64,000 bases of DNA from a virus. A program made the translations under genes and the position numbers. This document shows, in pieces, positions 1 through 64,000 of this stretch (positions within the stretch are counted from its first letter, which is position 1; each line of letters begins with the position of its first letter). The DNA lies in IMG/VR virus record IMGVR_UViG_3300009179_000175, positions 42,759 to 106,758 of that record; one strand, 5' to 3'. The notes below the pieces were generated by a model that saw only the letters and a program-made list of their open reading frames with translations, was not told where the DNA came from and made no database searches.

Positions 1-9
1 TTGTCATCG

Positions 10-387
10 CTACGATACCTTCATAATGAATGTCGTTCCGTCCTCTCGAGTGACGAGATACTGCTTGTCTCCCAGGTAGACGGGTTGGGGGGAGCCGAAG
101 CAATCTGAATCAACAATCTCATCTGCTTCGATTTCGATGATCTTGAGAGTATCGCTGTCGGGGAGTTTAACCAAATGAGGCATATACCAAGCATGGTGCA
201 GCGGAACGGTCCATCGGGTATCTCGATACAGCATCTTCAAAAGAAAGTGGTGAACCATTTTAGCGTGAGCATCGCACCCCGCCTTCGGCATCACCACCAG
301 TCGATCATGCTCTACCAAACTCCTCATCACTTCCTGATGCTTCTCGGGTATCTTGTCAAAATCTACCGTAGGCATATGAAATGTCAT
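10..387 (-). CDS. hypothetical protein
   Basis: 125-aa ORF in the co-oriented minus-strand array; no recognised motif. Confidence 0.6.
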   Translation of the reverse strand: MTFHMPTVDFDKIPEKHQEVMRSLVEHDRLVVMPKAGCDAHAKMVHHFLLKMLYRDTRWTVPLHHAWYMPHLVKLPDSDTLKIIEIEADEIVDSDCFGSPQPVYLGDKQYLVTREDGTTFIMKVS

Positions 388-657
388 GGTGTCCTCAACT
401 CGATAGGCAAGAATTCGCTGTTATACACCTTTGCCACATGCTGCCTGGCCCATCGCCAGACATCGGAAGAATACTTCCCAAGTAAAACCGGTAATTCGGA
501 TTCGACTACCAAATCCAGTGGCCCAATTTCCACTCGATAGACGTGAGTGGGAGTTTTCAAAACGAAGGTTTGTTCTACCATAACCTCAATCCTTCTACCC
601 TGCCATTCGATAATGGCATTTTGATTGGCTTCGGAGCGGGGTTTTAAGCCGCTCCAC

Positions 658-1698
658 CTAAGTCGTTTCTGCCGCTCTCTTGGTGTACCAATGGCGGATC
701 AGCGCTTCAATCTCTTCGATACTGCGAGAAATCGCCCAGTCTTCGCGGGTAGACTTGCAGGTGCCCACGATGAAGTTCTGCACGAAGTCGGTCATAAACG
801 CACCCAGTTCCTTTCCGTCGAGCCCGGTGATCTGTCTCACCAGCTCTCCATTGAACTTGTCCCTGGCAGCCCTGCTCTTCTGCATCTGGTTCTGAGCGTC
901 CTCGTAATCTCCTCGGAAATTCGGGAACTGCTGGAACGCCTTGGCGAGCCACTGAATACGGAGATCGCTCTTGGAGATTTCTTCCTTTTCCGGAATACCA
1001 TTAGCCGGATCGTTCACCCAACGCAGAAACTTCTGGTAGGTTAAACGCTTGCGATCGCGCACGCGCGCCTGGTGATTCGTTTCGTCCAATCGGAAGATCG
1101 TGCGGTTAGCCAGCGGAATAGACACCGCGTAGCGAAACACATCTTCCAACTCATCGAATCCCTCGAGCCAACGGTTAAAGTCGTAGCCGGCAAACTCCAG
1201 AGCTTCCTTCCACGAAGCTGTCACCTCGATCTCTTTGAGCGCGTTGCTGCTGTTGCCTTCCTCTCGCACCACGAACAGCAATCCCTTATGCCCCAGCTTG
1301 AACCCGGCTCGGTGAAAGATTCGACCGAGTAGATTGCCCAGATCGTTGAACGCGAAGTAAGACGCGGCGGATTCCAGATGCTTGCAATCCACGTGGATCA
1401 AGTCCACCTGGAAGATCTCGTCCTCGTTTAAGCGTAACGCATACGACACCACCGGGCCGTTCTTCACGAACTTGATAGCCTTCAGAGTTCGGCCCATGTC
1501 TTCGGGAGTGATGTGGTCGCCGCACCAGATGATATCCAGGTCACCGAACGAGTCCTTGTTCCTGTAAGACACCACCGGTTCGAAGTGATTGGTCGGAAAC
1601 CCAATCTCCAGCCTACCCATGCACGCTGTCGCCACTGTCAAGAAACCATTCTGGTCGAGACGACGAGTTTTGAATTCGGGAAAAGCGTGTCCACCCAT
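658..1698 (-). CDS. putative nucleotidyltransferase (Pol beta superfamily-like), conserved large-phage protein
   Basis: Start MGGHAF with upstream GGGGTG; SFGDLDII and FQVDLI acidic motifs typical of the NTase fold. Confidence 0.5.
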   Translation of the reverse strand: MGGHAFPEFKTRRLDQNGFLTVATACMGRLEIGFPTNHFEPVVSYRNKDSFGDLDIIWCGDHITPEDMGRTLKAIKFVKNGPVVSYALRLNEDEIFQVDLIHVDCKHLESAASYFAFNDLGNLLGRIFHRAGFKLGHKGLLFVVREEGNSSNALKEIEVTASWKEALEFAGYDFNRWLEGFDELEDVFRYAVSIPLANRTIFRLDETNHQARVRDRKRLTYQKFLRWVNDPANGIPEKEEISKSDLRIQWLAKAFQQFPNFRGDYEDAQNQMQKSRAARDKFNGELVRQITGLDGKELGAFMTDFVQNFIVGTCKSTREDWAISRSIEEIEALIRHWYTKRAAETT

Positions 1699-1911
1699 TT
1701 TATCACCCCGGCTTGCCAAGAGTTAAGACAATGCGCTGATTATCGGTACGCACCAAATCAATAACGCACCAACCGTCGACGCAACTCACTGGAATACAGT
1801 TCTGTATGATTTCCTTCGGCTTCAAACCCCCAGGATAGAAATTGATTTCCTTGATTTCAGCAACCTGCCGACCCCGAGGGAACTTATACATCTCGGGAAC
1901 CTTGTAAACTC

Positions 1912-2364
1912 TCATTGCCAGCCCCTGTTAACCGTAATGTCAAAGTTGTCACCGACCACCAGCTCGAAACGCTCGGCGATCTGCGCCTTGCCCGTATAAG
2001 CCGGGTCCGTGTACGACTTGACACCCACGGCAACCCGCGAGGTGCGGAACCAGCTATTGATCTGGCTTACCATGTTACCGATCGCTTCGCCCGAATCGCG
2101 GTAAGCTTCGTAATCGCGCTTGCCGTTCTGCGCGTCCATTGCAATCTTGTAATACTCACGCAGCTTGGGCAGAGACTTGGCAGCGAAATTGGGCTTCTCG
2201 GAGAGGTTGAACTTCAGGTCCTGAATGACCTTGGTCAGCCCCTCGAGGATGGCAGGAACATCCCGGAACCACCGCGCCTGCTGCTTGGCTTGCTGGGCGT
2301 CCAGGAAGGCTTCGAACTTGGCTTGGCGGTTACCTGAGTTGCTGGGCTTGCCGTACATTTTCAC
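1912..2364 (-). CDS. hypothetical early protein
   Basis: ORF directly downstream of the promoter cassette at 2398-2460. Confidence 0.7.
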   Translation of the reverse strand: MKMYGKPSNSGNRQAKFEAFLDAQQAKQQARWFRDVPAILEGLTKVIQDLKFNLSEKPNFAAKSLPKLREYYKIAMDAQNGKRDYEAYRDSGEAIGNMVSQINSWFRTSRVAVGVKSYTDPAYTGKAQIAERFELVVGDNFDITVNRGWQ

Positions 2365-2397
2365 TGACCTCGTTGTGTTTTCCTACTTCTTGTGCAT

Positions 2398-2460
2398 AGT
2401 ATAGCAGCCGCAGGCAGGAAAGTCAAGCCTTTCAGGAAAAATTTTGCGAAAATATTTTCA
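2398..2460 (-). promoter_or_regulatory. sigma70-type early promoter cassette
   Basis: Minus strand TTGACT-N17-TATACT, extended -10 TG, upstream A/T tract; repeated elsewhere. Confidence 0.85.
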
Positions 2461-2474
2461 CATAAAAGTGACGG

Positions 2475-2951
2475 CTATCGTTTCTTCGTATGCGCTTCGA
2501 TCGAGGTTTTGACAGCGTACTTAGCTTTTCGTGTAGCAATTTCGTGAGCCGCATCCTCGCCGTAGCGATCCTGCTTGGCATGAGCTTTGGCTACTTCGTA
2601 GGCGGCATCGAACGCTTTTTTGTGATTACCGGCGACGACGTGCTTCCAGGCTGCGTTGTGGATATCTCTCTTGCGAGCTTCGGCATCGCTGCTCGAAGAA
2701 GACGTCGGTGCGGTTTTATGAGGCGTGGAACTCATCTGTCGATTGGCATCTGCTTCCGATCTCGAAAACCCGAAGAGTTCATTGATAAATTCATCGAAGT
2801 TTAAGATGGTTCCCGGAATGGTGTTCTCGTTCATCATCTTCTTGAACACCGTGGTGACCACTGCATAGTATCCGTTATCATCCGAATATTTGCTTTTATC
2901 CACTGCATTCTTGGCTTCTTCCCACTTCTTCTCGGCATCGGATACTGACAT
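2475..2951 (-). CDS. hypothetical protein (Lys/Ala-rich, helical)
   Basis: 158-aa ORF. Confidence 0.6.
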   Translation of the reverse strand: MSVSDAEKKWEEAKNAVDKSKYSDDNGYYAVVTTVFKKMMNENTIPGTILNFDEFINELFGFSRSEADANRQMSSTPHKTAPTSSSSSDAEARKRDIHNAAWKHVVAGNHKKAFDAAYEVAKAHAKQDRYGEDAAHEIATRKAKYAVKTSIEAHTKKR

Positions 2952-3010
2952 TCCGATGTTTGTCGGCTAATTTCTTTACGAATCCTGTAGGCATCTTCGT
3001 TTCCTCCTGA

Positions 3011-3991
3011 TTATTGATTTCTTATAGTACCTATTTGAAAGGCTTTTCTTCCAAGGCGATTTATCGTATTTATAATCAGATTTTTAACCGTACCGTCTTT
3101 GACGATAAGAACGAAGCCGATGCCGCAGTTGAACACTCTTCGCATCTCATCGTCGTCGATGCCACCGCAATCCTGAATGGTCTCGAAGATACCGGAGATA
3201 GGGGGTAGATCCCATTCGGCAGTCAGATGCTCGGGAATCACTCTGGCCGTATTCGCTTGAAGTCCGCCGCCGGTGACATGAGCCATGGCGTGGATTTCAG
3301 GACATCTGACTGCCTTGATGATTCGAGGGTAGAGTACGGTCGGGCGCATGATGTCTTCTCGCAAGCTATCATCGCTCCAGTCGCACTCGTTGAAGATTTT
3401 GCGTATCAGGGTGTACCCGTTGGAATGCGGTCCATCGGATTCGATTCCGATAATCGCGTCGCCGTTGCATACCAGATGCGGTCCGCGGATGTCGTTGCGA
3501 TCGACTATGCCGACCCCGAAGCCCGCCATATCGTAATCGTTCGGGGTTTTCATGAGCCCGGGAAGTTCCGCGGTCTCTCCTCCGATCAGAGCGACATCGG
3601 CTAATCGGCACGCGGTGGCAATACCGCTCATGATCTGTGACAGCTTGTTCTTGGTAGAACGGATGGAGTTGAGCGCCAGATAGTCGAGAAAGAAGATGGG
3701 GTCGGCACCGCAGGTGATGATGTCGTTGACGACCATTCCAACCAAGTCGAAGCCGACGGTCAGTAGGCATTGATGTGCCTCTAACTCGTCGGCTAATTGA
3801 AGTTTGGAGCCAACTCCATCGGTACTGGCGGCGATCACCTTGTCGGTGTTGGGTATCTGGTATAGACTACAGAATCCACCGACGCCTGAAAGTACATTGG
3901 GGTCATAAGTGGATTGACATAGGTTGAGAAGGGAGGATACGAACATGTCGTTTTCTTTGATGCTTACACCGCACTGCTCATAACTATTCAT
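3011..3991 (-). CDS. purM: phosphoribosylformylglycinamidine cyclo-ligase (AIR synthetase)
   Basis: Y...GV, GGF, STDGVGSKL, DLVGMVVNDI...GADPIFFLDYLA, LIGGETAELPG, SDGPHSNGYTL, AHVTGGGL, FNCGIG motifs. Confidence 0.95.
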   Translation of the reverse strand: MNSYEQCGVSIKENDMFVSSLLNLCQSTYDPNVLSGVGGFCSLYQIPNTDKVIAASTDGVGSKLQLADELEAHQCLLTVGFDLVGMVVNDIITCGADPIFFLDYLALNSIRSTKNKLSQIMSGIATACRLADVALIGGETAELPGLMKTPNDYDMAGFGVGIVDRNDIRGPHLVCNGDAIIGIESDGPHSNGYTLIRKIFNECDWSDDSLREDIMRPTVLYPRIIKAVRCPEIHAMAHVTGGGLQANTARVIPEHLTAEWDLPPISGIFETIQDCGGIDDDEMRRVFNCGIGFVLIVKDGTVKNLIINTINRLGRKAFQIGTIRNQ

Positions 3992-4235
3992 TTTTTAAAA
4001 ACTCCTCTATTTTTGGGCATTGGCGCGGCTTCAATTCGGCATCTCTAAATCCATAAGAGTGCGTTTCTAAAACCGTGATACGTTGGCAGTTACTCACACC
4101 TAATCGAATGAATGCTTTGGTGTAATACGTTCCGATAATCTGGTGGTACATGGACCATCCGGTCATCAGAAGGATTAGAATCATGACAGCCACGATGATT
4201 ACATTATGATTAGTCTGAAAGTTTGGTTTCCTCAT
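3984..4235 (-). CDS. small single-TM membrane protein
   Basis: Hydrophobic VIIVAVMILILLMTGW segment. Confidence 0.6.
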   Translation of the reverse strand: MRKPNFQTNHNVIIVAVMILILLMTGWSMYHQIIGTYYTKAFIRLGVSNCQRITVLETHSYGFRDAELKPRQCPKIEEFLKNE

Positions 4236-4551
4236 TTACATGTTCCTGGATAAGACGATTGAGTTCAGCCAATTTGGCGACAGCTTTATCATGCAGGAGA
4301 GGGTTCGTGGTTTTCAATTCTTCAATGATAATGATTTGAGCTTCGAGGATTTGAACACTGAATTCCTCATGTTTCGAAACATGGCGTTCCAGATAGTTGA
4401 GTTTATAATCCACGAATCCCGACCAGCATATCAGAAAGATGATGATGGCTAAGAGAGAGACAAAGAAGACCCACTCTTTGTGACGATGATATCTTTGAAT
4501 GCATTCACCTGTCGAATGTTTTTCTCGAAGGTAAGCCAGAATGTTTCTCAT
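4210..4551 (-). CDS. single-TM membrane protein with coiled coil
   Basis: WVFFVSLLAIIIFLICWSG segment. Confidence 0.6.
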   Translation of the reverse strand: MRNILAYLREKHSTGECIQRYHRHKEWVFFVSLLAIIIFLICWSGFVDYKLNYLERHVSKHEEFSVQILEAQIIIIEELKTTNPLLHDKAVAKLAELNRLIQEHVNEETKLSD

Positions 4552-4818
4552 TGATTTTTACTGCCCTCCTCTTCAATATAAGTGCAGGGCTCTGCTTTTC
4601 CAAAAACAGCAGTCTCAAGATTTTGAACACGATGACACAATCCTTGTCCGTGAATGGCCGTGAATCTTGGACCAAGACTCATGAAACTTTGGATTCGAGT
4701 CTTGAACTCATAGTAGTGCCACATTTGGAACCCGAATCAGAAATGCCAGCATGATAATGTAGAGGGTTCCTGTGTTACATTTGATAGTATCGCAGATTTT
4801 ACGATAAACGGTTTTCAT
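4548..4818 (-). CDS. membrane protein similar to 3984-4235, interrupted by one extra base
   Basis: Removing the base at 4734 joins MKTVYRK...MLAFLI to GFQMWHYY...CHRVQNLET...CTYIEE; length 271 = 3n+1. Confidence 0.5.
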
Positions 4819-5174
4819 CCTATATCCTCCTCAAAAGGAAAACGCTCGAGTAGCGGGCATGTCGAGGGACGCTCCGGTGATCTCTGACAGACACGAATCT
4901 GGGCATGTAAAGTGGCGAGAAATCTCTGATGTTTTGCCATCTTTTCAAGTATTTTACTCTTCTCTTCCTCGCATAACTTTAGATGTTCTCTTAGTTGTTT
5001 GATGTCTGATCGCATCTCATCTCGAAATTCTTTTTCAGCTTGGTCAAGATTATCTTCTTTTCTATCGGCTTGGAGAATGCGCCATATCTTGTAGAGTAGC
5101 ACTAGGGCCGCTGAACCAGCAGCTCCGACAACTGAATTATCTTTGATGAGATCAAAAACTAAATTTTGATCCAT
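4815..5174 (-). CDS. N-terminal TM plus coiled-coil protein
   Basis: True start MDQNL; the longer track ORF runs through the tmRNA. Confidence 0.6.
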   Translation of the reverse strand: MDQNLVFDLIKDNSVVGAAGSAALVLLYKIWRILQADRKEDNLDQAEKEFRDEMRSDIKQLREHLKLCEEEKSKILEKMAKHQRFLATLHAQIRVCQRSPERPSTCPLLERFPFEEDIG

Positions 5175-5203
5175 TGAACGTCCTTCATCGTTTGATGTGG
5201 TTG

Positions 5204-5564
5204 TGGTGGAGGTGGCGGGATTCGAACCCGCGTCCGAACAGTCTTTCACGAAGGGTTCTACGAGTGTAGTCCATCTCCTACTGGGCACCCTGTCTGATGG
5301 AACGAGCCTTGAGTGTCAGGAGTGACCGTATTTTCTTCGTCTAGGCTTTAGGTCTCTCTCTTCTCCTAGACTAGCCTACACTAGCGGCGTTGGCATTGGG
5401 TTACTGCAGGCGTTCGCCCGCCAACGGATCAAGCGGCTAAGGCTTGATCGTAAACTGCGTCGTTAGATGCGTCGTTTACTTTGAATTTGAGTTGATTTAA
5501 GTGGCACTCACCACTACTCGCTGTCTTAGTTACTCATCCTATCCGTCGAAACCTGGGCACCCCC
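5204..5564 (-). ncRNA. ssrA: tmRNA (361 nt), tag frame ending ...ASNDAVYDQALAA*
   Basis: 5' GGGGGTG pairs with 3' CACCTCC-A-CCA with a G3.U pair; T-arm GCGGG-TTCGAAT-CCCGC; internal frame GCA TCT AAC GAC GCA GTT TAC GAT CAA GCC TTA GCC GCT TGA. Confidence 0.95.
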
Positions 5565-5589
5565 ATATGTTCGTGCTGTACATGCCAAT

Positions 5590-5889
5590 CTACTCGGTTT
5601 TATCTTTCAAATGTTTCATTGCATTATACCCGTGCTTCTTCGCAAACTCAATCTTTGCGCTCTCCGCTTCGTCGGGTGTGGCGTGAGTAGAAATCGTCTG
5701 TACCTTTGTTCTTCCGCGAGGCGATTCCTTATTGGGCTGGAATACCACGTTATACTTGCCTTCGCCTTCCTTATTGAAAGGATTGACAGTGGTGAATACC
5801 GTCCCGCCGCGCTTATCTGTCTTATGAGTCTGCGGTGGCGTGGCTTCGTCTACGATCTGTTCTTCGATGAACTCTGCGAATGTTTTCAT
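5590..5889 (-). CDS. putative internal head protein (N-terminus MKTFAEFIEE)
   Basis: N-terminus resembles T4 capsid-targeting sequence MKTYQEFIAE. Confidence 0.6.
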   Translation of the reverse strand: MKTFAEFIEEQIVDEATPPQTHKTDKRGGTVFTTVNPFNKEGEGKYNVVFQPNKESPRGRTKVQTISTHATPDEAESAKIEFAKKHGYNAMKHLKDKTE

Positions 5890-5907
5890 TTCTTCTTATC
5901 CTATTGA

Positions 5908-6144
5908 TTAGGCTTTTACGTGAACCGATAAGGTAGCCTTATTCTCTGGGTGAGTGTAAGTATGCTGGACGACTTTTCTGGCGCCCTTGCTAGGTCTCAC
6001 TGCCGTGACATCCTTCTTTTCCCAGCCTTTATCTTTCAGTTCAGAATCCCTCTTCGTGAATTCGTCTTTGGTATGAACCTTGTTGCCTGAATAAGATGGC
6101 TGCACTAAGGCTTCGCTTACTAAAAATTCTTCGAATGTTTTCAT
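5908..6144 (-). CDS. putative internal head protein (MKTFEEFLVSE)
   Basis: CTS-like N-terminus; TATAAATA at 6188-6195 upstream. Confidence 0.6.
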   Translation of the reverse strand: MKTFEEFLVSEALVQPSYSGNKVHTKDEFTKRDSELKDKGWEKKDVTAVRPSKGARKVVQHTYTHPENKATLSVHVKA

Positions 6145-6187
6145 GACGTTTTCCTTTTCTAAATGGTGAATATCTAATTCTCAACGC

Positions 6188-6195
6188 TATTTATA
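6188..6195 (-). promoter_or_regulatory. T4-type late promoter TATAAATA
   Basis: Exact consensus upstream of CTS-bearing ORFs. Confidence 0.65.
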
Positions 6196-6570
6196 GACTG
6201 CGAAGCAGGGGGATTCGGTCCCGATGTTTCACCAGGCGAAGCTGGAACATAAGAAGACAAATCGACATTCAGTAGAGGTCTAATCTTCCAAAACCAAGCT
6301 TCGAACTCTTTGAACTCTTCGGGTGGCGCTTTGGCTTTGGCATCCTTATAGAGTTTAGATAGTTGCTGATGTAATCCGAACTTGGTTTGATCGAGCCATC
6401 TACTCACGGCTGCGTTTTCCAAATTTTAAAGATGAGCCAGTTAAAACGTGGCCATTCCGATTTTAAACGAACCTCGAACAGGAAACCGCGCCAGCTCTTC
6501 TCGACAGTCACTTCCCCGAAGAGGGCTAAAATGACAAGCATAAGGACCATGATGAACCACCACATAGTAA

Positions 6571-7215
6571 TCACCACTCTATAGGTTGAATGTTGTGCAT
6601 AGTTAGGTATTGGTTGGTACGGCTAAACGGTCGGCTTCCAAAGAAGCCTTGATGAGCCGAAAACGGGCTGGGGTGCGCCGACGAGATAATCAAATGCTTC
6701 TCGTCATCGATGATAGAAGATTTGGATTGCGCGAACTTGCCCCATAGGATGAATACCAAGTGCTCTCGTCTATCCGAAAGATACTTGATAATTCGATTGG
6801 TAATCTTTTGCCAGCCCAAATCACCGTGAGAGGCGGGTTTGCTTTTTAACACGGTCAAGGACGCATTGAGGAGCATGACACCTTGAGACGCCCAATGCTC
6901 GAGAGTCTCATCGGTTTTGAACTGCCCGATATCCGAGGTCAGTTCTTTGAAGATGTTAACCAGCGATGGTGGTTTAGCGATACCATGATTGACGGCGAAG
7001 GCAAAGCCGTTGGCCTGTCCTTCGCCGTGATAGGGATCCTGTCCGACGATAACCACCTTGACCGAATCGAGATTCTCTATAGCTCTGAAGATGCATCGTG
7101 CCGGTGGATAGATCACTTCCGTCTTCGCTTCTTCCTTCAGCCTATCGAAGATACGCTTCAAAAGATCCTTGTCTTCCTTCGTACAGACAGAAGCGACCCA
7201 ATCCAGATTAGCCAT
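6571..7215 (-). CDS. ung: uracil-DNA glycosylase (family 1)
   Basis: VKVVIVGQDPYH, QANGFAF, PPSLVNIFKEL, WASQGVMLLN, LWG, SAHPSPFS. Confidence 0.95.
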   Translation of the reverse strand: MANLDWVASVCTKEDKDLLKRIFDRLKEEAKTEVIYPPARCIFRAIENLDSVKVVIVGQDPYHGEGQANGFAFAVNHGIAKPPSLVNIFKELTSDIGQFKTDETLEHWASQGVMLLNASLTVLKSKPASHGDLGWQKITNRIIKYLSDRREHLVFILWGKFAQSKSSIIDDEKHLIISSAHPSPFSAHQGFFGSRPFSRTNQYLTMHNIQPIEW

Positions 7216-7327
7216 TAGATGAACTCTGATGTATTCGGGATATCGATCCCATCGAGATGGGCTTTAATCAGGATGACGAAGAAATAGCCGATCATGACGA
7301 TACCACCTACCATTGCGACGATCTCGT

Positions 7328-7774
7328 TCATTCGAGTACCACTCCTACGGACTTGAGCTCGCCCTCGCACTTGAACAGGCAGAAGCGAGTTTCGGGATTG
7401 ATTTGCTGATAACGCATCAGACGAAGGTCGGCTTCTTCACGAGTAGCGTAAATCTTCGGATTATCACCGAACACCAGCGACCCCTCATCATCGATGATAG
7501 CGATGACGAACTTGCCTTTCAGGCTCTTCTCGTGGTACTCGTTTAGGGCAGCACGCACCTTCTTCACGAACTCGCGAAAGACATGGGAGTGAGCGACCTT
7601 CTCCCTCAATTCGGTAAGAGACATCGGATAATCGCCGGCTGGTAGAGACCACTGATTCGCCAATCGACGAAATCGTCCATTCTGATTGGTCCAAAGCTGG
7701 AGCTGACGGTCGAAGAACAGACCTTGATAGCAGCCGTAAGAAAGCAAAGACGATACATCAAACAAGTCATTCAT
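7328..7774 (-). CDS. hypothetical protein
   Basis: 148-aa ORF. Confidence 0.55.
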   Translation of the reverse strand: MNDLFDVSSLLSYGCYQGLFFDRQLQLWTNQNGRFRRLANQWSLPAGDYPMSLTELREKVAHSHVFREFVKKVRAALNEYHEKSLKGKFVIAIIDDEGSLVFGDNPKIYATREEADLRLMRYQQINPETRFCLFKCEGELKSVGVVLE

Positions 7775-8001
7775 TACATTTTACCTTCTTTAGATAGATA
7801 CGTTATCGCTGCCGTTGGTATCCCTCTTCTTCACGATGGAGATCAGAGGAAAGGTGCGCCCGGCGATGTTGATGGAAAGTTTGAACGTTTTGGGGGTAAA
7901 TTCTACCTTTCCAAAAAGTATCATGGCAATCACGAAAAGCGCAAAGAAGATTTCAAGTATAATCATTTAGGTTACTCCATAAGAAAAATGACGAACGCGA
8001 G

Positions 8002-8748
8002 TTAAGGGTTAGCATTGAATCTATTAGTAGGACTGAGAGGCAACCCCTGGTTAATTCTCGCCTGTTTTTTAGCGAGCTTATCCATCAACTCATCTTCATA
8101 GGATAAGCCGTGGATATCTGCTTTTGACATACCCTTGGTACCATGCCAGGGAGTGACATAGGGTGCTTTATTGACCCCATATCCCGCTCTACTGGTACCG
8201 ATCTTATCCATACCCACTTGAACATTAAACCCACGGATGTTCTTTTTTAGCCACTTTTCAGCCAAATCATTGACGACCTTTTCATTCCCGTAGAAGTTTC
8301 CTTGTCCCTTTACTTTGAACCAGAGTTTGGCATGATAGGCTTCGTGAACAGCCATCGAAACATCATCTGCATTTCGACTTACGAGACTTCTAACGCTGAT
8401 GATTCCGCAGAGTTGACCAGTCTTCTTTAGGTAATCCAATTGCGGAATGAACGATATGCTGCCAACGATGTGGTAAAGCATGACATACACCTTATTGGGC
8501 TGAAGTTGCTTCAGCTTGGGTGGTCGCATGTTATCCCATTTTATAACCATGTCTTTACCAAGAACATCTTCTATAGCCGCCAAGGTAGTCCATTGGGTGG
8601 TGGCTTTTTTCTTCTTGTAAGAATCTACATATATGAAACGGGTGGTGGGATCGCCATCCCACCCCTGTGATTTGAAATACTCATCGTCGGATTGTCGATC
8701 TTCTTCTAACTGCTCTATAATGGAGCAAAATTCTTTAAACTTTATCAT
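8002..8748 (-). CDS. putative internal head protein with HExxH motif
   Basis: MIKFKEF...EQLEE N-terminus; AVHEAYH zincin-like motif; late promoter at 8775-8782. Confidence 0.55.
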   Translation of the reverse strand: MIKFKEFCSIIEQLEEDRQSDDEYFKSQGWDGDPTTRFIYVDSYKKKKATTQWTTLAAIEDVLGKDMVIKWDNMRPPKLKQLQPNKVYVMLYHIVGSISFIPQLDYLKKTGQLCGIISVRSLVSRNADDVSMAVHEAYHAKLWFKVKGQGNFYGNEKVVNDLAEKWLKKNIRGFNVQVGMDKIGTSRAGYGVNKAPYVTPWHGTKGMSKADIHGLSYEDELMDKLAKKQARINQGLPLSPTNRFNANP

Positions 8749-8750
8749 GG

Positions 8751-8798
8751 CAAGGATCCCTCTGGTTTTTGTGATATTTATAACCGAAGGGATCCTTG
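8751..8798 (-). promoter_or_regulatory. late promoter inside an RBS-sequestering inverted repeat
   Basis: CAAGGATCCCT (8751-8761) / AGGGATCCTTG (8788-8798) flank TATAAATA (8775-8782). Confidence 0.7.
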
Positions 8799-8802
8799 TG
8801 AT

Positions 8803-8903
8803 AACTCGAGGTGGGACTCGAACCCACGGCCTGCTTTACCCGACAGCGTTATTGGTCCTTAACCATGAGTCGGTGGCGGTCCTACCAACTGGACGACTCG
8901 AGT
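8803..8903 (-). tRNA. atypical tRNA-like gene with a 28-nt expanded anticodon arm; anticodon undetermined
   Basis: Perfect acceptor ACTCGAG/CTCGAGT, D-arm GTCC-AGTTGGTA-GGAC, T-arm GTGGG-TTCGAGT-CCCAC; 45 nt in place of 17; no CCA. Confidence 0.65.
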
Positions 8904-8912
8904 GTAAGAAGT

Positions 8913-9749
8913 TTACTCCGCCGCGCTCATGCGAAGGAACGCGCGGGCGAGCTTTTCCTTGACGGCGGGGCTCAAGTCGCTATTGTAAACGGTGTAGGTG
9001 TTCATACAGATGGTGGCGACCTTATCGTCGGAGAAGGTACCTGGCTTGGTCACAATCTTATCGAAGGTGTATACGGCATCGCCGTTAGGCAGCTTGTCGT
9101 TCAGATCCCAATCGGTCACCGGAACGAATTGGAGGTTCTTGTTATCGCGAGCCAGAGTGAAAAGCTCGTTCGTGTAAAGAACCTTGGGGTCGGGATTGGT
9201 GACGAAGAGGAACGCATTAGTCTGACCCGAAACAACCTGTGCCAAACCGGATGCCCCACCGACATCATTAGGTGTCGCACTCTTAAACTTCTCCTCGAGA
9301 ATACCCATATAGTCCCAGGTCGCGCGAGAGCCATCGCCCTGAGCGCCGGCGGCAATCGTCACGCCTTTTACTTGCAGGTCGGTATCGGAATTCACCTTAC
9401 CGTCCTTCTTGGCCACGACGAATACGCACTCGCGCCCGAGAGTGCCACCGATCTCGATCTTGGTGCCGGCTTGCGGACTGGTCTTCTTGAAGAACATGAT
9501 AGCATCTGCTTGAGCGATACCTACTTGTGCTTCTCCTTTGGCCACCTTATCCAGGTTATCCAGAGACCCTGAAGAAGACACGAAAGCCCCGTTTAGACCG
9601 ACGCCCTTGACATACTTCACAATCTTCGGACCTTGAACCCCAAAATAAGAGCCACCCTCGCGTCCGGTTGAGATGGTAACATCCTGGGACAACGCATTCG
9701 TGGCCATGAGAGCAGCAGCAACACCGATAACAATCAAAGTCTTTTTCAT
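8913..9749 (-). CDS. TAXI-family TRAP transporter solute receptor
   Basis: Signal peptide MKKTLIVIGVAAALMATNALS; ISTGREGGSY, SSGSLDNL, GIAQAD, GAQGDGS motifs. Confidence 0.8.
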   Translation of the reverse strand: MKKTLIVIGVAAALMATNALSQDVTISTGREGGSYFGVQGPKIVKYVKGVGLNGAFVSSSGSLDNLDKVAKGEAQVGIAQADAIMFFKKTSPQAGTKIEIGGTLGRECVFVVAKKDGKVNSDTDLQVKGVTIAAGAQGDGSRATWDYMGILEEKFKSATPNDVGGASGLAQVVSGQTNAFLFVTNPDPKVLYTNELFTLARDNKNLQFVPVTDWDLNDKLPNGDAVYTFDKIVTKPGTFSDDKVATICMNTYTVYNSDLSPAVKEKLARAFLRMSAAE

Positions 9750-9756
9750 AAACACC

Positions 9757-10104
9757 TCACTTTTCATTTGATTTGAACACGACAGACAGATTTTCGGTAC
9801 GATAGACTCGAAACACATCTATACCATGAGGCTCCTTTAGCTGAAGGTACTCTATCTGAATGACGCTCTGGTCATAATAGTGCTTCTTGACTATCCTACC
9901 GAATCCGACCACATTAGCCGTCACCATCTCATAATGACCCGGGATCACGGTGACCCTGCAGGTCCCTCGTTCCCAACGGTGTTCGGCTTTCACTTTACGA
10001 CGATACGACACCTTGTCGCCCATCAGGATCTCGACACCGTTCTTGTCTAAAAACCCGGTAGACTTATCCGATTCAACTTCTTTCCACTGGCTCATTCGCA
10101 TCAC
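9757..10104 (-). CDS. YopX-like protein
   Basis: STGFLDKNGVEILMGDKV motif. Confidence 0.55.
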   Translation of the reverse strand: MMRMSQWKEVESDKSTGFLDKNGVEILMGDKVSYRRKVKAEHRWERGTCRVTVIPGHYEMVTANVVGFGRIVKKHYYDQSVIQIEYLQLKEPHGIDVFRVYRTENLSVVFKSNEK

Positions 10105-10548
10105 TCCTCTGGAGTAGAAGAATCAATTGACGCAACAATCCTCTCGATTCTTTCATTGCGCCAATTGCACACTTGGCAAAACCATTCGCCCCCCGACTTA
10201 TGCCGATAGAAGAAACGATGACTTTTGCAACTATCGCAGAAGCCGGTTTGAATATCGTATTCAGTATCTTTCTTGATCGAAGCCGCAGTCATGATGCCTC
10301 CTCAATTTTAACCACGTTGTCGATACGATCTACCATCACGATTCGACCACCTTCTTTTTGGGCTTTAATCTGGTAATAATGCTCGCCGGGTCGGTAATCG
10401 TGTTCTGTCTGTACGATCTCCAAGATTCTGGAAGTCGTCATCCATACGTTGCTCCCGCTTCTTCTAGGGTAAGCAATCATATCTCCGAGGTTTCAATTCT
10501 TTTCCCACTATGTCTTTTAGCATGTCATTCTCCTATGAGGAGGAAGTT

Positions 10549-10626
10549 TGGTACCGCGGGTGGGACTCGAACCCACACTGTTCAGCTTCTAAGGCTGTTG
10601 CCTCCTACCAATTGCGCTACCGCGGC
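10549..10626 (-). tRNA. tRNA-Leu(TAG), short variable loop
   Basis: Cloverleaf, loop CT-TAG-AA, 5-nt variable region, encoded CCA. Confidence 0.9.
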
Positions 10627-10734
10627 TCTTAATTGATCTGTTCCCGGTAGCCAGGGCGCGTCGGGCTAACGACGACCCCAGCGGAGTTTCGATCTCCTCG
10701 CTCGCCACCCGGGCTAGTTTAACGAGACAGAATT

Positions 10735-10825
10735 TGGCGGAGAGTAGTCGCATCGAACGACTGACCCTTATCAGGGGTCACTTCACCTTTCCAAGATGAT
10801 TGGGGAGCCGACCCCAGTACCCTCC
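10735..10825 (-). tRNA. tRNA-Ser(GGA), 8/4 acceptor/T-stem
   Basis: GGAGGGTA/TACTCTCC 8 bp, T-stem GTCG/CGAC 4 bp, long variable arm, loop TT-GGA-AA. Confidence 0.85.
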
Positions 10826-10838
10826 ATAACTTGTAATC

Positions 10839-10924
10839 TGGCGGAAAGCAGAGGTCTCGATCCCCAAGCGTTTCCGCTCCCATCGCTTTCGAAGCGAGTC
10901 CCAGACCTTCTGGGTTTACTTTCC
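10839..10924 (-). tRNA. tRNA-Ser(CGA), 8/4 acceptor/T-stem
   Basis: GGAAAGTA/TGCTTTCC 8 bp, T-stem GGGG/CCTC, T-loop ATCGAGA, loop TT-CGA-AA. Confidence 0.85.
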
Positions 10925-11734
10925 TTTGTTCTTGCTCATGAAACGGTCGATACAGAAACTGATTTCAGCAGGTCCCAAGCAAGGAATGTAAGACACTTCC
11001 TGGCTAAAGCAGGTGAAGTCTGCTTTCTGAAACGCCTCCTTGACCTCGGGATCGATCATCTTGATGAACGCTGTCGTTCTCGGATTGTAATCGCCCTCCG
11101 GTAAGACTCGACCGGCACCACCGCCATGCGTTCTAAAAGCGAAGTCATACGGTTCAGTCTTTCGAACGAAAGCGAAATGACGGCTTCGATATGACTGTAA
11201 TCGATCCCTCGGATTAGACGCATCTCTCTTCCAGATTTGAAATTCCGTTCTTAGAAGACCGCCTTCATGAGGCGCACCGTATTCGTCGGTAAACGAGATA
11301 CTCGGGCAATCCATCTTATGGATGAGATGGAAGTTTTGATTCAACTTATCCTGAATCGAAATCTTGTTGAATGATCTCGGAACGATGAAGCCGATGTATC
11401 GCCCGAACTTAGCACATTGATTGAAGATCTTAATTGCAATGGAGCAGGCTCTACCGAAAGGCGGATTGCCGATGAAGACATTATCGAAACTATCGAAAGA
11501 CGTCTTCAGAAAATCTTGCCTTCGAACGTCCGGATGCTTGGGGTCTATGTCGAAAGCCATAAAATCATGGATCCCATGTTTCCTCAGAACTTCGACGAAT
11601 ACCCCGGTGCCGGCAGTCGGTTCGATCCACTGGTGATCCGCACCTATCTTATCTACCATGAAGGAGAAGCATGATTCCGCGAGATCCGGTAGAGTGTAAT
11701 ACTGTTCCAAAGAATTAGAGCGAAAATTTGGCAC
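10916..11734 (-). CDS. amino-type DNA methyltransferase (N6A/N4C)
   Basis: QYYT, IEPTAGTG (motif I), AFDIDP, FIGNPPFG (motif IV). Confidence 0.85.
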   Translation of the reverse strand: MPNFRSNSLEQYYTLPDLAESCFSFMVDKIGADHQWIEPTAGTGVFVEVLRKHGIHDFMAFDIDPKHPDVRRQDFLKTSFDSFDNVFIGNPPFGRACSIAIKIFNQCAKFGRYIGFIVPRSFNKISIQDKLNQNFHLIHKMDCPSISFTDEYGAPHEGGLLRTEFQIWKRDASNPRDRLQSYRSRHFAFVRKTEPYDFAFRTHGGGAGRVLPEGDYNPRTTAFIKMIDPEVKEAFQKADFTCFSQEVSYIPCLGPAEISFCIDRFMSKNKGK

Positions 11735-12248
11735 CTACGAAGTCTCCTTCCGCTATACATTCAAAATTCTTGTTTTTATCCATTTTAGCAAAGGATGCAC
11801 GCAAACAATAGTCGTTATTCTTGCTCAAAGAAGCAATGAGCTGGTCGGACCTTTTAGCGAGAAACACCTTCACATGGTTGGGAGTAAAGACGACGATGAC
11901 CAAATACTCCCAAATTTTTTCGAGCTTGATCTGATTAACAAAGAGGCTGCCTTGGTTATAAGTGGAAGTTTTAATTTCGTAGATGAGGGTTGTTTCCTGA
12001 TCAAGCACATCGTCTTCACCGCCTATCACGACAAAGTTCTCTCTACCGAGCTTCTTTCGAAGGACCAAGCAAGCCAGTTGCTCGCCCAACCCGCCGACCA
12101 GAGTCTTATGGCTGATATCGGATTTAAGAAATCCGAATGCCGATCCTACCCACTCCTCGGGAAGTTTTGACAGCTTCTTTTTGACTTCTTGAATCGAGGT
12201 TTCGATCATTTCAGTGGTAATATCAATTTTCTCACTCACGTTTATCAT
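11715..12248 (-). CDS. putative PD-(D/E)xK endonuclease
   Basis: GLGEQLA...EDDVLD...YEIKTS pattern; overlaps the MTase start. Confidence 0.5.
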   Translation of the reverse strand: MINVSEKIDITTEMIETSIQEVKKKLSKLPEEWVGSAFGFLKSDISHKTLVGGLGEQLACLVLRKKLGRENFVVIGGEDDVLDQETTLIYEIKTSTYNQGSLFVNQIKLEKIWEYLVIVVFTPNHVKVFLAKRSDQLIASLSKNNDYCLRASFAKMDKNKNFECIAEGDFVGAKFSL

Positions 12249-12273
12249 CTCCAGTATTTAGTCATCTCAAGGT

Positions 12274-12351
12274 TGGTACCGCGGGTGGGATTCGAACCCA
12301 CACTGTTGGGATTTTAAGTCCCTTGTCTCCTACCAATTGCACTACCGCGGC
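12274..12351 (-). tRNA. tRNA-Leu(TAA), short variable loop
   Basis: Cloverleaf, loop CT-TAA-AA, CCA. Confidence 0.9.
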
Positions 12352-12359
12352 TCCGTTTG

Positions 12360-12848
12360 TTAAATGCGTGATGCGATGTAATCGACAATCAAGTCGTGCA
12401 TCTCCAGGTAGAACTTGGCACCCTCTTCACCGAAGCAGAAAGTGATGCGTTCGAGCTTCTTTGCGAATGTATCGCGATGATACCCCAACGACGGATTTAT
12501 CTTCAAAGTGTGGCGCTCGACTTTGCGGGCATTCACGAAGGCACTTCCACATGCAAACAAGGTTAGCTTACTGATTTCCCTGTCGGGAATCGACTCCATA
12601 GACTTTACTTCAGTTCCGAACAACTTTCTGAAATGGGCTTTGAACTCATCACGAGGACAGAGGCAATTCCAACCATTTTCATCGCCTCCCTCAAAAGTGA
12701 AGATAGAATTTTGGACAGCTTTGGGAATGCGAAATTTTGGCACGCGCTTTGGGCGATACCGCAGCCGACTGTTCTTGGGAATGGCAGCCATTTCGCCGCA
12801 GGGCACTGCGAAGTCACTGGTGTAAACTTTGACGAAGCGTTTGGTCAT
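12360..12848 (-). CDS. hypothetical early protein
   Basis: Start MTKRF downstream of the promoter at 12880-12908. Confidence 0.6.
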   Translation of the reverse strand: MTKRFVKVYTSDFAVPCGEMAAIPKNSRLRYRPKRVPKFRIPKAVQNSIFTFEGGDENGWNCLCPRDEFKAHFRKLFGTEVKSMESIPDREISKLTLFACGSAFVNARKVERHTLKINPSLGYHRDTFAKKLERITFCFGEEGAKFYLEMHDLIVDYIASRI

Positions 12849-12879
12849 TTCGGCAGCTCGGGTTGTTATGGACGAGCAT

Positions 12880-12930
12880 ACTATAACATACCGAAGCTCA
12901 AAAGTCAAGTACCTTCAAAAAAATATTCGG
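12880..12930 (-). promoter_or_regulatory. sigma70 early promoter (divergent cassette copy)
   Basis: TTGACT-N17-TATAGT. Confidence 0.7.
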
Positions 12931-13092
12931 CGCTCAGCGATGCCCGCCGCCGCAATAATAAGAATTCGAACACGAAGTACAGATCCACTGCCTGCTGGCT
13001 CCTTCGGCATAACGGTAGAACCAGCGATACGCATTACAGTAAGCACACCATTTGCGAGCTTCTTCACATGTCATTGCCATAACGATACCTCA

Positions 13093-13290
13093 TTAGTAGT
13101 GATAATAAGGGCGGTAATAATGCGGGCGCCACGGATGGCTCCTATCATATACCGGATCATACCAGCCGCCATACTGATAAGCCGGGTAAGGAGGAAGCGG
13201 AACCACGACGGCTCCGCCATCGGGAGTCGGGACTACCGCGCAGGATGATAAGGATGCGGTGAGAATGAGTGCTGCTATTATGGTTTTCAT
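13093..13290 (-). CDS. Pro/Tyr-rich lipoprotein
   Basis: MKTIIAALILTASLSSC lipobox. Confidence 0.7.
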   Translation of the reverse strand: MKTIIAALILTASLSSCAVVPTPDGGAVVVPLPPYPAYQYGGWYDPVYDRSHPWRPHYYRPYYHY

Positions 13291-13309
13291 TGATTTCGTT
13301 TCCAATAGA

Positions 13310-13396
13310 TGGTGGCGGGGATCGCATCGAACGATTGACTCATACAAGCCACTCCACCTTTCCAGGGTGGTTGAGGAGCCGACCTCAGCTCCCGCC
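13310..13396 (-). tRNA. tRNA-Ser(GGA), second copy, 4-bp T-stem, bulged acceptor
   Basis: D-arm TGAGG-TCGGCT-CCTCA covaries with the first copy; loop CT-GGA-AA. Confidence 0.8.
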
Positions 13397-13402
13397 ATTG
13401 AT

Positions 13403-13480
13403 TGGTGCCGGAGGTGGGATTCGAACCCACACTGTACAGGTTTTGAATCTGTTGCCTCCTGCCGATTGCGCTACTCCGGC
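13403..13480 (-). tRNA. tRNA-Leu(CAA), short variable loop
   Basis: Cloverleaf, loop TT-CAA-AA, CCA. Confidence 0.9.
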
Positions 13481-13809
13481 GATGGTTCGATGAGTCGGGC
13501 GATGTCATCATAAGTGGGTATGATGTCGAGCATTTCTTTGACTCGGTTGAGATTGAAGATTCGACCGCGGTAGAGGTAAACTCTTCGAGAGCGAATAGTC
13601 CACTGCTTGCTTTGGACATAGCGACCGCGCTCGATGACCCACTTCCTTTCTCGACTGAAACTTTCAACAACCGGAATAAACCCGTGCGTTCCACGATAGA
13701 ACCCATAATCTATAAAAGTGGTTCTACCGCTCGTGCCCAGGTACATCACCTTTTCACCGACACCGATGCCCCTGTAAGGGATTTCGTCGAGTTGAATGCG
13801 TTTTGTCAT
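13471..13809 (-). CDS. hypothetical protein
   Basis: Start MTKRIQ; stop overlaps the tRNA-Leu 5' end. Confidence 0.55.
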   Translation of the reverse strand: MTKRIQLDEIPYRGIGVGEKVMYLGTSGRTTFIDYGFYRGTHGFIPVVESFSRERKWVIERGRYVQSKQWTIRSRRVYLYRGRIFNLNRVKEMLDIIPTYDDIARLIEPSPE

Positions 13810-13839
13810 AATCACCTCATCATGAACTGGTTGAAATGG

Positions 13840-13915
13840 TGGAGGGAGGCGTTGGAATCGAACCAACATCTTCTCGGTCACAGCGAGACTCTCTAAACCA
13901 TTGAGATAGCCACCC
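13840..13915 (-). tRNA. tRNA-His(GTG)
   Basis: Loop CT-GTG-AC; cloverleaf; no encoded G-1, T73. Confidence 0.85.
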
Positions 13916-13923
13916 ATTATAAT

Positions 13924-14011
13924 TGGTGCCGAAGGAGGGACTCGAACCCTCACGAGCTTTCGCCCACCAACCCCTCAAGCTGGCGCATCTACCAAATTTC
14001 GCCACTTCGGC
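13924..14011 (-). tRNA. tRNA-Leu(GAG), long variable arm
   Basis: Canonical class II cloverleaf, CCA. Confidence 0.95.
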
Positions 14012-14208
14012 TTAATTCTATTCCTTGTAATACCCGTCGAACCAATCGCCATGCTCTCTGGTTCGACGCCTATTCGCCGGTTTCCTACAGGTATCCGAGT
14101 TAGTCTCGGGGTCGCTGCAATGAGCTTGCACTTCTTCCAAAGACATGCCGCGGTATATCGTATACTTACGGCCATTGGCAAACAGGCGAACGATTTTGTA
14201 TGACATAG

Positions 14209-14637
14209 TCAAACTCCGAACCACTCCTTCACCTGTTTCCAATCGCCCAGGAAGAGCGGGGTCTCGAAGTCGTTCTCGCGTCCCCAGACCTCGGCTTCGC
14301 CTTTCGTAGCCTCATGGCCCGAGCGAGGTACGATAGTGAAGACCACATCACCCGACTCCATGTCGCAGATTCGGAAATCGTCGTACAGCGAACCGCAGAG
14401 AGGGCAGTTGTTCTTGAAGAAGACATACATGGTGTCGACATTAACCTTGGGGCTCTTTGCAATGCGCTTCACTTTCGGCGCCAGAGCATAGGTTTTACCA
14501 CGCAGCGAAGAGTCGCGACAGAACCAATCGTACCAGCCGGCATCGATTTGCACTCTGACGTTCCTGGAATCGTAAACACCGTTATCGAAATTTTTGATCC
14601 ACTGCGCAAGAGAAATGTTACTCATTTGGGTCTCCAA
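14209..14637 (-). CDS. hypothetical phage protein
   Basis: 142-aa ORF with WYDWFC and FKNNCP...LYDDF motifs. Confidence 0.65.
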   Translation of the reverse strand: METQMSNISLAQWIKNFDNGVYDSRNVRVQIDAGWYDWFCRDSSLRGKTYALAPKVKRIAKSPKVNVDTMYVFFKNNCPLCGSLYDDFRICDMESGDVVFTIVPRSGHEATKGEAEVWGRENDFETPLFLGDWKQVKEWFGV

Positions 14638-14642
14638 TTTAG

Positions 14643-14846
14643 TTAGCCGTTCATTGCTTCGAGTACGTTATTCTGACCGTCTTCGTAAGCCAGGTCAATC
14701 AGGTCTTGAATTTTCAACATCAATTCGGCTTTGGCATTGTTCAGGATAATGCCAACCCGCAACGCATTTTCCGCATTCATGACATCCTCTGCCATGGCGC
14801 CCCAGTCGTTTTCGATTTGCGTCACGATCTCGTCTTTAGTGGTCAT
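14643..14846 (-). CDS. hypothetical early protein
   Basis: Start MTTKD downstream of a promoter cassette. Confidence 0.6.
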   Translation of the reverse strand: MTTKDEIVTQIENDWGAMAEDVMNAENALRVGIILNNAKAELMLKIQDLIDLAYEDGQNNVLEAMNG

Positions 14847-14886
14847 CTCGGGCTCCAGTGCTGTATTTTCCTGACTTGATGTGCAT

Positions 14887-14945
14887 AGTATAACACAACG
14901 ATCCAGAATGTCAAGCCGTTCAGGAAAAATAGTTCCACGAAAATG
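14887..14945 (-). promoter_or_regulatory. sigma70 early promoter cassette
   Basis: TTGACA-N16-TATACT plus shared upstream tract. Confidence 0.8.
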
Positions 14946-14949
14946 CGAC

Positions 14950-15336
14950 TTATGATTCGTCGATAAGGTTGACAAGGGCAGCGTAGCAGGATTTGACATC
15001 TTCCCAGTTGCGGTTACGAGCAGCGGAGATCAGGTTTTCAAAACCTGAATTGAGTACGCGGAGAGCTTCGTCGCGGCGATCCTTACTGTCCCAGTAGGAG
15101 ACCTGCGAGTCGAGATAAAATCGATGCATTCCCGCGGAAAGAGTCGGGGCGCCGTTCGAGTCACGAATCTGGCGCCCATCGACCGGAGAAAAGCGGCAGC
15201 CGTCAGCGATTTCGATGAACGTCTTCATTACCTTGGTAACGGTTACATTTCGAATTCGCCGAGCCCCATGAGTACCGCAGTAGCAGAAAGCAACCACATC
15301 ACCAACTTGAATCATCATCGTATCCTCTTCAATCAA
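14950..15336 (-). CDS. hypothetical protein
   Basis: 128-aa ORF. Confidence 0.6.
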   Translation of the reverse strand: MIEEDTMMIQVGDVVAFCYCGTHGARRIRNVTVTKVMKTFIEIADGCRFSPVDGRQIRDSNGAPTLSAGMHRFYLDSQVSYWDSKDRRDEALRVLNSGFENLISAARNRNWEDVKSCYAALVNLIDES

Positions 15337-15593
15337 GATTTGCTGTAGATGTTGTGGCTACGGATGTGCCACTTCACGATTAAGGCTTTACCGAATTCGT
15401 CCTCGTCGACGGCGACATACGCTACGGTTTTCTTCACCTGCGCATAACGCTTTTCACCATACGCTACGGCGATCTCTTGCGTCAGACCCTGTTCCAAGGC
15501 CCACTCATCTTGGGTGGGGCGGTACTCGAACCAGTGTCCGTGCTCTTTTTCTTGGAAAGCCCCTGTGGCGCCCGGTGCATTAAAGTATCCCAT
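15333..15593 (-). CDS. hypothetical protein
   Basis: 86-aa ORF, stop overlaps the next start. Confidence 0.6.
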   Translation of the reverse strand: MGYFNAPGATGAFQEKEHGHWFEYRPTQDEWALEQGLTQEIAVAYGEKRYAQVKKTVAYVAVDEDEFGKALIVKWHIRSHNIYSKS

Positions 15594-15610
15594 TTCCGCT
15601 TGCTCCCCGT

Positions 15611-15772
15611 TTAGTAGTTACGGACAACCCACTTCAGGATTTTGACGCCCTTGGGCAGCCAAGTTTTCATCGACCGCTTCGCCAACTTCAGAGCCTCATC
15701 CTTGTCATGCGCATCAACCATTTCAGCATAGGTGCCGTTGTTGGTGTAGCCGATCACTTCGTACTTGGTCAT
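15611..15772 (-). CDS. small early protein
   Basis: Start MTKYEV with GGAG RBS after a promoter cassette. Confidence 0.6.
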   Translation of the reverse strand: MTKYEVIGYTNNGTYAEMVDAHDKDEALKLAKRSMKTWLPKGVKILKWVVRNY

Positions 15773-15810
15773 CTTGGGTCTCCAGTTGGTTTGCCTTACT
15801 TCTTGTGCGT

Positions 15811-15875
15811 AGTATAGCACCCCGGGAGCCAAAAGTCAAGCCGTTCAGAAAAAATATTTTCGCGAAGATGTTACA
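15811..15875 (-). promoter_or_regulatory. sigma70 early promoter cassette
   Basis: TTGACT-N17-TATACT; about 60 nt identical to the copy at 39245. Confidence 0.85.
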
Positions 15876-16200
15876 ATTTAGCGCGTAGCAGATTTTCTAC
15901 AGATGCCCAGGTATCCTCGCCGTAGTGCATGATCGTGAAATTTTTCAGATACGGTTGCGAGAGAACTTTCTTGGCGAACTCCTTAACGGAGTCGGCATTG
16001 ACTTTCATCGAGAACCCGGGAGTCTTGCTTTGGATGGGTTTGCCGTTCACCCAATCATCGATGTATTGAACAAAGTCTTTCGGTTTCATCTTGGCGTGAA
16101 CTTCCAGCTCGAGATCGACCACCTTATCTCCGAGCATGATATGAGGCATCTCGAGGATGAGGGATTCGTTGATAAACTCGTTAAAATTTCTGATTCTCAT
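15871..16200 (-). CDS. putative internal head protein (MRIRNFNEFINE)
   Basis: CTS-like N-terminus. Confidence 0.55.
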   Translation of the reverse strand: MRIRNFNEFINESLILEMPHIMLGDKVVDLELEVHAKMKPKDFVQYIDDWVNGKPIQSKTPGFSMKVNADSVKEFAKKVLSQPYLKNFTIMHYGEDTWASVENLLRAKL

Positions 16201-16203
16201 TTC

Positions 16204-16602
16204 CTAATACTCTATCTTCTGATTGGTGGTTTTAAAATCTTTCTTACGCATGATCGTCTTAAACCTGACGATGAACTCGTCGTTATCATCTATCTCGACC
16301 ACGAACGGGAGATTCAAATCTTTCTGAAGATCTACTAACACCGCCTGGTCTTGATCGCCGGTACTCTTAATCTTCTTCGCTTTATCCTTCTCGATCTTCT
16401 TGAAGAGTTGCTGCAGCTCGGATATCTTGATACAGGGCGCGTTTCTGGAGTCGCCCATTCGGTCTCCGAAGTGTTTGGTGAATTCGATATCGATCCCGAA
16501 CTTATCGAGCAGTTTATCCGCGAACTTTTCGAGTTCTTTGATTTGATCGGGCGAATAGATCGCGCATTCGTCTTCTAACAGAAATTCTTCGAATGTCAGC
16601 AT
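16204..16602 (-). CDS. conserved T4-like phage protein, CTS-like start MLTFEEFLLE
   Basis: AGGAAG RBS before ATG 16602; FADKL...GIDIEFTKHF.DR...DLNLPFV motif; in frame with an upstream Zn-finger segment to 16785. Confidence 0.6.
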   Translation of the reverse strand: MLTFEEFLLEDECAIYSPDQIKELEKFADKLLDKFGIDIEFTKHFGDRMGDSRNAPCIKISELQQLFKKIEKDKAKKIKSTGDQDQAVLVDLQKDLNLPFVVEIDDNDEFIVRFKTIMRKKDFKTTNQKIEY

Positions 16603-16781
16603 GATTGTGCTTCCTGGTTGTGGATAAACGGGCGGGTTTATGTTGGCGTGGTATGTGGCGCACTTGGGGCAGAGTTCGTAAACCTTATCGGTCTCTCCTT
16701 TCAAGAAAGCGGCGAAGGAACCCGCGTGCACCGACCCCATGCACTCGAAGATTTCCGTCGAGCACTGATGGCAGAATCGTT

Positions 16782-17075
16782 TCATTTTCCCAAGGCAGCT
16801 TTATGAGCTTGATACATCTTGGTGTGATAGTCGATAGCAGCTTTCTTTACATGATCGGAATGATCTTTGCTCTTCTTGAATTCGTTAAACTTGGTCGAGT
16901 GGTGCTGCATGGCTGCCAAGTGTTCTTCCGATCCCAACTTATTAAACGCCTTCCCCTTTGCCGGCCCTGTCTTATCGGCTACAGGAATCTCCTCTTTCTT
17001 CTCTTCTTCGGTCATCTGGGACCAATGTTCGTTGAGTTCTTCTTTCGTTTGAAAATATTCATCAAATGTTTGCAT
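16782..17075 (-). CDS. putative internal head protein (MQTFDEYF...LNE)
   Basis: CTS-like N-terminus; AATAAATA upstream. Confidence 0.55.
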   Translation of the reverse strand: MQTFDEYFQTKEELNEHWSQMTEEEKKEEIPVADKTGPAKGKAFNKLGSEEHLAAMQHHSTKFNEFKKSKDHSDHVKKAAIDYHTKMYQAHKAALGK

Positions 17076-17114
17076 AGGTGCTCCTCCTTTTTCTCTTATT
17101 TATTAGATGAAAAA

Positions 17115-17150
17115 GGGTTATGAGCCCTCAACCAGGATTCTCATAACCCT
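17115..17150 (-). terminator. intrinsic terminator-like hairpin
   Basis: GGGTTATGAG/CTCATAACCC 10-bp stem followed by a T-tract on the minus strand; ends approximate. Confidence 0.65.
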
Positions 17151-17179
17151 CTCGCGAATACCTTTCGCAACCGTTCTTT

Positions 17180-17359
17180 CACCAACTAATGATCTTCAGA
17201 ATAACGATAAAGGAAATCCTACCACTGGATCAATCGTCCCCGAGAATCACTCCCTCTCCCTCGAATGAGTCCGGGTGGACGATGAGGGATTCGAACCCTC
17301 GTGTTCCTAGTGTATTGTCACTAAAGGTTATCAAACGGTCTTTTCGGATAAGTTTGGTG
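17180..17359 (-). ncRNA. circularly permuted tRNA-like RNA, unit 2
   Basis: Order AGGA - T-arm GAGGG-TTCGAAT-CCCTC - ATCGTCC - linker - GGACGAT - D-arm ATCC-AGTGGTA-GGAT - TCCT; closing CACCAAAC/GTTGGTG. Confidence 0.8.
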
Positions 17360-17512
17360 GGAGAATACGACAACCTTGACTACGATAACTCCTGCGCGTT
17401 TACCAGTTTCGCCACCGGATCACAGATGGTTCTTTCTGAAAATCATCTGTGATCCAGGAAGGATTCGAACCTTCAGTAACAGGTTTTAGACATAACGATA
17501 ACGATGTCCCAC
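17357..17512 (-). ncRNA. circularly permuted tRNA-like RNA, unit 1
   Basis: CCTG - T-arm GAAGG-TTCGAAT-CCTTC - CTGGATC-ACAGATG - loop - CATCTGT-GATCCGG - D-arm GCG-AAACTGGTAAA-CGC - CAGG; closing GTGGGA/TCCCAC. Confidence 0.8.
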
Positions 17513-17521
17513 AATCTGTTT

Positions 17522-18280
17522 TTAACTATTTAGCGGTTCTAGCAGATACTTCGCCAACACCGAGCCGATGGTGGCATTGACGACTTCCTTCATGTTAGCA
17601 CGCATACGAGCCTTTTTCACCTCACCGAGCAAGTCGTCGATGCGTTTGAGGGCATTCGCCTTCTGAAGACTGGTGATGGCTCCACTGAACGATACGGTAG
17701 TGAAGGAGCCGACCACTTCGTCTTTGCTGACCTTCTCGATTTGAGCGGGATGCTCCTTGGTGGCTTCGTAGAGAACTACCGGGGTAACCACTCTTTCCGT
17801 CTTAGTCGTGACATCTGGTCGAGAAGCAATCCAGACGCCTTCGCGGACCGTGCTCTTCTGCCACTCACGAGAGGCATCGAGAGTCGGAATCTGCTGGAAG
17901 ATTTCGCGGATCTTCGTGAGGCGAGTTTCCAGTCCCATCAACTCATCGACCGGTACATCATCGACCACGGTATCGCCGATAGGCAGACTGGTCGTAGCCT
18001 TCTGGTTAGTGATGTTCTTGCGTATTTGAGTATCTTCATAGGAAGCCCAGCGGTCGAATAGGTACTCGAGAGTCTCATTGACAGTGGTGACCACATCTTT
18101 GGTCTCGCTACCTGCCTTCTCGATAGCTTCGTTTTCAGGGCTATCCTGGATCATCTTCAGACTCTTCACCCATCCCTTGAAGTAGTGGTCGCGCCCGAAT
18201 TTATTCTGGGTATCTTGCACCAGAGTAGTGAATTGAGTTTGCTGGTTCTTTTCGATTGCGAGTAATTCGTGTAGTTTCAT
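17522..18280 (-). CDS. uncharacterised conserved protein upstream of the permuted tRNA-like RNAs
   Basis: 252 aa, helical termini, DVPVDELMGLE and EATKEHPAQIE...VVG..SG motifs recalled from an uncharacterised bacterial/phage family (unverified). Confidence 0.8.
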   Translation of the reverse strand: MKLHELLAIEKNQQTQFTTLVQDTQNKFGRDHYFKGWVKSLKMIQDSPENEAIEKAGSETKDVVTTVNETLEYLFDRWASYEDTQIRKNITNQKATTSLPIGDTVVDDVPVDELMGLETRLTKIREIFQQIPTLDASREWQKSTVREGVWIASRPDVTTKTERVVTPVVLYEATKEHPAQIEKVSKDEVVGSFTTVSFSGAITSLQKANALKRIDDLLGEVKKARMRANMKEVVNATIGSVLAKYLLEPLNS

Positions 18281-18495
18281 AGTTTCACCTCATTTAATGG
18301 TTTGACATCACCAACATAATTTCGAATAGGTACGATAACTTCTGCATTGGCATTGAAGATATCCGGATGATAGGCTACCCTAAATGCCAGAGAGTCTAAC
18401 TCTTCTGTTACAGTAGAGTGGTTTAAGATGATTTCGCAGATGCGCTTTATCATTCCAAGAGTCACATTATCCATCGGACAGTTCCTTTTGGTTTA

Positions 18496-19683
18496 TCAAA
18501 ATCGAGCAAAAGACCATTCGGTTAAAGAGTCCCCTGCTGCCGAATAAGATCGAATATTGAACTCCTGATCCATCTTATCGATGAACTGATCGTAATCAGT
18601 GATAATAAATCTACCATCGCGATCGATGTATTTAGCGTTCTCGCCTTTTACGATATGATCGCAGCAGGTTAAGACTTTATACTTGGTGGTATTCTTGGGG
18701 TGAGAAACCTGATCCCATCGAATAGCACGTTGTATGTCATACAGGTTAAGCGGTGCCAACCTCAGAGTTCCTTGGAACTCGTTCGGTACGTTCGTTTCAT
18801 CCGACATCGAGATACCGGGTAACGAATGATTTTCATCGGGAAGAGGACCGGCACCGTGTCGGGTTGTGTAGCAGCGGCTAAGATAGTAGACATGAGTAGG
18901 TACCTGATTAAACCAGCCCAGACTCTTCATCATCTTACCGATGTTTCTAAAACCGGTATTGGAGCGCGTGACGTTTGGAAACTCACCGAACTCTTGATCG
19001 AGCATCAACCCCTGTCCGTTCTCGAAGATAACGGTCTCATAATTCTTAAAAGTGTCTTTCCAAGTCTCCGTCTTCTCGCAGAATTCGTTGCAGTCATCGA
19101 TGAACATCTCCAGCATCTCCTTATGAATGAAGAAGTCGTGCGCTTGCTCCATAAAAGAGTTGATAGGTTTGGGCAGACGATTTTGACACCAGGTTCTGAT
19201 CTCCGTCAGCCTCTTGTAATTGGTGCCGGTGGTAATGTCTCTGTAGGAGAGAGTCAGTCCTCTTTCCACTCTTTCCAAGGTAACACCGAATCCGGTTCCC
19301 GTAGATCCATGACGACCGTCGCCCCTACTCATCTCCAAGCATTGGTTGAGCAGCATATCGAAGGGGGTAGTAACCTGAGCTTGAGACTCGATATAGACTT
19401 TGGGGTTCAACCCGGCGTTTCTACCTTTCGTCTCCTTCAGATAGAGCATCGGATTGACGACCGTATTTCGAGTGAAGAGTGTCGGGGCTCCTCTCAGAGT
19501 ACCGGAGCCGAGATGACTGAAGATGCGCCTCTTATCACCAACCACGACGGTATGCCCCACTTGAGCGCCACCGTTGTTTCTGACGACTATAGGCTTCTCA
19601 CTGGTTCTTACCAGATAGTCCGTCCACATCCCCTTGCCTTCATCACCATACCCTGCTCCGATTACGGCTTTCACTTGCATCAT
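18496..19683 (-). CDS. purA: divergent adenylosuccinate synthetase-like protein
   Basis: IGAGYGDEGKG, RNNGGAQVGHT, FENGQGLMLD, SRCYTTRHGAGP; keeps the Asp of GDEGKG, so not PurZ-type. Confidence 0.8.
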   Translation of the reverse strand: MMQVKAVIGAGYGDEGKGMWTDYLVRTSEKPIVVRNNGGAQVGHTVVVGDKRRIFSHLGSGTLRGAPTLFTRNTVVNPMLYLKETKGRNAGLNPKVYIESQAQVTTPFDMLLNQCLEMSRGDGRHGSTGTGFGVTLERVERGLTLSYRDITTGTNYKRLTEIRTWCQNRLPKPINSFMEQAHDFFIHKEMLEMFIDDCNEFCEKTETWKDTFKNYETVIFENGQGLMLDQEFGEFPNVTRSNTGFRNIGKMMKSLGWFNQVPTHVYYLSRCYTTRHGAGPLPDENHSLPGISMSDETNVPNEFQGTLRLAPLNLYDIQRAIRWDQVSHPKNTTKYKVLTCCDHIVKGENAKYIDRDGRFIITDYDQFIDKMDQEFNIRSYSAAGDSLTEWSFARF

Positions 19684-19700
19684 TATATCACCTCATTGGA

Positions 19701-20579
19701 TTATAAACTGCCTGGCATAGGCACCACGCTCATTGTCGATCCGGTGCTCATCTCTCTGATACCGAAGATGGTGTATCGAGTGTCTTGCGACGGTCCCATT
19801 TCGAGAAGTTCTCCTGAACCGAAGTTGATTGTCAGCTTGCTCGGTGGTGGTCCATCGATAATCGTGTCTTTAATGATATACGGATCCGTCTTGTTAGCTG
19901 CGCGCGGCTCCACTTCACTGATGAACGACTCATAAACCTTATTGAAATCCTGGTTAGTCATCTTGATGATGGTTTCCTTGATGCGCGTCTGCTCTCTCAC
20001 GTTGCTGTATAGGTAGCCCTTCGCGGTAAAGGAAAAGTCCCATTGGATGGTTCTTCGTGTTTCAAAGGAGCCTTGGTAATCTATCACGAAGCTGGTGTTA
20101 TTCAGTACAACCGGGATATCTGTCGATATGTCGAAGTCTTCTTTATCTCTGATGGTTATGTTCAGGTCAGGAGTAAAGAAAGGTACGATCTGCTCGACTA
20201 TCTTTAAACTATCTTCGAACTTGCGAGCGGCAAGATACAAGTTGAAGGCAAAATTGTAGGGCACTCTGTTAAACATGTAGCGAGATTCCGAATCCGTCCT
20301 ATGCGTCATTCGGCTCATAGGATTTAGCATTCGCGTGGAATCGAAATCGACAGAAATCAGTTCGAACCCAAATCTTGGAAGAGTGGTATCCGTGTCCAGG
20401 GCGTTATCGTAGTCGGGTTTGACTTGTATGAATTCTACGAACTTCTCTCTGGGTGCGTAGTGCAAGGGAACCAGTACCTCTTGTCCGTAATCGTTGACAT
20501 AGATAACATCGGAGAAGATCGTACCGAAGGCGGCAATCACGTTTTTAACGGTTTGATAATAGAAAAATGATGGTCTCAT
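19701..20579 (-). CDS. gp15: tail sheath stabiliser/completion protein (T4 gp15-like)
   Basis: FYYQTVK...FGTIFSD, VPLHYAPREK, TLPRFGFEL, QIVPFFTP, RRTIQWDFSF..KGYLY. Confidence 0.9.
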   Translation of the reverse strand: MRPSFFYYQTVKNVIAAFGTIFSDVIYVNDYGQEVLVPLHYAPREKFVEFIQVKPDYDNALDTDTTLPRFGFELISVDFDSTRMLNPMSRMTHRTDSESRYMFNRVPYNFAFNLYLAARKFEDSLKIVEQIVPFFTPDLNITIRDKEDFDISTDIPVVLNNTSFVIDYQGSFETRRTIQWDFSFTAKGYLYSNVREQTRIKETIIKMTNQDFNKVYESFISEVEPRAANKTDPYIIKDTIIDGPPPSKLTINFGSGELLEMGPSQDTRYTIFGIREMSTGSTMSVVPMPGSL

Positions 20580-20588
20580 GTGATTTCC

Positions 20589-21269
20589 TTATAAGTTACC
20601 AAACGGATTCTTCTCTGAAAAATCTAACAGTTGAGGCTTGACGCTCTCGATATCTTGATTGGCAGCAATCTGCAAATTAGACTCATTGCTGTTCTGAAAG
20701 TTTTGAACATCGACATCGTTAGATTTGGTTTCGAACTTCTCATAGGAAGCCACAAAGAGTTGGCACATCACTTGAAAGACGAAGTATCGACCTAAGGGCC
20801 AGTTAGGAACTTCGTGCTTGACATAGGTGATCTCCATCAGGCTGTAAGTGAATTGCGGATCGATATGAGTTTCCGGTCCAGCCGATCCCGACGGTCCCAC
20901 CATCAGTAAATCGCCTTCCAGCGGTCTAACCAGCCTATCGGGTATTTTGAGGTCTCTGAACATCCTCTTGCTGATAACCCATTCGCTGGTATTCATGAAT
21001 CGTAAACCAAACTGCGTCATCATGTCGCCGTCACCTCCATATCCTTCGGGTGTGGTCAAACGACACGCTATCGGGTAATAACGATCATAAAGAGTCTTAT
21101 AGGGCTCACCTAAAATCTTATCGACAGATTCATAGGTTTTAGGAATGAAAAGACATTCGGTTCCAGCTATTCGGATCTCTTCATCGATGAAATCGGCATA
21201 AAAGTTCTGCTCGTTCGTCTGATGATAGAAATCAAAATAAGGATTCAGTGTGTTGTGAGGTGATGACAT
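20589..21269 (-). CDS. gp14: neck protein (T4 gp14-like)
   Basis: NPYFDF, EQNFYAD...E.I.IAG, LGE, QFGL, PLEGDL motifs; adjacent to gp15. Confidence 0.85.
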   Translation of the reverse strand: MSSPHNTLNPYFDFYHQTNEQNFYADFIDEEIRIAGTECLFIPKTYESVDKILGEPYKTLYDRYYPIACRLTTPEGYGGDGDMMTQFGLRFMNTSEWVISKRMFRDLKIPDRLVRPLEGDLLMVGPSGSAGPETHIDPQFTYSLMEITYVKHEVPNWPLGRYFVFQVMCQLFVASYEKFETKSNDVDVQNFQNSNESNLQIAANQDIESVKPQLLDFSEKNPFGNL

Positions 21270-21276
21270 TATTGGT

Positions 21277-21320
21277 CTCCTTACGGCGTCTTTTAATATG
21301 TATTTATACGCCGTAAGGAG
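21277..21320 (-). promoter_or_regulatory. late promoter inside a 12-bp RBS-sequestering inverted repeat
   Basis: CTCCTTACGGCG / CGCCGTAAGGAG perfect repeat; TATAAATA (21301-21308) in the loop; downstream arm contains the gp14 SD. Confidence 0.85.
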
Positions 21321-21538
21321 ATCTTCGCTGCTTAACCGATGACCACGGTGGCAGTCATGAGCTCGATGTTGGAGATCAGCTCGACATCGTTGTCGGGGAA
21401 GTTCTGTCTGAAGATATCGAAGACCTTATCGACAGAATCGGTTACGATTAACGCATTCAGATCGACGGATTCCTTCCCATCTTTCTTGTTCCACCAAAAA
21501 ACGTTATAAGCTCTCATCATAGATTATCTTCTCCTGTG

Positions 21539-22474
21539 TTAGATTCTCTTTACACCACGCCCGGTGGTAACGGTTGGATGAATGGTCATCTCGCCGGTAC
21601 CGACACCGTCCAGGGCTCTCGATACAACCATACCCGTTGCACCACTCCAGCTCTTCAGCACTTCGGCTTTATCGGCGCCCTCGTTTAGCTGAATGGTGCT
21701 GACGATCACTTCGCTCAGGTTGTTATAGTCTTCCAACCAGATGGCGTTCTGTCCCATAACCGCGCGCCACGAGGATTTCACTTGATCGGGATACGAGCGA
21801 GCGTGACTACCTTGAGCGATTATGATGTGATAGCAGTGATACATCTTTTGCGCTTGAGCCAGCGTATCCGCGAAAGGCATATCCTGCGTCATCTCGTCGC
21901 CGATGAACTTCTCCACCTGCTTGGCGAACGTCTTGGGCGGCGCTTCCTCATCACCGATGGTGAAGATATAGCCCTTCTTGAATCGCTTCTCCCAGGAATC
22001 GATCGAAGTATGATTCGCCGCGAAGTAGTATGGTAGATCGTAAGATTCGTATCGATTGCCACCGCCGCCATGCTCGATATAGAGCTTTTCGAGCCATTTG
22101 GCGATAGTCAAGTCGGCTTCGAACTGACTGACCTGCAATGGAGATGAATCGTAAGCGGCGTCGCCGATGCCCATAACCATCATATGCGGGTCGGTAATCG
22201 GCTTGCGGTTTAACAGCTCTTCGAAGAAGGTACCGATGCCCTTGCGGACCAGATGATCGGCAATCATACCCATAGACCCCGTTACATCGCAACCGACGAT
22301 GATCGGTGTGCTATTAGGGTTGAAGTCCGAATCGCGGCTCTCTCTCACCAGCACCTTATACGGATTGAGATCGGTATCGATAGTGCTTTTGGTGAAGATC
22401 TCTGCCGTGCTTTTGGTTGCTGTCGTAGCAGAATACGACGTCCAATCTCGTGTAGACCATGTCGAATAACCCAT
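21539..22474 (-). CDS. vWA (MIDAS) domain protein
   Basis: IIVGCDVTGSMG, GIGDA, GGGGNRYESY, IFTIGDE motifs. Confidence 0.8.
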   Translation of the reverse strand: MGYSTWSTRDWTSYSATTATKSTAEIFTKSTIDTDLNPYKVLVRESRDSDFNPNSTPIIVGCDVTGSMGMIADHLVRKGIGTFFEELLNRKPITDPHMMVMGIGDAAYDSSPLQVSQFEADLTIAKWLEKLYIEHGGGGNRYESYDLPYYFAANHTSIDSWEKRFKKGYIFTIGDEEAPPKTFAKQVEKFIGDEMTQDMPFADTLAQAQKMYHCYHIIIAQGSHARSYPDQVKSSWRAVMGQNAIWLEDYNNLSEVIVSTIQLNEGADKAEVLKSWSGATGMVVSRALDGVGTGEMTIHPTVTTGRGVKRI

Positions 22475-22485
22475 CGTTTTTACCC

Positions 22486-23502
22486 CTATCGGTAGATGTC
22501 ATTGAATGTGATTGGTAAATCTAACCTCGGTAGATCCTTTACGATCTTACTCCATTCACCATACTCCTTGATAGTGCTCTCCGAATGAGGTGATCGGAGA
22601 AAAGTGATCAGCGGTTGGTACTTCTTTCCCATCTTCAATAGCTTGGAGCCGACCATCGTCTCGTCGCCCAGGAGTCGGATTCCAAGTGTCTTGATAGCGA
22701 TCTGGTCGATAGCCGGTGCGGCTTTCTTAGCCTTGATGATACTGTTAGGCAGTATCGGAATGATCCAGTTGGGAAGAGCTTTGAGAGTACCGTTGAGTGT
22801 TTCGGTGAACCACCAACCGCCCAAGACATGCACGGTTCGGAACTTGGGATTGATGAAGACCGAGTCCGGTTCTAATCCACCGAACATCTTGTTCTGCACC
22901 TGGTGCATCAGAAGAACGAAGTTATAAACTCCTTCGAGAATCCAAGTCAAATGCCCCGGCTCCACTTCCACTTTCGCCTCGAGTATGTCCGCGAGGTCGA
23001 TTTGATCGGAGCCTTTATAGACGGTAAAGACACCACCGTCATTGGTTTCATACGCCTTTAGTTCTTTAGGTGTCAGACGATTGAAGTTGGCTTCGAGCAT
23101 CTTGGAGGGAAAGCGAATGCTCTGAATAGCCTTCACTGCAGAGCGAAACAGGTCCATGTTATCTTCGGACACTCTGAACGCCACCATCTTCTTACCGATA
23201 TACATCTCTCCGACATCGGTCGGTCTCGACTTCTGATATCTGAAGTGGAATGTTCTCTTGGCGCCGTTGTTCTCTTCAATCTTTAGAACCTTTCCATACT
23301 CACCGCCTACCCATTTATCGTATAGAGCGTTGATGTGGGTCATTACCTTACTGGCGTCCGAGCTATGATTCCTATCGGTATGCCATTCTTTCGAAAGACG
23401 ACGATGCTTCTCCTTGGCATCGGCTTCGGAAAGCGAGCCAAAAAGATCATAGGAGTCGGTAATTTTTAAGATTTCGGTAGAGGTTAAACTCATGGATATC
23501 AC
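22486..23502 (-). CDS. J-domain-like N-terminus fused to a kinase-like domain
   Basis: KHRRLSKEWHTDRN (HPD-like); C-terminal FGGLEPDSVFINP..VHVLGGWWF resembles a degenerate kinase lobe. Confidence 0.6.
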   Translation of the reverse strand: MISMSLTSTEILKITDSYDLFGSLSEADAKEKHRRLSKEWHTDRNHSSDASKVMTHINALYDKWVGGEYGKVLKIEENNGAKRTFHFRYQKSRPTDVGEMYIGKKMVAFRVSEDNMDLFRSAVKAIQSIRFPSKMLEANFNRLTPKELKAYETNDGGVFTVYKGSDQIDLADILEAKVEVEPGHLTWILEGVYNFVLLMHQVQNKMFGGLEPDSVFINPKFRTVHVLGGWWFTETLNGTLKALPNWIIPILPNSIIKAKKAAPAIDQIAIKTLGIRLLGDETMVGSKLLKMGKKYQPLITFLRSPHSESTIKEYGEWSKIVKDLPRLDLPITFNDIYR

Positions 23503-23515
23503 CTTTTAAAGTGCT

Positions 23516-23544
23516 ATTATAGCAGGTAATGGCGTGCTTGTCAA
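23516..23544 (-). promoter_or_regulatory. sigma70 promoter for the J-kinase/vWA pair
   Basis: TTGACA-N17-TATAAT with extended -10. Confidence 0.75.
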
Positions 23545-23888
23545 GCCTTGACGCACTTTTCAATTCGAACGAGGTTAGGCTTCCAGCTGAACCAGGTGTT
23601 GCGCCAGCCATAAGTGGTGAGGGTGCATTTGGCGCCGGAGACGAGCTTGCCGCTCAATACGCCACTGTTCATTTTGAGGATGAAGAGATTATCTTCGTTT
23701 CGGATGACGCCCCATTCGAAGGGGTCTTCGGCGAGGAGGACTTCGGTGCCACCGGACGAACTTCTGTTGACTTGATTGATGGTGGCTTCGAATGTTTCTT
23801 GCGTGGTAAGATAATAACCGATGCTACAGGCTGCCGGGATAACCACGAATACCAATGCAGCCCCTAAAACCAAACCTTTCAGAGTCAT
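23541..23888 (-). CDS. membrane-anchored/secreted conserved phage protein
   Basis: N-terminal hydrophobic segment; C.LTTYGWR..WFSW.PN motif. Confidence 0.65.
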   Translation of the reverse strand: MTLKGLVLGAALVFVVIPAACSIGYYLTTQETFEATINQVNRSSSGGTEVLLAEDPFEWGVIRNEDNLFILKMNSGVLSGKLVSGAKCTLTTYGWRNTWFSWKPNLVRIEKCVKA

Positions 23889-23917
23889 AACTATCACCTC
23901 TCTCATTGATTAACATC

Positions 23918-24009
23918 TGGCGGAGAATGTGGGATTCGAACCCACGGAGCCAGTTACCTGGCTCGACGGTTTAGCAAACCGCTGGTTTAAGCCTCTCACC
24001 CAACTCTCC
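23918..24009 (-). tRNA. tRNA-Ser(GCT)
   Basis: Canonical class II cloverleaf, CCA. Confidence 0.95.
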
Positions 24010-24263
24010 AGAATTTTTTAAACACCGTATAAATTAGATACAAGAAGAATGAAATAACCGCAGCGGCAGACATCAACTTGATGAATGTTAAGACGACGAT
24101 TATCAAATTGAAGACGATTCCTTCCATTTCAAATGATTCGCATAAGCCTGTTGCTGTCTGATCTGTTCTTGAAGACGCTGGATCTCCTCTTTCAATTGCT
24201 TGTCTTTCTCATCAGTTCCGGGTTTCGGCTTGCTTGCTCATAGCATCCTCCTCGATAGGATAG

Positions 24264-24354
24264 TGGCGGAGAGTGAAGGAGTCGAACCTTCAAACCCTTT
24301 TCGGGGTCAAACAGCTTTCAAGGCTGCGCCATTCGCCAATGTGGTAGACTCTCC
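24264..24354 (-). tRNA. tRNA-Ser(TGA)
   Basis: Class II cloverleaf, loop CT-TGA-AA, CCA. Confidence 0.9.
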
Positions 24355-24549
24355 ATTCATGATGAATACGACGGTTTTAACGGTTTAGGTTTGAACCTCA
24401 TCTGGTTCTTCTCTATCAGACGACTAACACCAATAAAGACACTCTTTATGTAGATACCATAATAAATCATGTAAAGCCCTCTCTTCTCGATATCGAAGGG
24501 GACAGCTACTCCACAAAGTATATCAACATATTTGAACATGGTTTTGATC

Positions 24550-24861
24550 TCATTTGCGTGGACCGTATATCTTCACATCTTCTGGATGCGCCGGCTTATC
24601 GACCATCTTCGTTGTGATGCCTTTTCTTTTGCTTGAATCAACAGAAATGGTGGTGGTTCTTACCTTATTAGAAGGTGTCAAGTGATGTATGACATGAGAT
24701 CCTATTCCATTCGATCCATGATGGAGAATGGTATGACCATTGGTTTTGAGAACCGCGGTGTGAACGTGAACCATCTCCGAAGGCGGTCTTCTATGAAACG
24801 AAACATGCGTGGTTTCGTTAAGAAACGATTCAGCTATAAAATAAGTCTCTTCTTGTAACAT
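24550..24861 (-). CDS. small basic protein, possible internal head protein
   Basis: FIAESFLNE near the N-terminus; AATAAATA upstream. Confidence 0.5.
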   Translation of the reverse strand: MLQEETYFIAESFLNETTHVSFHRRPPSEMVHVHTAVLKTNGHTILHHGSNGIGSHVIHHLTPSNKVRTTTISVDSSKRKGITTKMVDKPAHPEDVKIYGPRK

Positions 24862-24896
24862 CGTATTCTCCTGTGGTTATGGTGTTATTATCTCTA

Positions 24897-25266
24897 TTAT
24901 TTATTCGCATAGAAAACATGGTTTCCGTATATTCCTCACCTTCTTCTTATGCCTTACCAGAGCGTCGGGATGGCACTTCTTCGGATTGAAGAAGAAGGTG
25001 GCTCCTTTTATACTGTCCGCGGATTTCAGAGATAACTCAGCTATCTTCTTCGACTTTTCCCAAGCCGGACCTTTCGGAATAGAATAGCGATGTCGTGTCC
25101 AAGAGAATTGGCCTTTCTTAAAAACTTCGTGACAAATATCTGTTTGATTTTCTTTAGCTCTGTTAATGGTAACATGAGCAACGGCAAGTTGACCTTCAAC
25201 TGGCTCACCACGTGCTTCAAAATGAACATTGAGTGCCAGACAAAGAAGGGCTGCGTGTAGTATCAT
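24897..25266 (-). CDS. cell wall hydrolase (SleB/Hydrolase_2 family), C-terminus shifted by one extra base
   Basis: CLALNVHFEARGEP..GQLAVAHVTINR, QFSW; canonical IYGNHVFY lies in the +1 frame after 24934. Confidence 0.85.
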
Positions 25267-25434
25267 AGTGCTGCCTCCTATCGAAAGGAGCAGACACCAT
25301 AGACAAGTAGAATATCATAAGCTACTCCTTTTCTTTACTCTAACCGTTACAGGAGTTTTGGAATACGGTTACGAGCAGTTGTAAGAAAACCCAGCCCCTC
25401 AACTGTAAGAAACTGGTGCGAACGTCTATTTATG

Positions 25435-25531
25435 AACGACGCCGGATTCAAACCGGTTTTTAGCCGACACCCGGGTTGTTGGGATTCAAACCCAAATTTA
25501 CGCTTTATCAGAGCGTAGGCTTTGCGTCGTT
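25435..25531 (-). ncRNA. tRNA-derived structured element (GAT anticodon arm plus two T-like arms)
   Basis: Closing AACGACG/CGTCGTT; TACGCT-CTGATAA-AGCGTA; TTGGG-TTTGAAT-CCCAA; CCGG-TTTGAAT-CCGG. Confidence 0.45.
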
Positions 25532-25536
25532 TTGAT

Positions 25537-25614
25537 TGGTGCCGCTCCCTGGATTCGAACCAGGCACCTCTCGATTATCGGTCGAGTGCTCTAAACCAAA
25601 TGAGCTAGAGCGGC
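25537..25614 (-). tRNA. tRNA-Ile(GAT)
   Basis: Cloverleaf, loop CC-GAT-AA (C33), CCA. Confidence 0.9.
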
Positions 25615-26014
25615 TTATGATCTTCCCGTGTTACGCTGTTCTCTACCGAACTGGAGCGCGTTTACGATAAACGGATCGATGTTACCATCCATCGCAGTCT
25701 CCACAGGCATCGAGATTCTTCCGTCTGTGGCTACGTTCCTTTCGAAGTGATACGTTCTGACCACTTCAGTCGATCCGCGTCTCTCTTCGACTTCGGTGCA
25801 GTAGAGCGCGATCAGCTTCTTTGCGAGATTCGTGAACGCTTCTCGCTGGTTGCTAAAGTCGGTCTCGTTGTGATTGCCCCGTACACATCAACCCGCTTTC
25901 GATGTGGGTAATACGGCAGCAGTTCTGGTGCTTGTTGCGATACTGCCCGCCAGCACCAGTTCCGGAGAACCATTCCAGCTTGAAATCCTTTTTAGTCAAA
26001 TGCAACTCTTTCAT
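25615..26014 (-). CDS. class I release-factor-domain protein (GGQ; ArfB/PrfH-like), split by CTT-TAG-C and restored by +1 shift
   Basis: 53 codons MKEL...SGTGAGGQYRNKHQNCCRITH...QSQRDRL, then 79 codons in +1 frame SNQREAF...VRTYHFER...MDGNIDPFI; missed by the ORF track. Confidence 0.85.
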
Positions 26015-26028
26015 ATCAGTCTCCTTAG

Positions 26029-26103
26029 TGGAGCCCTCACTTGGACTTGAACCAAGTTCTGCGGCTTACGAAACCGCCGCATCACCATCAATGCTTCGAG
26101 GGC
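26029..26103 (-). tRNA. tRNA-Thr(CGT)
   Basis: Cloverleaf, CCA. Confidence 0.9.
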
Positions 26104-26428
26104 AATCAATCTCCGTTGGGTTGAAAGCAGCGAGTGTCCATATCCGCTTCCGTTCGAGGATAGTTGGAATAGAAAAGATTGGGATCAATGGGTTTGACAG
26201 GCTTTAACTTCTCATCCGAGATCGCATTATAGAAGCCCTCGGTGTCCGAGAGAACGGGTGGCTTGGTTTTCAACTTCCTACCCAATGCCATTTGGACGAC
26301 AGAATGCTCGGCTAATTCTGCGAGCAACGACGCATCCTCATCATTGAGATCGGTAGCTTCCAAGAGACTCACTGCGAGTTGAAGGATGAGTACAGCTCGA
26401 TTAAGCTCGGTTCTATCGGATTCGGTAC

Positions 26429-26572
26429 TCATCGACCCTGCCCTCGATATGGCTTCTTGTTACGCTTGTCATTCTTCGACTTGTAACGAGTGTTCTTGCT
26501 GGCACCATCACTGGTCTTCTTAGGAACGCGCTCCTTCTTCACATTCGCAGTTAGCGTCTTCACCTTAGCCAT
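26429..26572 (-). CDS. small basic protein ending KPYRGQGR
   Basis: 47 aa, Lys/Arg-rich; C-terminal motif recalled from T4-like phages. Confidence 0.65.
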   Translation of the reverse strand: MAKVKTLTANVKKERVPKKTSDGASKNTRYKSKNDKRNKKPYRGQGR

Positions 26573-26603
26573 TCATCGACTCCTCATGATTGCGTGATAT
26601 GTA

Positions 26604-26679
<76 letters not shown>

Positions 26680-26681
26680 AT

Positions 26682-26757
26682 TGGAGCGGGTGAGGGGATT
26701 CGAACCCCTGAGATTCTGCATGGCAAGCAGACGCAATAGCCACTATGCGACACCCGC
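26682..26757 (-). tRNA. tRNA-Gly(GCC)
   Basis: Cloverleaf, CCA. Confidence 0.9.
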
Positions 26758-26772
26758 GTTTCTTTGATTTTC

Positions 26773-26848
26773 TGGTGGGTCGTGTTGGGATTGAACCAAC
26801 TACCTCTTCCATGTCACGGAAGCGCTCTACCATCTGAGCTAACGACCC
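26773..26848 (-). tRNA. tRNA-Val(GAC)
   Basis: Canonical cloverleaf. Confidence 0.95.
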
Positions 26849-26854
26849 CGCGAT

Positions 26855-27127
26855 CTACTTCGTCCAATGAGGGTTGTTGGCAGCTTCGCGCCATACCGTC
26901 CAATAGTTCTTATTATGGTACTCGCCCCAGGCAGCGTTCGGCTTGTCATCCCAAGGCTCGGGAATGATGGACCAGAAAGCCGACAGGCGATTGATGTGGC
27001 GAACCTGATTGGAAGAAATCTCGTTCTCCTCCAACTCATCGAGTACGGCTTCTTCCATCTTACGGCGATTCTGCACCTTCATACGGTGAAGCGAATGAGA
27101 AGGCAAAGCGTGACGAGTTCTGGACAT
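26855..27127 (-). CDS. hypothetical early protein
   Basis: Follows the promoter cassette at 27153. Confidence 0.6.
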   Translation of the reverse strand: MSRTRHALPSHSLHRMKVQNRRKMEEAVLDELEENEISSNQVRHINRLSAFWSIIPEPWDDKPNAAWGEYHNKNYWTVWREAANNPHWTK

Positions 27128-27152
27128 ATCGGTCTCCTTTTCTGTTCTTCCT

Positions 27153-27217
27153 ATGATAGCACATTCGAGCGAAATGTCAAGGGTCTTCCGAAAAAATATT
27201 TTCGCTCGAATGTTACA
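27153..27217 (-). promoter_or_regulatory. sigma70 early promoter cassette
   Basis: TTGACA-N16-TATCAT plus shared upstream tract. Confidence 0.75.
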
Positions 27218-28082
27218 TTCTAACGTTTTTCGGGTTCCAGAATTTCACCCCCGTCCGGAAGAGCGAATACCAGCCTACCATTCCTTCTTAACGGAAAATA
27301 GGTGTCCTCGATTCTCTCGGAGTTGAAATCTATCTTCACGGGAAGACGGGCGCCACTCGTGGTTTTTCGATGATAGATAAACCCCTCTCGTGTATTAGTG
27401 CCCAGCTTTGATGTATGCACACCTTCATTCATAATGTTCTGTCCTCAAATTATTGCCCCAAAGCAGACATAGCCGCCTCCAAATTGGGGAAAGTGAAACG
27501 AGCCATTCCTTGGGTAGCCAACACGCAATCCTTCATGATAGTGATATCGAAACCATTGAAACGGAACATAAGCACCTCCTGACATGGTTGAGACGATCAT
27601 TTTATGAAACGGGTTGCCTCTACAATCAAGATATAGCGATCTGACCAAGCTGCCTTCAGATACTTCTTCTTTATCAAACTCAGCAAAGCCTTTTGAAAAT
27701 CTGACTGCGCCGGTGGTGTCTTGTTTACTGCTCTGTGGTCATTGTAAATCTTACCATAAAGCCAATGGTCGCACCAGGGATTAGCCTCTGCAACCAGAGC
27801 ATCTTGAGCCGTGAAGGGTAGCTTACCGGGCTCCATCTCTTCTTCCGCAGTTTTGGCATTCGCAACCAAATACTTTCTGGCTGTTAAGATAATCAAACGC
27901 TCTAATGGCGATATGGCTCCAGGCATAAAAATGTCCCCTTGGTTGGTCGATGTATCATTGTGCTCTTCGCGCACCATTGCCCAACCCATTCCACCTTGGC
28001 GCATCGTTAGTCGACATATCGATGCGTTATAAAGGGAGCATTATTTAGGTTAATGCGTGTTTTATAGCGCATTACAGGTATT

Positions 28083-28158
28083 TGGTGGAGCTTGTCGGAC
28101 TCGAACCGACCGCCTCCTGCGTGCAAAGCAGGCGCTCTCCCAGATGAGCTAAAGCCCC
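28083..28158 (-). tRNA. tRNA-Ala(TGC)
   Basis: Canonical cloverleaf, G3.U70. Confidence 0.95.
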
Positions 28159-28173
28159 ATATTAGAATAGTAT

Positions 28174-28494
28174 TTATGTTCGATGCTGGTTATCTACGAC
28201 GATGAGTCCGGGATTCTGGTACATGTGAACAACCGTGTTCACTGCCAGCAAATCGGTATCTATCGTACGATTGTCGTGTAGATATTTGAATGCACGGATC
28301 AGCTGTTCCTTATCGAACTCGGTGGGTACGACGATCTTTTCAATCGTGACCCACTTCGGGTTCTTCTCATCGAAGAGCACCAAACCATCGGAGTTAGGCT
28401 CTTCGACGATAGGCTCGTAACCTAGGAAACCGAAGAATCTATCGATAACATGGTACTTGAAATCATACCAAAGATCAATTAGACTCGTCATCAT
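28174..28494 (-). CDS. hypothetical protein
   Basis: 106-aa ORF. Confidence 0.55.
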   Translation of the reverse strand: MMTSLIDLWYDFKYHVIDRFFGFLGYEPIVEEPNSDGLVLFDEKNPKWVTIEKIVVPTEFDKEQLIRAFKYLHDNRTIDTDLLAVNTVVHMYQNPGLIVVDNQHRT

Positions 28495-28742
28495 CCGTCA
28501 TCCTTGCAAACTTTTCATACCAGCCGTCATCTACCGCGATGTTGATGAGGTTCTCTGCCCAAATCTCATTCAGTGAGATGTCTAGTCGAAAGACGAATAC
28601 CTCTTCGCTCGGATGGCTGGGGTTCGGTCTCTTCTTCACATAGGTCACCCTATCGAATTGCATCTTCGACGGTGACCAGTAAAGATACTTGCCACCGATC
28701 TTCAAATCTTTTTCATTTAACATAAATGCGAATCCTTTGGAT

Positions 28743-28818
28743 TGGTGCCGCTAGGAGGAATCGAACCCCCGACCTTCTCATTACAAGTGAGCTGCTCTAC
28801 CATCTGAGCTATGGCGGC
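28743..28818 (-). tRNA. tRNA-Thr(TGT)
   Basis: Canonical cloverleaf. Confidence 0.95.
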
Positions 28819-28820
28819 AA

Positions 28821-29399
28821 TTATAAAATTTCACCCAAGCATCTGAGAACTCGATCCTTCAAATCACTCAAATCGCAATCATTCATAATCGTCTTATCGA
28901 AGTCTCTGATCGGAAGAGGCTGGTTGGAAGCATGATCCGGATTGGCTTCCGGGTTGAAATGGTTGGGTCTGATGATGTGAATCAAAGTACCGCCCAATCG
29001 ATCGAGCCAGTCCATCTCATTCGGAAATCTGACATCTCGTATCACCATACCGCCTTCGCATTCGTGAAAGCGCTTCTCTGCAATTCGAGCCCATAGATCC
29101 GAGCACACCAGCTCGCGTCCCCATTCAGTTCCCAGAGTCTCGAGAAGGTATCTAAGCGATACATCCTTCTCGTCGCTGAGCCAGTTGATCGGCGCGGACT
29201 TCCTTCCTCTATCCTGCCATTCTTTAGACTTGCCATCTATCCCGAAGCCGGCTTTCACCATGTCGTAGATAGGGTCGGCAAACCCATAGCTCTGAAGAGC
29301 GAGATACCTGCATATGATGTCGGCGACCGTGTCCTTGCCGCAGCCGGCGATTTCGTTGGAGCCGGTTCTTCCTGTCAGACCTATTAGAAGCTTTTTCAT
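28821..29399 (-). CDS. deoxynucleoside monophosphate kinase (T4 gp1-like)
   Basis: LIGLTG...GCGKDTVA, GFADPI, RYLLETLGTEWGR...DLW, VIRDVRFPNE. Confidence 0.9.
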   Translation of the reverse strand: MKKLLIGLTGRTGSNEIAGCGKDTVADIICRYLALQSYGFADPIYDMVKAGFGIDGKSKEWQDRGRKSAPINWLSDEKDVSLRYLLETLGTEWGRELVCSDLWARIAEKRFHECEGGMVIRDVRFPNEMDWLDRLGGTLIHIIRPNHFNPEANPDHASNQPLPIRDFDKTIMNDCDLSDLKDRVLRCLGEIL

Positions 29400-29724
29400 T
29401 TTTAGTTTTTTCTCTTTAACTCGAAAACCACCACGATGGCGTCTTCATATTCTCCGTAGTTCTTGCATCGACTGATATCGGCTCCAGCGATAATCATCTC
29501 TTCCAAGTCGATTGGATCGAATGCACTCTGGCCATTAAAATCCAGTTTCAGGTTCCATTTCATTCTGGTATCCAGTACCACTTTCGTCGAACGTACCACT
29601 TCGCAATCAGGCATAATATCGTTCCTCACGTTGTTGAAACTTGGTGCAGGGTCCTGGAATCGAACCAGGTTCTCAAGCTCTTCAGGCTCGCGCTGAATCA
29701 CCAGACTAGCTCACCCTGCTTAAT

Positions 29725-29798
29725 TGGAGCGGGATAGGAGAATCGAACTCCTTTAGCCAGCTTGGAAGGCTGGAGCACAACCAATATGCCAATCCCGC
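29725..29798 (-). tRNA. tRNA-Gly(TCC)
   Basis: Cloverleaf, CCA. Confidence 0.9.
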
Positions 29799-29806
29799 AT
29801 TTCATT

Positions 29807-29881
29807 TGGCATCCCAGGAAGGATTCGAACCCTCGTCGCACGGTTTTGGAGACCGGCATCGTACCGCTAGACCACTGAGAT
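29807..29881 (-). tRNA. tRNA-Trp(CCA)
   Basis: Cloverleaf, loop CT-CCA-AA. Confidence 0.9.
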
Positions 29882-29893
29882 GTTGGTTATTTA

Positions 29894-29967
29894 TGGTAGG
29901 TGCCCAGGGAATCGAACCCTGATCGAAGCCTTAAAAGGGCTATGTTCTACCGTTGAACTAGGCACCC
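29894..29967 (-). tRNA. tRNA-Lys(TTT)
   Basis: Cloverleaf, CCA. Confidence 0.95.
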
Positions 29968-30150
29968 AGTATTCTAATCTTCAATGCTTTCGGACACAAT
30001 CATCATGGTTAGATGAGACAGTGAAAAGCGACTTTCGTCAACCGCATTCCAGTATGCTTCGTTATAGTTTCCGATCGGCAATGGCTGCTAGCAGCATGTA
30101 AAGTAATCTAAGCATCGAATTCTCCTATCGGAAGAATGGTGTTTAAGAGC

Positions 30151-30222
30151 GAAGCCGGGGATTCGAACCCCTACTCAAATCCGGTCGCGACTCCGAACCC
30201 AAGTCCCTAACCTGGGGGCTTC
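30151..30222 (-). pseudogene. tRNA-like element without canonical anticodon loop or CCA
   Basis: GAAGCC/GGCTTC stem, 6-bp D-like arm, 8-nt middle loop, GGGG-TTCGAAT-CCCC. Confidence 0.55.
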
Positions 30223-30231
30223 TATGGTATT

Positions 30232-30307
30232 TGGTGGGCCGTATAGGAATCGAACCTATAACCTTGGGATTAAGAGTCCCCTGCTCTACCAATTGAGCTA
30301 ACAGCCC
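30232..30307 (-). tRNA. tRNA-Lys(CTT)
   Basis: Canonical cloverleaf. Confidence 0.95.
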
Positions 30308-30499
30308 GTGCGTTCTTGCAGAAATCTGATTGCAGCCGTGTATTCAAACATTTGCAGATTTGGAGTCCACTCCCAAATGCGTGATGGGTGATTGTGATGT
30401 CGCATAGTCTCGATAGCCATCTGCCATCCCATCTGTTCGACTAATCGTGCCAGGACGATTCCGGTTACTGTAATCATTTGAGTTACTCATACTCGAATT

Positions 30500-30578
30500 T
30501 GGCGGTCTGTACGGGATTCGAACCCGTGATCTCTGCCTTGACAGGGCAGCGCATTAAGCCGGACTATGCTAACAGACC
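30500..30578 (-). tRNA. tRNA-Asp(GTC)
   Basis: Canonical cloverleaf. Confidence 0.95.
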
Positions 30579-30585
30579 TTGAATT

Positions 30586-30672
30586 TGGTGGGTGCCCGAG
30601 GATTTGAACCTCGAAGGGACGAGCCAACGGATTTACAGTCCGCCCCCGATACCGTTACGGGACTAGACACCC
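30586..30672 (-). tRNA. tRNA-Tyr(GTA)
   Basis: Class II cloverleaf, loop CT-GTA-AA. Confidence 0.9.
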
Positions 30673-30933
30673 AATGAATTTACTTTTAATCAACTCCTCA
30701 TTTCGCCCGGTTGATAACTTGGGGCTCAATTCCGAAGACCTCTCGGACATACTCGACGCCCGTACCTTCGGTCACCTTCATACTCAAAATCGGCGGACGA
30801 TTAGTCCATTTCGGATGGGGAGAAGGACCTTTGAAGTGAATAAAAATCTCGTCGGTCCAGTCTTTAACTTGGAGTACCGTGATGGCATCCACATCCAAAG
30901 TAACCTGCTTCATCTCTTCACCTCATTAGAATT

Positions 30934-31008
30934 TGGCTCCGCCTGCTGGACTCGAACCAGCAACCACCTGATTAACAGTCAGGGACTCTACCATTGAGCT
31001 AAGGCGGA
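30934..31008 (-). tRNA. tRNA-Asn(GTT)
   Basis: Canonical cloverleaf. Confidence 0.95.
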
Positions 31009-31014
31009 ATAGTT

Positions 31015-31089
31015 TGGCGAACCTACCGGGGCTCGAACCCGGATCAACGGAGTGAAAGTCCGCTTGCCTAACCATTAGCATATAGGTTC
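31015..31089 (-). tRNA. tRNA-Glu(TTC)
   Basis: Cloverleaf, CCA. Confidence 0.9.
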
Positions 31090-31095
31090 TATGTT

Positions 31096-31170
31096 TGGTG
31101 AACCTCCGGGGTTACGATCCCCGCTTAGCAGCTTGAGAGGCTGCCGTCCACACCAGCCGACCCGAGGTTC
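31096..31170 (-). tRNA. tRNA-Glu(CTC), atypical T-loop ATCGTAA
   Basis: All stems pair; loop CT-CTC-AA; CCA. Confidence 0.85.
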
Positions 31171-31470
31171 TTAATAAAGTGACGTATACATTCCTGTCTG
31201 CTTCTCGAATAGATTCTGCAAGTCGTGACAGTAGACGTCTTCGTGTTTGGAAACAACGGTTATGCCCTTCTTGCTCACCCTTAAAAATTCAACCGTGTAA
31301 ACATCCGTGGGCTCGAGGTGGATACATACTCCATTGATGTTGTGACAGTTCCGACCGATCTTGAAGGTCAACGCACCCGACCCATAGACAAAGTTTTTCG
31401 CTCCCGTCATCACTTTGAAACCGTTTCCACCGAGTTGAGCAATGATTGTCAACGCCTGCTTCTGGTTCAT
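31171..31470 (-). CDS. conserved phage early protein (AQLGG..F..MTGAK...QTGMYT)
   Basis: Downstream of a promoter cassette; recognisable conserved motif, function unknown. Confidence 0.7.
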   Translation of the reverse strand: MNQKQALTIIAQLGGNGFKVMTGAKNFVYGSGALTFKIGRNCHNINGVCIHLEPTDVYTVEFLRVSKKGITVVSKHEDVYCHDLQNLFEKQTGMYTSLY

Positions 31471-31498
31471 TTTCCGCTCCGGTTTATTTAGTGTGCTT

Positions 31499-31550
31499 AG
31501 TATAACAGGATCATCGAAAAAGTCAAGCCTTTCAGGAAAAAAGTTTTCAC
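31499..31550 (-). promoter_or_regulatory. sigma70 early promoter cassette
   Basis: TTGACT-N16-TATACT. Confidence 0.8.
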
Positions 31551-31567
31551 ATCCAGTTTACAGTGAG

Positions 31568-31642
31568 TGGTGGGCCTTCCAGGGCTCGAACCTGAAACCT
31601 GAGGATTATGAGTCCCCTGCTCTACCTTTGAGCTAAAGGCCC
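31568..31642 (-). tRNA. tRNA(CAT), probably Ile2 (lysidine type)
   Basis: GGGCCTT acceptor and GACTCATAATC arm resemble bacterial tRNA-Ile2. Confidence 0.8.
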
Positions 31643-31654
31643 GGTTGTTCGATA

Positions 31655-31910
31655 AATGCGGGTTACGATTCCCGCGTCGCCTTTCCGTATCGACCGCAAT
31701 CTATACACGCCTCAGATTAGTCAGGATCGGGTTAGTGTTCGGGTGAACCTTACTTACCTGTTATCCCGTCCTCGAGCGAGTTCAAGAAGCCAGCTTAGTT
31801 CCGCAGAACTGCCTCATCTTGCTCGCTTTTACCTCGCCTTCGGGTTTACGAGGGTGCCCGGCTCGGGGGCAGAGGGTGGTATGACTATCCCAGATCATCA
31901 CACCACCCAG
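31655..31910 (-). ncRNA. candidate structured ncRNA (about 255 nt)
   Basis: Intergenic; helices GGGTGGT/ACCACCC, CCTCG/CGAGG, AGCGAG/CTCGCT, AGTTC/GAACT, AATCT/AGATT, GCGGG/CCCGC. Confidence 0.5.
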
Positions 31911-31914
31911 CAAT

Positions 31915-32238
31915 TCAACTGATCAAATCGACCATTTCCGAGCACCAATCGATTACCGATTGATAATCACCTGAAGAATTGTCGATCGCCTTCGAAATCA
32001 ACAAACCGGCTTTCGGGTTATCGGTAATACCCAACTCCTCTTTCAAATCATCAACGAAAAGATTCCAGAGGCGAGTGTTTTCGGCAAAATAGAGATCGCG
32101 GGCTTTGTTGTACTCTTGCTGGTTGAAGAATTTGACTTCCTTCCGCTCGCCCTTACTCGATGTGGCAATTACCACTTCGGTGTAGTCTTCGCGCCGAGGA
32201 ACCTTCATGGTGTTACGGTAAGCATTGACATCGATCAT
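31915..32238 (-). CDS. hypothetical protein
   Basis: Start MIDVN with GAGG RBS. Confidence 0.6.
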   Translation of the reverse strand: MIDVNAYRNTMKVPRREDYTEVVIATSSKGERKEVKFFNQQEYNKARDLYFAENTRLWNLFVDDLKEELGITDNPKAGLLISKAIDNSSGDYQSVIDWCSEMVDLIS

Positions 32239-32318
32239 CTCTTCACCTCTAATGACATCAGTTAAAAGTGGACAGCAGGATGTAAGGACGTGGTCTGTTA
32301 TCCTGCTGTCCGAATCAC

Positions 32319-32657
32319 TTACTTGCTGAACCGAGCAACCAGCGCCTGGCCCTGGGTCGCGTAGAACACCAGCACATTCACCTGGCGCTCCACATACTCG
32401 ACCGCCGCATTGTAGCCGTTCAACCAGACATCGGCACCGGTCTGTCCGAGCTGCTGACGCAGCGCCTTGGGCGCCTGCTTCAGGTAGGGCAGTTTTTCGC
32501 CCATGTTGTGCCGAACGTGCGTGCGGACCTTGGAAGCACCCGCGTTGCGTCCCATCACCCAAACGGTGCGGAGGTAAGCATCGGTGATCTCGGGCATTTC
32601 GATTTTGCCGCGGAGGTCTTCAACGATGTTCAGGAGTTGGGTGGTCATTTCGGTCAT
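32319..32657 (-). CDS. hypothetical early protein
   Basis: Follows a promoter cassette. Confidence 0.65.
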   Translation of the reverse strand: MTEMTTQLLNIVEDLRGKIEMPEITDAYLRTVWVMGRNAGASKVRTHVRHNMGEKLPYLKQAPKALRQQLGQTGADVWLNGYNAAVEYVERQVNVLVFYATQGQALVARFSK

Positions 32658-32695
32658 CTTCGGTCTCCAGTTGGTTTGGCTTACTTGATGTGCTT

Positions 32696-32760
32696 AGTAT
32701 AGCAGACCAGGAGCCGGATGTCAAGCCTTTCAGGAAAAATATTTTCGCGAAGATGTTACA
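32696..32760 (-). promoter_or_regulatory. sigma70 early promoter cassette
   Basis: TTGACA-N17-TATACT; 1 mismatch over about 65 nt versus the copy at 55148. Confidence 0.85.
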
Positions 32761-33496
32761 TGCCGCCGGCGACGATGTCTTCGCGAAATTCGTGCCTGTC
32801 GTTGCGTGAGATGCCGGGGAGCGAAGCGATTAGCCTATCGTATAGAAGCCTGGTTGCCTCGTAAACTTCCTTGCCATCGACGCAGTAAAGCGGACCTTCT
32901 TCCACCATTACCGTGCCTTTGTTGGTTACCATTCTGACGATTACTTCGGTCTTCGTAACCACACGGCATTGGTCATTATCCCACAAAATTACCTTTTGGG
33001 TGTCGACTCGGGTACCCATGTGCTTTTAACCTCATTGGTTTTGAACTTTGAATGTATGATTGCAATTAGGACAGCAAACTTCGATACCCTGTTTGGTATG
33101 GGCTTTCAGAATTTTTCTGAGATTGCGAGACTCCTTCAAAAGAGTCTTCAGTCTGCTACGATTCCTTTCGGATTTGGGTTTGGAAAGAATGGTTTGAATC
33201 TTCTTCTTTTGTGCATGTAGTTTATCTTTCAGAGGCGGAATCAACCCCGTCACTTTGATCGGACTGGCATCGCTTTCGACGAATTCAGCGTCCATTGACT
33301 CGAATAAACTCTTTCATCACCTGGATGGTGCCACTGCAATCGTGAGCTTCTTTAAGGGCTTCGGTTATCTCGGCAACCGGTTTAGGGTGTTTGACACCCG
33401 GACCCAATTTCCTTACCGACTGCCTTAAAACAGCCGAAGTGGTGGCAATCAACTCATAAACATCATCATGATCTTTCACGTTATCACCTCGCAAGG

Positions 33497-33814
33497 TTAG
33501 TTGCATCGATCTTGAATGCTATCTCTTTTGACGTTCTGGTATACATAGGCATCGTATACATAGGCGTCATATAAGTCTTGGGGGTCTGAAGCCGCCCCAC
33601 CTGAAATACAACCGAATCCATTATGCAGCATATCGTCATCATCTTCAGGGATGTCGGGCTCGGTTATAGTCACCATGTCTTTTGGAGAAAAGACGAAGTC
33701 GAGTTTAGGAGTGATTGATTTGGCGGTTCTATCGCCATCCTTAACCAATGATTTACCGCTCCATTCGAACGACTGTCCTAATTCGAGACTACCAAACCTA
33801 ACCTTTGTTTTCAC
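33497..33814 (-). CDS. hypothetical late protein; N-domain shared with 47462-48064
   Basis: KVRFGSLELGQSF; TATAAATA just upstream. Confidence 0.55.
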   Translation of the reverse strand: MKTKVRFGSLELGQSFEWSGKSLVKDGDRTAKSITPKLDFVFSPKDMVTITEPDIPEDDDDMLHNGFGCISGGAASDPQDLYDAYVYDAYVYQNVKRDSIQDRCN

Positions 33815-33844
33815 TGTAATTTCCTCTATTTATAAAGATCTAAA

Positions 33845-33920
33845 TGGCACCCCGAACTGGATTCGAACCAGTGACCGCGCCCTTAGGAGAGGCGCACTCT
33901 GACCTCTGAGTTACCGGGGT
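33845..33920 (-). tRNA. tRNA-Arg(CCT)
   Basis: Canonical cloverleaf. Confidence 0.9.
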
Positions 33921-33926
33921 TTTGAT

Positions 33927-34000
33927 TGGCGCCCCGTAGAGGAGTCGAACCTCTCCCTACAAGTTTAGAAGACTCGTGGCTGGAATCCGCCAGACGGGAC
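33927..34000 (-). tRNA. tRNA-Arg(TCT), atypical D-loop
   Basis: Loop CT-TCT-AA, D-arm GGC-GGATTCCA-GCC, CCA. Confidence 0.8.
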
Positions 34001-34525
34001 TGAAATAGGTGGTGGGTTAGCTTCAACCCAAAAGATGCAGTAAGCGGTCTGCTCGGTGATCATACCAATCTGCGAACACCTCGCTCTCCACATGGGAGGC
34101 TGCTTGCAACGCCCCTCCCATCTAATACATCGCAAACAGATTTGGTTTCTTTCCATCATTGTCACTTTGTTTACCATTCAAACTCGTCTGTTTCCAAGTA
34201 TCTACAGATAAGAGTGCCGCCGAAACCACCGCATTCATTATCTGAAGTAATCAGGTTAGCCTCGATAGTGATCGATTTAATCGGTGCTATTGCTCGTTCG
34301 TGCTTTTTCTTTAAGGTGTGCAGCACGTCTTCTTTAACTTCGGCGTGGTCTCTACCAGATAAAAATGCTATCCTTTTTATGATAACATCTAAAGTTTCTC
34401 CACGCAACCAAGGGTCACCATCCGGAGAATGGTTCACGAGCATCTCAAGAGCGTACAACGGTAAGTTGAAAAGTTCTGTTCCGAGTCTTCCCTGAGCAAA
34501 AAATTTAGCCATCAAAGCACCCCCA

Positions 34526-34840
34526 TTAGAAATAATCGTGTCCGGAATCTCTCTTCACAGGAATCTCGATGAACTCCTCATCGTTACGAAGACAACGAAT
34601 GAGATTCAATCGATTGTCTCTTTTCACTTTCTTGTTTAACGCTTTCCCGAAACCGGAGGGAGGATTCCATTGACCTGGGTGATTGTCTGCATGATACTCG
34701 ACGCACTTACTTCTAACGATCTCTTCATCGGTCAGCCCGGGATTGCGCTCCCTGTACCAATCTCGAAGACCCTCGGTCAATTCGCCCCAGTATTTAGGGA
34801 AAGGAGAAGATGCCTTCTTGCGTCTGTAAGTTCTTGCCAT
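34526..34840 (-). CDS. basic hypothetical protein
   Basis: MARTYRRK start, 104 aa. Confidence 0.6.
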   Translation of the reverse strand: MARTYRRKKASSPFPKYWGELTEGLRDWYRERNPGLTDEEIVRSKCVEYHADNHPGQWNPPSGFGKALNKKVKRDNRLNLIRCLRNDEEFIEIPVKRDSGHDYF

Positions 34841-34913
34841 CGTTTGATACCTCGAATGTTGAAATACACATTCGGGTATCGTAGTTTAGATATAGCATTT
34901 GTCGTCTCCCAAT

Positions 34914-35153
34914 CTAATTAGCGTACTTATTCAATCCCCTCAACTCGTGAGGATCAGTGATGAGCGTATACGAACTCTTGTGCAGAGGCACGACTGTCCA
35001 GCTCTCTCGTTGTCGTATCGCAGCCTTCTCACCGCACTCCAAGCAGACATCGAAACCGAGTCGATACCGCTCCGGAGAAATCGTGTTACCGCATTCGCAC
35101 TCATACATCTTTCTGACACTCCTTATTCGGACAGCCGAGTAGGTTGCGAACAA
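34914..35153 (-). CDS. DksA/TraR-like C4 zinc-finger protein
   Basis: CECGNTISPER..LG...CLECGE. Confidence 0.6.
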   Translation of the reverse strand: MFATYSAVRIRSVRKMYECECGNTISPERYRLGFDVCLECGEKAAIRQRESWTVVPLHKSSYTLITDPHELRGLNKYAN

Positions 35154-35287
35154 TCGATAGACCCTTATCTTTGCCTCGAGTGATTAGCCTGCGCTCGAAA
35201 CCTACTTCAACCAATTCGGTTTTACAATGGCGGCATCGCTGCACTCGAGTTTTGGTATCAGGTGTCTTCATCGTATCTGCCTTAATT

Positions 35288-35361
35288 TGGAGTCCTGGGA
35301 GAGATTTTAACTCCCCTGAGACGGGTTGCAGCCGTCGGCATAGTCACTCTGCCACCAGGAC
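35288..35361 (-). tRNA. tRNA-Cys(GCA), atypical T-loop TTAAAAT
   Basis: Cloverleaf, loop CT-GCA-AC, U73, CCA. Confidence 0.8.
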
Positions 35362-35943
35362 ATTATTTAGAATTCTTAAAACTTTAGCTTTACTATTTTT
35401 AGCCGTACCGTCGGGCAAAAGAGGCTGAACATCATTGTAGCCATCTTCATCATGGACTAATCCGGCTTTCCAGCCCTGTCCGTCGAGTTTAGCGACAACC
35501 GAACTCGCTATCGCCCCCATAGACTTACCGGTAAGAGCGAGAAACTCTTCTTCTTGATCCGTGGCTACTATAGACATCACCAGAGTCTTCGGGAACCAAT
35601 GATTGATCGCTTCGGCGTTGTTCAACCACAACCCTTCGAAGAACTGCTCGACGACTTCGTTTTCCTTTCTGATCTTGAGCGTGATGTTACGGCAGGAGCC
35701 GTGCTTGTTCACTCCCGAGTAGTAATACCACACGACTAAATCGTTGGAGATGGCGAGCAAGTTAAAACCACTGATGTCCATGGTATTTAGAAGAACGTCT
35801 TTCTCTTCCTTTTGTCGAGTTGGAGAACCTGCGATGTCGAAGATCAGGTTGCTCGTTTCGATGCTATCGAAAAGGCAATAAACTACCGGTCTCATCTTAC
35901 TATCGAGGTTCATTCCTACACGGACATCAATGATGGTATTCAT
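35344..35943 (-). CDS. hypothetical protein
   Basis: Start MNTII just after the stop of 35945-36199. Confidence 0.55.
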   Translation of the reverse strand: MNTIIDVRVGMNLDSKMRPVVYCLFDSIETSNLIFDIAGSPTRQKEEKDVLLNTMDISGFNLLAISNDLVVWYYYSGVNKHGSCRNITLKIRKENEVVEQFFEGLWLNNAEAINHWFPKTLVMSIVATDQEEEFLALTGKSMGAIASSVVAKLDGQGWKAGLVHDEDGYNDVQPLLPDGTAKNSKAKVLRILNNVLVAE

Positions 35944-36227
35944 TTCACTTATACACCCTCCAGAAATCGAGGTATTCGACTCGACTCCCGAAGGTCTCGT
36001 ATTGGCGAGCACCGCGCACTTCGTATATGGTGCCACGACCGAGGTATTTGGTATGCGCTTCAGGACTAAACCCGGGATCGCCTCCCGCCAAGCAGCAGCT
36101 ATCGTATTCGACGATACTGCCGTCGTCCAGTTGAGCCTTATTACGAACCACAACATCACCTTGATTCGTTTTTCCAAAAGAATACTGCTTGTTACCCATT
36201 GTGTTACCTCCTACTGATTTGATAAAA

Positions 36228-36303
36228 TGGAGCGGGTGAAGGGAATCAAACCCTCATCTTATGGGTCGGAAGCCTATATGCCTTATCATTAGACCACACC
36301 CGC
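36228..36303 (-). tRNA. tRNA-Gly(TCC), degenerate second copy
   Basis: GCGGGTG/CACCCGC-T-CCA; weak anticodon stem; T-loop TTTGATT. Confidence 0.65.
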
Positions 36304-36311
36304 CACGATAC

Positions 36312-37223
36312 TCAGAATTCTTTGTGCTGCAATCCGCAAGCCAGCACACGAATACCGAGCGAGTGCCAAAGTCTAACTACCTGAGGACGGTCATCGATAG
36401 CCCCGATGACATTGTACTTAGGAGCGATATCTCGGAAGAGGATCTCCCTCTTTACGATACAGTCCTTTCGAGTATCGCCGGTGACACGCATATAAAGTGC
36501 CGAAGGTTCGAATCCGAGATTCTGATACAGCCATTCCCAAGTCTTCTTCTTACAGATGTCGTCGCGACCGCTCGTGATTACGATATGAGTGCCCTGGGCT
36601 TTCAATCCTCTGACGACTTCGACCACCAAAGGGTCTGGCTTATCCAGGTCCACCTTATCCCACTCGAAGATGTTGCGAACCCCGTGGTGATGCGCGAGCG
36701 TACCGTCGATGTCTACGATGACCGCCTTAGTCAGTTCGGGGTCTGGTACATACCTTTCCCCGAACTGATTCCAGTATTTTTCGATCTGTTCGGCAATCAC
36801 CGACGAGCCGACCGGGTTTTCGCGTTGAAGATCGCGCTTGACCGCCTCCTCATACGAGATGTTGAAGAACTGCGACTTCACTTGCCATCCTGCAGCACCG
36901 AAGACATTGGAGATGAAATTGCGAGTCTTGGGGTTGAGGTTGGTGTCGGAAATGACCACACCCAAAATATCGGGAGTATCAATGATTCGTTCGATAGCAT
37001 CTTTCCATTCCGCAGTTACGATCTTCTCCCACTTCCTGTTCCACTTGTGCCACTCGAACTTTACGTCTCCCGTCATCCTATAGGAGACCTCGCCTCGAAT
37101 TTCATCTCGATTCAGGTTAACCCACCTTTCACCCGCCTTTCGGAAGGCTTCCACCATCTCATTAGCCCAGGTGGTCTTACCCGACGCACTCACACCCACT
37201 GTCATAATACACTGCTTCATCAT
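36312..37223 (-). CDS. pseT: polynucleotide 5'-kinase/3'-phosphatase (T4 PseT-like)
   Basis: GVSASGKTTWA P-loop, NRDEIR, DTNLN, HAD motif DIDGTLA, IDDRPQV. Confidence 0.92.
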   Translation of the reverse strand: MMKQCIMTVGVSASGKTTWANEMVEAFRKAGERWVNLNRDEIRGEVSYRMTGDVKFEWHKWNRKWEKIVTAEWKDAIERIIDTPDILGVVISDTNLNPKTRNFISNVFGAAGWQVKSQFFNISYEEAVKRDLQRENPVGSSVIAEQIEKYWNQFGERYVPDPELTKAVIVDIDGTLAHHHGVRNIFEWDKVDLDKPDPLVVEVVRGLKAQGTHIVITSGRDDICKKKTWEWLYQNLGFEPSALYMRVTGDTRKDCIVKREILFRDIAPKYNVIGAIDDRPQVVRLWHSLGIRVLACGLQHKEF

Positions 37224-37536
37224 TCATACTCCTTTTTCAAGAAGGCGTCTAAGTCTGTCACATGCTTTACGGCAATCTGCAAGCAGGTGTAGTAGAGTGC
37301 TTTGGAGATATCCGAACAGATTTTCTGCTCGGTGGTCAACGACTCTACGGCTTGGAGAAAAGCACAAGCATAGAGTTCGTCTTCGCTGGCTTCGAGCTCT
37401 GCTACTTCGGAGCGGCTCATAAACCTGGCTTGGTCGGCATTCAGCCTCACATAATCGTGATGATGAGTGAACGGAATGCGGCCATTCATGCGGTTTAACC
37501 GAGTCAATTCTTCAACGACGCTTTCTTTGATGTTCA

Positions 37537-38181
37537 TTAGCATTTCTCAAGTTGATTTGGAATCCAAGATTTCGTCCAATGTTCTTTGGTCTGGACATGA
37601 CCCTTTCTAACCCATTTGGCAACATGGGTGGACCAATCGCTGTATCGAATCGGATCGGTCACTCGTACCACATAGCCTTCTTGGGTTTCGCGATTCAGTT
37701 GGTAACCCTTATAGCGGATCTGATCTTCATCCCAAGTTCCACGCCATAAGACAGGTACATGGATAAGACCGAGCAAATCGCACCATTCGGTAGTTTCGTC
37801 CCAACTCAACGCGGTGTTCTGTTCATCGAAGATGGCGAATACTTCTATCCATCGCTTCAGGTTCTCGTAACGAATGGAGTGCTGGGCATAGAGGTTCTCA
37901 CCTACAACCCTCCATCCTTCGGGTAAATCGCGGCACTTCTCGGCCCACATCGCTTTGATTACATCTTGCCAGGCATGAGAAGTGCCGCTTAAACTACGAG
38001 CATGAATGCCACCATCGTGATAGAGTGAAGTGTTTTCGCCATCGCGCTTTTCAGTGACGATCACCTCCTTGTCGAGGAAAGGCTCCAGTGATTTGAGGAT
38101 TTTGTCGTCACCATGGAGTTCTTCAGTCCATGGAAGATGATAAGTTCGCGGATGCTTGTGCTTCATAGCCGGGCTCCTCAC
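37537..38181 (-). CDS. RNA ligase family protein
   Basis: YPRT.HLPW, TEKRDGEN (KxDG), VVGENL, FAIFD, EGYVVR, KWVR. Confidence 0.8.
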   Translation of the reverse strand: MRSPAMKHKHPRTYHLPWTEELHGDDKILKSLEPFLDKEVIVTEKRDGENTSLYHDGGIHARSLSGTSHAWQDVIKAMWAEKCRDLPEGWRVVGENLYAQHSIRYENLKRWIEVFAIFDEQNTALSWDETTEWCDLLGLIHVPVLWRGTWDEDQIRYKGYQLNRETQEGYVVRVTDPIRYSDWSTHVAKWVRKGHVQTKEHWTKSWIPNQLEKC

Positions 38182-38644
38182 AATGGTATTAGTGGATGAG
38201 ACTGCATTAGAGGTTACATGGCTCTCTCCTTTTTTAGGGTAAAAGTTCTATAGAAGTTGCACTTGGATGTAAACGAATGACCAGGTCCTGAGCCTGTTTC
38301 CACGAGGGAGCGAAGATTTGCACTTTCACGCCATCGACGAGAAACCACCGGATACCTTTGGAATACAACGCAGGATTACCGTGCTGTTCCTCATACTTAC
38401 GAGTATCGATTTTCACCATGCGCTCCAGTATTTTTCTCTCGGAATGACGTGCTGCTTGCCTTTGCTCGTTAGAGCGAGCCAAACCCGCTTTCCTTCAGTT
38501 TCGGCAGAAAGATAACCCAGCTCAACCAGCTTTTTCATCTCGGTATCCTTATCGTAAAGGCTTTTAAGAATCCCTAATCGCCTCTCGCCGATACCGCAAC
38601 CGACGAACGCGGTCATCTTCTTTTTGATTCTGGGAATTGCCATT

Positions 38645-38848
38645 TCAGCGCACCCTAACTTCACCGAAGTCTTCGGACATCGGGCGATAATCGCCCGACT
38701 TTTTCAGTTGTGCCAAGCACCCCGCAAACGAGTGACTATCACCGACATTGGGCAAGTAAACCACGCCCCAAATCGATCCGTCGGTGTACTCGGTTTTGGA
38801 CTCCACTGCCGACAACAAGCGGGTTAAGACTTCTTGGGACTTGGTCAT
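38645..38848 (-). CDS. small early protein
   Basis: Follows the promoter cassette at 38878. Confidence 0.6.
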   Translation of the reverse strand: MTKSQEVLTRLLSAVESKTEYTDGSIWGVVYLPNVGDSHSFAGCLAQLKKSGDYRPMSEDFGEVRVR

Positions 38849-38877
38849 CGTTGGCTCCGTTTACTTAGTGTGCCTAT

Positions 38878-38940
38878 AGTATAACACCAAAATCCGAAAT
38901 GTCAAGCCGTTCAGGAAAAATATTTTCACTCGAATGTGAC
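38878..38940 (-). promoter_or_regulatory. sigma70 early promoter cassette
   Basis: TTGACA-N16-TATACT. Confidence 0.8.
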
Positions 38941-38947
38941 AGGCGAT

Positions 38948-39208
38948 TTACTTAGCAATCTCGACAACAAGGCTGGTGGGATACGTCCAGGACGCATAGC
39001 CGACCACATGGTAAACGGACAGGACGCGGTCACCGAACCGGACGCGCATGGCATTCTCCACCTCAGCCAAATCTTCCGCTCTGAATCCCCACACCTTAAC
39101 TCGCTGGTGCCCCTTCCGAGCTTCAGAGAAAATGCGGTGGTCCACCTCATAGTTCAGACTTTGCAGGGCTTGGCGGACGTTTCCAGCGAAATTGGGCTTC
39201 ATGGACAT
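38948..39208 (-). CDS. early protein, paralog of 54836-55111
   Basis: VRQ.LQ...Y...SE.RK...RVK.WG...FGDR shared. Confidence 0.7.
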   Translation of the reverse strand: MSMKPNFAGNVRQALQSLNYEVDHRIFSEARKGHQRVKVWGFRAEDLAEVENAMRVRFGDRVLSVYHVVGYASWTYPTSLVVEIAK

Positions 39209-39244
39209 TTTTGGCTCCGGTGTGTTTTCCTACTTCTTGTGCGT

Positions 39245-39308
39245 AGTATAGCACCCCGGGAGCCAAAAGTCAAGCCGTTCAGAAAAAATATTTCCACGAA
39301 AATGCGAC
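39245..39308 (-). promoter_or_regulatory. sigma70 early promoter cassette
   Basis: TTGACT-N17-TATACT. Confidence 0.85.
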
Positions 39309-39309
39309 G

Positions 39310-39777
39310 TCAATCTTCCTTGTCGTCGAAGAAGCTGGTCTTTCCGGGTATCGGTGGAACCAGCGGGGCATCGAAGATCTTTTCGATTCGATCGATTAGA
39401 CGACGGAAAAGGCGTGGAGAAACATCGAACATTCCAGCCCAAAGATTAGCGACGGGAATGATCGAAACCAGTGCTCTTCCTATGAGAGTACCGATTTTAT
39501 CGGTGGGTGAGTAGTAAGACGCATATTGATCCGAATCCCTATGTACCGTTCGGTTAAACCTCTCCAACTCTTCTGGGTTACCTTCCAACTCCTTGCGCCT
39601 CTTAATCGTATTCTTAACCTTATCTCTTTCGATAAGATCCTTTTGGTAGTTTTCCATGGTTCGCAAAGTATAACCCACGAAACAGATAGACAGGGGAAGC
39701 CAATACAGCAGCAACCCCATCCAACCCGTCACCCAGTTTACTAACAGATAACTCACACCATTCATCAACGTTTCCAT
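39310..39777 (-). CDS. two-TM membrane protein
   Basis: Two hydrophobic segments flanking a charged loop. Confidence 0.6.
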   Translation of the reverse strand: METLMNGVSYLLVNWVTGWMGLLLYWLPLSICFVGYTLRTMENYQKDLIERDKVKNTIKRRKELEGNPEELERFNRTVHRDSDQYASYYSPTDKIGTLIGRALVSIIPVANLWAGMFDVSPRLFRRLIDRIEKIFDAPLVPPIPGKTSFFDDKED

Positions 39778-40542
39778 AGATTACGCCTCGAAGATCGAAC
39801 GCAAGCCGACTCTCTGGCCCAGAAGATTGAGCATCATGAATATCTCGAACTGGATTTCCGCCAGCGTGGTTCTGGGAATGATCTGCGGCGTTCCTTCCTG
39901 GAAGTGGTTGCTTTCGCGTTTCGCTGCAACGAAGATCAGCATCAATGCTCTCATGCTGATGTAATCGCATAAGATAGGCTCATCACTGGTTAAGCTGAAC
40001 TTCAAAGATGAGGCGTCCATCCTTTCTCGGGCCATCTGATTACCGAAACGACGGACCCATCTCCTATCTTCGTGATTAAACAGACTCCATCCGACGTCGA
40101 TGTTGCGTGTTTCATAATCGAGTCGGGTGCATACGGTTAAGACGGAACCACTTGCCAGGAAGTGGTGACGGAATCGAACTGCTGGCTTTTGATCGCACAT
40201 GATATAATCCTCTTCAGGTTGTAAAGATAGTTTTTTCTTCTACGTTGACACCGGCATAGGTTTGGTAGATTTTATCTTTCGCCACATTCAATTGGTAAAT
40301 CTGACTGTCGATAGCATCTATTTCCGCTTGTTTCCTTTGGTGTACCCAGGCAACGGCATCGTCCAGATCAGTGAACAGGAACATGCCTGCCACTCTTCTT
40401 TTGGTGCCGTTTCCATACTGCACCAAAAGATTATCATTCAAACTCTCGGTGAGTTTGACAAAGATGGCACAATACCTGATGCCATCGGTAAGATAGTTCT
40501 CCACGTCCCATCCATAGAGTATACGGTAATAATCCCTTGAAT

Positions 40543-41328
40543 TCATTTCAGAACCTCGATAGTGACTGGTTTGTATTCGTTATCGTTTTTATACAGCTCT
40601 CTACCATAACCCAGAGGATTAGCAACCACTCTACAATCGCCGATTTGGTAATCGACTGGTGCGTGAGTGTGCCCGTGAGCCCAAACCAGAATCTTCGGAC
40701 GATCTAAAATGAAGTCTTCCAGATTGGACACGAAAGCACCATTGGCGGCATTTCCTTTAAATCGAGGTGAAACGCTTTGATAACTCGGGGCGTGGTGGGT
40801 AAGAACCACGTTGAGAGGATCGCCCGATATCTCTAACATGACTTTGATGAAATCGACATTCTTGTCATAAAGTCGGACGGTATCCTTCGGTACGATTCTC
40901 TTGTAATCCATACCAACGGTTTTCGCGATGTAACGATAATCGTTGATTAGATCTTCGCAAGCCAACATGGATAACGGATCTTCTCGATTCATGTCGCTCC
41001 AAAGAGTAGATCCGATATAACGAACGTTATCGATTGCGACCACATCGTTGTCCAAGATGACGATGTTCCTGAAAGACTCAAGAAACCTTCTCATGTCGGG
41101 TATGGTGTGCTCGAGGTGATTGCCATAGAACTCGTGGTTGCCCGGTACATAGAGAACATAAGTCCAGTTCGCACTCACGTATTCGAAGAACTTCTTTATT
41201 CGTTTGAAGTGAATGACTTCACAGACATCCCCCAATAGAGCCAACACCGGTGAAGCGGGTTTGAGCTCTCTCAAGTCTCCATCGTAATAAGAGGAGAGAT
41301 GAAGATCGCTCACCAAATCGAATTTCAT
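40543..41328 (-). CDS. calcineurin-like metallophosphoesterase
   Basis: SDLH, LLGD, VPGNHEFY, THHAP, HGHTH. Confidence 0.9.
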   Translation of the reverse strand: MKFDLVSDLHLSSYYDGDLRELKPASPVLALLGDVCEVIHFKRIKKFFEYVSANWTYVLYVPGNHEFYGNHLEHTIPDMRRFLESFRNIVILDNDVVAIDNVRYIGSTLWSDMNREDPLSMLACEDLINDYRYIAKTVGMDYKRIVPKDTVRLYDKNVDFIKVMLEISGDPLNVVLTHHAPSYQSVSPRFKGNAANGAFVSNLEDFILDRPKILVWAHGHTHAPVDYQIGDCRVVANPLGYGRELYKNDNEYKPVTIEVLK

Positions 41329-41349
41329 GATATTTCTACTCCTAACGGT

Positions 41350-42255
41350 TTATTGTAGAGCTTGCTTAAGATGGTTGTATTCGTAGTAGAAGAATCCACG
41401 GATAGTCGCATAGTTGCGCCAGTTATCCGTCGTCGTTCTGCCGGCGGCTTCCGCGCGGTTGAATGCCGTCTCCGCTCCTGCTGGACCACCGTTGGCTTTC
41501 AACCACGGTCCCAAGAAGCACATCTGATTATAAAAATCGGGGTGCGTCGGTCCTTGATTACAGATTTCGGGAGGTAACCACTCGGCGCTGAAGATCGGAT
41601 AGACGTCTGTCTTCTTACTTACGATTACCGGCGCGGTTTGCCCGCCTTTTCGGGTTACCATGATTTGGTCGAGTCTACCTTTAACCTTCGAGTAAGTCTT
41701 CTTACCATCCGGAACATAGGCGTGAATGAATAGACGATCGACTAATGGGACGAGACCGTTCATATCCGATTGCGTGGTCCAGCCGATGTAGGCACCGATC
41801 TTCCTGTCCTGTCCGCCCTTCTGTCTCATGTACTTGAGCAGAGTGGCTGCGTTCTCGAAGTCGCGCGGTTTGTTATTCCACCATTCGTACTCGAGATGGA
41901 ACCCGGTTACTCGTACTCGGTAGGTGTTGATAAAGCTCATCACCCTGTCCATCTCCGCGCCACTACCAATGGCTATGTTGACATCCGTTACACCATAAGC
42001 AGGTAGTTTGGTTAGCAACAAGCTGAACTCGAGTTCCTTACCGGGAACCACTCGGGTTGCCAGCGGCCCACCTGTATAGAAAGTGAGTTCGGTGAACTGA
42101 TACTTCCTGACGAAGTCCAGAAACTCTTGTGTTTTGACAGAATCTGTCACGATTTTGTATAACTGTCCGACTAATAATGCTCTCATAGGTTCTCCTTTAG
42201 ATTGAAAGGGTAGGATAGATAGAATCATGAATAAGATAAGCATAAGTCTCTTCAT
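41350..42255 (-). CDS. secreted protein, possible glycoside-hydrolase-like barrel
   Basis: Signal peptide MKRLMLILFMILSILPFQSKG; GFHLEYEWWN, KIGAYIG, VDRLFIHAY. Confidence 0.5.
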   Translation of the reverse strand: MKRLMLILFMILSILPFQSKGEPMRALLVGQLYKIVTDSVKTQEFLDFVRKYQFTELTFYTGGPLATRVVPGKELEFSLLLTKLPAYGVTDVNIAIGSGAEMDRVMSFINTYRVRVTGFHLEYEWWNNKPRDFENAATLLKYMRQKGGQDRKIGAYIGWTTQSDMNGLVPLVDRLFIHAYVPDGKKTYSKVKGRLDQIMVTRKGGQTAPVIVSKKTDVYPIFSAEWLPPEICNQGPTHPDFYNQMCFLGPWLKANGGPAGAETAFNRAEAAGRTTTDNWRNYATIRGFFYYEYNHLKQALQ

Positions 42256-42256
42256 G

Positions 42257-43537
42257 TTAGTATTTATTTTTCCAGTGGTACGCCTTAATCTGACAGTATT
42301 GAGGCACATAGCCATCTCTATACGACGAACGGTTGAGGTACTCGTCCATGATAGCCATCGTCCTGACGGCTCGCATAAAGAACCCACCATATAAGGTGTA
42401 GAACGGGAACACGATACACGACGGCATATCTCTCTTCAGATTATTGCTATGAAACAGAACCGTCAGCATCTGAAAGAACCCGAACACCATGTATGCCATG
42501 AATACCGACACCGAAAGGTTTCTAAGCACATCCCCCGGCTGAGAGTAGATGAGACCTGCCAACATGATCCAGAAACTGATCGTACACCACACCGAAAAGA
42601 AGAACGTATCCCACCAATAGATGAAGTTGGTCAATCTGAAGTTGTTCGTGAACAGCGAATAGTTCAAATGCTTCCTTAGATGTATGCGAACGATGCCCAT
42701 ATCCCATCTCATCCTCTGCTTCCAGAGCTGCTTCCAGGTAACGGGTACATCGGTGAAGCACTCGGCTTCCGGTACGAAAACGATGTTATAACCGATTTTC
42801 CTGATTCGGATCGTGATGTCCGAGTCCTCCGAGGGACCGACATCCATACCGTATCCTCTTCTGAAGATGTCGGTCCTAAAGGCACCGAACGCGCCCGATA
42901 TAATCGATAGAGTCCCAATCTTCGCGGACAGCGTCCTACCCACCAAAATCGAAATCAGGTACTCGTAAGACTGGAGCAAAGTGCAAAGACTGTCGTTCGG
43001 GTTTCTGACCAAGATAGCGCCCGATGTTCCACCCACCATCGGGTCTCTGAACGGTTGAACCAGCTTGTAGATGGCATTGGGCCCGAAGGTAGAGTCGGAA
43101 TCCACGACTGCCACGATCTCTCCGGTGATGTAAGGATAGGCGAAGTTCTGTGCAGTACTCTTTCCGCCCCCTCTGGCTCTCTTTAAGACAATCACATCTT
43201 TATGAGTTTCGGCGAACTTGCTGGCCAGCTCGAACATGTCATCCGTCGACCCATCATCGATCACGATGATTTGAAGGAATGGATAGCTACCGTGAAGCGA
43301 TTCCAGGCATTGAACAATCGTCCCCGACTCATTCAATCCTGGAATCAGGATGGTTACATCGGGTAGATGTGCTGGTTGCTTGGGCTTTCTTCCGAACGAG
43401 GCGAAGAACTCCCAGAAGACCAGCATGATGTTCATGAACAGATAGCGCGGGCCATCTAACAGAAGCATCCCCGAGAACGTCAGCAAGTATTGCTCCCAGG
43501 AGAACCCCGATAACCAATGAATGGCATCCTGTATCAT
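42257..43537 (-). CDS. processive GT2 glycosyltransferase (PgaC/IcaA/hyaluronan-synthase-like)
   Basis: IPGLNE, IDDGSTD, GKS.A, VDSDS, ISGAFG.FR, SED, QRMRW, N- and C-terminal TM helices. Confidence 0.9.
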   Translation of the reverse strand: MIQDAIHWLSGFSWEQYLLTFSGMLLLDGPRYLFMNIMLVFWEFFASFGRKPKQPAHLPDVTILIPGLNESGTIVQCLESLHGSYPFLQIIVIDDGSTDDMFELASKFAETHKDVIVLKRARGGGKSTAQNFAYPYITGEIVAVVDSDSTFGPNAIYKLVQPFRDPMVGGTSGAILVRNPNDSLCTLLQSYEYLISILVGRTLSAKIGTLSIISGAFGAFRTDIFRRGYGMDVGPSEDSDITIRIRKIGYNIVFVPEAECFTDVPVTWKQLWKQRMRWDMGIVRIHLRKHLNYSLFTNNFRLTNFIYWWDTFFFSVWCTISFWIMLAGLIYSQPGDVLRNLSVSVFMAYMVFGFFQMLTVLFHSNNLKRDMPSCIVFPFYTLYGGFFMRAVRTMAIMDEYLNRSSYRDGYVPQYCQIKAYHWKNKY

Positions 43538-43947
43538 GTCGCAGTCTCTTCTGATTTGATCTTGATTAGATACTGCTGTGGTTCCATCATGGTCGCCTCG
43601 TCCATCAGAAAACGAGTTTCGCAGTTGATGCACTGCCCGATCATCTTCGTGTTATTACCGGTCCAACCGCAATCCATGCACCTTTGAAGTCCGTGAGAAA
43701 CGTCATAATCGCAGTTGACGATAAGATCCTCTTTATGACATTTGGGACAGGTTAAACTACCCCTCTCCTTATTGATAACGTAAGTTCGAAGATAGTCGAC
43801 GTTGCCGCAAGCATAGTGATGTACCAGCAGATCGGGTTTGATGTTGCTGCTACTGCATTGAGGGCACCCGGGTCTAAAAGTAGGCAATCCGCCGCATTCC
43901 GGGCAGGTTAAAAACTTATCACTCATCAGGTATGGCACAGAAATCAT
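43534..43947 (-). CDS. multi-zinc-ribbon protein (TackOD1-like)
   Basis: CPECG, CPQCSS, HYACG, CPKC, DYD, CMDCG, CINC. Confidence 0.6.
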   Translation of the reverse strand: MISVPYLMSDKFLTCPECGGLPTFRPGCPQCSSSNIKPDLLVHHYACGNVDYLRTYVINKERGSLTCPKCHKEDLIVNCDYDVSHGLQRCMDCGWTGNNTKMIGQCINCETRFLMDEATMMEPQQYLIKIKSEETAT

Positions 43948-43962
43948 AATGTATTCACCTTC

Positions 43963-45213
43963 TTACTTATCAGTATGAGTATGAGCGTGAGAATCGGGAA
44001 CTGCCAGTGATGCCAGGTTCAACGACTCTTTCACGATGTCCGTAGGGTTAGGTCTCTTGATAACGCTACCGACCACGAAGGGTTGATAGCCACCTTGAGG
44101 TTCGAGGTAAACCTTCACCAGCTTCTGATTAGCGAGATAGTTGCTCTTGATTTGATCGGGCGGTGAGGTAACATCTTTAGAGATTGATGTGACTTCGGTG
44201 CTCACCATCTTACCCAACGAAGGCACCATCACTTGTACCTGATTGCCGACCTTCGGTAGCCTGTCGGAAGGGTCGTAGTAAAGAACCAGATTGGCGGTGC
44301 CGTCCACGATTAAGGATAGAATAGGATCGGCTCCAATCAACTCTCCCGGTCTCTTCTTGATCGAGGAAACGATACCGGAATACTGACTATAGATTTCGCC
44401 TTCCTTTATCTTATCGGTGTATCGACTCTTCTCATTGTTGAGATACTCGATCTTCGCTTCGATCGGTTTCAGTGCCACGTCGCTTCTCTGCTCTCTCGAC
44501 AGACTCGCCAGGCGATCTTGCAAAGACTTCAAGGACGCTTCTTTGCCCCTTAAGGCATAGGCAACGGAGTTGGCTTGAGATCGAGCGGAATCTACTTCCT
44601 GGGCACCGGCGGCGTCCATAGCCTTCAGTCTCGCATAGCGCGCTGCCTCTCCTTTCTGGAATGCCAGCTTGGACCTGAGTTCACCGATGGTTGCCGAGGT
44701 GTCGGAGATCTGCCCTTCAATCTGACGAATTAGATCCAAACGGTTGAGCTCGTTCTTCGCCAGCTCTTCTCTTTTAGAATCCAATTCTGCTTTAGCGATT
44801 TCGATCTCGTCGGTCAGCTTGTCCAACTGCCTACGGTCTTCGGTAGAGACGACTTGAGCCAGAAAGCTACCCGCCTTGACGATCGAGCCTTCGGCTACGT
44901 CGAGCTTTTGAATGACGCCCGGGAGGGTGGTATAAACTCCGACGATGTCGGACTCCACTACACCGAAGGAGTCGTATCGTAGATATGAATTCCATAGGCT
45001 ATAACCGCCATAAGACAGGAGGGCAGTTATCAGTGCAAATGCTACTTTCCTGCCTTTTCGAGGAGGAATGGAAGAAGGCGCGGTGTAGTTTAAAGAAGTC
45101 TGGGGTGCGGCGCCTAATTCTGGAATCGGTGTAATCACACCCGTCTTGGTCGCTTCCAAGTAGGTGTTCTGCGTAAGATGGTAATCGTTTTCTGGAAAAC
45201 GCTTGAATATCAT
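43963..45213 (-). CDS. HlyD-family membrane fusion protein
   Basis: TM anchor, PGVIQKLDVAEGSIVKAG lipoyl-like motif, long coiled coil, IYSQYSGIV...PGE. Confidence 0.85.
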   Translation of the reverse strand: MIFKRFPENDYHLTQNTYLEATKTGVITPIPELGAAPQTSLNYTAPSSIPPRKGRKVAFALITALLSYGGYSLWNSYLRYDSFGVVESDIVGVYTTLPGVIQKLDVAEGSIVKAGSFLAQVVSTEDRRQLDKLTDEIEIAKAELDSKREELAKNELNRLDLIRQIEGQISDTSATIGELRSKLAFQKGEAARYARLKAMDAAGAQEVDSARSQANSVAYALRGKEASLKSLQDRLASLSREQRSDVALKPIEAKIEYLNNEKSRYTDKIKEGEIYSQYSGIVSSIKKRPGELIGADPILSLIVDGTANLVLYYDPSDRLPKVGNQVQVMVPSLGKMVSTEVTSISKDVTSPPDQIKSNYLANQKLVKVYLEPQGGYQPFVVGSVIKRPNPTDIVKESLNLASLAVPDSHAHTHTDK

Positions 45214-45762
45214 AAAATATCTCCTGATTTAAAATAGCAATCAAATTTGCCCTCTCCCGTAATCACAATGGTATTGCAACCTTTGGGTTTAGGGCTGGTC
45301 TTTAAATCGCAGTAAATCTTTCTCCACAACAGATTGTGATGCTTGGTTTTCCTTGATTTATGTTGATACTGGTAATACTCCTTAACGATTGATCCGGGTT
45401 GCCGGCTCATATCTCGAGGCGAGCTCGAATACATGAGCCATCTCATGATCTACCAAGGCATCGACGTGGCTCTTCCAATCTCCTTCGAATGAAGCGATAC
45501 CCGGGAATGAATTCGTTCTTTTGTGTTCCTCCTCGAATTTAGCTACGGTTTCGATCTGTGCGATATCATTCAATGCAAAGAACATGCGGTGTTCTAAAAA
45601 CCCTGAAGTTACGAAACTGCTGGAATTCCTTTTAGAAAAAGTGTAACCCACATGTAAAATGAGGAGAGAAATCTTTAAGTTTTTCTCTCCCCACGCTATA
45701 TCTCCTATAATACGTTCCTTTACCCTTTCGATGATCTCCTCTTTAAGCGGGAACATCATCAT
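45210..45762 (-). CDS. SprT-like zinc metalloprotease domain protein split by one extra base
   Basis: DHEMAH in 45382-45762 and HNLLWRKIY in 45210-45446; joined by removing one base near 45397. Confidence 0.5.
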
Positions 45763-46051
45763 AGCCAGGGGGAACGAACTTGGAGTGCGTTCGGGTATGT
45801 ATCACGCACCATGGAAACCTCTTATCAATCGGGTATCCGGTGCCTGGATTGGCTCTGACAAGAACGACATCACTTTCATCATCTTCCTCCAGTTCGCGCA
45901 AGGCTGTCATAACATCTTCTTCAGAAAAATTGCCCCCAAAATGGAAGGCGAGTGTGTTGATATAACCGGTCAGCTCTTGTACCGTACAATCGAATTTCAC
46001 ATCGGTTATACCAGCGATCTCTGTTCTCAGATCCATGATAGACTCCTTTCC

Positions 46052-47440
46052 TTAAAATGTTGAAAATTTTTGAATAAACTGATCCGTGTCTGTAAAGGAA
46101 GTCATTTGCTTGGGAGCATAACTCGATGGTCCAATCTGTTGTCTGACGGCATCGATGTAGCAGGAGAAGCTCCCTTCTCGAGTGGTGAAGAAAATCTCGT
46201 CGATACCGATATTGATCAGTTCATCTTGATACTTTTCGGCTATAAGCGTATCCACACCGACAGTCACTGGTCGATTCTCTCTCCAAACTTTCCTCACCTT
46301 ATCGATCCAATCGAATGAATGAAGTCGCTCAGAAAATGACTTACCACGACCCGTATCTTTAAACCCAAGAATAGTTAAGGTAAGATTGTGATAGTGGCAC
46401 TCTTCCAGAATCTGGTCGAACTGATAATCGTTCACCACACCTTCTATAATCTGAATCTGAAACTTATTCGAGGGTATTTGGTACTTATTCAGTGCGAAAC
46501 CGAGGCGTCGAACCTCATACCCCGAGGTCACACTATACGCTATTCCACCGCAAAAGTCAAGCCAATCGCGGCGCTTGACGGGGTCGTCCAGCCAATCCAA
46601 ATCGGCGACGGTGAAGTTGGGTACCACCCCCTGCCAGCGGCAGTTTCTGAGAATCTCTGAAAAATTCGGATGCGAAGTCGGATCGCCACCGCCGAGTGCG
46701 ACTTCGAAAACTTCGTTCTCGGCAAGAGTCCTGATCACTCTATCGATGTAGTGACGATCGGCATGAGCGCCTTCCTTGCTCGACCCCTGATAGCAGAAGG
46801 CACAGTGTCGTTGGCAATGATCGGTTATCTTCACATCCACGAGTTCGGGAGCGGAGGCTTTGGTGGGAATCGTTTGGTAGGCGGAGAACGCCATTCTAAT
46901 CTTGGTGCCCTCTTCCCTATCGAAGATAGTCCAATAGCCGTTGGCTTTGTCTTTCCTGGCAACCAAACTCGTGTTCTTTCTATCGTAGATGAGTGGAAGG
47001 GTGAAAGGGTAGTTACCTTTGGCTTTCGGATGAAGTTCGGTGCCATTATCGTTGCCACCCAAAATGATGACGGACTCGTCGAGTATGAACTTCTTATACT
47101 CTTTGAAGAACTGACGATTTAACCCTCGACCGTTCCAGTTCAACGGTAAGGTAGGTACGCTCTGATGATCGACCGACCCTATCTCCGAATCTTTGTCGAT
47201 ATCGCACCATACCACGACAAGATCCCTGGCCATTTCCTCACCGATAAGATGAGTTAGATGTTGATTAAGAATCGCTGCCAGGTAATCTCTTTTCGAGGAG
47301 GTCTTCACCAAAGTGAAATTCTCCCAGCCGAAATATTTATCGCTGGGCGGGTCGTTTCGTATCTTGTCTTTCGAGATGATAATGGAATGAGTAGAACTGG
47401 AGTTAGTCGCAAAACCGAATCTCACATTGAAAATCATCAT
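46052..47440 (-). CDS. radical SAM protein with N-terminal FATNSSSTH domain
   Basis: CQRHCAFCYQ (CxxxCxxC), EVALGGGDP, VPNFT. Confidence 0.85.
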   Translation of the reverse strand: MMIFNVRFGFATNSSSTHSIIISKDKIRNDPPSDKYFGWENFTLVKTSSKRDYLAAILNQHLTHLIGEEMARDLVVVWCDIDKDSEIGSVDHQSVPTLPLNWNGRGLNRQFFKEYKKFILDESVIILGGNDNGTELHPKAKGNYPFTLPLIYDRKNTSLVARKDKANGYWTIFDREEGTKIRMAFSAYQTIPTKASAPELVDVKITDHCQRHCAFCYQGSSKEGAHADRHYIDRVIRTLAENEVFEVALGGGDPTSHPNFSEILRNCRWQGVVPNFTVADLDWLDDPVKRRDWLDFCGGIAYSVTSGYEVRRLGFALNKYQIPSNKFQIQIIEGVVNDYQFDQILEECHYHNLTLTILGFKDTGRGKSFSERLHSFDWIDKVRKVWRENRPVTVGVDTLIAEKYQDELINIGIDEIFFTTREGSFSCYIDAVRQQIGPSSYAPKQMTSFTDTDQFIQKFSTF

Positions 47441-47461
47441 GTTTCTCCAAAACCAGATTAG

Positions 47462-48064
47462 TTAGGTGTCTTGCTCTAAGACGATATTTTTGATGGTGAT
47501 GGTACAGGTATTCACCCCGTTCCACCCATAGAAAGGTCTTTCCCAAATCGTAGACAAATCGGTATTAGCCGAATTCTTATCGAGGTAGCAAAGCATGAGC
47601 TTATCGTCATCGAACTTCAGAGTGAGTTCGAGGTTCTTCAAACGAATCGGGACCGACCAGCATTCATTCAAATCGGCTTTGAAAGTCGTCGCCCATCTGT
47701 AGTCGTCACCTTCCAAGACCTCGATGGTATGCTTTTCATAGCCTGTCGTGATAATGATACTGCACTGCGGCTTGTCTTCATCCACGACATTCTTCATGGT
47801 TTTTAGACGACCCGGGTGCTCGTACTTCACGACATCCTTCTTGAAGAAGAGGTAACTGGTTTTACCTCGCTTCCTATCGCTTTCGGCATTGTAATCGCCG
47901 GTTTTAACCAACCAGGATCCGTCGAAGACGAACCTATCGCCCACCTCCAATTCCCCGAAACGGACTTTGGATAAGGTGGGCATCTCTCTTTCGGATTCTA
48001 CCTCGGGTGTAACCCCGGGGATCGGTGAATTCAAATTCACAAGTTCTTTAGTATGATATATCAT
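47462..48064 (-). CDS. hypothetical protein; domain shared with 33497-33814
   Basis: KVRFGELEVGDRF; start may be at 47983. Confidence 0.55.
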   Translation of the reverse strand: MIYHTKELVNLNSPIPGVTPEVESEREMPTLSKVRFGELEVGDRFVFDGSWLVKTGDYNAESDRKRGKTSYLFFKKDVVKYEHPGRLKTMKNVVDEDKPQCSIIITTGYEKHTIEVLEGDDYRWATTFKADLNECWSVPIRLKNLELTLKFDDDKLMLCYLDKNSANTDLSTIWERPFYGWNGVNTCTITIKNIVLEQDT

Positions 48065-48340
48065 GTTATGCTACCAGAGGTGGTGGGTCATCAGGAGGAA
48101 ACGCAGGTGGAAGAATCTTGGTATTCATGACAATGAAAGTAGGTGGTGTCGCCATTCGTATAAACCTAAATCTCCTGGCTTCTCGAACGAACAACGATTC
48201 CTTGCTACCCGAAAGAGCAAGCGACTTCATCACGGTCATCTTCTGCGGCTGCCCCTTCGTATCCGGTACAGGAGTAGGCATGGCAACTATCTTGGCTTGC
48301 TCTCTTCGCGCCTTGGCTTCTTGAAACGAGATGACATTAC

Positions 48341-48634
48341 TCATTTGATGATTACACCTTTGAAAGAGGGCGGTACTGCCGGATGGTGCGAAATGACAAA
48401 CATCTGTTTGATGATTACATCGACAGCTTCTCCTATTTTTTGCAAAGATTCGTTCATTGTCTTTATGCTGTTCTGCTGATCAACCAAAATCATTTGGATC
48501 GTTTTCAACGCCAAATCATGAACCATTTGCTTCTCCGAAAGCTCGGTAATGGCTTTTGCCAGAAGCATCAGTTTAGGATCAGCTTCGATTTCTTTAACGA
48601 TTCCGGGTAGATCTGCTTCCATGACATAACTCAA
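48341..48634 (-). CDS. coiled-coil hypothetical protein
   Basis: 97-aa ORF. Confidence 0.55.
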   Translation of the reverse strand: MSYVMEADLPGIVKEIEADPKLMLLAKAITELSEKQMVHDLALKTIQMILVDQQNSIKTMNESLQKIGEAVDVIIKQMFVISHHPAVPPSFKGVIIK

Positions 48635-48641
48635 AAGAAGA

Positions 48642-48706
48642 GAGGGACGAAGTTAAGAGACATTTCGGGTTTCAAGGTTGAAATGTAGTCCCATTAGCAT
48701 TCCCTC
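48642..48706 (-). ncRNA. Y-RNA-like element 1 (short)
   Basis: GAGGGA-ATGC-N4-GGGACTACAT...TCTC...TTCG-TCCCTC. Confidence 0.7.
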
Positions 48707-48715
48707 ATGATAGGG

Positions 48716-48846
48716 TGGGCAACGATTAACGAAGAGACGCGCGGCTCTTGCTCTACCAGCTGAGCTACCTCGACGGTTGCACATCGAGGGTGAGATTCGA
48801 ACTCACGACCCAGGGCTCCAATGTAGTCCGCTTCTGCATTTGCCCA
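48716..48846 (-). ncRNA. Y-RNA-like element 2 with permuted tRNA domain
   Basis: Closing TGGGCA/TGCCCA; T-arm GTGAG-TTCGAAT-CTCAC; acceptor CCTCGAT/GTCGAGG closed by a loop; D-arm GCTC-AGCTGGTA-GAGC. Confidence 0.85.
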
Positions 48847-48867
48847 AAGTTTTTTATCTATTTATGG

Positions 48868-48942
48868 TGGTGGCGACCGATTGAATCGAACAATCTTTCG
48901 TCTGGTTATGAACCGTGTGAGGAAGCCATCCTCCCCGTCGCC
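48868..48942 (-). tRNA. degenerate tRNA(CAT)
   Basis: Acceptor, D and T arms pair; anticodon stem has 3 mismatches. Confidence 0.55.
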
Positions 48943-48947
48943 ATATG

Positions 48948-49280
48948 TTAGGTTGCTCTAAACTCTTCGATGAAGAGGTTGACTGTATCGACACCGATGT
49001 AGTGAGAGATGTGAGCCCTTGCTCGTACGAAGTTCTGCTTTACGAACTCGACCGTTTCTTCTTTGATACCCGCAGCCGTGAAGTCGTCGATATCTCTGAT
49101 GCAGAGCATCATGATTCGTGCGGACTGCATGATCTGTCCGAATAGCAGGTTGATGTCGTTGTTCAAGTATTGCTTGAGTGATGGGTGAGTCGTTTTGGCA
49201 TCGTTCAGAACATAGTACAGGCTTTCGATCGGACCGAATTTCCTTCGGGCATCACGATAGATGTCGATATAGTTGACCAT
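48948..49280 (-). CDS. hypothetical protein
   Basis: Start MVNYID; the track extension overlaps an ncRNA. Confidence 0.55.
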   Translation of the reverse strand: MVNYIDIYRDARRKFGPIESLYYVLNDAKTTHPSLKQYLNNDINLLFGQIMQSARIMMLCIRDIDDFTAAGIKEETVEFVKQNFVRARAHISHYIGVDTVNLFIEEFRAT

Positions 49281-49301
49281 AGCAATCACCTCGATGTAAG
49301 G

Positions 49302-49411
49302 ATGCTTGACGAAAATGTAGAGACGTTTACCGGCTACCCAGCCCAAGATGAGAGTCGAACTCATACCGTTTCGTTACAAGTGAAATGTAGTCCCTACGAG
49401 CATTCAAGCAT
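49302..49411 (-). ncRNA. Y-RNA-like element 3 with T-arm and reduced D-like segment
   Basis: Closing ATGCTTGA/TCAAGCAT; GAATGC-N5-GGGACTACAT; ATGAG-TTCGACT-CTCAT. Confidence 0.8.
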
Positions 49412-49415
49412 GTTC

Positions 49416-49489
49416 TGGTTCACTCCCAGGGGCTCGAACCCCGATTCAAGGATTCAAAGTCCTTTGTCCTACCATTAGACGAGGAGTGA
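49416..49489 (-). tRNA. tRNA-Gln(TTG)
   Basis: Cloverleaf, CCA. Confidence 0.9.
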
Positions 49490-49495
49490 GTTGTT

Positions 49496-49569
49496 TGGCT
49501 TCGAGTCAAGGATTCGAACCTCGATACACTGCTTCAGAGACAGTGGTCCTGCCGTTAGACGAACTCGAA
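49496..49569 (-). tRNA. tRNA-Gln(CTG)
   Basis: Cloverleaf, CCA. Confidence 0.9.
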
Positions 49570-49577
49570 CTTGTTAG

Positions 49578-49934
49578 TTATTTAGGGTAGACGTTATACA
49601 GAGCTTCATTGCGCTCATTGAACCTAAACCGGTACGGCTTGGCGCTCATTTCCTCGATAATCACTTTTAGCATTTTTTTAGTATGATCTTCACCACAAGA
49701 GGGTTGAAACACTTTTAAAGTGAAAAACCGTTGGTTAATGTTCAACACGGCATTACCTTCACCGTAAACCCGGATGAAGCAGGCTAACAGCCGCTGCATA
49801 TCTGCAATTTGCGTGGACTTCCAGAAAACCTGATTTTTCTCGTCATTCTCTTGACGGTCTTGCAGGGCTGCCCACGCACAGGGGGCTTTACGAGATTTGA
49901 TTTCGGTTTCGGAGGAAGAGGCTACGGTTTTCAT
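49578..49934 (-). CDS. hypothetical early protein
   Basis: Start MKTVA after a promoter cassette. Confidence 0.6.
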   Translation of the reverse strand: MKTVASSSETEIKSRKAPCAWAALQDRQENDEKNQVFWKSTQIADMQRLLACFIRVYGEGNAVLNINQRFFTLKVFQPSCGEDHTKKMLKVIIEEMSAKPYRFRFNERNEALYNVYPK

Positions 49935-49968
49935 TTCGGGCTCCAGGTTTGGCTTACTTGATGTGCTT

Positions 49969-50036
49969 AGTATAGCAGACCAGGAGCCAAAAGTCAAGCC
50001 GTTCAAGAAAAATATTTCCACGAAAGTGCGACGTAA
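49969..50036 (-). promoter_or_regulatory. sigma70 early promoter cassette (mosaic of other copies)
   Basis: TTGACT-N17-TATACT. Confidence 0.85.
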
Positions 50037-50040
50037 CAAT

Positions 50041-50098
50041 ATCCTGACAAGTAGGTATGAGACATGATCGCCATGTAGTCCCATTGGCATTCAGGATG
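50041..50098 (-). ncRNA. Y-RNA-like element 4 (minimal)
   Basis: ATCCTGA-ATGC-N5-GGGACTACATG...CATGTCTC...CTTG-TCAGGAT. Confidence 0.75.
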
Positions 50099-50108
50099 TA
50101 ATCAGAAA

Positions 50109-50190
50109 AGGCAACGAGATAGATAAAGATGTTAGCTTTAGATTTATCGATTAAGATATATTTAATGTAATCCTTATCAGCATTTGCCTT
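50109..50190 (-). ncRNA. Y-RNA-like element 5
   Basis: AAGGCAA-ATGC-N5-AGGATTACAT...TTGCCTT. Confidence 0.7.
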
Positions 50191-50199
50191 GTAAAAGGT

Positions 50200-50304
50200 T
50201 AGGTGGACGAAGGGGTCGAGATTCGGGGCGGTTCTCACCGATCCCCTTTTGGGCGTCGTAAGCCCAGACAATGGTAGATGTAATCCCGATGTGCATTCCA
50301 CCTA
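50200..50304 (-). ncRNA. Y-RNA-like element 6
   Basis: TAGGTGGA-ATGC-N5-GGGATTACAT...AATCTC...TTCG-TCCACCTA, two inner hairpins. Confidence 0.75.
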
Positions 50305-50318
50305 TAAAACTATTTATA

Positions 50319-50451
50319 GACGACAAGATCGCCGAGTTCATTTTTCGCGCTCTGCCACGTTGAGCTACACCGGCGTTGAAGTGGTGCCGGCGATGGGGTT
50401 CGAACCCATATCCTCGTCATTTACAGTGATGTAAACCCAACAGCATTCGTC
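50319..50451 (-). ncRNA. Y-RNA-like element 7 with permuted tRNA domain retaining ACCA
   Basis: GACGAATGC...; ATGGG-TTCGAAC-CCCAT; CGCCGGC-ACCA-linker-GCCGGTG; GCTC-AACGTGGCA-GAGC; CTTGTCGTC. Confidence 0.85.
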
Positions 50452-50459
50452 TTTAATCG

Positions 50460-51386
50460 TTAGATCAGTTCTGCAATACCTTCTTCGAAGGTTACGCCTG
50501 ATCGAAATCCAAGTCGGTTAGCCGCCATCTTATGGTTGCCACAAGAGTGCTTGATGTCACCTTCTCTCGCTTCCGCGTAAACCGGTAGAGGATTGCGTGG
50601 ATATTTATGATGAAGAAGCGACAGCAGATAGTTCAGTGTCAGAGATCTTCCGGTGCAAACATCGATATTGCCTTCTTCGTTCTCATCGGACATCAGAGCC
50701 AATCGGTTAGCCCTGGCCACATCTTTGACGTGGATGAAATCGCGTGTCTGTTCGCCATCTCCGTAAACCGTGACACCCTCACCTTTCTTATACTTATCCG
50801 AGAAGATGGAGATCACACCTGAGTAGGAGGAAGAAGGATCTTGTCTCGGACCGTAGACGTTGAAGTATCGCAAGCAGGTTTGGCTAAACCCGTAGCAGGA
50901 GGCGTATCCCTTAATCAGAGTCTCCGATGCCAGCTTGGAGACCGCATAGGGAGATAGCGGATTCGGGTTGTTATCCGGATCACCATAAACCGATGCCGAG
51001 GACGAGAACACCAGCTTCTTGAGCTTGTGCTTACCGCACAAGAGCGCGACGTTATTGACCGCCTTCACGTTGAACTCGAAGTTCAGCCCGGGTTTCTCGA
51101 AGCTTTCAGGAACGCTTACGAGCGCCGCCAGATGCAGAATTCTCGAGATGTGGAAAGTTTCGAAAAGGTAACCCTCAAAGAAGTATTCCATGGTATAACT
51201 TCGGCAATCGACCGGCATGAAGCTGAATCGCGGATGATCGATAATCGCATCCAAGTTTTCCAGCTTGCCTGTTCGTAGGTTATCGATCCCCACGACAGAG
51301 TAACCCGCATTCACCAATTCTTCGCAAGTATGAGATCCAATAAACCCGGCAGCACCGGTTACCAAGATACTTTCATTCGTGGGCAT
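50460..51386 (-). CDS. NAD-dependent epimerase/dehydratase (UDP-sugar 4-epimerase-like)
   Basis: LVTGAAGFIGS, HLAA..SV, FSSSASVYG, YAVSK, LRYFNVYGPRQ, QTRDFIHV. Confidence 0.92.
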   Translation of the reverse strand: MPTNESILVTGAAGFIGSHTCEELVNAGYSVVGIDNLRTGKLENLDAIIDHPRFSFMPVDCRSYTMEYFFEGYLFETFHISRILHLAALVSVPESFEKPGLNFEFNVKAVNNVALLCGKHKLKKLVFSSSASVYGDPDNNPNPLSPYAVSKLASETLIKGYASCYGFSQTCLRYFNVYGPRQDPSSSYSGVISIFSDKYKKGEGVTVYGDGEQTRDFIHVKDVARANRLALMSDENEEGNIDVCTGRSLTLNYLLSLLHHKYPRNPLPVYAEAREGDIKHSCGNHKMAANRLGFRSGVTFEEGIAELI

Positions 51387-51592
51387 CAGGCGTCTCCAGA
51401 AGTGAAGATTGTAATTCAAAGGTATTGCTATCATGAAATATGTCGGATAGCTGAGCGAGTCTCGACTCGGCGCGGAACTTATCCAAATGAACTTCGGCTG
51501 CTGCCAGTTCGCCGGTTCGATTCGAGCGACAGAGAATAACATAACAGATTTGCAGACCCATAATCTCGATCTCAAGTTGACAATGAATAAGG

Positions 51593-51722
51593 ATGAAGTA
51601 ACGAAATCGATGAGATGTTTTGGAGCTCGTGCTCTACCATTGAGCTACAACCGCCAGGGCGGCAGGGAGGAATCGAACCCCCGTCTCGAGCTTGGATGTA
51701 ATCCCACCAGCATTTACTTCAT
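51593..51722 (-). ncRNA. Y-RNA-like element 8 with permuted tRNA domain
   Basis: Closing ATGAAGTAA/TTACTTCAT; GCTCG/CGAGC; GGGGG-TTCGATT-CCTCC; CTGCCGC/GCGGTTG; GCTC-AATGGTA-GAGC. Confidence 0.85.
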
Positions 51723-52063
51723 TTGATTATCTTGCAGCCGTCTTTCTTCAACTGCTCGCAGACGGCATAGAACATGTCGTTAGGGATTTCGACACAGATG
51801 GTTTTGAACTTCTGATTCTTTCTCCACTTCCTGATGACCGCCTCGACGCTCGCCGAGTTTTCCTCGGACGGTATGTCGCTGAAGTAGATGACTCCGCTTT
51901 CGATGGTCACATTCGCCTTAGGGTCGATGTTATCGAAATCATCATCGATTTCTTGACCGTCGACAGATATAAGCATATCATCGTGCCAAACATTGGGCAC
52001 CCAGACACTGGAGTCGTTGTAGAACGCATTCCACTCTACACCTTTCATTTTCACGGCAAGCAT
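51719..52063 (-). CDS. hypothetical protein
   Basis: 114-aa ORF. Confidence 0.6.
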   Translation of the reverse strand: MLAVKMKGVEWNAFYNDSSVWVPNVWHDDMLISVDGQEIDDDFDNIDPKANVTIESGVIYFSDIPSEENSASVEAVIRKWRKNQKFKTICVEIPNDMFYAVCEQLKKDGCKIIK

Positions 52064-52086
52064 CTCCTGGGACGATTGAAAAACGT

Positions 52087-52160
52087 GGACCGACGAGAAT
52101 TGATGAGTTTTTTACGGTTTTGATTAGCAGTCAAATGTAAACCCACCGAGCATTCGGTCC
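52087..52160 (-). ncRNA. Y-RNA-like element 9
   Basis: GGACCGA-ATGC-N5-GGGTTTACAT...AACTC...TCGGTCC. Confidence 0.75.
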
Positions 52161-52175
52161 TTAAACCTTATAATT

Positions 52176-52255
52176 TGGCGCGGCTGGAGGGACTCAAACC
52201 CCCATGTTTTCAATTAACCTTTCTACAGGTTCGTAGCCTGAGGGTATACAGCCGC
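52176..52255 (-). tRNA. rearranged tRNA-like gene, anticodon ACG (Arg), no canonical D-arm
   Basis: GCGGCTG/CAGCCGC-G-CCA; CAGG-CTACGAA-CCTG hairpin 8 nt after the acceptor; 24 nt to T-arm. Confidence 0.65.
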
Positions 52256-52264
52256 AGAATAAAA

Positions 52265-52331
52265 AGAGTTGACAAGAAGTGATGAATCATCGTACATGGT
52301 TTGAAATGTAGATCCATCGAGCATTCAACTC
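52265..52331 (-). ncRNA. Y-RNA-like element 10
   Basis: GAGTTGA-ATGC-N5-GGATCTACAT...CTTG-TCAACTC. Confidence 0.75.
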
Positions 52332-52341
52332 AAACTTGATT

Positions 52342-52418
52342 GGTCGGCGTACAAGGATTCGAACCTTGGACCCCCTGCTCCCAAAGCAGGTGCTCTAACC
52401 AGACTGAGCTACACACCG
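52342..52418 (-). tRNA. tRNA-Pro(TGG)
   Basis: Canonical cloverleaf. Confidence 0.95.
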
Positions 52419-52423
52419 AAAAT

Positions 52424-52499
52424 TGGTCTCCATGGCAGGATTCGAACCTACGTCCCCGCGCCCCAAACGCGGTGCTAAACCAAGCTCAGCTACACAGAG
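52424..52499 (-). tRNA. tRNA-Pro(TGG), second copy
   Basis: Cloverleaf, loop TT-TGG-GG. Confidence 0.85.
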
Positions 52500-52505
52500 A
52501 TTGAC

Positions 52506-52579
52506 TGGCTGAGGAGCGGGAATCGAACCCTTCATCTTGATAAACCGTCAAGCGCGCTCACCAAGAGCGATACTCCCCC
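52506..52579 (-). pseudogene. degenerate tRNA (loop CG-GTT-TA, Asn-like)
   Basis: Mismatched 1-72 pair, 3-bp T-stem, CCA present. Confidence 0.5.
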
Positions 52580-52589
52580 GTTGTAAAAG

Positions 52590-52657
52590 AGTCGACAAGA
52601 GATGACAAGACACGTTTCAACGCCTAAGGTAGATGTAGTCCTGTCGAGCATTCGACT
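52590..52657 (-). ncRNA. Y-RNA-like element 11
   Basis: AGTCGA-ATGC-N5-AGGACTACAT...CTTG-TCGACT. Confidence 0.8.
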
Positions 52658-52661
52658 TGTT

Positions 52662-52737
52662 TGGTAGCGGGTAGAGGACTCGAACCTCTCTGGACAGGCT
52701 TATGAGACCTGTAAGCTCACCCGAACTTGAACCCGCA
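52662..52737 (-). tRNA. tRNA-Met(CAT) with 1.72 mismatch
   Basis: Loop CT-CAT-AA; T1.T72 mismatch (initiator-like) but lacks three anticodon-stem GC pairs. Confidence 0.75.
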
Positions 52738-52743
52738 ATCGTT

Positions 52744-52817
52744 TGGTACCTCGTTCTGGAATCGAACCAGCATCCGCTCCTTGTAAGGGAGAAATTCTAC
52801 CATTAAACTACCGAGGC
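52744..52817 (-). tRNA. tRNA-Val(TAC)
   Basis: Cloverleaf, CCA. Confidence 0.9.
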
Positions 52818-52821
52818 TTTG

Positions 52822-52888
52822 AATCCGACAAAGATTAGTGAGACTGTTGGTCATAGGAAGTGATGTAGTCCCACAGAGCATTCGGATT
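52822..52888 (-). ncRNA. Y-RNA-like element 12
   Basis: AATCCGA-ATGC-N5-GGGACTACAT...GTCTC...TTTG-TCGGATT. Confidence 0.8.
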
Positions 52889-53075
52889 ATTTATAAATTT
52901 AATCGTTGTTGAAATAACTGACGATAGCCATGTACTCACCCCGATGTTTGAACTTGCCTGCGGTCTCGCGAACTACACCGCCATCGAAGAACGGGTACTT
53001 ACGGTATTCGTCAACCATTCGTTCGACTTCTTCGGGAGTCTTACCGATTAGAGTAGCGTAGCAGAATCCGTACAT

Positions 53076-53579
53076 TTAATTATACTCGTCATTTTCGTAC
53101 GCATAATCTTCGTCGTCATAATCGCTGTCGCCATCCTCTTCATCGTAATCGTGGCTCTCGTTGCTATCGTAATCATCACCCGTGTCGATATCGATATGAC
53201 CGAAGGTGAAGTTACCATCTCGCGACTTCACGACGAAGGGCTCTTCGAACTCGATGAACAGCCCCAGGTAATCCAAATCGTTATCCGTCCTACCGAGGTA
53301 CTCTACGGTTTCCTGAGGAGCGATACCGATCAATCCAGCATCGACGGGAAACGCCTTGCCGTTGGAACCGATATAACGCCCATCACCATAAGCAGTTGAC
53401 GCGGCCCATACCTTGATTTTGCCGTCGTCGAGTTCGCCGTAGGACTCTTCGAAGAAACCGACTTCGGCAAGAAGCTCTTCCCACTTGTTTTCCATCGGAC
53501 CATGATGCGGGAAGATGTAGCAGGGGTCGCCAATCCAATACTTACCGGCAGGCATAACCATAGAATTCGACATGTTCAT
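53076..53579 (-). CDS. conserved phage protein with acidic tail
   Basis: YWIGDPCY, TAYGDG.Y, VDAGLIG, IDTG motifs. Confidence 0.7.
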   Translation of the reverse strand: MNMSNSMVMPAGKYWIGDPCYIFPHHGPMENKWEELLAEVGFFEESYGELDDGKIKVWAASTAYGDGRYIGSNGKAFPVDAGLIGIAPQETVEYLGRTDNDLDYLGLFIEFEEPFVVKSRDGNFTFGHIDIDTGDDYDSNESHDYDEEDGDSDYDDEDYAYENDEYN

Positions 53580-53585
53580 TTCCTC

Positions 53586-54074
53586 TTATTTAGCCTTCGT
53601 CTTGCGCTTGCTAACAGTACCATTGGCATTCAGAGTCGCCTGGTATTCCAGAGCGGCTTGGATCTTGACTTGCTTCTCGGCATCCGTGTGCATCACGCGG
53701 ACGCGGCAATCGGGGTAGAACTTAGACTTGCAGCGACCCGTGTCAACCAGGATCATCTCGCGGTCACCGGACGGACCCATAAAATACGAGGTTTGAAACT
53801 TTTCACCCAACTCCTTATCGGTGCCGTGGTGAATGGCTTGGATGAGCGAAAAGTTTTTCCAACCGGAGTTTTCCTTGATACCCATCCCGACCTTCAGTTC
53901 GGACGCGGGAACCGTCAGGCTCTCATCATAAAACCGCCGAGCTTCCGCACCACGCTTGGTGAACTGGATACCAGTTCCCTTGCAGCCGTAGCACATGTCG
54001 AGGTGCATGGTGTTGAACGAGAACCGACCACTACCACCGCAGCGCGAACAGGTCTTGGTTTCGAACTTGGACAT
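53586..54074 (-). CDS. early protein with DnaJ-type CxxCxGxG zinc finger
   Basis: CSRCGGSG...CYGCKGTG. Confidence 0.7.
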   Translation of the reverse strand: MSKFETKTCSRCGGSGRFSFNTMHLDMCYGCKGTGIQFTKRGAEARRFYDESLTVPASELKVGMGIKENSGWKNFSLIQAIHHGTDKELGEKFQTSYFMGPSGDREMILVDTGRCKSKFYPDCRVRVMHTDAEKQVKIQAALEYQATLNANGTVSKRKTKAK

Positions 54075-54110
54075 CTTGGTCTCCTGGGTTGGTTTACTTA
54101 CTGTGCCTAT

Positions 54111-54158
54111 AGTATAGCACATGAATTCAAAATGTCAAGGGGTTCGTGAAAATTTTTA
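54111..54158 (-). promoter_or_regulatory. sigma70 early promoter cassette
   Basis: TTGACA-N16-TATACT. Confidence 0.8.
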
Positions 54159-54210
54159 TTCGGTAGCACTTTCAACAGGTTACGCGCATCCCTGCGCGAC
54201 CGCTACCCTG

Positions 54211-54420
54211 CTACTTGACTTTGACAACCGTTCCGTTTTCGAGCCACGCCTCGGCATACCAGCGGTGAGGCTCGGGGTAGTGAGGACCCTCGAGCGTGAT
54301 TTTGCCCGACTTGGGCTCGCTACCGCCGAAAGGACCGGGCTGGTAAACCGTTACCCGCTGACCAGCAGCAACCGCTTCCTTAAGCGCCTTTTTGGATTTG
54401 AAATTCGTGTGCGTGTACAT
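54211..54420 (-). CDS. small conserved phage protein
   Basis: NFKSKKALKEAVAAG...GPHYPEPHRWYA. Confidence 0.65.
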   Translation of the reverse strand: MYTHTNFKSKKALKEAVAAGQRVTVYQPGPFGGSEPKSGKITLEGPHYPEPHRWYAEAWLENGTVVKVK

Positions 54421-54835
54421 CAGTGAAAAGTCTCCTGGATGAAGGAAAACGAGAAGATATCGCTATGGGCATCGGACCACATACGCGCAGCATGATAGGT
54501 GTTAAACACCTTACCGCGAACATCGACAGCGCCGTGAATCTGGTAAGTCACTTTGAACATGCATTACACTCCGAGTTGGACGAATTGGTCGAAACGAGGA
54601 TTACGCTTGGTGATAATATCCTTATCACGCACACCCATGATAAACTCACGGGTTTTGAGGTTTCTCAAGGTATACCGCGTGCAATCGGCGAACACGGTCA
54701 TCGGGGTTTCGCGAGTAATCACTTCCCACAGACCGCCGTGGATTGAATGAGATACCTTGGAGCCTTTACGAATAGCCATTAGTTTTCTCCGAGCGGTCTC
54801 CGCCGGGGATTGGGCGGAGACTGTTAGGGGTTAGT

Positions 54836-55111
54836 TTACTTGGTAGGGAACAAGGTGAGCTTTACGACGAAACTGTTCGAAATACCGTGGTAACTCCACG
54901 AGGTGTGGTTTTCGCAGCCGATGAAACGGTCACCGAAGGCTTGTTTGAGCAAGAGGGTGACTTTTTCGAAATCCTTGATTTCTACGGAGCAACCCCACGC
55001 TTTTACGCGGCGAAAGGTTTTCCGTGATTCGGAGTAGAACGGAAGACGCGGGCTGTAACCGGACGCTTGGAGGACTTGGCGAACAGTAGCAGAATCGTTA
55101 AACTTACGCAT
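54836..55111 (-). CDS. early protein, paralog of 38948-39208
   Basis: Shared motif pattern; follows a promoter cassette. Confidence 0.7.
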   Translation of the reverse strand: MRKFNDSATVRQVLQASGYSPRLPFYSESRKTFRRVKAWGCSVEIKDFEKVTLLLKQAFGDRFIGCENHTSWSYHGISNSFVVKLTLFPTK

Positions 55112-55147
55112 TTTGGGCTCCGTTGTGTTTTCCTACTTGATGTGCAT

Positions 55148-55212
55148 AGTATAGCAGACCAGGAGCCGGATGTCAAGCCGTTCAGGAAAAATATTTTCGC
55201 GAAGATGTTACA
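55148..55212 (-). promoter_or_regulatory. sigma70 early promoter cassette
   Basis: TTGACA-N17-TATACT. Confidence 0.85.
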
Positions 55213-55221
55213 TGCTGCCGT

Positions 55222-55605
55222 TCAGGTCGAGTTGGCGTGGCAGACGGATATCGAAATCAACTCGAGACCGTCGGGGCTGACGACACCGTTTTCGTCCACC
55301 TTCGCGATACAGTTCAGCCCAAAGTTAAGAGCGATGCCTTGCAGATTTCCGATGATGCGACCTATTGGAGTGTCCAAAAGTGTCGGGACAGCATATAAAT
55401 CGCCCTGCTCGTTTAAAACCAAATCGGAAAAGACGTGAGAAACTTTCGTTAAGTCCGGGCTCATCTCATAGTTCGTGATGCCTTTTCCCACCTCTCCTAA
55501 AATCGGAGGCTCGGTTTCGGCAATCTTTTGCAGACATTCTTTGGTAAAAATGATACCGTTTTCATTAGGAACACCAGCTTGCTTTATCAAGACAGACATG
55601 GACAT
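55222..55605 (-). CDS. prohead protease (T4 gp21)-like domain, catalytic residues apparently absent
   Basis: QAGVPNENGIIFT..CL, ILGE, VSH, LLDTPIGRII resemble gp21; the ELNHP His and GVSSRG Ser positions read EVGKG and GLNCIA. Confidence 0.5.
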   Translation of the reverse strand: MSMSVLIKQAGVPNENGIIFTKECLQKIAETEPPILGEVGKGITNYEMSPDLTKVSHVFSDLVLNEQGDLYAVPTLLDTPIGRIIGNLQGIALNFGLNCIAKVDENGVVSPDGLELISISVCHANST

Positions 55606-55627
55606 AGTGTTATCCTCCATTCGAGAT

Positions 55628-56086
55628 TCATTCCGATAGCCTACCCCAAGCATCGACGAGCTTGCGATAGACCGCAGCATTGTACAGTTGCAATCCTCTA
55701 TAGTTGGGAAGCTCGAGACGAAAAATGTCGTTGACGAACTTGCCTACTCCCGCGCTTCGCGAAACTCCTGCGAAGCAGTGAACGATAAGCGTTATATCGA
55801 CAGGTAACTGATGAATTCGACGAACGAATTTTACGATGATATCGGCTTGTTTGTCGGAGATAGCTTTTAGATTCTTAGGTGCATAATCGTTGTCGACATC
55901 ATCGAACATGAGTTGAATGCCGTCCATCCAGCGAGGATGATTGATTTTAGGTGCTGGATGCTCGTCGAATTCGGTTCCGTAAATCGAAATGAAAGCGTGA
56001 GTATCTTTCGTCGGATTCTCGGAAGTCGGATAGAAGTTTATCCTACGGAACATTGATCTGCTTAGGTTTTTCACTCGCTTAATCAT
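55628..56086 (-). CDS. protein-tyrosine/dual-specificity phosphatase-like protein
   Basis: LMFDDV and IVHCFAGVSRSAGV (CX5R). Confidence 0.8.
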   Translation of the reverse strand: MIKRVKNLSRSMFRRINFYPTSENPTKDTHAFISIYGTEFDEHPAPKINHPRWMDGIQLMFDDVDNDYAPKNLKAISDKQADIIVKFVRRIHQLPVDITLIVHCFAGVSRSAGVGKFVNDIFRLELPNYRGLQLYNAAVYRKLVDAWGRLSE

Positions 56087-56355
56087 TTCGTATCACTCTT
56101 TGGGTTCAAAACATAGTGCGGTATAGTTCTGGTGAGAACTAAAATCTGGCGTCTTTTTTAGTAAGAAGATGAAGCGGTTAAAGGCGCCTTTTTAAGAAAT
56201 CTGGCGTCTTCTTCATTCGGGTGCAGTTTATCCACGTTTCCGACAGAACGGACAGCATAAGGTATCTATATTGTCGTTATCGAAATCGCCGATAGACCAC
56301 CAATGCTTGCATTCGGTGCACTGAAAGTGATAGAGTGTTTCAATGTTGAAGGTGA

Positions 56356-56832
56356 TCATTTGGACTTTGACTTTGACTTAGGCTTGTATAAGACAAATTT
56401 TTGAAAATCAGAAGATTTTTTGGTTGGCATTTTGTAAGCATAGCCAGTTTGAGAGATAAATTTCTTAGTCATTGAAGTATAAAAATCTACTCTCGACTGT
56501 TCACTTTTATTGGCGGAGAATACTAAAACATCAGGGTCATTCTTTTCGATGAAATCTTTTGTAATCTTGATAACCGTAGAAAAGATCGCGAAAGCATCAC
56601 CACCACCTGTTAGGCGCATCACATTATCTACATCGAAAAAAAGTTCCCATCCTTGAACAGGGCTACTGGATATGAACCTAAATTCGAATTCTTCTAACAT
56701 AAAGTCCACCGTAACTTTTTTGTTAGTCGATGTAGTAAATCCATAGCTCACATCCTTATCGGTGGACAAGGTTCTTTCGAACGGATACGATTTATTGAAA
56801 ATTTCGTGTAGGAAGTCTTTGAAAGATAACAT
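56356..56832 (-). CDS. putative internal head protein (MLSFKDFLHE)
   Basis: CTS-like N-terminus; TGGGDAFAIFSTV...F.A.K...SR..FY motif. Confidence 0.55.
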   Translation of the reverse strand: MLSFKDFLHEIFNKSYPFERTLSTDKDVSYGFTTSTNKKVTVDFMLEEFEFRFISSSPVQGWELFFDVDNVMRLTGGGDAFAIFSTVIKITKDFIEKNDPDVLVFSANKSEQSRVDFYTSMTKKFISQTGYAYKMPTKKSSDFQKFVLYKPKSKSKSK

Positions 56833-56934
56833 TTTATTGTCCTTTTTCTTATTTAATCCGCAGGAATCCATTATACACTTTAGTCGCCACCCTTCTTGTC
56901 TTTACATGTCTTTACTTGACTACTCCTGAGACGG

Positions 56935-56963
56935 AGTATAGCACATCGGGAGGCGTTTGTCAA
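56935..56963 (-). promoter_or_regulatory. sigma70 promoter
   Basis: TTGACA-N17-TATACT with extended -10. Confidence 0.7.
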
Positions 56964-56966
56964 GCC

Positions 56967-57539
56967 TTACGGCGAAGGTGCCACTCCGCCTTTGAAAGGA
57001 TTACGAATTCCGGTGAATCCCTTGTTCCTCCAGGTTTTATCGACAGGTTGAGATTTTTCCACGAAAGGCTTCACTTCGGGTTTGGTCTCCTCGACCACTG
57101 GAGATTCCTGAACGGCAGGTTCTTCCTTGGACCTGACGATTTCGGCGACTATGTTAGAAATCGTCACGGAAACATCGGGAGTGGAAGGTGCCGCTTCCTT
57201 GATCGGGCTCTTCAGTTCGACTTTGGCGGGTTCGGTGATCATAATCTCTTCCGCAAGAGGAACGAAGAGTCTGTTTTCCAGAACGACTTCCAATCTCGAC
57301 TTATACGATCCCGATCTGAATAGATTCAGCAATCTGGGAATGGTAATCTTCACGCCATCGGGAGAACGAACTGCTCGGCAAATGATCGAGAAGACGTCTT
57401 GCACGCTATCTCCGGTTTCCGGATCGATTTGAGATTCGATGATGAAGCGGATGTCGGTCGGTTCGTCTTTAGTGCCCGAGATATTCAGATCGAAAGTGAG
57501 TTCGTGAGATACTGAGGGGTCGATGGTTGCAATTATCAT
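56967..57539 (-). CDS. hypothetical late protein
   Basis: 190 aa; TATAAATA about 30 nt upstream. Confidence 0.65.
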   Translation of the reverse strand: MIIATIDPSVSHELTFDLNISGTKDEPTDIRFIIESQIDPETGDSVQDVFSIICRAVRSPDGVKITIPRLLNLFRSGSYKSRLEVVLENRLFVPLAEEIMITEPAKVELKSPIKEAAPSTPDVSVTISNIVAEIVRSKEEPAVQESPVVEETKPEVKPFVEKSQPVDKTWRNKGFTGIRNPFKGGVAPSP

Positions 57540-57553
57540 TAGAATTGATTCCT

Positions 57554-57905
57554 CTATGTTTTCTTCCTATTTATAACCGTTACGGTTATCTTCTTGAACT
57601 CGTCTCTGATTCTCGAGACCACCGTGATCATCTTATCCTTAACCGATTTGATCGAGCTGGATATCTGTATGACTTTGTCTATCACGATGGTTTCGACCCA
57701 GAGCGACTGCTTCCAATGATGATTCTTATAAAACACCTCTACGGTAACCAGTCTTCGTGAATCACGAAGCTCCGTGACCTCCAAATCGCTCCCACCCGGA
57801 GAAATGGATACGACTACCTTAAAATAATAGCCCAGAGTTGCACAGTGGAAGGTAGTGAATCCTGGTGCTAATCCGCAGAGTAGCGATTTGGATCGGATCG
57901 ATCAT
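57554..57905 (-). CDS. hypothetical protein split by one extra base
   Basis: MIDPIQIATL joins GLAPGFTTFHCATLGY... if 57875 is removed; length 352 = 3n+1. Confidence 0.55.
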
Positions 57906-57906
57906 C

Positions 57907-58269
57907 TCATTCCAGAGTCACGGTCTCGAAGATGCAGAACGGCTCGAGAAGCATGATGTCTCGTGCAGACATTTCGAGATTAGGTACGGAACTTAGATCG
58001 ACTTTCTGAACCGGGATTTCGATGGTCACTTCTAAAGCCTCGGTTAGTTCAGACATGATTGCCTGATTCGTTTCAGGAGTCACTTCCGTTCCCTGAGGAG
58101 CCAGACGCTCGATCACATCCTGTCTAACCTTTGTTAGGGTTTCCAGTTCTTTGTTGGCGAAACGGATAATCTTGCTTATGTTATAGCCCGTCTTGATATT
58201 CAGACGTTGCTGGCTTAGATTCATTAGAGCATCACGAGCATCAACGATTTCTTTTAGAGTCACTTGCAT
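57907..58269 (-). CDS. tail-fibre-associated small protein (possible chaperone)
   Basis: Directly downstream of the fibre gene; AATAAATA upstream. Confidence 0.5.
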   Translation of the reverse strand: MQVTLKEIVDARDALMNLSQQRLNIKTGYNISKIIRFANKELETLTKVRQDVIERLAPQGTEVTPETNQAIMSELTEALEVTIEIPVQKVDLSSVPNLEMSARDIMLLEPFCIFETVTLE

Positions 58270-58307
58270 GGTATAATCTCCTGTTGGTTTAAGATCAATA
58301 GTATTTA

Positions 58308-61300
58308 TTAAGTCAGAGTGATCGTCCCTGAGCGTACCGTTCCATCGGATCCCTTGTATTTAACGGTTATGGTGGTATTGCTGGTCGCTTCGAACACGAG
58401 TTCGCCGTTGTTAGCTGGAGTGACCGATGCTAATGGCGACTGAACAATGCTACCGTTGACTTGGAGCTTGTTGATTGTGTCATCCGTTGTCGTACCGATC
58501 AATACTCTGCCGCCAGTGGACAGCCTCATTCTTTCTGAAGAACTTGTAAAAAATGCTATGGGTAGATAGGTTCCTGATCCAGCGATACCTGAAACAACGC
58601 TCGCGTAAGAATCACTTATACCTATACTCATGTAACCAAAATTGATAGTATCGCTAGAATTAGTTGCTCCAAATGATGACAATACTGCTGTTCCATTGGG
58701 GATAATGGCCAAATGCGTGGGCTGATTTGAAGTTGATGTTTGGAATAGCGTTCTTGATCCTAAAGTAGCATTGCTGAAATCACCTCTGATTCTTCTGGAT
58801 GATCCAATGAATGCTTGATCACCATTCACTTGCAGCAAGTGAGACCCGTCGTCAGTCGTTGTTCCGATGAGCAATCGTCCACTGGTCGTGATTCTCATCG
58901 CTTCTGTCTCACCCATCTCAAAAGTGAGTGGTAGTAGAGTTCCCGTGCCTGCTGCTTGTGATGTGATACGAGCATCAGTAGCATAGCTGGCTATTCGTAT
59001 AAAGTTGAAGTTGACAAGATCGCTGGCATTAGCGCACCAGATAGCAGCACTTGTCCCTGTTCCGTTTGGGAGAATAGGTATGCTGGTTGTGCCATTCGTC
59101 GTACTCGTTTGCAGAGCAGTTCTATTAGGGTACTCCGTACCGGTAGAAAAATCTCCTCGAATCCTTCTTCCGGTTCCAATGAACGCCATGTCACCGTTGA
59201 CTTGCAGTAGATTCGATCCATCATCTGTATCAGTGCCGATTAGAACACGATTCGTCGTCGTCAGACGCATAACTTCGGTTGCCCCCATTTGAAGAACGAG
59301 GGGCTGTAAAGTTCCGGTACCTGTTGCTCCAGAAAGCAATCTGGTGTAAGTGGGACCGGCGGATATTTGAACGTATCCTGCGTTCGTTGGATCGGAGTTA
59401 TTAAAACCGTTTACATTGCTACCAGTCCCGGTGCCATTGGGAATCAGACCCACCGCCGTATTGCCATTGGTTGTTGAGTTCTGGAATAGCGTTCGAGAAG
59501 CCTGAGTTGAGTTGCTGAAGTCGCCTCGAATCCTTCTTCCAGTTCCGATGAACGCCATGTCGCCGTTGACTTGGAGTAGATTAGATCCATCATCCGTCGT
59601 CGTACCAATCAGTATTCTTCCACTGTCGGTTATTCTCATTCTTTCGAGAGAGGTGGTCGTGTCATTAGCTGTCGTCTTGAAGGCGGTGTAAGCTCCATTA
59701 GCAGTAGCTCCCCAGGTTTGCGCGGCGGCAAAAAGGATACTTGCTTTAGACGAATTGACCCAAACGTTCGAATACCCTGATCCCGAAATACCGAATAAGT
59801 TATCATCCACTTGAACTGCTGAAGGAGATGCTGCTGTTCCTCTGCAACGACGACCAGAAACGGCTCCGGATTGATTTGAGGTAGAGTATGAATCAAGTGC
59901 TATACGAACAACCTGCTCATTCGTTCCAGTGATATGAACGACCGCATCAGCCCAAGGTACAGCAGGTTCTGATCCATTGCAGATAGTCAATCTGGCGACA
60001 CCATTATCCGTCGTCGTACCAATCAAGATACGTCCTGCTGTGGTGATTGCGAGGTGATCTGCCCAAGAACCATTATAATAAGAGAACTCAAGGTTGTTGG
60101 CTCGTGTTCCCCATCCACTAGAACGCTTGCTCATCATCCATTGATTGGTCGATGATTGGTAAAAGGCAATAGCAGCCGTGTTGATTGATCCAGAAGTCGA
60201 ACCGCCTTCTAGTCTAACCTCTGCACTCACGGACGATCTATAGAGATGCAACGGCATACTAGGCGAGACCCCAATACCCAAGTTGCCAGAGGTATCTATC
60301 CTCATCTTCTCAGATCCATCGATATCAAATGCCATTGGAAGGGCAGTACCAGTTCCTTGTTTTCTAGAACCTATTTGAGATGTTGCTGCAGTGATACCTA
60401 GAAGGAGCATACCATGGTTACTGAGATCACTGGAATTGATTGTCATTAGATAAGAACCAGTTCCTGTTCCATTCGGTACGAAGAAGATTCCAATATTACC
60501 ATTCGTCGTTGATGTTTGAAACAGCGTTCTTGATGATACAGTCGCGTTGGAGAAATCGCCTAGAATTCTTCTTGATGATCCAATGAATGCCAAGTTACCG
60601 TTGACTTGCAGTAGATTAGATCCGTCATCCGAGCCCGCTCCTATGAGAATACGACCCGAACTTAACATCTTGATTCTTTCAATTCCGCTCGTTTGCAGAA
60701 TCAAAGCGGCAGCATCGGAACAGGCAATATAAAACTCACCTGTTCCTCTATGATAGATAGCTGATGTCGTATTGGCACCAGTGTTGTTGCGTATGATTCT
60801 CAATCCGAAATCGGTGTAAGTGGTATCACCGATAAAGTCGATATAAGAATAGCCATTACCTGTGCGACCGGTACCCAACTGTAATGCAGTTTCAGAAGTA
60901 GCAGTTTTAGCATACAAGTTCAAATTCGTTGATGTAGTCGAACTCCATAAACTCATTGCCCTTGAACCACTGCCACCAGGATTACCTGCAATAGGCGAGT
61001 GAGCCCCACCTGAGTACCAATCGAATTGACCAGAAGAGCTTCTGCTATACATCGATCCATTCTGAACACCCAGGCTATAGACTACAGGCGCATCAGGGAA
61101 TGCCTGAGTGGGCGGAGTGAATGCTGCCGAATAACGGACGATGCCTTTGGTGATACGGAAGTCATCCATATACCCAACCCACGGATAATTGTTGTTGGTG
61201 TAGTAACCTATTCGTGGGTTGATTGTTGGATAGGAGTAAGTTCCTGCTGTTTTAGTCCCAGAACCACTCAGTACACCATTAACCCAGCAACTGATAACAC

Positions 61301-64000
61301 CAGAAGCGGCATCAAAAGTCATTGCGACATGAGACCAAGTGTTGAGTGACAAAGCGATGTTAGTTGGTGTACCAAAACCTCCGCCATCTGAACGGGAGAT
61401 AACCACATACGGCTTTCCGGTTCCAGTCTCTAACAAGAATGTAAATGCTGGCTGAGAACCGTTATTGTTGCCATGCTGTAAGATACAACGATAGGTTGAG
61501 AAACTGGTTGGATAGAGCCACGCCTCAACTGTGAATGAAGTGGTAGTATCCGTTAGAAAGTTGAAATTGGTATATGGGAATGTTAGATAGTTGGCACTTC
61601 CATTAAAGTAGCCTGAAGTTCCACCAAACTTACTTTGTGCGGTAGAGATTGTGGGTCCAGAAGCTGTAACAGAAAGATTGTCTATCGAACTATCAATAAA
61701 ACTCGTAGAACCATTGGTTCCGTTCATATGAAGCGATAGAGTCACTTTGTCGTAGAACTGATCGATCAGTTGGCTGGCTCTATCTGGAAACGTCGTATAG
61801 GGCGGAGTGAAGTCTCCTGTATAGCGTGCTATTCCCTTGGTGATTCTGATGTCTTGCAAATACCCATTGAAATTATTGTGGTTAAGATAATCACCTGTCG
61901 CAATCTTCAGAGGTTCCGTATTGGTGAAGATAGAAGATGATCCGATATTGCCTGATACTCCTGCGACCCCATTAACATAGAGGGTGAGAGAAGTTCCATT
62001 TCGAACCGCAGCAACGTGATACCAAGTATTCAGGGTTGGAATGATATTGTAATAGGTACCGGCTGCCTCAGAAGTTCCATTCGTGCTAACCGAAAGATAT
62101 ATCGACCCTGTTCCATTGTAGAATAGAACATAACCATAGTTCGCATTCCAGCTGTATCGTTTGCAAATGAGGTTATTCCATCCACCCGATGCGGCTATAG
62201 ACGAGAAGTTGACCCAAAACTCAATCGTGAAGTTGCTCGACCCCATATTGAATGACGCATCATCGGCAAAGGAGAGGTAATCGCCTGTTCCATCAAAATA
62301 CATCGAACTGGTAGTGAATTTGAATTGAGCGGTTCTCGTGCTGGTGTTACCGGCTACGGTGGCTGTTTTAGGTGTCGGACTGCTGTCGAAGAAGAGTGTT
62401 CCACCCTCGTTACCGATTCCGTGCAATAGCAGAGAGACGTAACCATAGTACGGATCATAATCATTTAGACTGGCGTAGTCAGGAAACGCGACTACTTCAG
62501 GAGTGAAGTTAGCTGTATAGCGAGCAACACCTTTGGTGATTCGGAACTCATCGATATAACCTTGATAGTTGTTAGCACCTGTAATGGCTCCTATCGTAAG
62601 ATTCGCAGTATCGCTGAAAACGATAGCATTGGAGTATGTTCCGACACTCGTGCCGTTGACATACATCGTGATTATGCCAGAATTTCTAACGATAGCGACA
62701 TGAGACCAAGCGTTCAGGGTTACTGTGCCCGCATAGATAATCGTTGTATTATAAGTTGAGAAACGCCAGGTACCATTGTAGATTCCCCAAGCCCATCCCG
62801 TATTGCTTGATGTCGTCAACTTGCTCATTCCCGATATGTTACCGGATGAGCTTGACTGTGGATACCACCAGGCTTCGATAGTAAAGTCTTCAGAACCCAT
62901 TCGCAGATCTTCTGAATCAGCAACAGACATGTAGTCACTGGTACCATCGAAGTAGAGTGAGGATACACCAAACATCTTCTGAGTAGTAGATAGTTTAGCG
63001 TCATAGAAAGGTGTAATCACTCTGCTGTTCAAACTGCTATCAAGCACCGTGGTAGAGTTATTCGTTCCATCGCAATGCAATAGGAGTTTGACATAAGAGA
63101 AGTAGGCATCGGGATAAGATTGCCTTGATAAGAACAGAACCTCGCGCGATCCTGATCCGAATGACAACGTATACGGATCCTTGATGATGCTATCGTAATC
63201 CGTTCTTACGAATGACTGAGCGGGTACTCCACCCAGATACGCTGCATTGACATTGGTTGCTCCACTGATGTTGAGACTCTTGGCGCTGATGGTTCCATTG
63301 ACTTGGATCAATGCACCTGAAGAGTCGTCGGCAGTCGCTCCGATTAGAAGATGACCGTACTCATTCAGCACCATTTGAGCCGTTCCGCCGAAGCCAGGAT
63401 CCAGTGCTGCATCGCTGTGGATGCCGTCTTTGTACCAGGCGAAGTTCTTGCTGCTTCTCTGATAGACGGTGTCGGCTTGACTACCTATGCTCGCTATCTG
63501 ATTGCGATCAACGAACGGTTGAGTCGGTGGAGTGAAGTCTGTCGTATAGCGTGCTAAGCCTTTGGTGATTCTCAGTTCGTCGATGTAACCGTGCCAGAAA
63601 GCCAAGTAACCACTATAATACTCACCGCCTATTCGACTTATAGCCGAACTTAGAGATGCACCGCTGGTAGAGAGTGAAGCTTCTAATACGCCATTGACAA
63701 ATAGGCGTCTTGTACTACCATCGTAGGTGGTGGCTACGTGAGTCCAGGTGTTTAAAGCGATATCGCTTGTTGAGGCGATCAACCCACCGCCAGATGCGTG
63801 CCATACAGCTATCTTATGGCTATTGTTCTCACGAATGTTAAAACTGAACCTATTGCTAAAATCATCATTTTCAGTATATTGAGAATACAATACTCTACCC
63901 CATGACTCATCTGTCGAGTAAGATAGCAGATAGATCCATGCTTCGATAGTGTACGCCTCGGAAGATATCAACGATGTCGCCAACTCCAAGAAGTCACCAC
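58308..64000 (-). CDS. long tail fibre/adhesin with LamG (ConA-like) domains and repeats; 5' end beyond the window
   Basis: Frame open to the right edge; four FTIE.W..W.HVA..G.IDE.RITKG.ARY modules; repeated ERMRI..GRILIGTTTDDGSNLLQVNG. Confidence 0.85.
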   Translation of the reverse strand, partial: GDFLELATSLISSEAYTIEAWIYLLSYSTDESWGRVLYSQYTENDDFSNRFSFNIRENNSHKIAVWHASGGGLIASTSDIALNTWTHVATTYDGSTRRLFVNGVLEASLSTSGASLSSAISRIGGEYYSGYLAFWHGYIDELRITKGLARYTTDFTPPTQPFVDRNQIASIGSQADTVYQRSSKNFAWYKDGIHSDAALDPGFGGTAQMVLNEYGHLLIGATADDSSGALIQVNGTISAKSLNISGATNVNAAYLGGVPAQSFVRTDYDSIIKDPYTLSFGSGSREVLFLSRQSYPDAYFSYVKLLLHCDGTNNSTTVLDSSLNSRVITPFYDAKLSTTQKMFGVSSLYFDGTSDYMSVADSEDLRMGSEDFTIEAWWYPQSSSSGNISGMSKLTTSSNTGWAWGIYNGTWRFSTYNTTIIYAGTVTLNAWSHVAIVRNSGIITMYVNGTSVGTYSNAIVFSDTANLTIGAITGANNYQGYIDEFRITKGVARYTANFTPEVVAFPDYASLNDYDPYYGYVSLLLHGIGNEGGTLFFDSSPTPKTATVAGNTSTRTAQFKFTTSSMYFDGTGDYLSFADDASFNMGSSNFTIEFWVNFSSIAASGGWNNLICKRYSWNANYGYVLFYNGTGSIYLSVSTNGTSEAAGTYYNIIPTLNTWYHVAAVRNGTSLTLYVNGVAGVSGNIGSSSIFTNTEPLKIATGDYLNHNNFNGYLQDIRITKGIARYTGDFTPPYTTFPDRASQLIDQFYDKVTLSLHMNGTNGSTSFIDSSIDNLSVTASGPTISTAQSKFGGTSGYFNGSANYLTFPYTNFNFLTDTTTSFTVEAWLYPTSFSTYRCILQHGNNNGSQPAFTFLLETGTGKPYVVISRSDGGGFGTPTNIALSLNTWSHVAMTFDAASGVISCWVNGVLSGSGTKTAGTYSYPTINPRIGYYTNNNYPWVGYMDDFRITKGIVRYSAAFTPPTQAFPDAPVVYSLGVQNGSMYSRSSSGQFDWYSGGAHSPIAGNPGGSGSRAMSLWSSTTSTNLNLYAKTATSETALQLGTGRTGNGYSYIDFIGDTTYTDFGLRIIRNNTGANTTSAIYHRGTGEFYIACSDAAALILQTSGIERIKMLSSGRILIGAGSDDGSNLLQVNGNLAFIGSSRRILGDFSNATVSSRTLFQTSTTNGNIGIFFVPNGTGTGSYLMTINSSDLSNHGMLLLGITAATSQIGSRKQGTGTALPMAFDIDGSEKMRIDTSGNLGIGVSPSMPLHLYRSSVSAEVRLEGGSTSGSINTAAIAFYQSSTNQWMMSKRSSGWGTRANNLEFSYYNGSWADHLAITTAGRILIGTTTDNGVARLTICNGSEPAVPWADAVVHITGTNEQVVRIALDSYSTSNQSGAVSGRRCRGTAASPSAVQVDDNLFGISGSGYSNVWVNSSKASILFAAAQTWGATANGAYTAFKTTANDTTTSLERMRITDSGRILIGTTTDDGSNLLQVNGDMAFIGTGRRIRGDFSNSTQASRTLFQNSTTNGNTAVGLIPNGTGTGSNVNGFNNSDPTNAGYVQISAGPTYTRLLSGATGTGTLQPLVLQMGATEVMRLTTTNRVLIGTDTDDGSNLLQVNGDMAFIGTGRRIRGDFSTGTEYPNRTALQTSTTNGTTSIPILPNGTGTSAAIWCANASDLVNFNFIRIASYATDARITSQAAGTGTLLPLTFEMGETEAMRITTSGRLLIGTTTDDGSHLLQVNGDQAFIGSSRRIRGDFSNATLGSRTLFQTSTSNQPTHLAIIPNGTAVLSSFGATNSSDTINFGYMSIGISDSYASVVSGIAGSGTYLPIAFFTSSSERMRLSTGGRVLIGTTTDDTINKLQVNGSIVQSPLASVTPANNGELVFEATSNTTITVKYKGSDGTVRSGTITLT

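What the first reader, a model, noticed from the sequence alone, without database searches (positions are those of the whole stretch)
48642..52888. Array of 12 Y-RNA-like ncRNAs interleaved with tRNA genes
Seen: twelve elements (48642, 48716, 49302, 50041, 50109, 50200, 50319, 51593, 52087, 52265, 52590, 52822) share closing stem-AATGC-N4/5-RGG(A/T)(C/T)TACAT ... (G/A)TCTC or AACTC ... (C/T)TT(C)G-closing stem. Closing stems all differ yet pair, and the inner helix covaries (GGGAC/GTCTC, GGGTT/AACTC, GGGATT/AATCTC). Elements 2, 7 and 8 insert a full permuted tRNA domain, element 3 a reduced one, and the rest simple loops. Known (recalled): bacterial Y RNAs bind Ro60/Rsr through a stem with a GNCGAAN(0-1)G 5' motif, and YrlA carries a tRNA-like domain; typical bacterial rsr loci have only one or two. 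Inference: a greatly expanded phage Y-RNA repertoire. No TROVE gene lies in this window, so the partner is elsewhere in the genome or host-encoded.
Basis: partly seen in the sequence, partly recalled or inferred. Interest (0 to 1): 0.8.

Follow-up and report, generated by a model that had tools for sequence, protein, structure and literature searches.

The report
Twelve phage Y-RNA genes among tRNAs
A large T4-like freshwater phage packs twelve different small RNA genes of the Y-RNA type (the RNA partners of the ring-shaped Ro60 protein) between its tRNA genes, which ties for the largest set I found, yet the sequenced half of its genome has no Ro60 gene.

Summary
Exactly twelve elements lie on the minus strand at 48642-52888, and none elsewhere in the 111.7 kb record. 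Each has a closing stem of 6-9 bp ending in A-U, then AUGC, an inner helix of 7-9 bp with an invariant G.U wobble, then UACAU, a variable module and a 3' loop ending U(C/U)G.

Elements 2, 7 and 8 match Rfam YrlA over its full length (55.9, 41.4 and 40.7 bits; E 5e-11 to 1e-6). These scores are below the gathering score of 69.

A model built from the nine short elements finds the three tRNA-bearing ones. It also finds 190 more copies beside Ro60/Rsr genes in 53 of 76 other large-phage loci, all 190 on the Rsr strand. Covariation is strong: 96% of cells pair, against 35-54% in slid controls.

The reading as an expanded Y-RNA repertoire is therefore supported. Twelve ties the largest array found; the median is 3.

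This lineage has no adjacent Rsr. The record has no TROVE, vWA_Ro60 or DUF2828 gene, but it is only about 52% complete. Four near-complete Rsr-less phages carry a single such RNA, so a host partner is plausible.

No RNA or binding evidence exists. The scan noted similar arrays before on other DNA.

The parts
48642..48706 (-). Y-like element 1, short (65 nt), hairpin module
   Evidence: R1 51.3 bits; R2 42.9 bits; fold
48716..48846 (-). Y-like element 2, YrlA type with a permuted tRNA-like domain (T arm, closed acceptor stem, D arm)
   Evidence: Rfam YrlA 55.9 bits, E 5e-11, model positions 1-114. Found by R1, which was built without it, at 29.5 bits
49302..49411 (-). Y-like element 3, handle plus a T-arm-like hairpin and a short hairpin. 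Its ortholog L036:7103-7209 is 81% identical
   Evidence: R1 65.6 bits; YrlA 15.9 bits
50041..50097 (-). Y-like element 4, shortest (57 nt)
   Evidence: R1 52.9 bits
50108..50190 (-). Y-like element 5, A/U-rich module, 9 bp inner helix
   Evidence: R1 61.0 bits; fold
50200..50304 (-). Y-like element 6, two-hairpin module that is not tRNA-like. Its ortholog L036:6014-6120 is 74% identical
   Evidence: R1 56.0 bits
50318..50452 (-). Y-like element 7, YrlA type. The acceptor 3' strand is followed by ACCA inside the closing loop
   Evidence: Rfam YrlA 41.4 bits, E 8e-7; R1 29.3 bits; sequence
51593..51722 (-). Y-like element 8, YrlA type
   Evidence: Rfam YrlA 40.7 bits, E 1.3e-6; R1 40.2 bits
52087..52160 (-). 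Y-like element 9, short
   Evidence: R1 70.2 bits
52266..52331 (-). Y-like element 10, short
   Evidence: R1 70.1 bits
52590..52657 (-). Y-like element 11, short, with a strict GNCGAAUG motif
   Evidence: R1 61.8 bits; weak YrlB match of 18.9 bits, E 5
52822..52888 (-). Y-like element 12, short. Orthologs L028:1525 (78% identical) and L036:4681 (76%)
   Evidence: R1 66.2 bits
49416..49569 (-). Two tRNA-Gln genes, 4 nt upstream of element 3 in the direction of transcription
   Evidence: ARAGORN; Rfam tRNA
52341..52499 (-). Two tRNA-Pro genes between elements 11 and 10
52662..52817 (-). tRNA-Val and tRNA-Met between elements 12 and 11, with 4 nt spacers on each side

Best explanation
The twelve elements are genes for Y RNAs, the small non-coding RNAs that dock onto the Ro60/Rsr ring protein.

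Each has the same docking handle: a closing stem whose last pair is A-U, unpaired AUGC, a 7-9 bp helix with a fixed G.U wobble, unpaired UACAU, and a 3' loop ending U(C/U)G. Each carries a different module on top. Three modules are circularly permuted tRNA mimics (YrlA type), one is a lone T-arm-like hairpin, and eight are simple or double hairpins (YrlB-like in design).

Inferred: they are transcribed with the neighbouring tRNAs and small ORFs from the minus strand. They are probably released by the tRNA-processing enzymes that cut the flanking tRNAs, since spacers are only 4-13 nt.

Inferred from the family: the handle binds the outer face of a Ro60/Rsr ring. The variable module gates the ring or tethers it to a partner such as PNPase. 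A set of twelve would then let one ring serve several substrates or partners during infection. This fits a phage heavily invested in tRNA supply and RNA repair (35 tRNAs, a tmRNA, one Rnl1-type and two Rnl2-type RNA ligases).

The Ro60 partner is not in the sequenced 52% of the genome. It is either in the missing half or supplied by the host.
For: Shown:
(1) There are twelve copies, against about 0.01 expected by chance. A clean score gap separates them from everything else in the record.
(2) Elements 2, 7 and 8 align end to end to Rfam YrlA RF02553 with E 5e-11, 8e-7 and 1e-6. The alignment shares AAUGC and CUAC with the model consensus.
(3) A model built only from the nine short elements finds the three YrlA-type ones, so all twelve share one handle.
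(4) Across 103 distinct sequences, 96% of cells pair, against 35-54% when partners are slid. There are 443 double-sided changes, and 14 of 15 pairs covary. The A-U closing pair is 103/103 and the G.U wobble 93/103. The unpaired AUGC and UACAU are 97-100% conserved, the pattern expected of a protein contact.
(5) The G.U wobble is 12/12 in the window, so the structure is specific to minus-strand RNA.
(6) Linkage: phage proteins with TROVE + vWA_Ro60 domains lie 16 nt to 3.6 kb from such elements, on the same strand, in 12 of 12 Rsr-bearing records. In a separate set of 76 Rsr loci, 53 have hits, and all 190 hits are on the Rsr strand.
(7) The array is syntenic in the relatives L036 (10 elements) and L028. 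Individual paralogs are kept at 74-81% identity while paralogs within the array are only 35-74% alike, so each copy is maintained.

From papers: YrlA and YrlB are bound by Rsr in Salmonella and M. smegmatis. Rsr-linked YrlA genes occur in 22 phages (PMC4201824). Thermus phage phiLo Ro60 binds two phage Yrl RNAs and host PNPase (PMC12135203).
Against: No Ro60-type gene is in the 111.7 kb record: TROVE, vWA_Ro60 and DUF2828 all find nothing, and a profile of phage Rsr proteins finds nothing at E<=10. In every Rsr-bearing record examined the RNAs lie within 3.6 kb of the gene.

The YrlA scores are below Rfam's gathering score of 69 bits. The nine short elements do not reach any Rfam family.

The strict GNCGAAN0-1G motif is present in only 2 of 12.

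None of the 76 Rsr loci comes from a close relative of this phage.

Binding is inferred from homology and gene linkage only.
Confidence: 0.8

Rival explanations
1. The elements descend from Y RNAs but work without Ro60 in this lineage. They could be decoys for tRNA-directed host nucleases or tRNA-modifying and processing enzymes. They could also be structured punctuation that directs processing and stabilises the long tRNA/mRNA transcripts.
For: No Ro60 gene is in the record, nor next to the array in three contigs of the lineage. The elements abut tRNAs with 4-13 nt spacers. The phage carries three RNA ligases, typical of conflicts over tRNA cleavage. M. smegmatis YrlA is an RNase P substrate (PMC4201824).
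Against: The unpaired handle nucleotides (AUGC, UACAU, U.UG) are as strictly kept here as in Rsr-linked copies. Mere punctuation or tRNA decoys would not need that. Nine of the twelve have no tRNA-like part at all.
Confidence: 0.12
2. The copies are relics of an Rsr/Y-RNA cassette whose protein gene was lost. They are transcribed passively and are no longer functional.
For: Rsr is absent where other phages have it adjacent.
Against: All twelve keep full pairing and the invariant nucleotides. The array is kept in the relative L036, whose proteins are only 40-75% identical, with one-to-one orthologs at 74-81%.
Confidence: 0.04
3. The elements are a DNA-level repeat: a recombination or homing site, a miniature mobile element or a protein-binding operator.
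For: Multiple dispersed copies lie in intergenic DNA.
Against: The stems differ in sequence but keep pairing through compensatory changes. The invariant G.U wobble (plus further G.U pairs) would be A.C mismatches on the other strand. All copies, and all 190 in other phages, are on the coding strand.
Confidence: 0.02

Closest known systems
YrlA (Rfam RF02553): tRNA-like Y RNAs of Salmonella Typhimurium, Mycobacterium smegmatis and mycobacteriophages (Chen et al. 2014, PMC4201824)
   Same: Shared features: a closing stem from the two ends; a 5' CGAAUGC-type motif at an internal loop; a second helix followed by CUAC; and a permuted tRNA domain in the order T arm, closed acceptor stem, D arm. Elements 2, 7 and 8 give significant full-length CM matches.
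   Different: Scores are below the curated threshold. There are twelve copies rather than the few reported per genome in that paper (355 RNAs in 276 genomes). They are interleaved with tRNA genes. No rsr lies within 4 kb or anywhere in the record. Nine copies lack the tRNA domain.
YrlB (Rfam RF02565): the short second Y RNA of Salmonella and M. smegmatis
   Same: It has the same design as the nine short elements: an Rsr-binding handle plus a small stem-loop, with no tRNA mimic.
   Different: There is no meaningful CM match (18.9 bits against a gathering score of 97, E 5). The likeness is in architecture only.
Thermus phage phiLo Ro60 with Yrl1 and Yrl2 (PMC12135203)
   Same: These are phage-encoded Y-like RNAs with a CGAA motif in an internal loop of a stem-bulge-stem. 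They are bound by a phage Ro60 and assemble with host PNPase.
   Different: phiLo has two RNAs directly upstream of its Ro60 gene. Here there are twelve, with no Ro60 gene in the record.
Rsr-linked Y-like arrays in uncultivated large phages
   Same: They have the identical handle, sit among tRNA genes, and hold up to 12 copies.
   Different: Those arrays start 16 nt to 3.6 kb from an Rsr gene on the same strand. None of those phages is a close relative of this one.

Membership tests
Y RNA, YrlA subfamily (Rfam RF02553; Chen et al. 2014) | Significant match to the YrlA covariance model over its full length | tested here: met
   Elements 2, 7 and 8: E 5.4e-11, 8.1e-7 and 1.3e-6, model positions 1-114.
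Y RNA, YrlA subfamily (Rfam RF02553; Chen et al. 2014) | Score at or above Rfam's gathering threshold (69 bits) | tested here: not met
   Scores are 55.9, 41.4 and 40.7 bits. I therefore call them homologs forming a divergent phage subfamily, not curated-threshold members.
Y RNA, YrlA subfamily (Rfam RF02553; Chen et al. 2014) | tRNA-like domain: T arm, acceptor-like stem closed by a loop, D arm, in permuted order | tested here: met
   Met for elements 2, 7 and 8 (alignment; folds). Element 3 is partial. The other eight lack it.
Bacterial/phage Y RNAs in general | The 5' and 3' ends form a stem with an internal loop that carries the 5' motif GNCGAAN0-1G | tested here: inconclusive
   The stem and loop are present in 12 of 12. 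The consensus of 103 sequences reads G-N-C-G-A-A-U-G-C. In the window the strict motif is present in 2 of 12, CGAAUG in 4 of 12 and RAAUGC in 12 of 12.
Bacterial/phage Y RNAs in general | Encoded within about 4 kb of a Ro60/Rsr gene on the same strand (criterion of Chen et al. 2014) | tested here: not met
   No TROVE, vWA_Ro60, DUF2828 or Rsr-profile hit in the 111.7 kb record. The criterion is met by homologous elements in other phages: 12 of 12 Rsr-bearing records, and 190 of 190 hits in 53 of 76 Rsr loci.
Bacterial/phage Y RNAs in general | Bound by Ro60/Rsr in cells or in vitro | not testable with these tools
   This needs co-immunoprecipitation or a gel-shift assay. The complex predictor here takes no RNA.
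YrlB (Rfam RF02565) | Match to the YrlB covariance model | tested here: not met
   The best match is element 11 at 18.9 bits against a gathering score of 97, E 5.
tRNA (Rfam RF00005) | Cloverleaf in standard order with an anticodon arm | tested here: not met
   ARAGORN calls none of the twelve. Only sub-threshold tRNA hits lie inside elements 7 and 3 (25.6 and 24.9 bits against 29). The domain order is permuted.

The most novel reading that the evidence does not exclude
This T4-like phage lineage carries a twelve-member Y-RNA array but no Ro60 gene of its own. On this reading the RNAs act on the HOST's Rsr, either retargeting it (with PNPase) to phage purposes or soaking it up. That would make Y RNAs a phage weapon that can travel without the protein. 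The four near-complete Rsr-less phages that each carry one such RNA would be the minimal form of the same strategy.
Probability: 0.35. Interest if true: 0.75.

Novelty: new variant of a known kind. Interest (0 to 1): 0.6.

Why it matters
Y RNAs are usually discussed as one or a few regulators per Ro60. Why they are modular, and what their variable halves do in bacteria, is still largely open.

A natural library of twelve diverged modules on one invariant handle gives a direct experimental route. The same thing recurs in dozens of large phages next to Rsr. One could swap modules, pull down partners, and ask which RNAs or nucleases each one brings to the ring.

Phages can also carry the RNAs without the protein. 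That would add Ro60/PNPase RNA surveillance to the host systems that phages manipulate with RNA alone. It also links Y RNAs more tightly to tRNA supply and repair during infection.

For annotation, these genes are invisible to standard pipelines: they score below Rfam thresholds and are not called as tRNAs. The handle model built here finds them cleanly.

Tried and rejected
- Expression: no RNA holder is listed for the stretch. The runs labelled metatranscriptomic are probably DNA, and their short contigs fall on coding and non-coding parts alike. Nothing can be said about transcripts.
- Promoter and terminator scans are at chance level.
- Search for the missing half of the genome. Neighbouring contigs add about 1.7-6.3 kb at the left end by my estimate and hold no Rsr. 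Look-ups from the right end found nothing. The syntenic relatives G004 and G007 have no Rsr and, by my alignment, span only parts already covered.
- Record completeness: the gp23 and portal searches found nothing, in keeping with CheckV's 52% estimate. The gp23 control matched nothing anywhere, so that blank proves little.
- A distant 305 kb relative (G041) has a divergent TROVE-like ORF but no handle match.
- Nearest named phage: Myxococcus phage Mx1 has the closest named Rsr (43.6% identity), inside a tRNA cluster. It has no R1, R2 or YrlA hit within 10 kb.
- Host identification via the epimerase gene failed.
- Other RNA-repair partners in the record: no RtcB and no CCA-adding enzyme.
- The conserved 110-aa ORF inside the array (48948-49280) has only 8 homologs, all without Pfam domains (its own scans). 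It folds confidently (pLDDT 90.6) as a helical bundle with no informative PDB match.
- The neighbours of the single Y-like elements in Rsr-less phages share no common gene.
- Megablast of the region against deposited phages found no match.


Full report
SETTING. The window is bases 42759-106758 of a 111,756-base IMG/VR virus record that CheckV rates 52% complete. All 35 tRNA genes and a tmRNA lie on the minus strand, as do most long ORFs. The record encodes a T4 gp5-type baseplate hub, an Rnl1-type RNA ligase and two Rnl2-type RNA ligases. Searches for a gp23 capsid or a T4-type portal found nothing, in keeping with a fragment. The same DNA occurs in wetland, freshwater and subsurface metagenomes from several studies.

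THE OBSERVATION. Read on the minus strand, twelve elements share one plan. They lie at 48642-48706, 48716-48846, 49302-49411, 50041-50097, 50108-50190, 50200-50304, 50318-50452, 51593-51722, 52087-52160, 52266-52331, 52590-52657 and 52822-52888. The plan is:
- a closing stem of 6-9 bp whose last pair is A-U;
- unpaired AUGC plus 0-2 nt;
- an inner helix of 7-9 bp ending GGRNY, paired to RNYUC, with a fixed G.U;
- unpaired UACAU;
- a variable module;
- a 3' loop ending U(C/U)G, then the 3' strand of the closing stem.

The core pattern occurs 9 times, against 0.01 expected. A covariance model made from the nine short elements (R1) scores them at 51-70 bits. It also finds the three long elements that were left out of it, at 40.2, 29.5 and 29.3 bits. 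The next hit in 64 kb has E 1.3. The remaining 48 kb of the record has none. A second model (R2) was built from 110 sequences, 98 of them from other phages. It scores all twelve at 40-61 bits, with the next hit at 12 bits. So there are exactly twelve.

STRUCTURE AND STRAND. On the alignment of 110 matches (103 distinct) the two helices pair in 96% of cells. The figure is 35-54% when the 3' partners are slid by 1-3 columns. Of the 15 pairs, 14 show changes on both sides, 443 cells in all. No shuffle of 500 reaches the observed covariation score. The alignment is fitted to the model, which favours pairing, but the slid controls share that bias. Within the window, the closing stems of the twelve use different sequences at every position except the last A-U. 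The G.U wobble is present in 12 of 12, and in 93 of 103 in the family. It would be an A.C mismatch on the plus strand, so the fold belongs to minus-strand RNA. The unpaired AUGC and UACAU are 97-100% conserved across the family. Conservation of that kind is expected of a protein-contact surface, not of a mere hairpin.

WHAT IT IS. Elements 2, 7 and 8 match Rfam YrlA (RF02553) over model positions 1-114 with 55.9, 41.4 and 40.7 bits (E 5e-11, 8e-7, 1e-6). These are significant but below the curated 69 bits. The printed alignment of element 2 shows the AAUGC and CUAC of the YrlA consensus. It also shows the T arm, a loop-closed acceptor stem and the D arm in YrlA's permuted order. Element 3 keeps only a T-arm-like hairpin. 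The other eight carry one or two plain hairpins. The published Rsr-recognition motif is GNCGAAN0-1G, near the 5' end (PMC4201824). It matches the family consensus GNCGAAUGC. In the window it is strictly met in only 2 of 12, with CGAAUG in 4 and RAAUGC in all.

INDEPENDENT TEST BY GENE LINKAGE. An exact 16-base version of the motif was scanned over IMG/VR and gave 41 loci. Thirty of them hold R1 matches at E <= 0.001. Twelve of those records encode a 522-569 aa protein with TROVE and Ro60-type vWA domains. In all twelve, the nearest element is on the same strand, 16 nt to 3.6 kb from the gene.

I then collected 76 loci of this Rsr clade with 10 kb flanks. R1 finds 190 matches in 53 of them, and every one is on the Rsr strand. 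Counts per positive locus have a median of 3. Thirteen loci have five or more. The maximum is 12 (L122, the same phage as L014), where the RNAs are also interleaved with tRNA genes.

So the handle is a marker of Rsr loci in large phages. The window's array ties the largest set seen. In the papers I could search, phage and bacterial loci are described with few Y RNAs: 355 YrlAs in 276 genomes (PMC4201824) and two in Thermus phage phiLo (PMC12135203). I found no description of arrays.

WHAT IS DIFFERENT HERE. The record has no Ro60-type gene. Pfam TROVE, vWA_Ro60 and DUF2828, and a profile of seven phage Rsr proteins, all find nothing in six frames. By coordinates the record extends about 91 kb on one side of the array and 16 kb on the other.

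The array is syntenic in two related fragments: L036 (ten elements) and L028. Flanking proteins there are 40-75% identical, and there is again no adjacent Rsr. Single paralogs have recognisable orthologs: element 3 at 81%, element 6 at 74%, element 12 at 76-78%. Paralogs within the array are only 35-74% alike. The copies are therefore old and individually maintained. None of the 76 Rsr loci belongs to a close relative of this phage.

Four near-complete phage genomes (two at 100% with terminal repeats, one at 98%, one provirus at 91%) carry a single strong R1 match and no TROVE gene. Y-like RNAs can therefore travel without the protein. I cannot decide between an Rsr gene in the unsequenced half and a host Rsr. 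My rough odds are 35-40% phage-encoded elsewhere, 35-45% host-encoded and the rest neither. The accessory and tRNA region, where other phages keep Rsr, is in the sequenced part.

LIKELY MECHANISM. Shown: sequence family, structure, strand, and homology to YrlA and to Rsr-linked RNAs.

Inferred:
(i) Co-transcription with tRNAs and small ORFs, and release by the tRNA-processing nucleases. Elements sit 4 nt from tRNA-Val, tRNA-Met and tRNA-Gln and 9-13 nt from one another. M. smegmatis YrlA is an RNase P substrate (PMC4201824).
(ii) Docking of the handle on a Ro60/Rsr ring.
(iii) Use of the twelve different modules as gates or tethers. The D. radiodurans and Salmonella Y RNAs tether Rsr to PNPase, and phiLo Yrl RNAs assemble phage Ro60 with host PNPase (PMC4201824, PMC12135203).

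The phage's tRNA set, tmRNA and three RNA ligases suggest the system serves tRNA and rRNA quality control, or RNA turnover, during infection.

RIVALS. A Ro60-independent role (decoy or processing punctuation) is possible given the missing gene. It does not explain why the unpaired handle nucleotides are kept as strictly as in Rsr-linked copies. Relics are unlikely because of full pairing and conserved orthologs. A DNA-level repeat is contradicted by the compensatory changes, the G.U pairs and the absolute strand bias.

VERDICT. This is an expanded, tRNA-interleaved, Rsr-unlinked variant of a known RNA class. Earlier notes of this scan describe similar arrays on other DNA: ten Y RNAs beside Ro60 in a groundwater giant phage, and seven in another large phage. 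I did not test those genomes.

Noticed in passing
window 48864-48945, 52176-52255, 52505-52585 (all minus strand): Three tRNA-like genes inside the array that ARAGORN and the Rfam tRNA model do not call. The first two have a paired acceptor stem, a T arm and an encoded CCA end but odd D/anticodon regions. The third has a G where U33 is expected. The folds are only weakly better than shuffles (z -1.3 to -2.2).
   Followed up: partly
window 50318-50452 (element 7): The permuted tRNA domain keeps ACCA directly after the acceptor 3' strand, inside the loop that closes the acceptor stem. Cleavage there could yield a two-piece tRNA-like RNA with a CCA end.
   Followed up: no
window 18496-19683 (minus strand): A 395-aa ORF matches phrog_1211, the PurZ-type adenylosuccinate synthetase (E 4.6e-55). 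The phage may replace adenine by 2-aminoadenine in its DNA.
   Followed up: no
genome 23577-24668, 35772-36314 and window 37609-38070 (minus strand): One Rnl1-type (PF09511) and two Rnl2-type (PF09414) RNA ligase genes lie in one phage. No RtcB and no CCA-adding enzyme is in the record.
   Followed up: partly
window 5204-5564 (minus strand): A phage-encoded tmRNA (129 bits) with tag peptide DASNDAVYDQALAA.
   Followed up: no
window 30589-30672 (minus strand): An extra tRNA found by Rfam (36.8 bits) but not by ARAGORN.
   Followed up: no
genome 26615-27946; window 42257-45213 (minus strand): A TolC-like outer-membrane efflux protein, a HlyD-type membrane-fusion protein and a GtrB-like glycosyltransferase are encoded by the phage. 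This points to a Gram-negative host.
   Followed up: no
window 48948-49280 (minus strand): A 110-aa ORF embedded in the array is kept at 56-78% identity in 8 homologs, none with a Pfam domain. The model is a confident helical bundle (pLDDT 90.6) with no informative PDB match.
   Followed up: yes
L067 (Myxococcus phage Mx1, OR576727.2 46915-68561): Mx1 encodes the nearest named Rsr (43.6% identity) in the middle of its tRNA cluster. Neither the handle models nor Rfam YrlA find a Y RNA within 10 kb, so its Y RNAs, if any, are of another type.
   Followed up: partly
L065/L066 (G041, 305,782-bp phage with terminal repeats): A distant relative (43% identity in a 610-aa structural protein) has a divergent 475-aa TROVE-like ORF (E 1.8e-13 to the phage Rsr profile) and no handle match.
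   Followed up: partly
L020, L033, L035, L031: Four near-complete phage genomes of 47-76 kb have no TROVE gene, yet each carries one strong Y-handle match (45-54 bits). The contexts are varied and share no common neighbouring gene.
   Followed up: partly
window 58308 to beyond the window end (genome 101066-109354, minus strand): A giant 2762-aa ORF with internal repeats. It matches a large ORF in L013 three times over.
   Followed up: no
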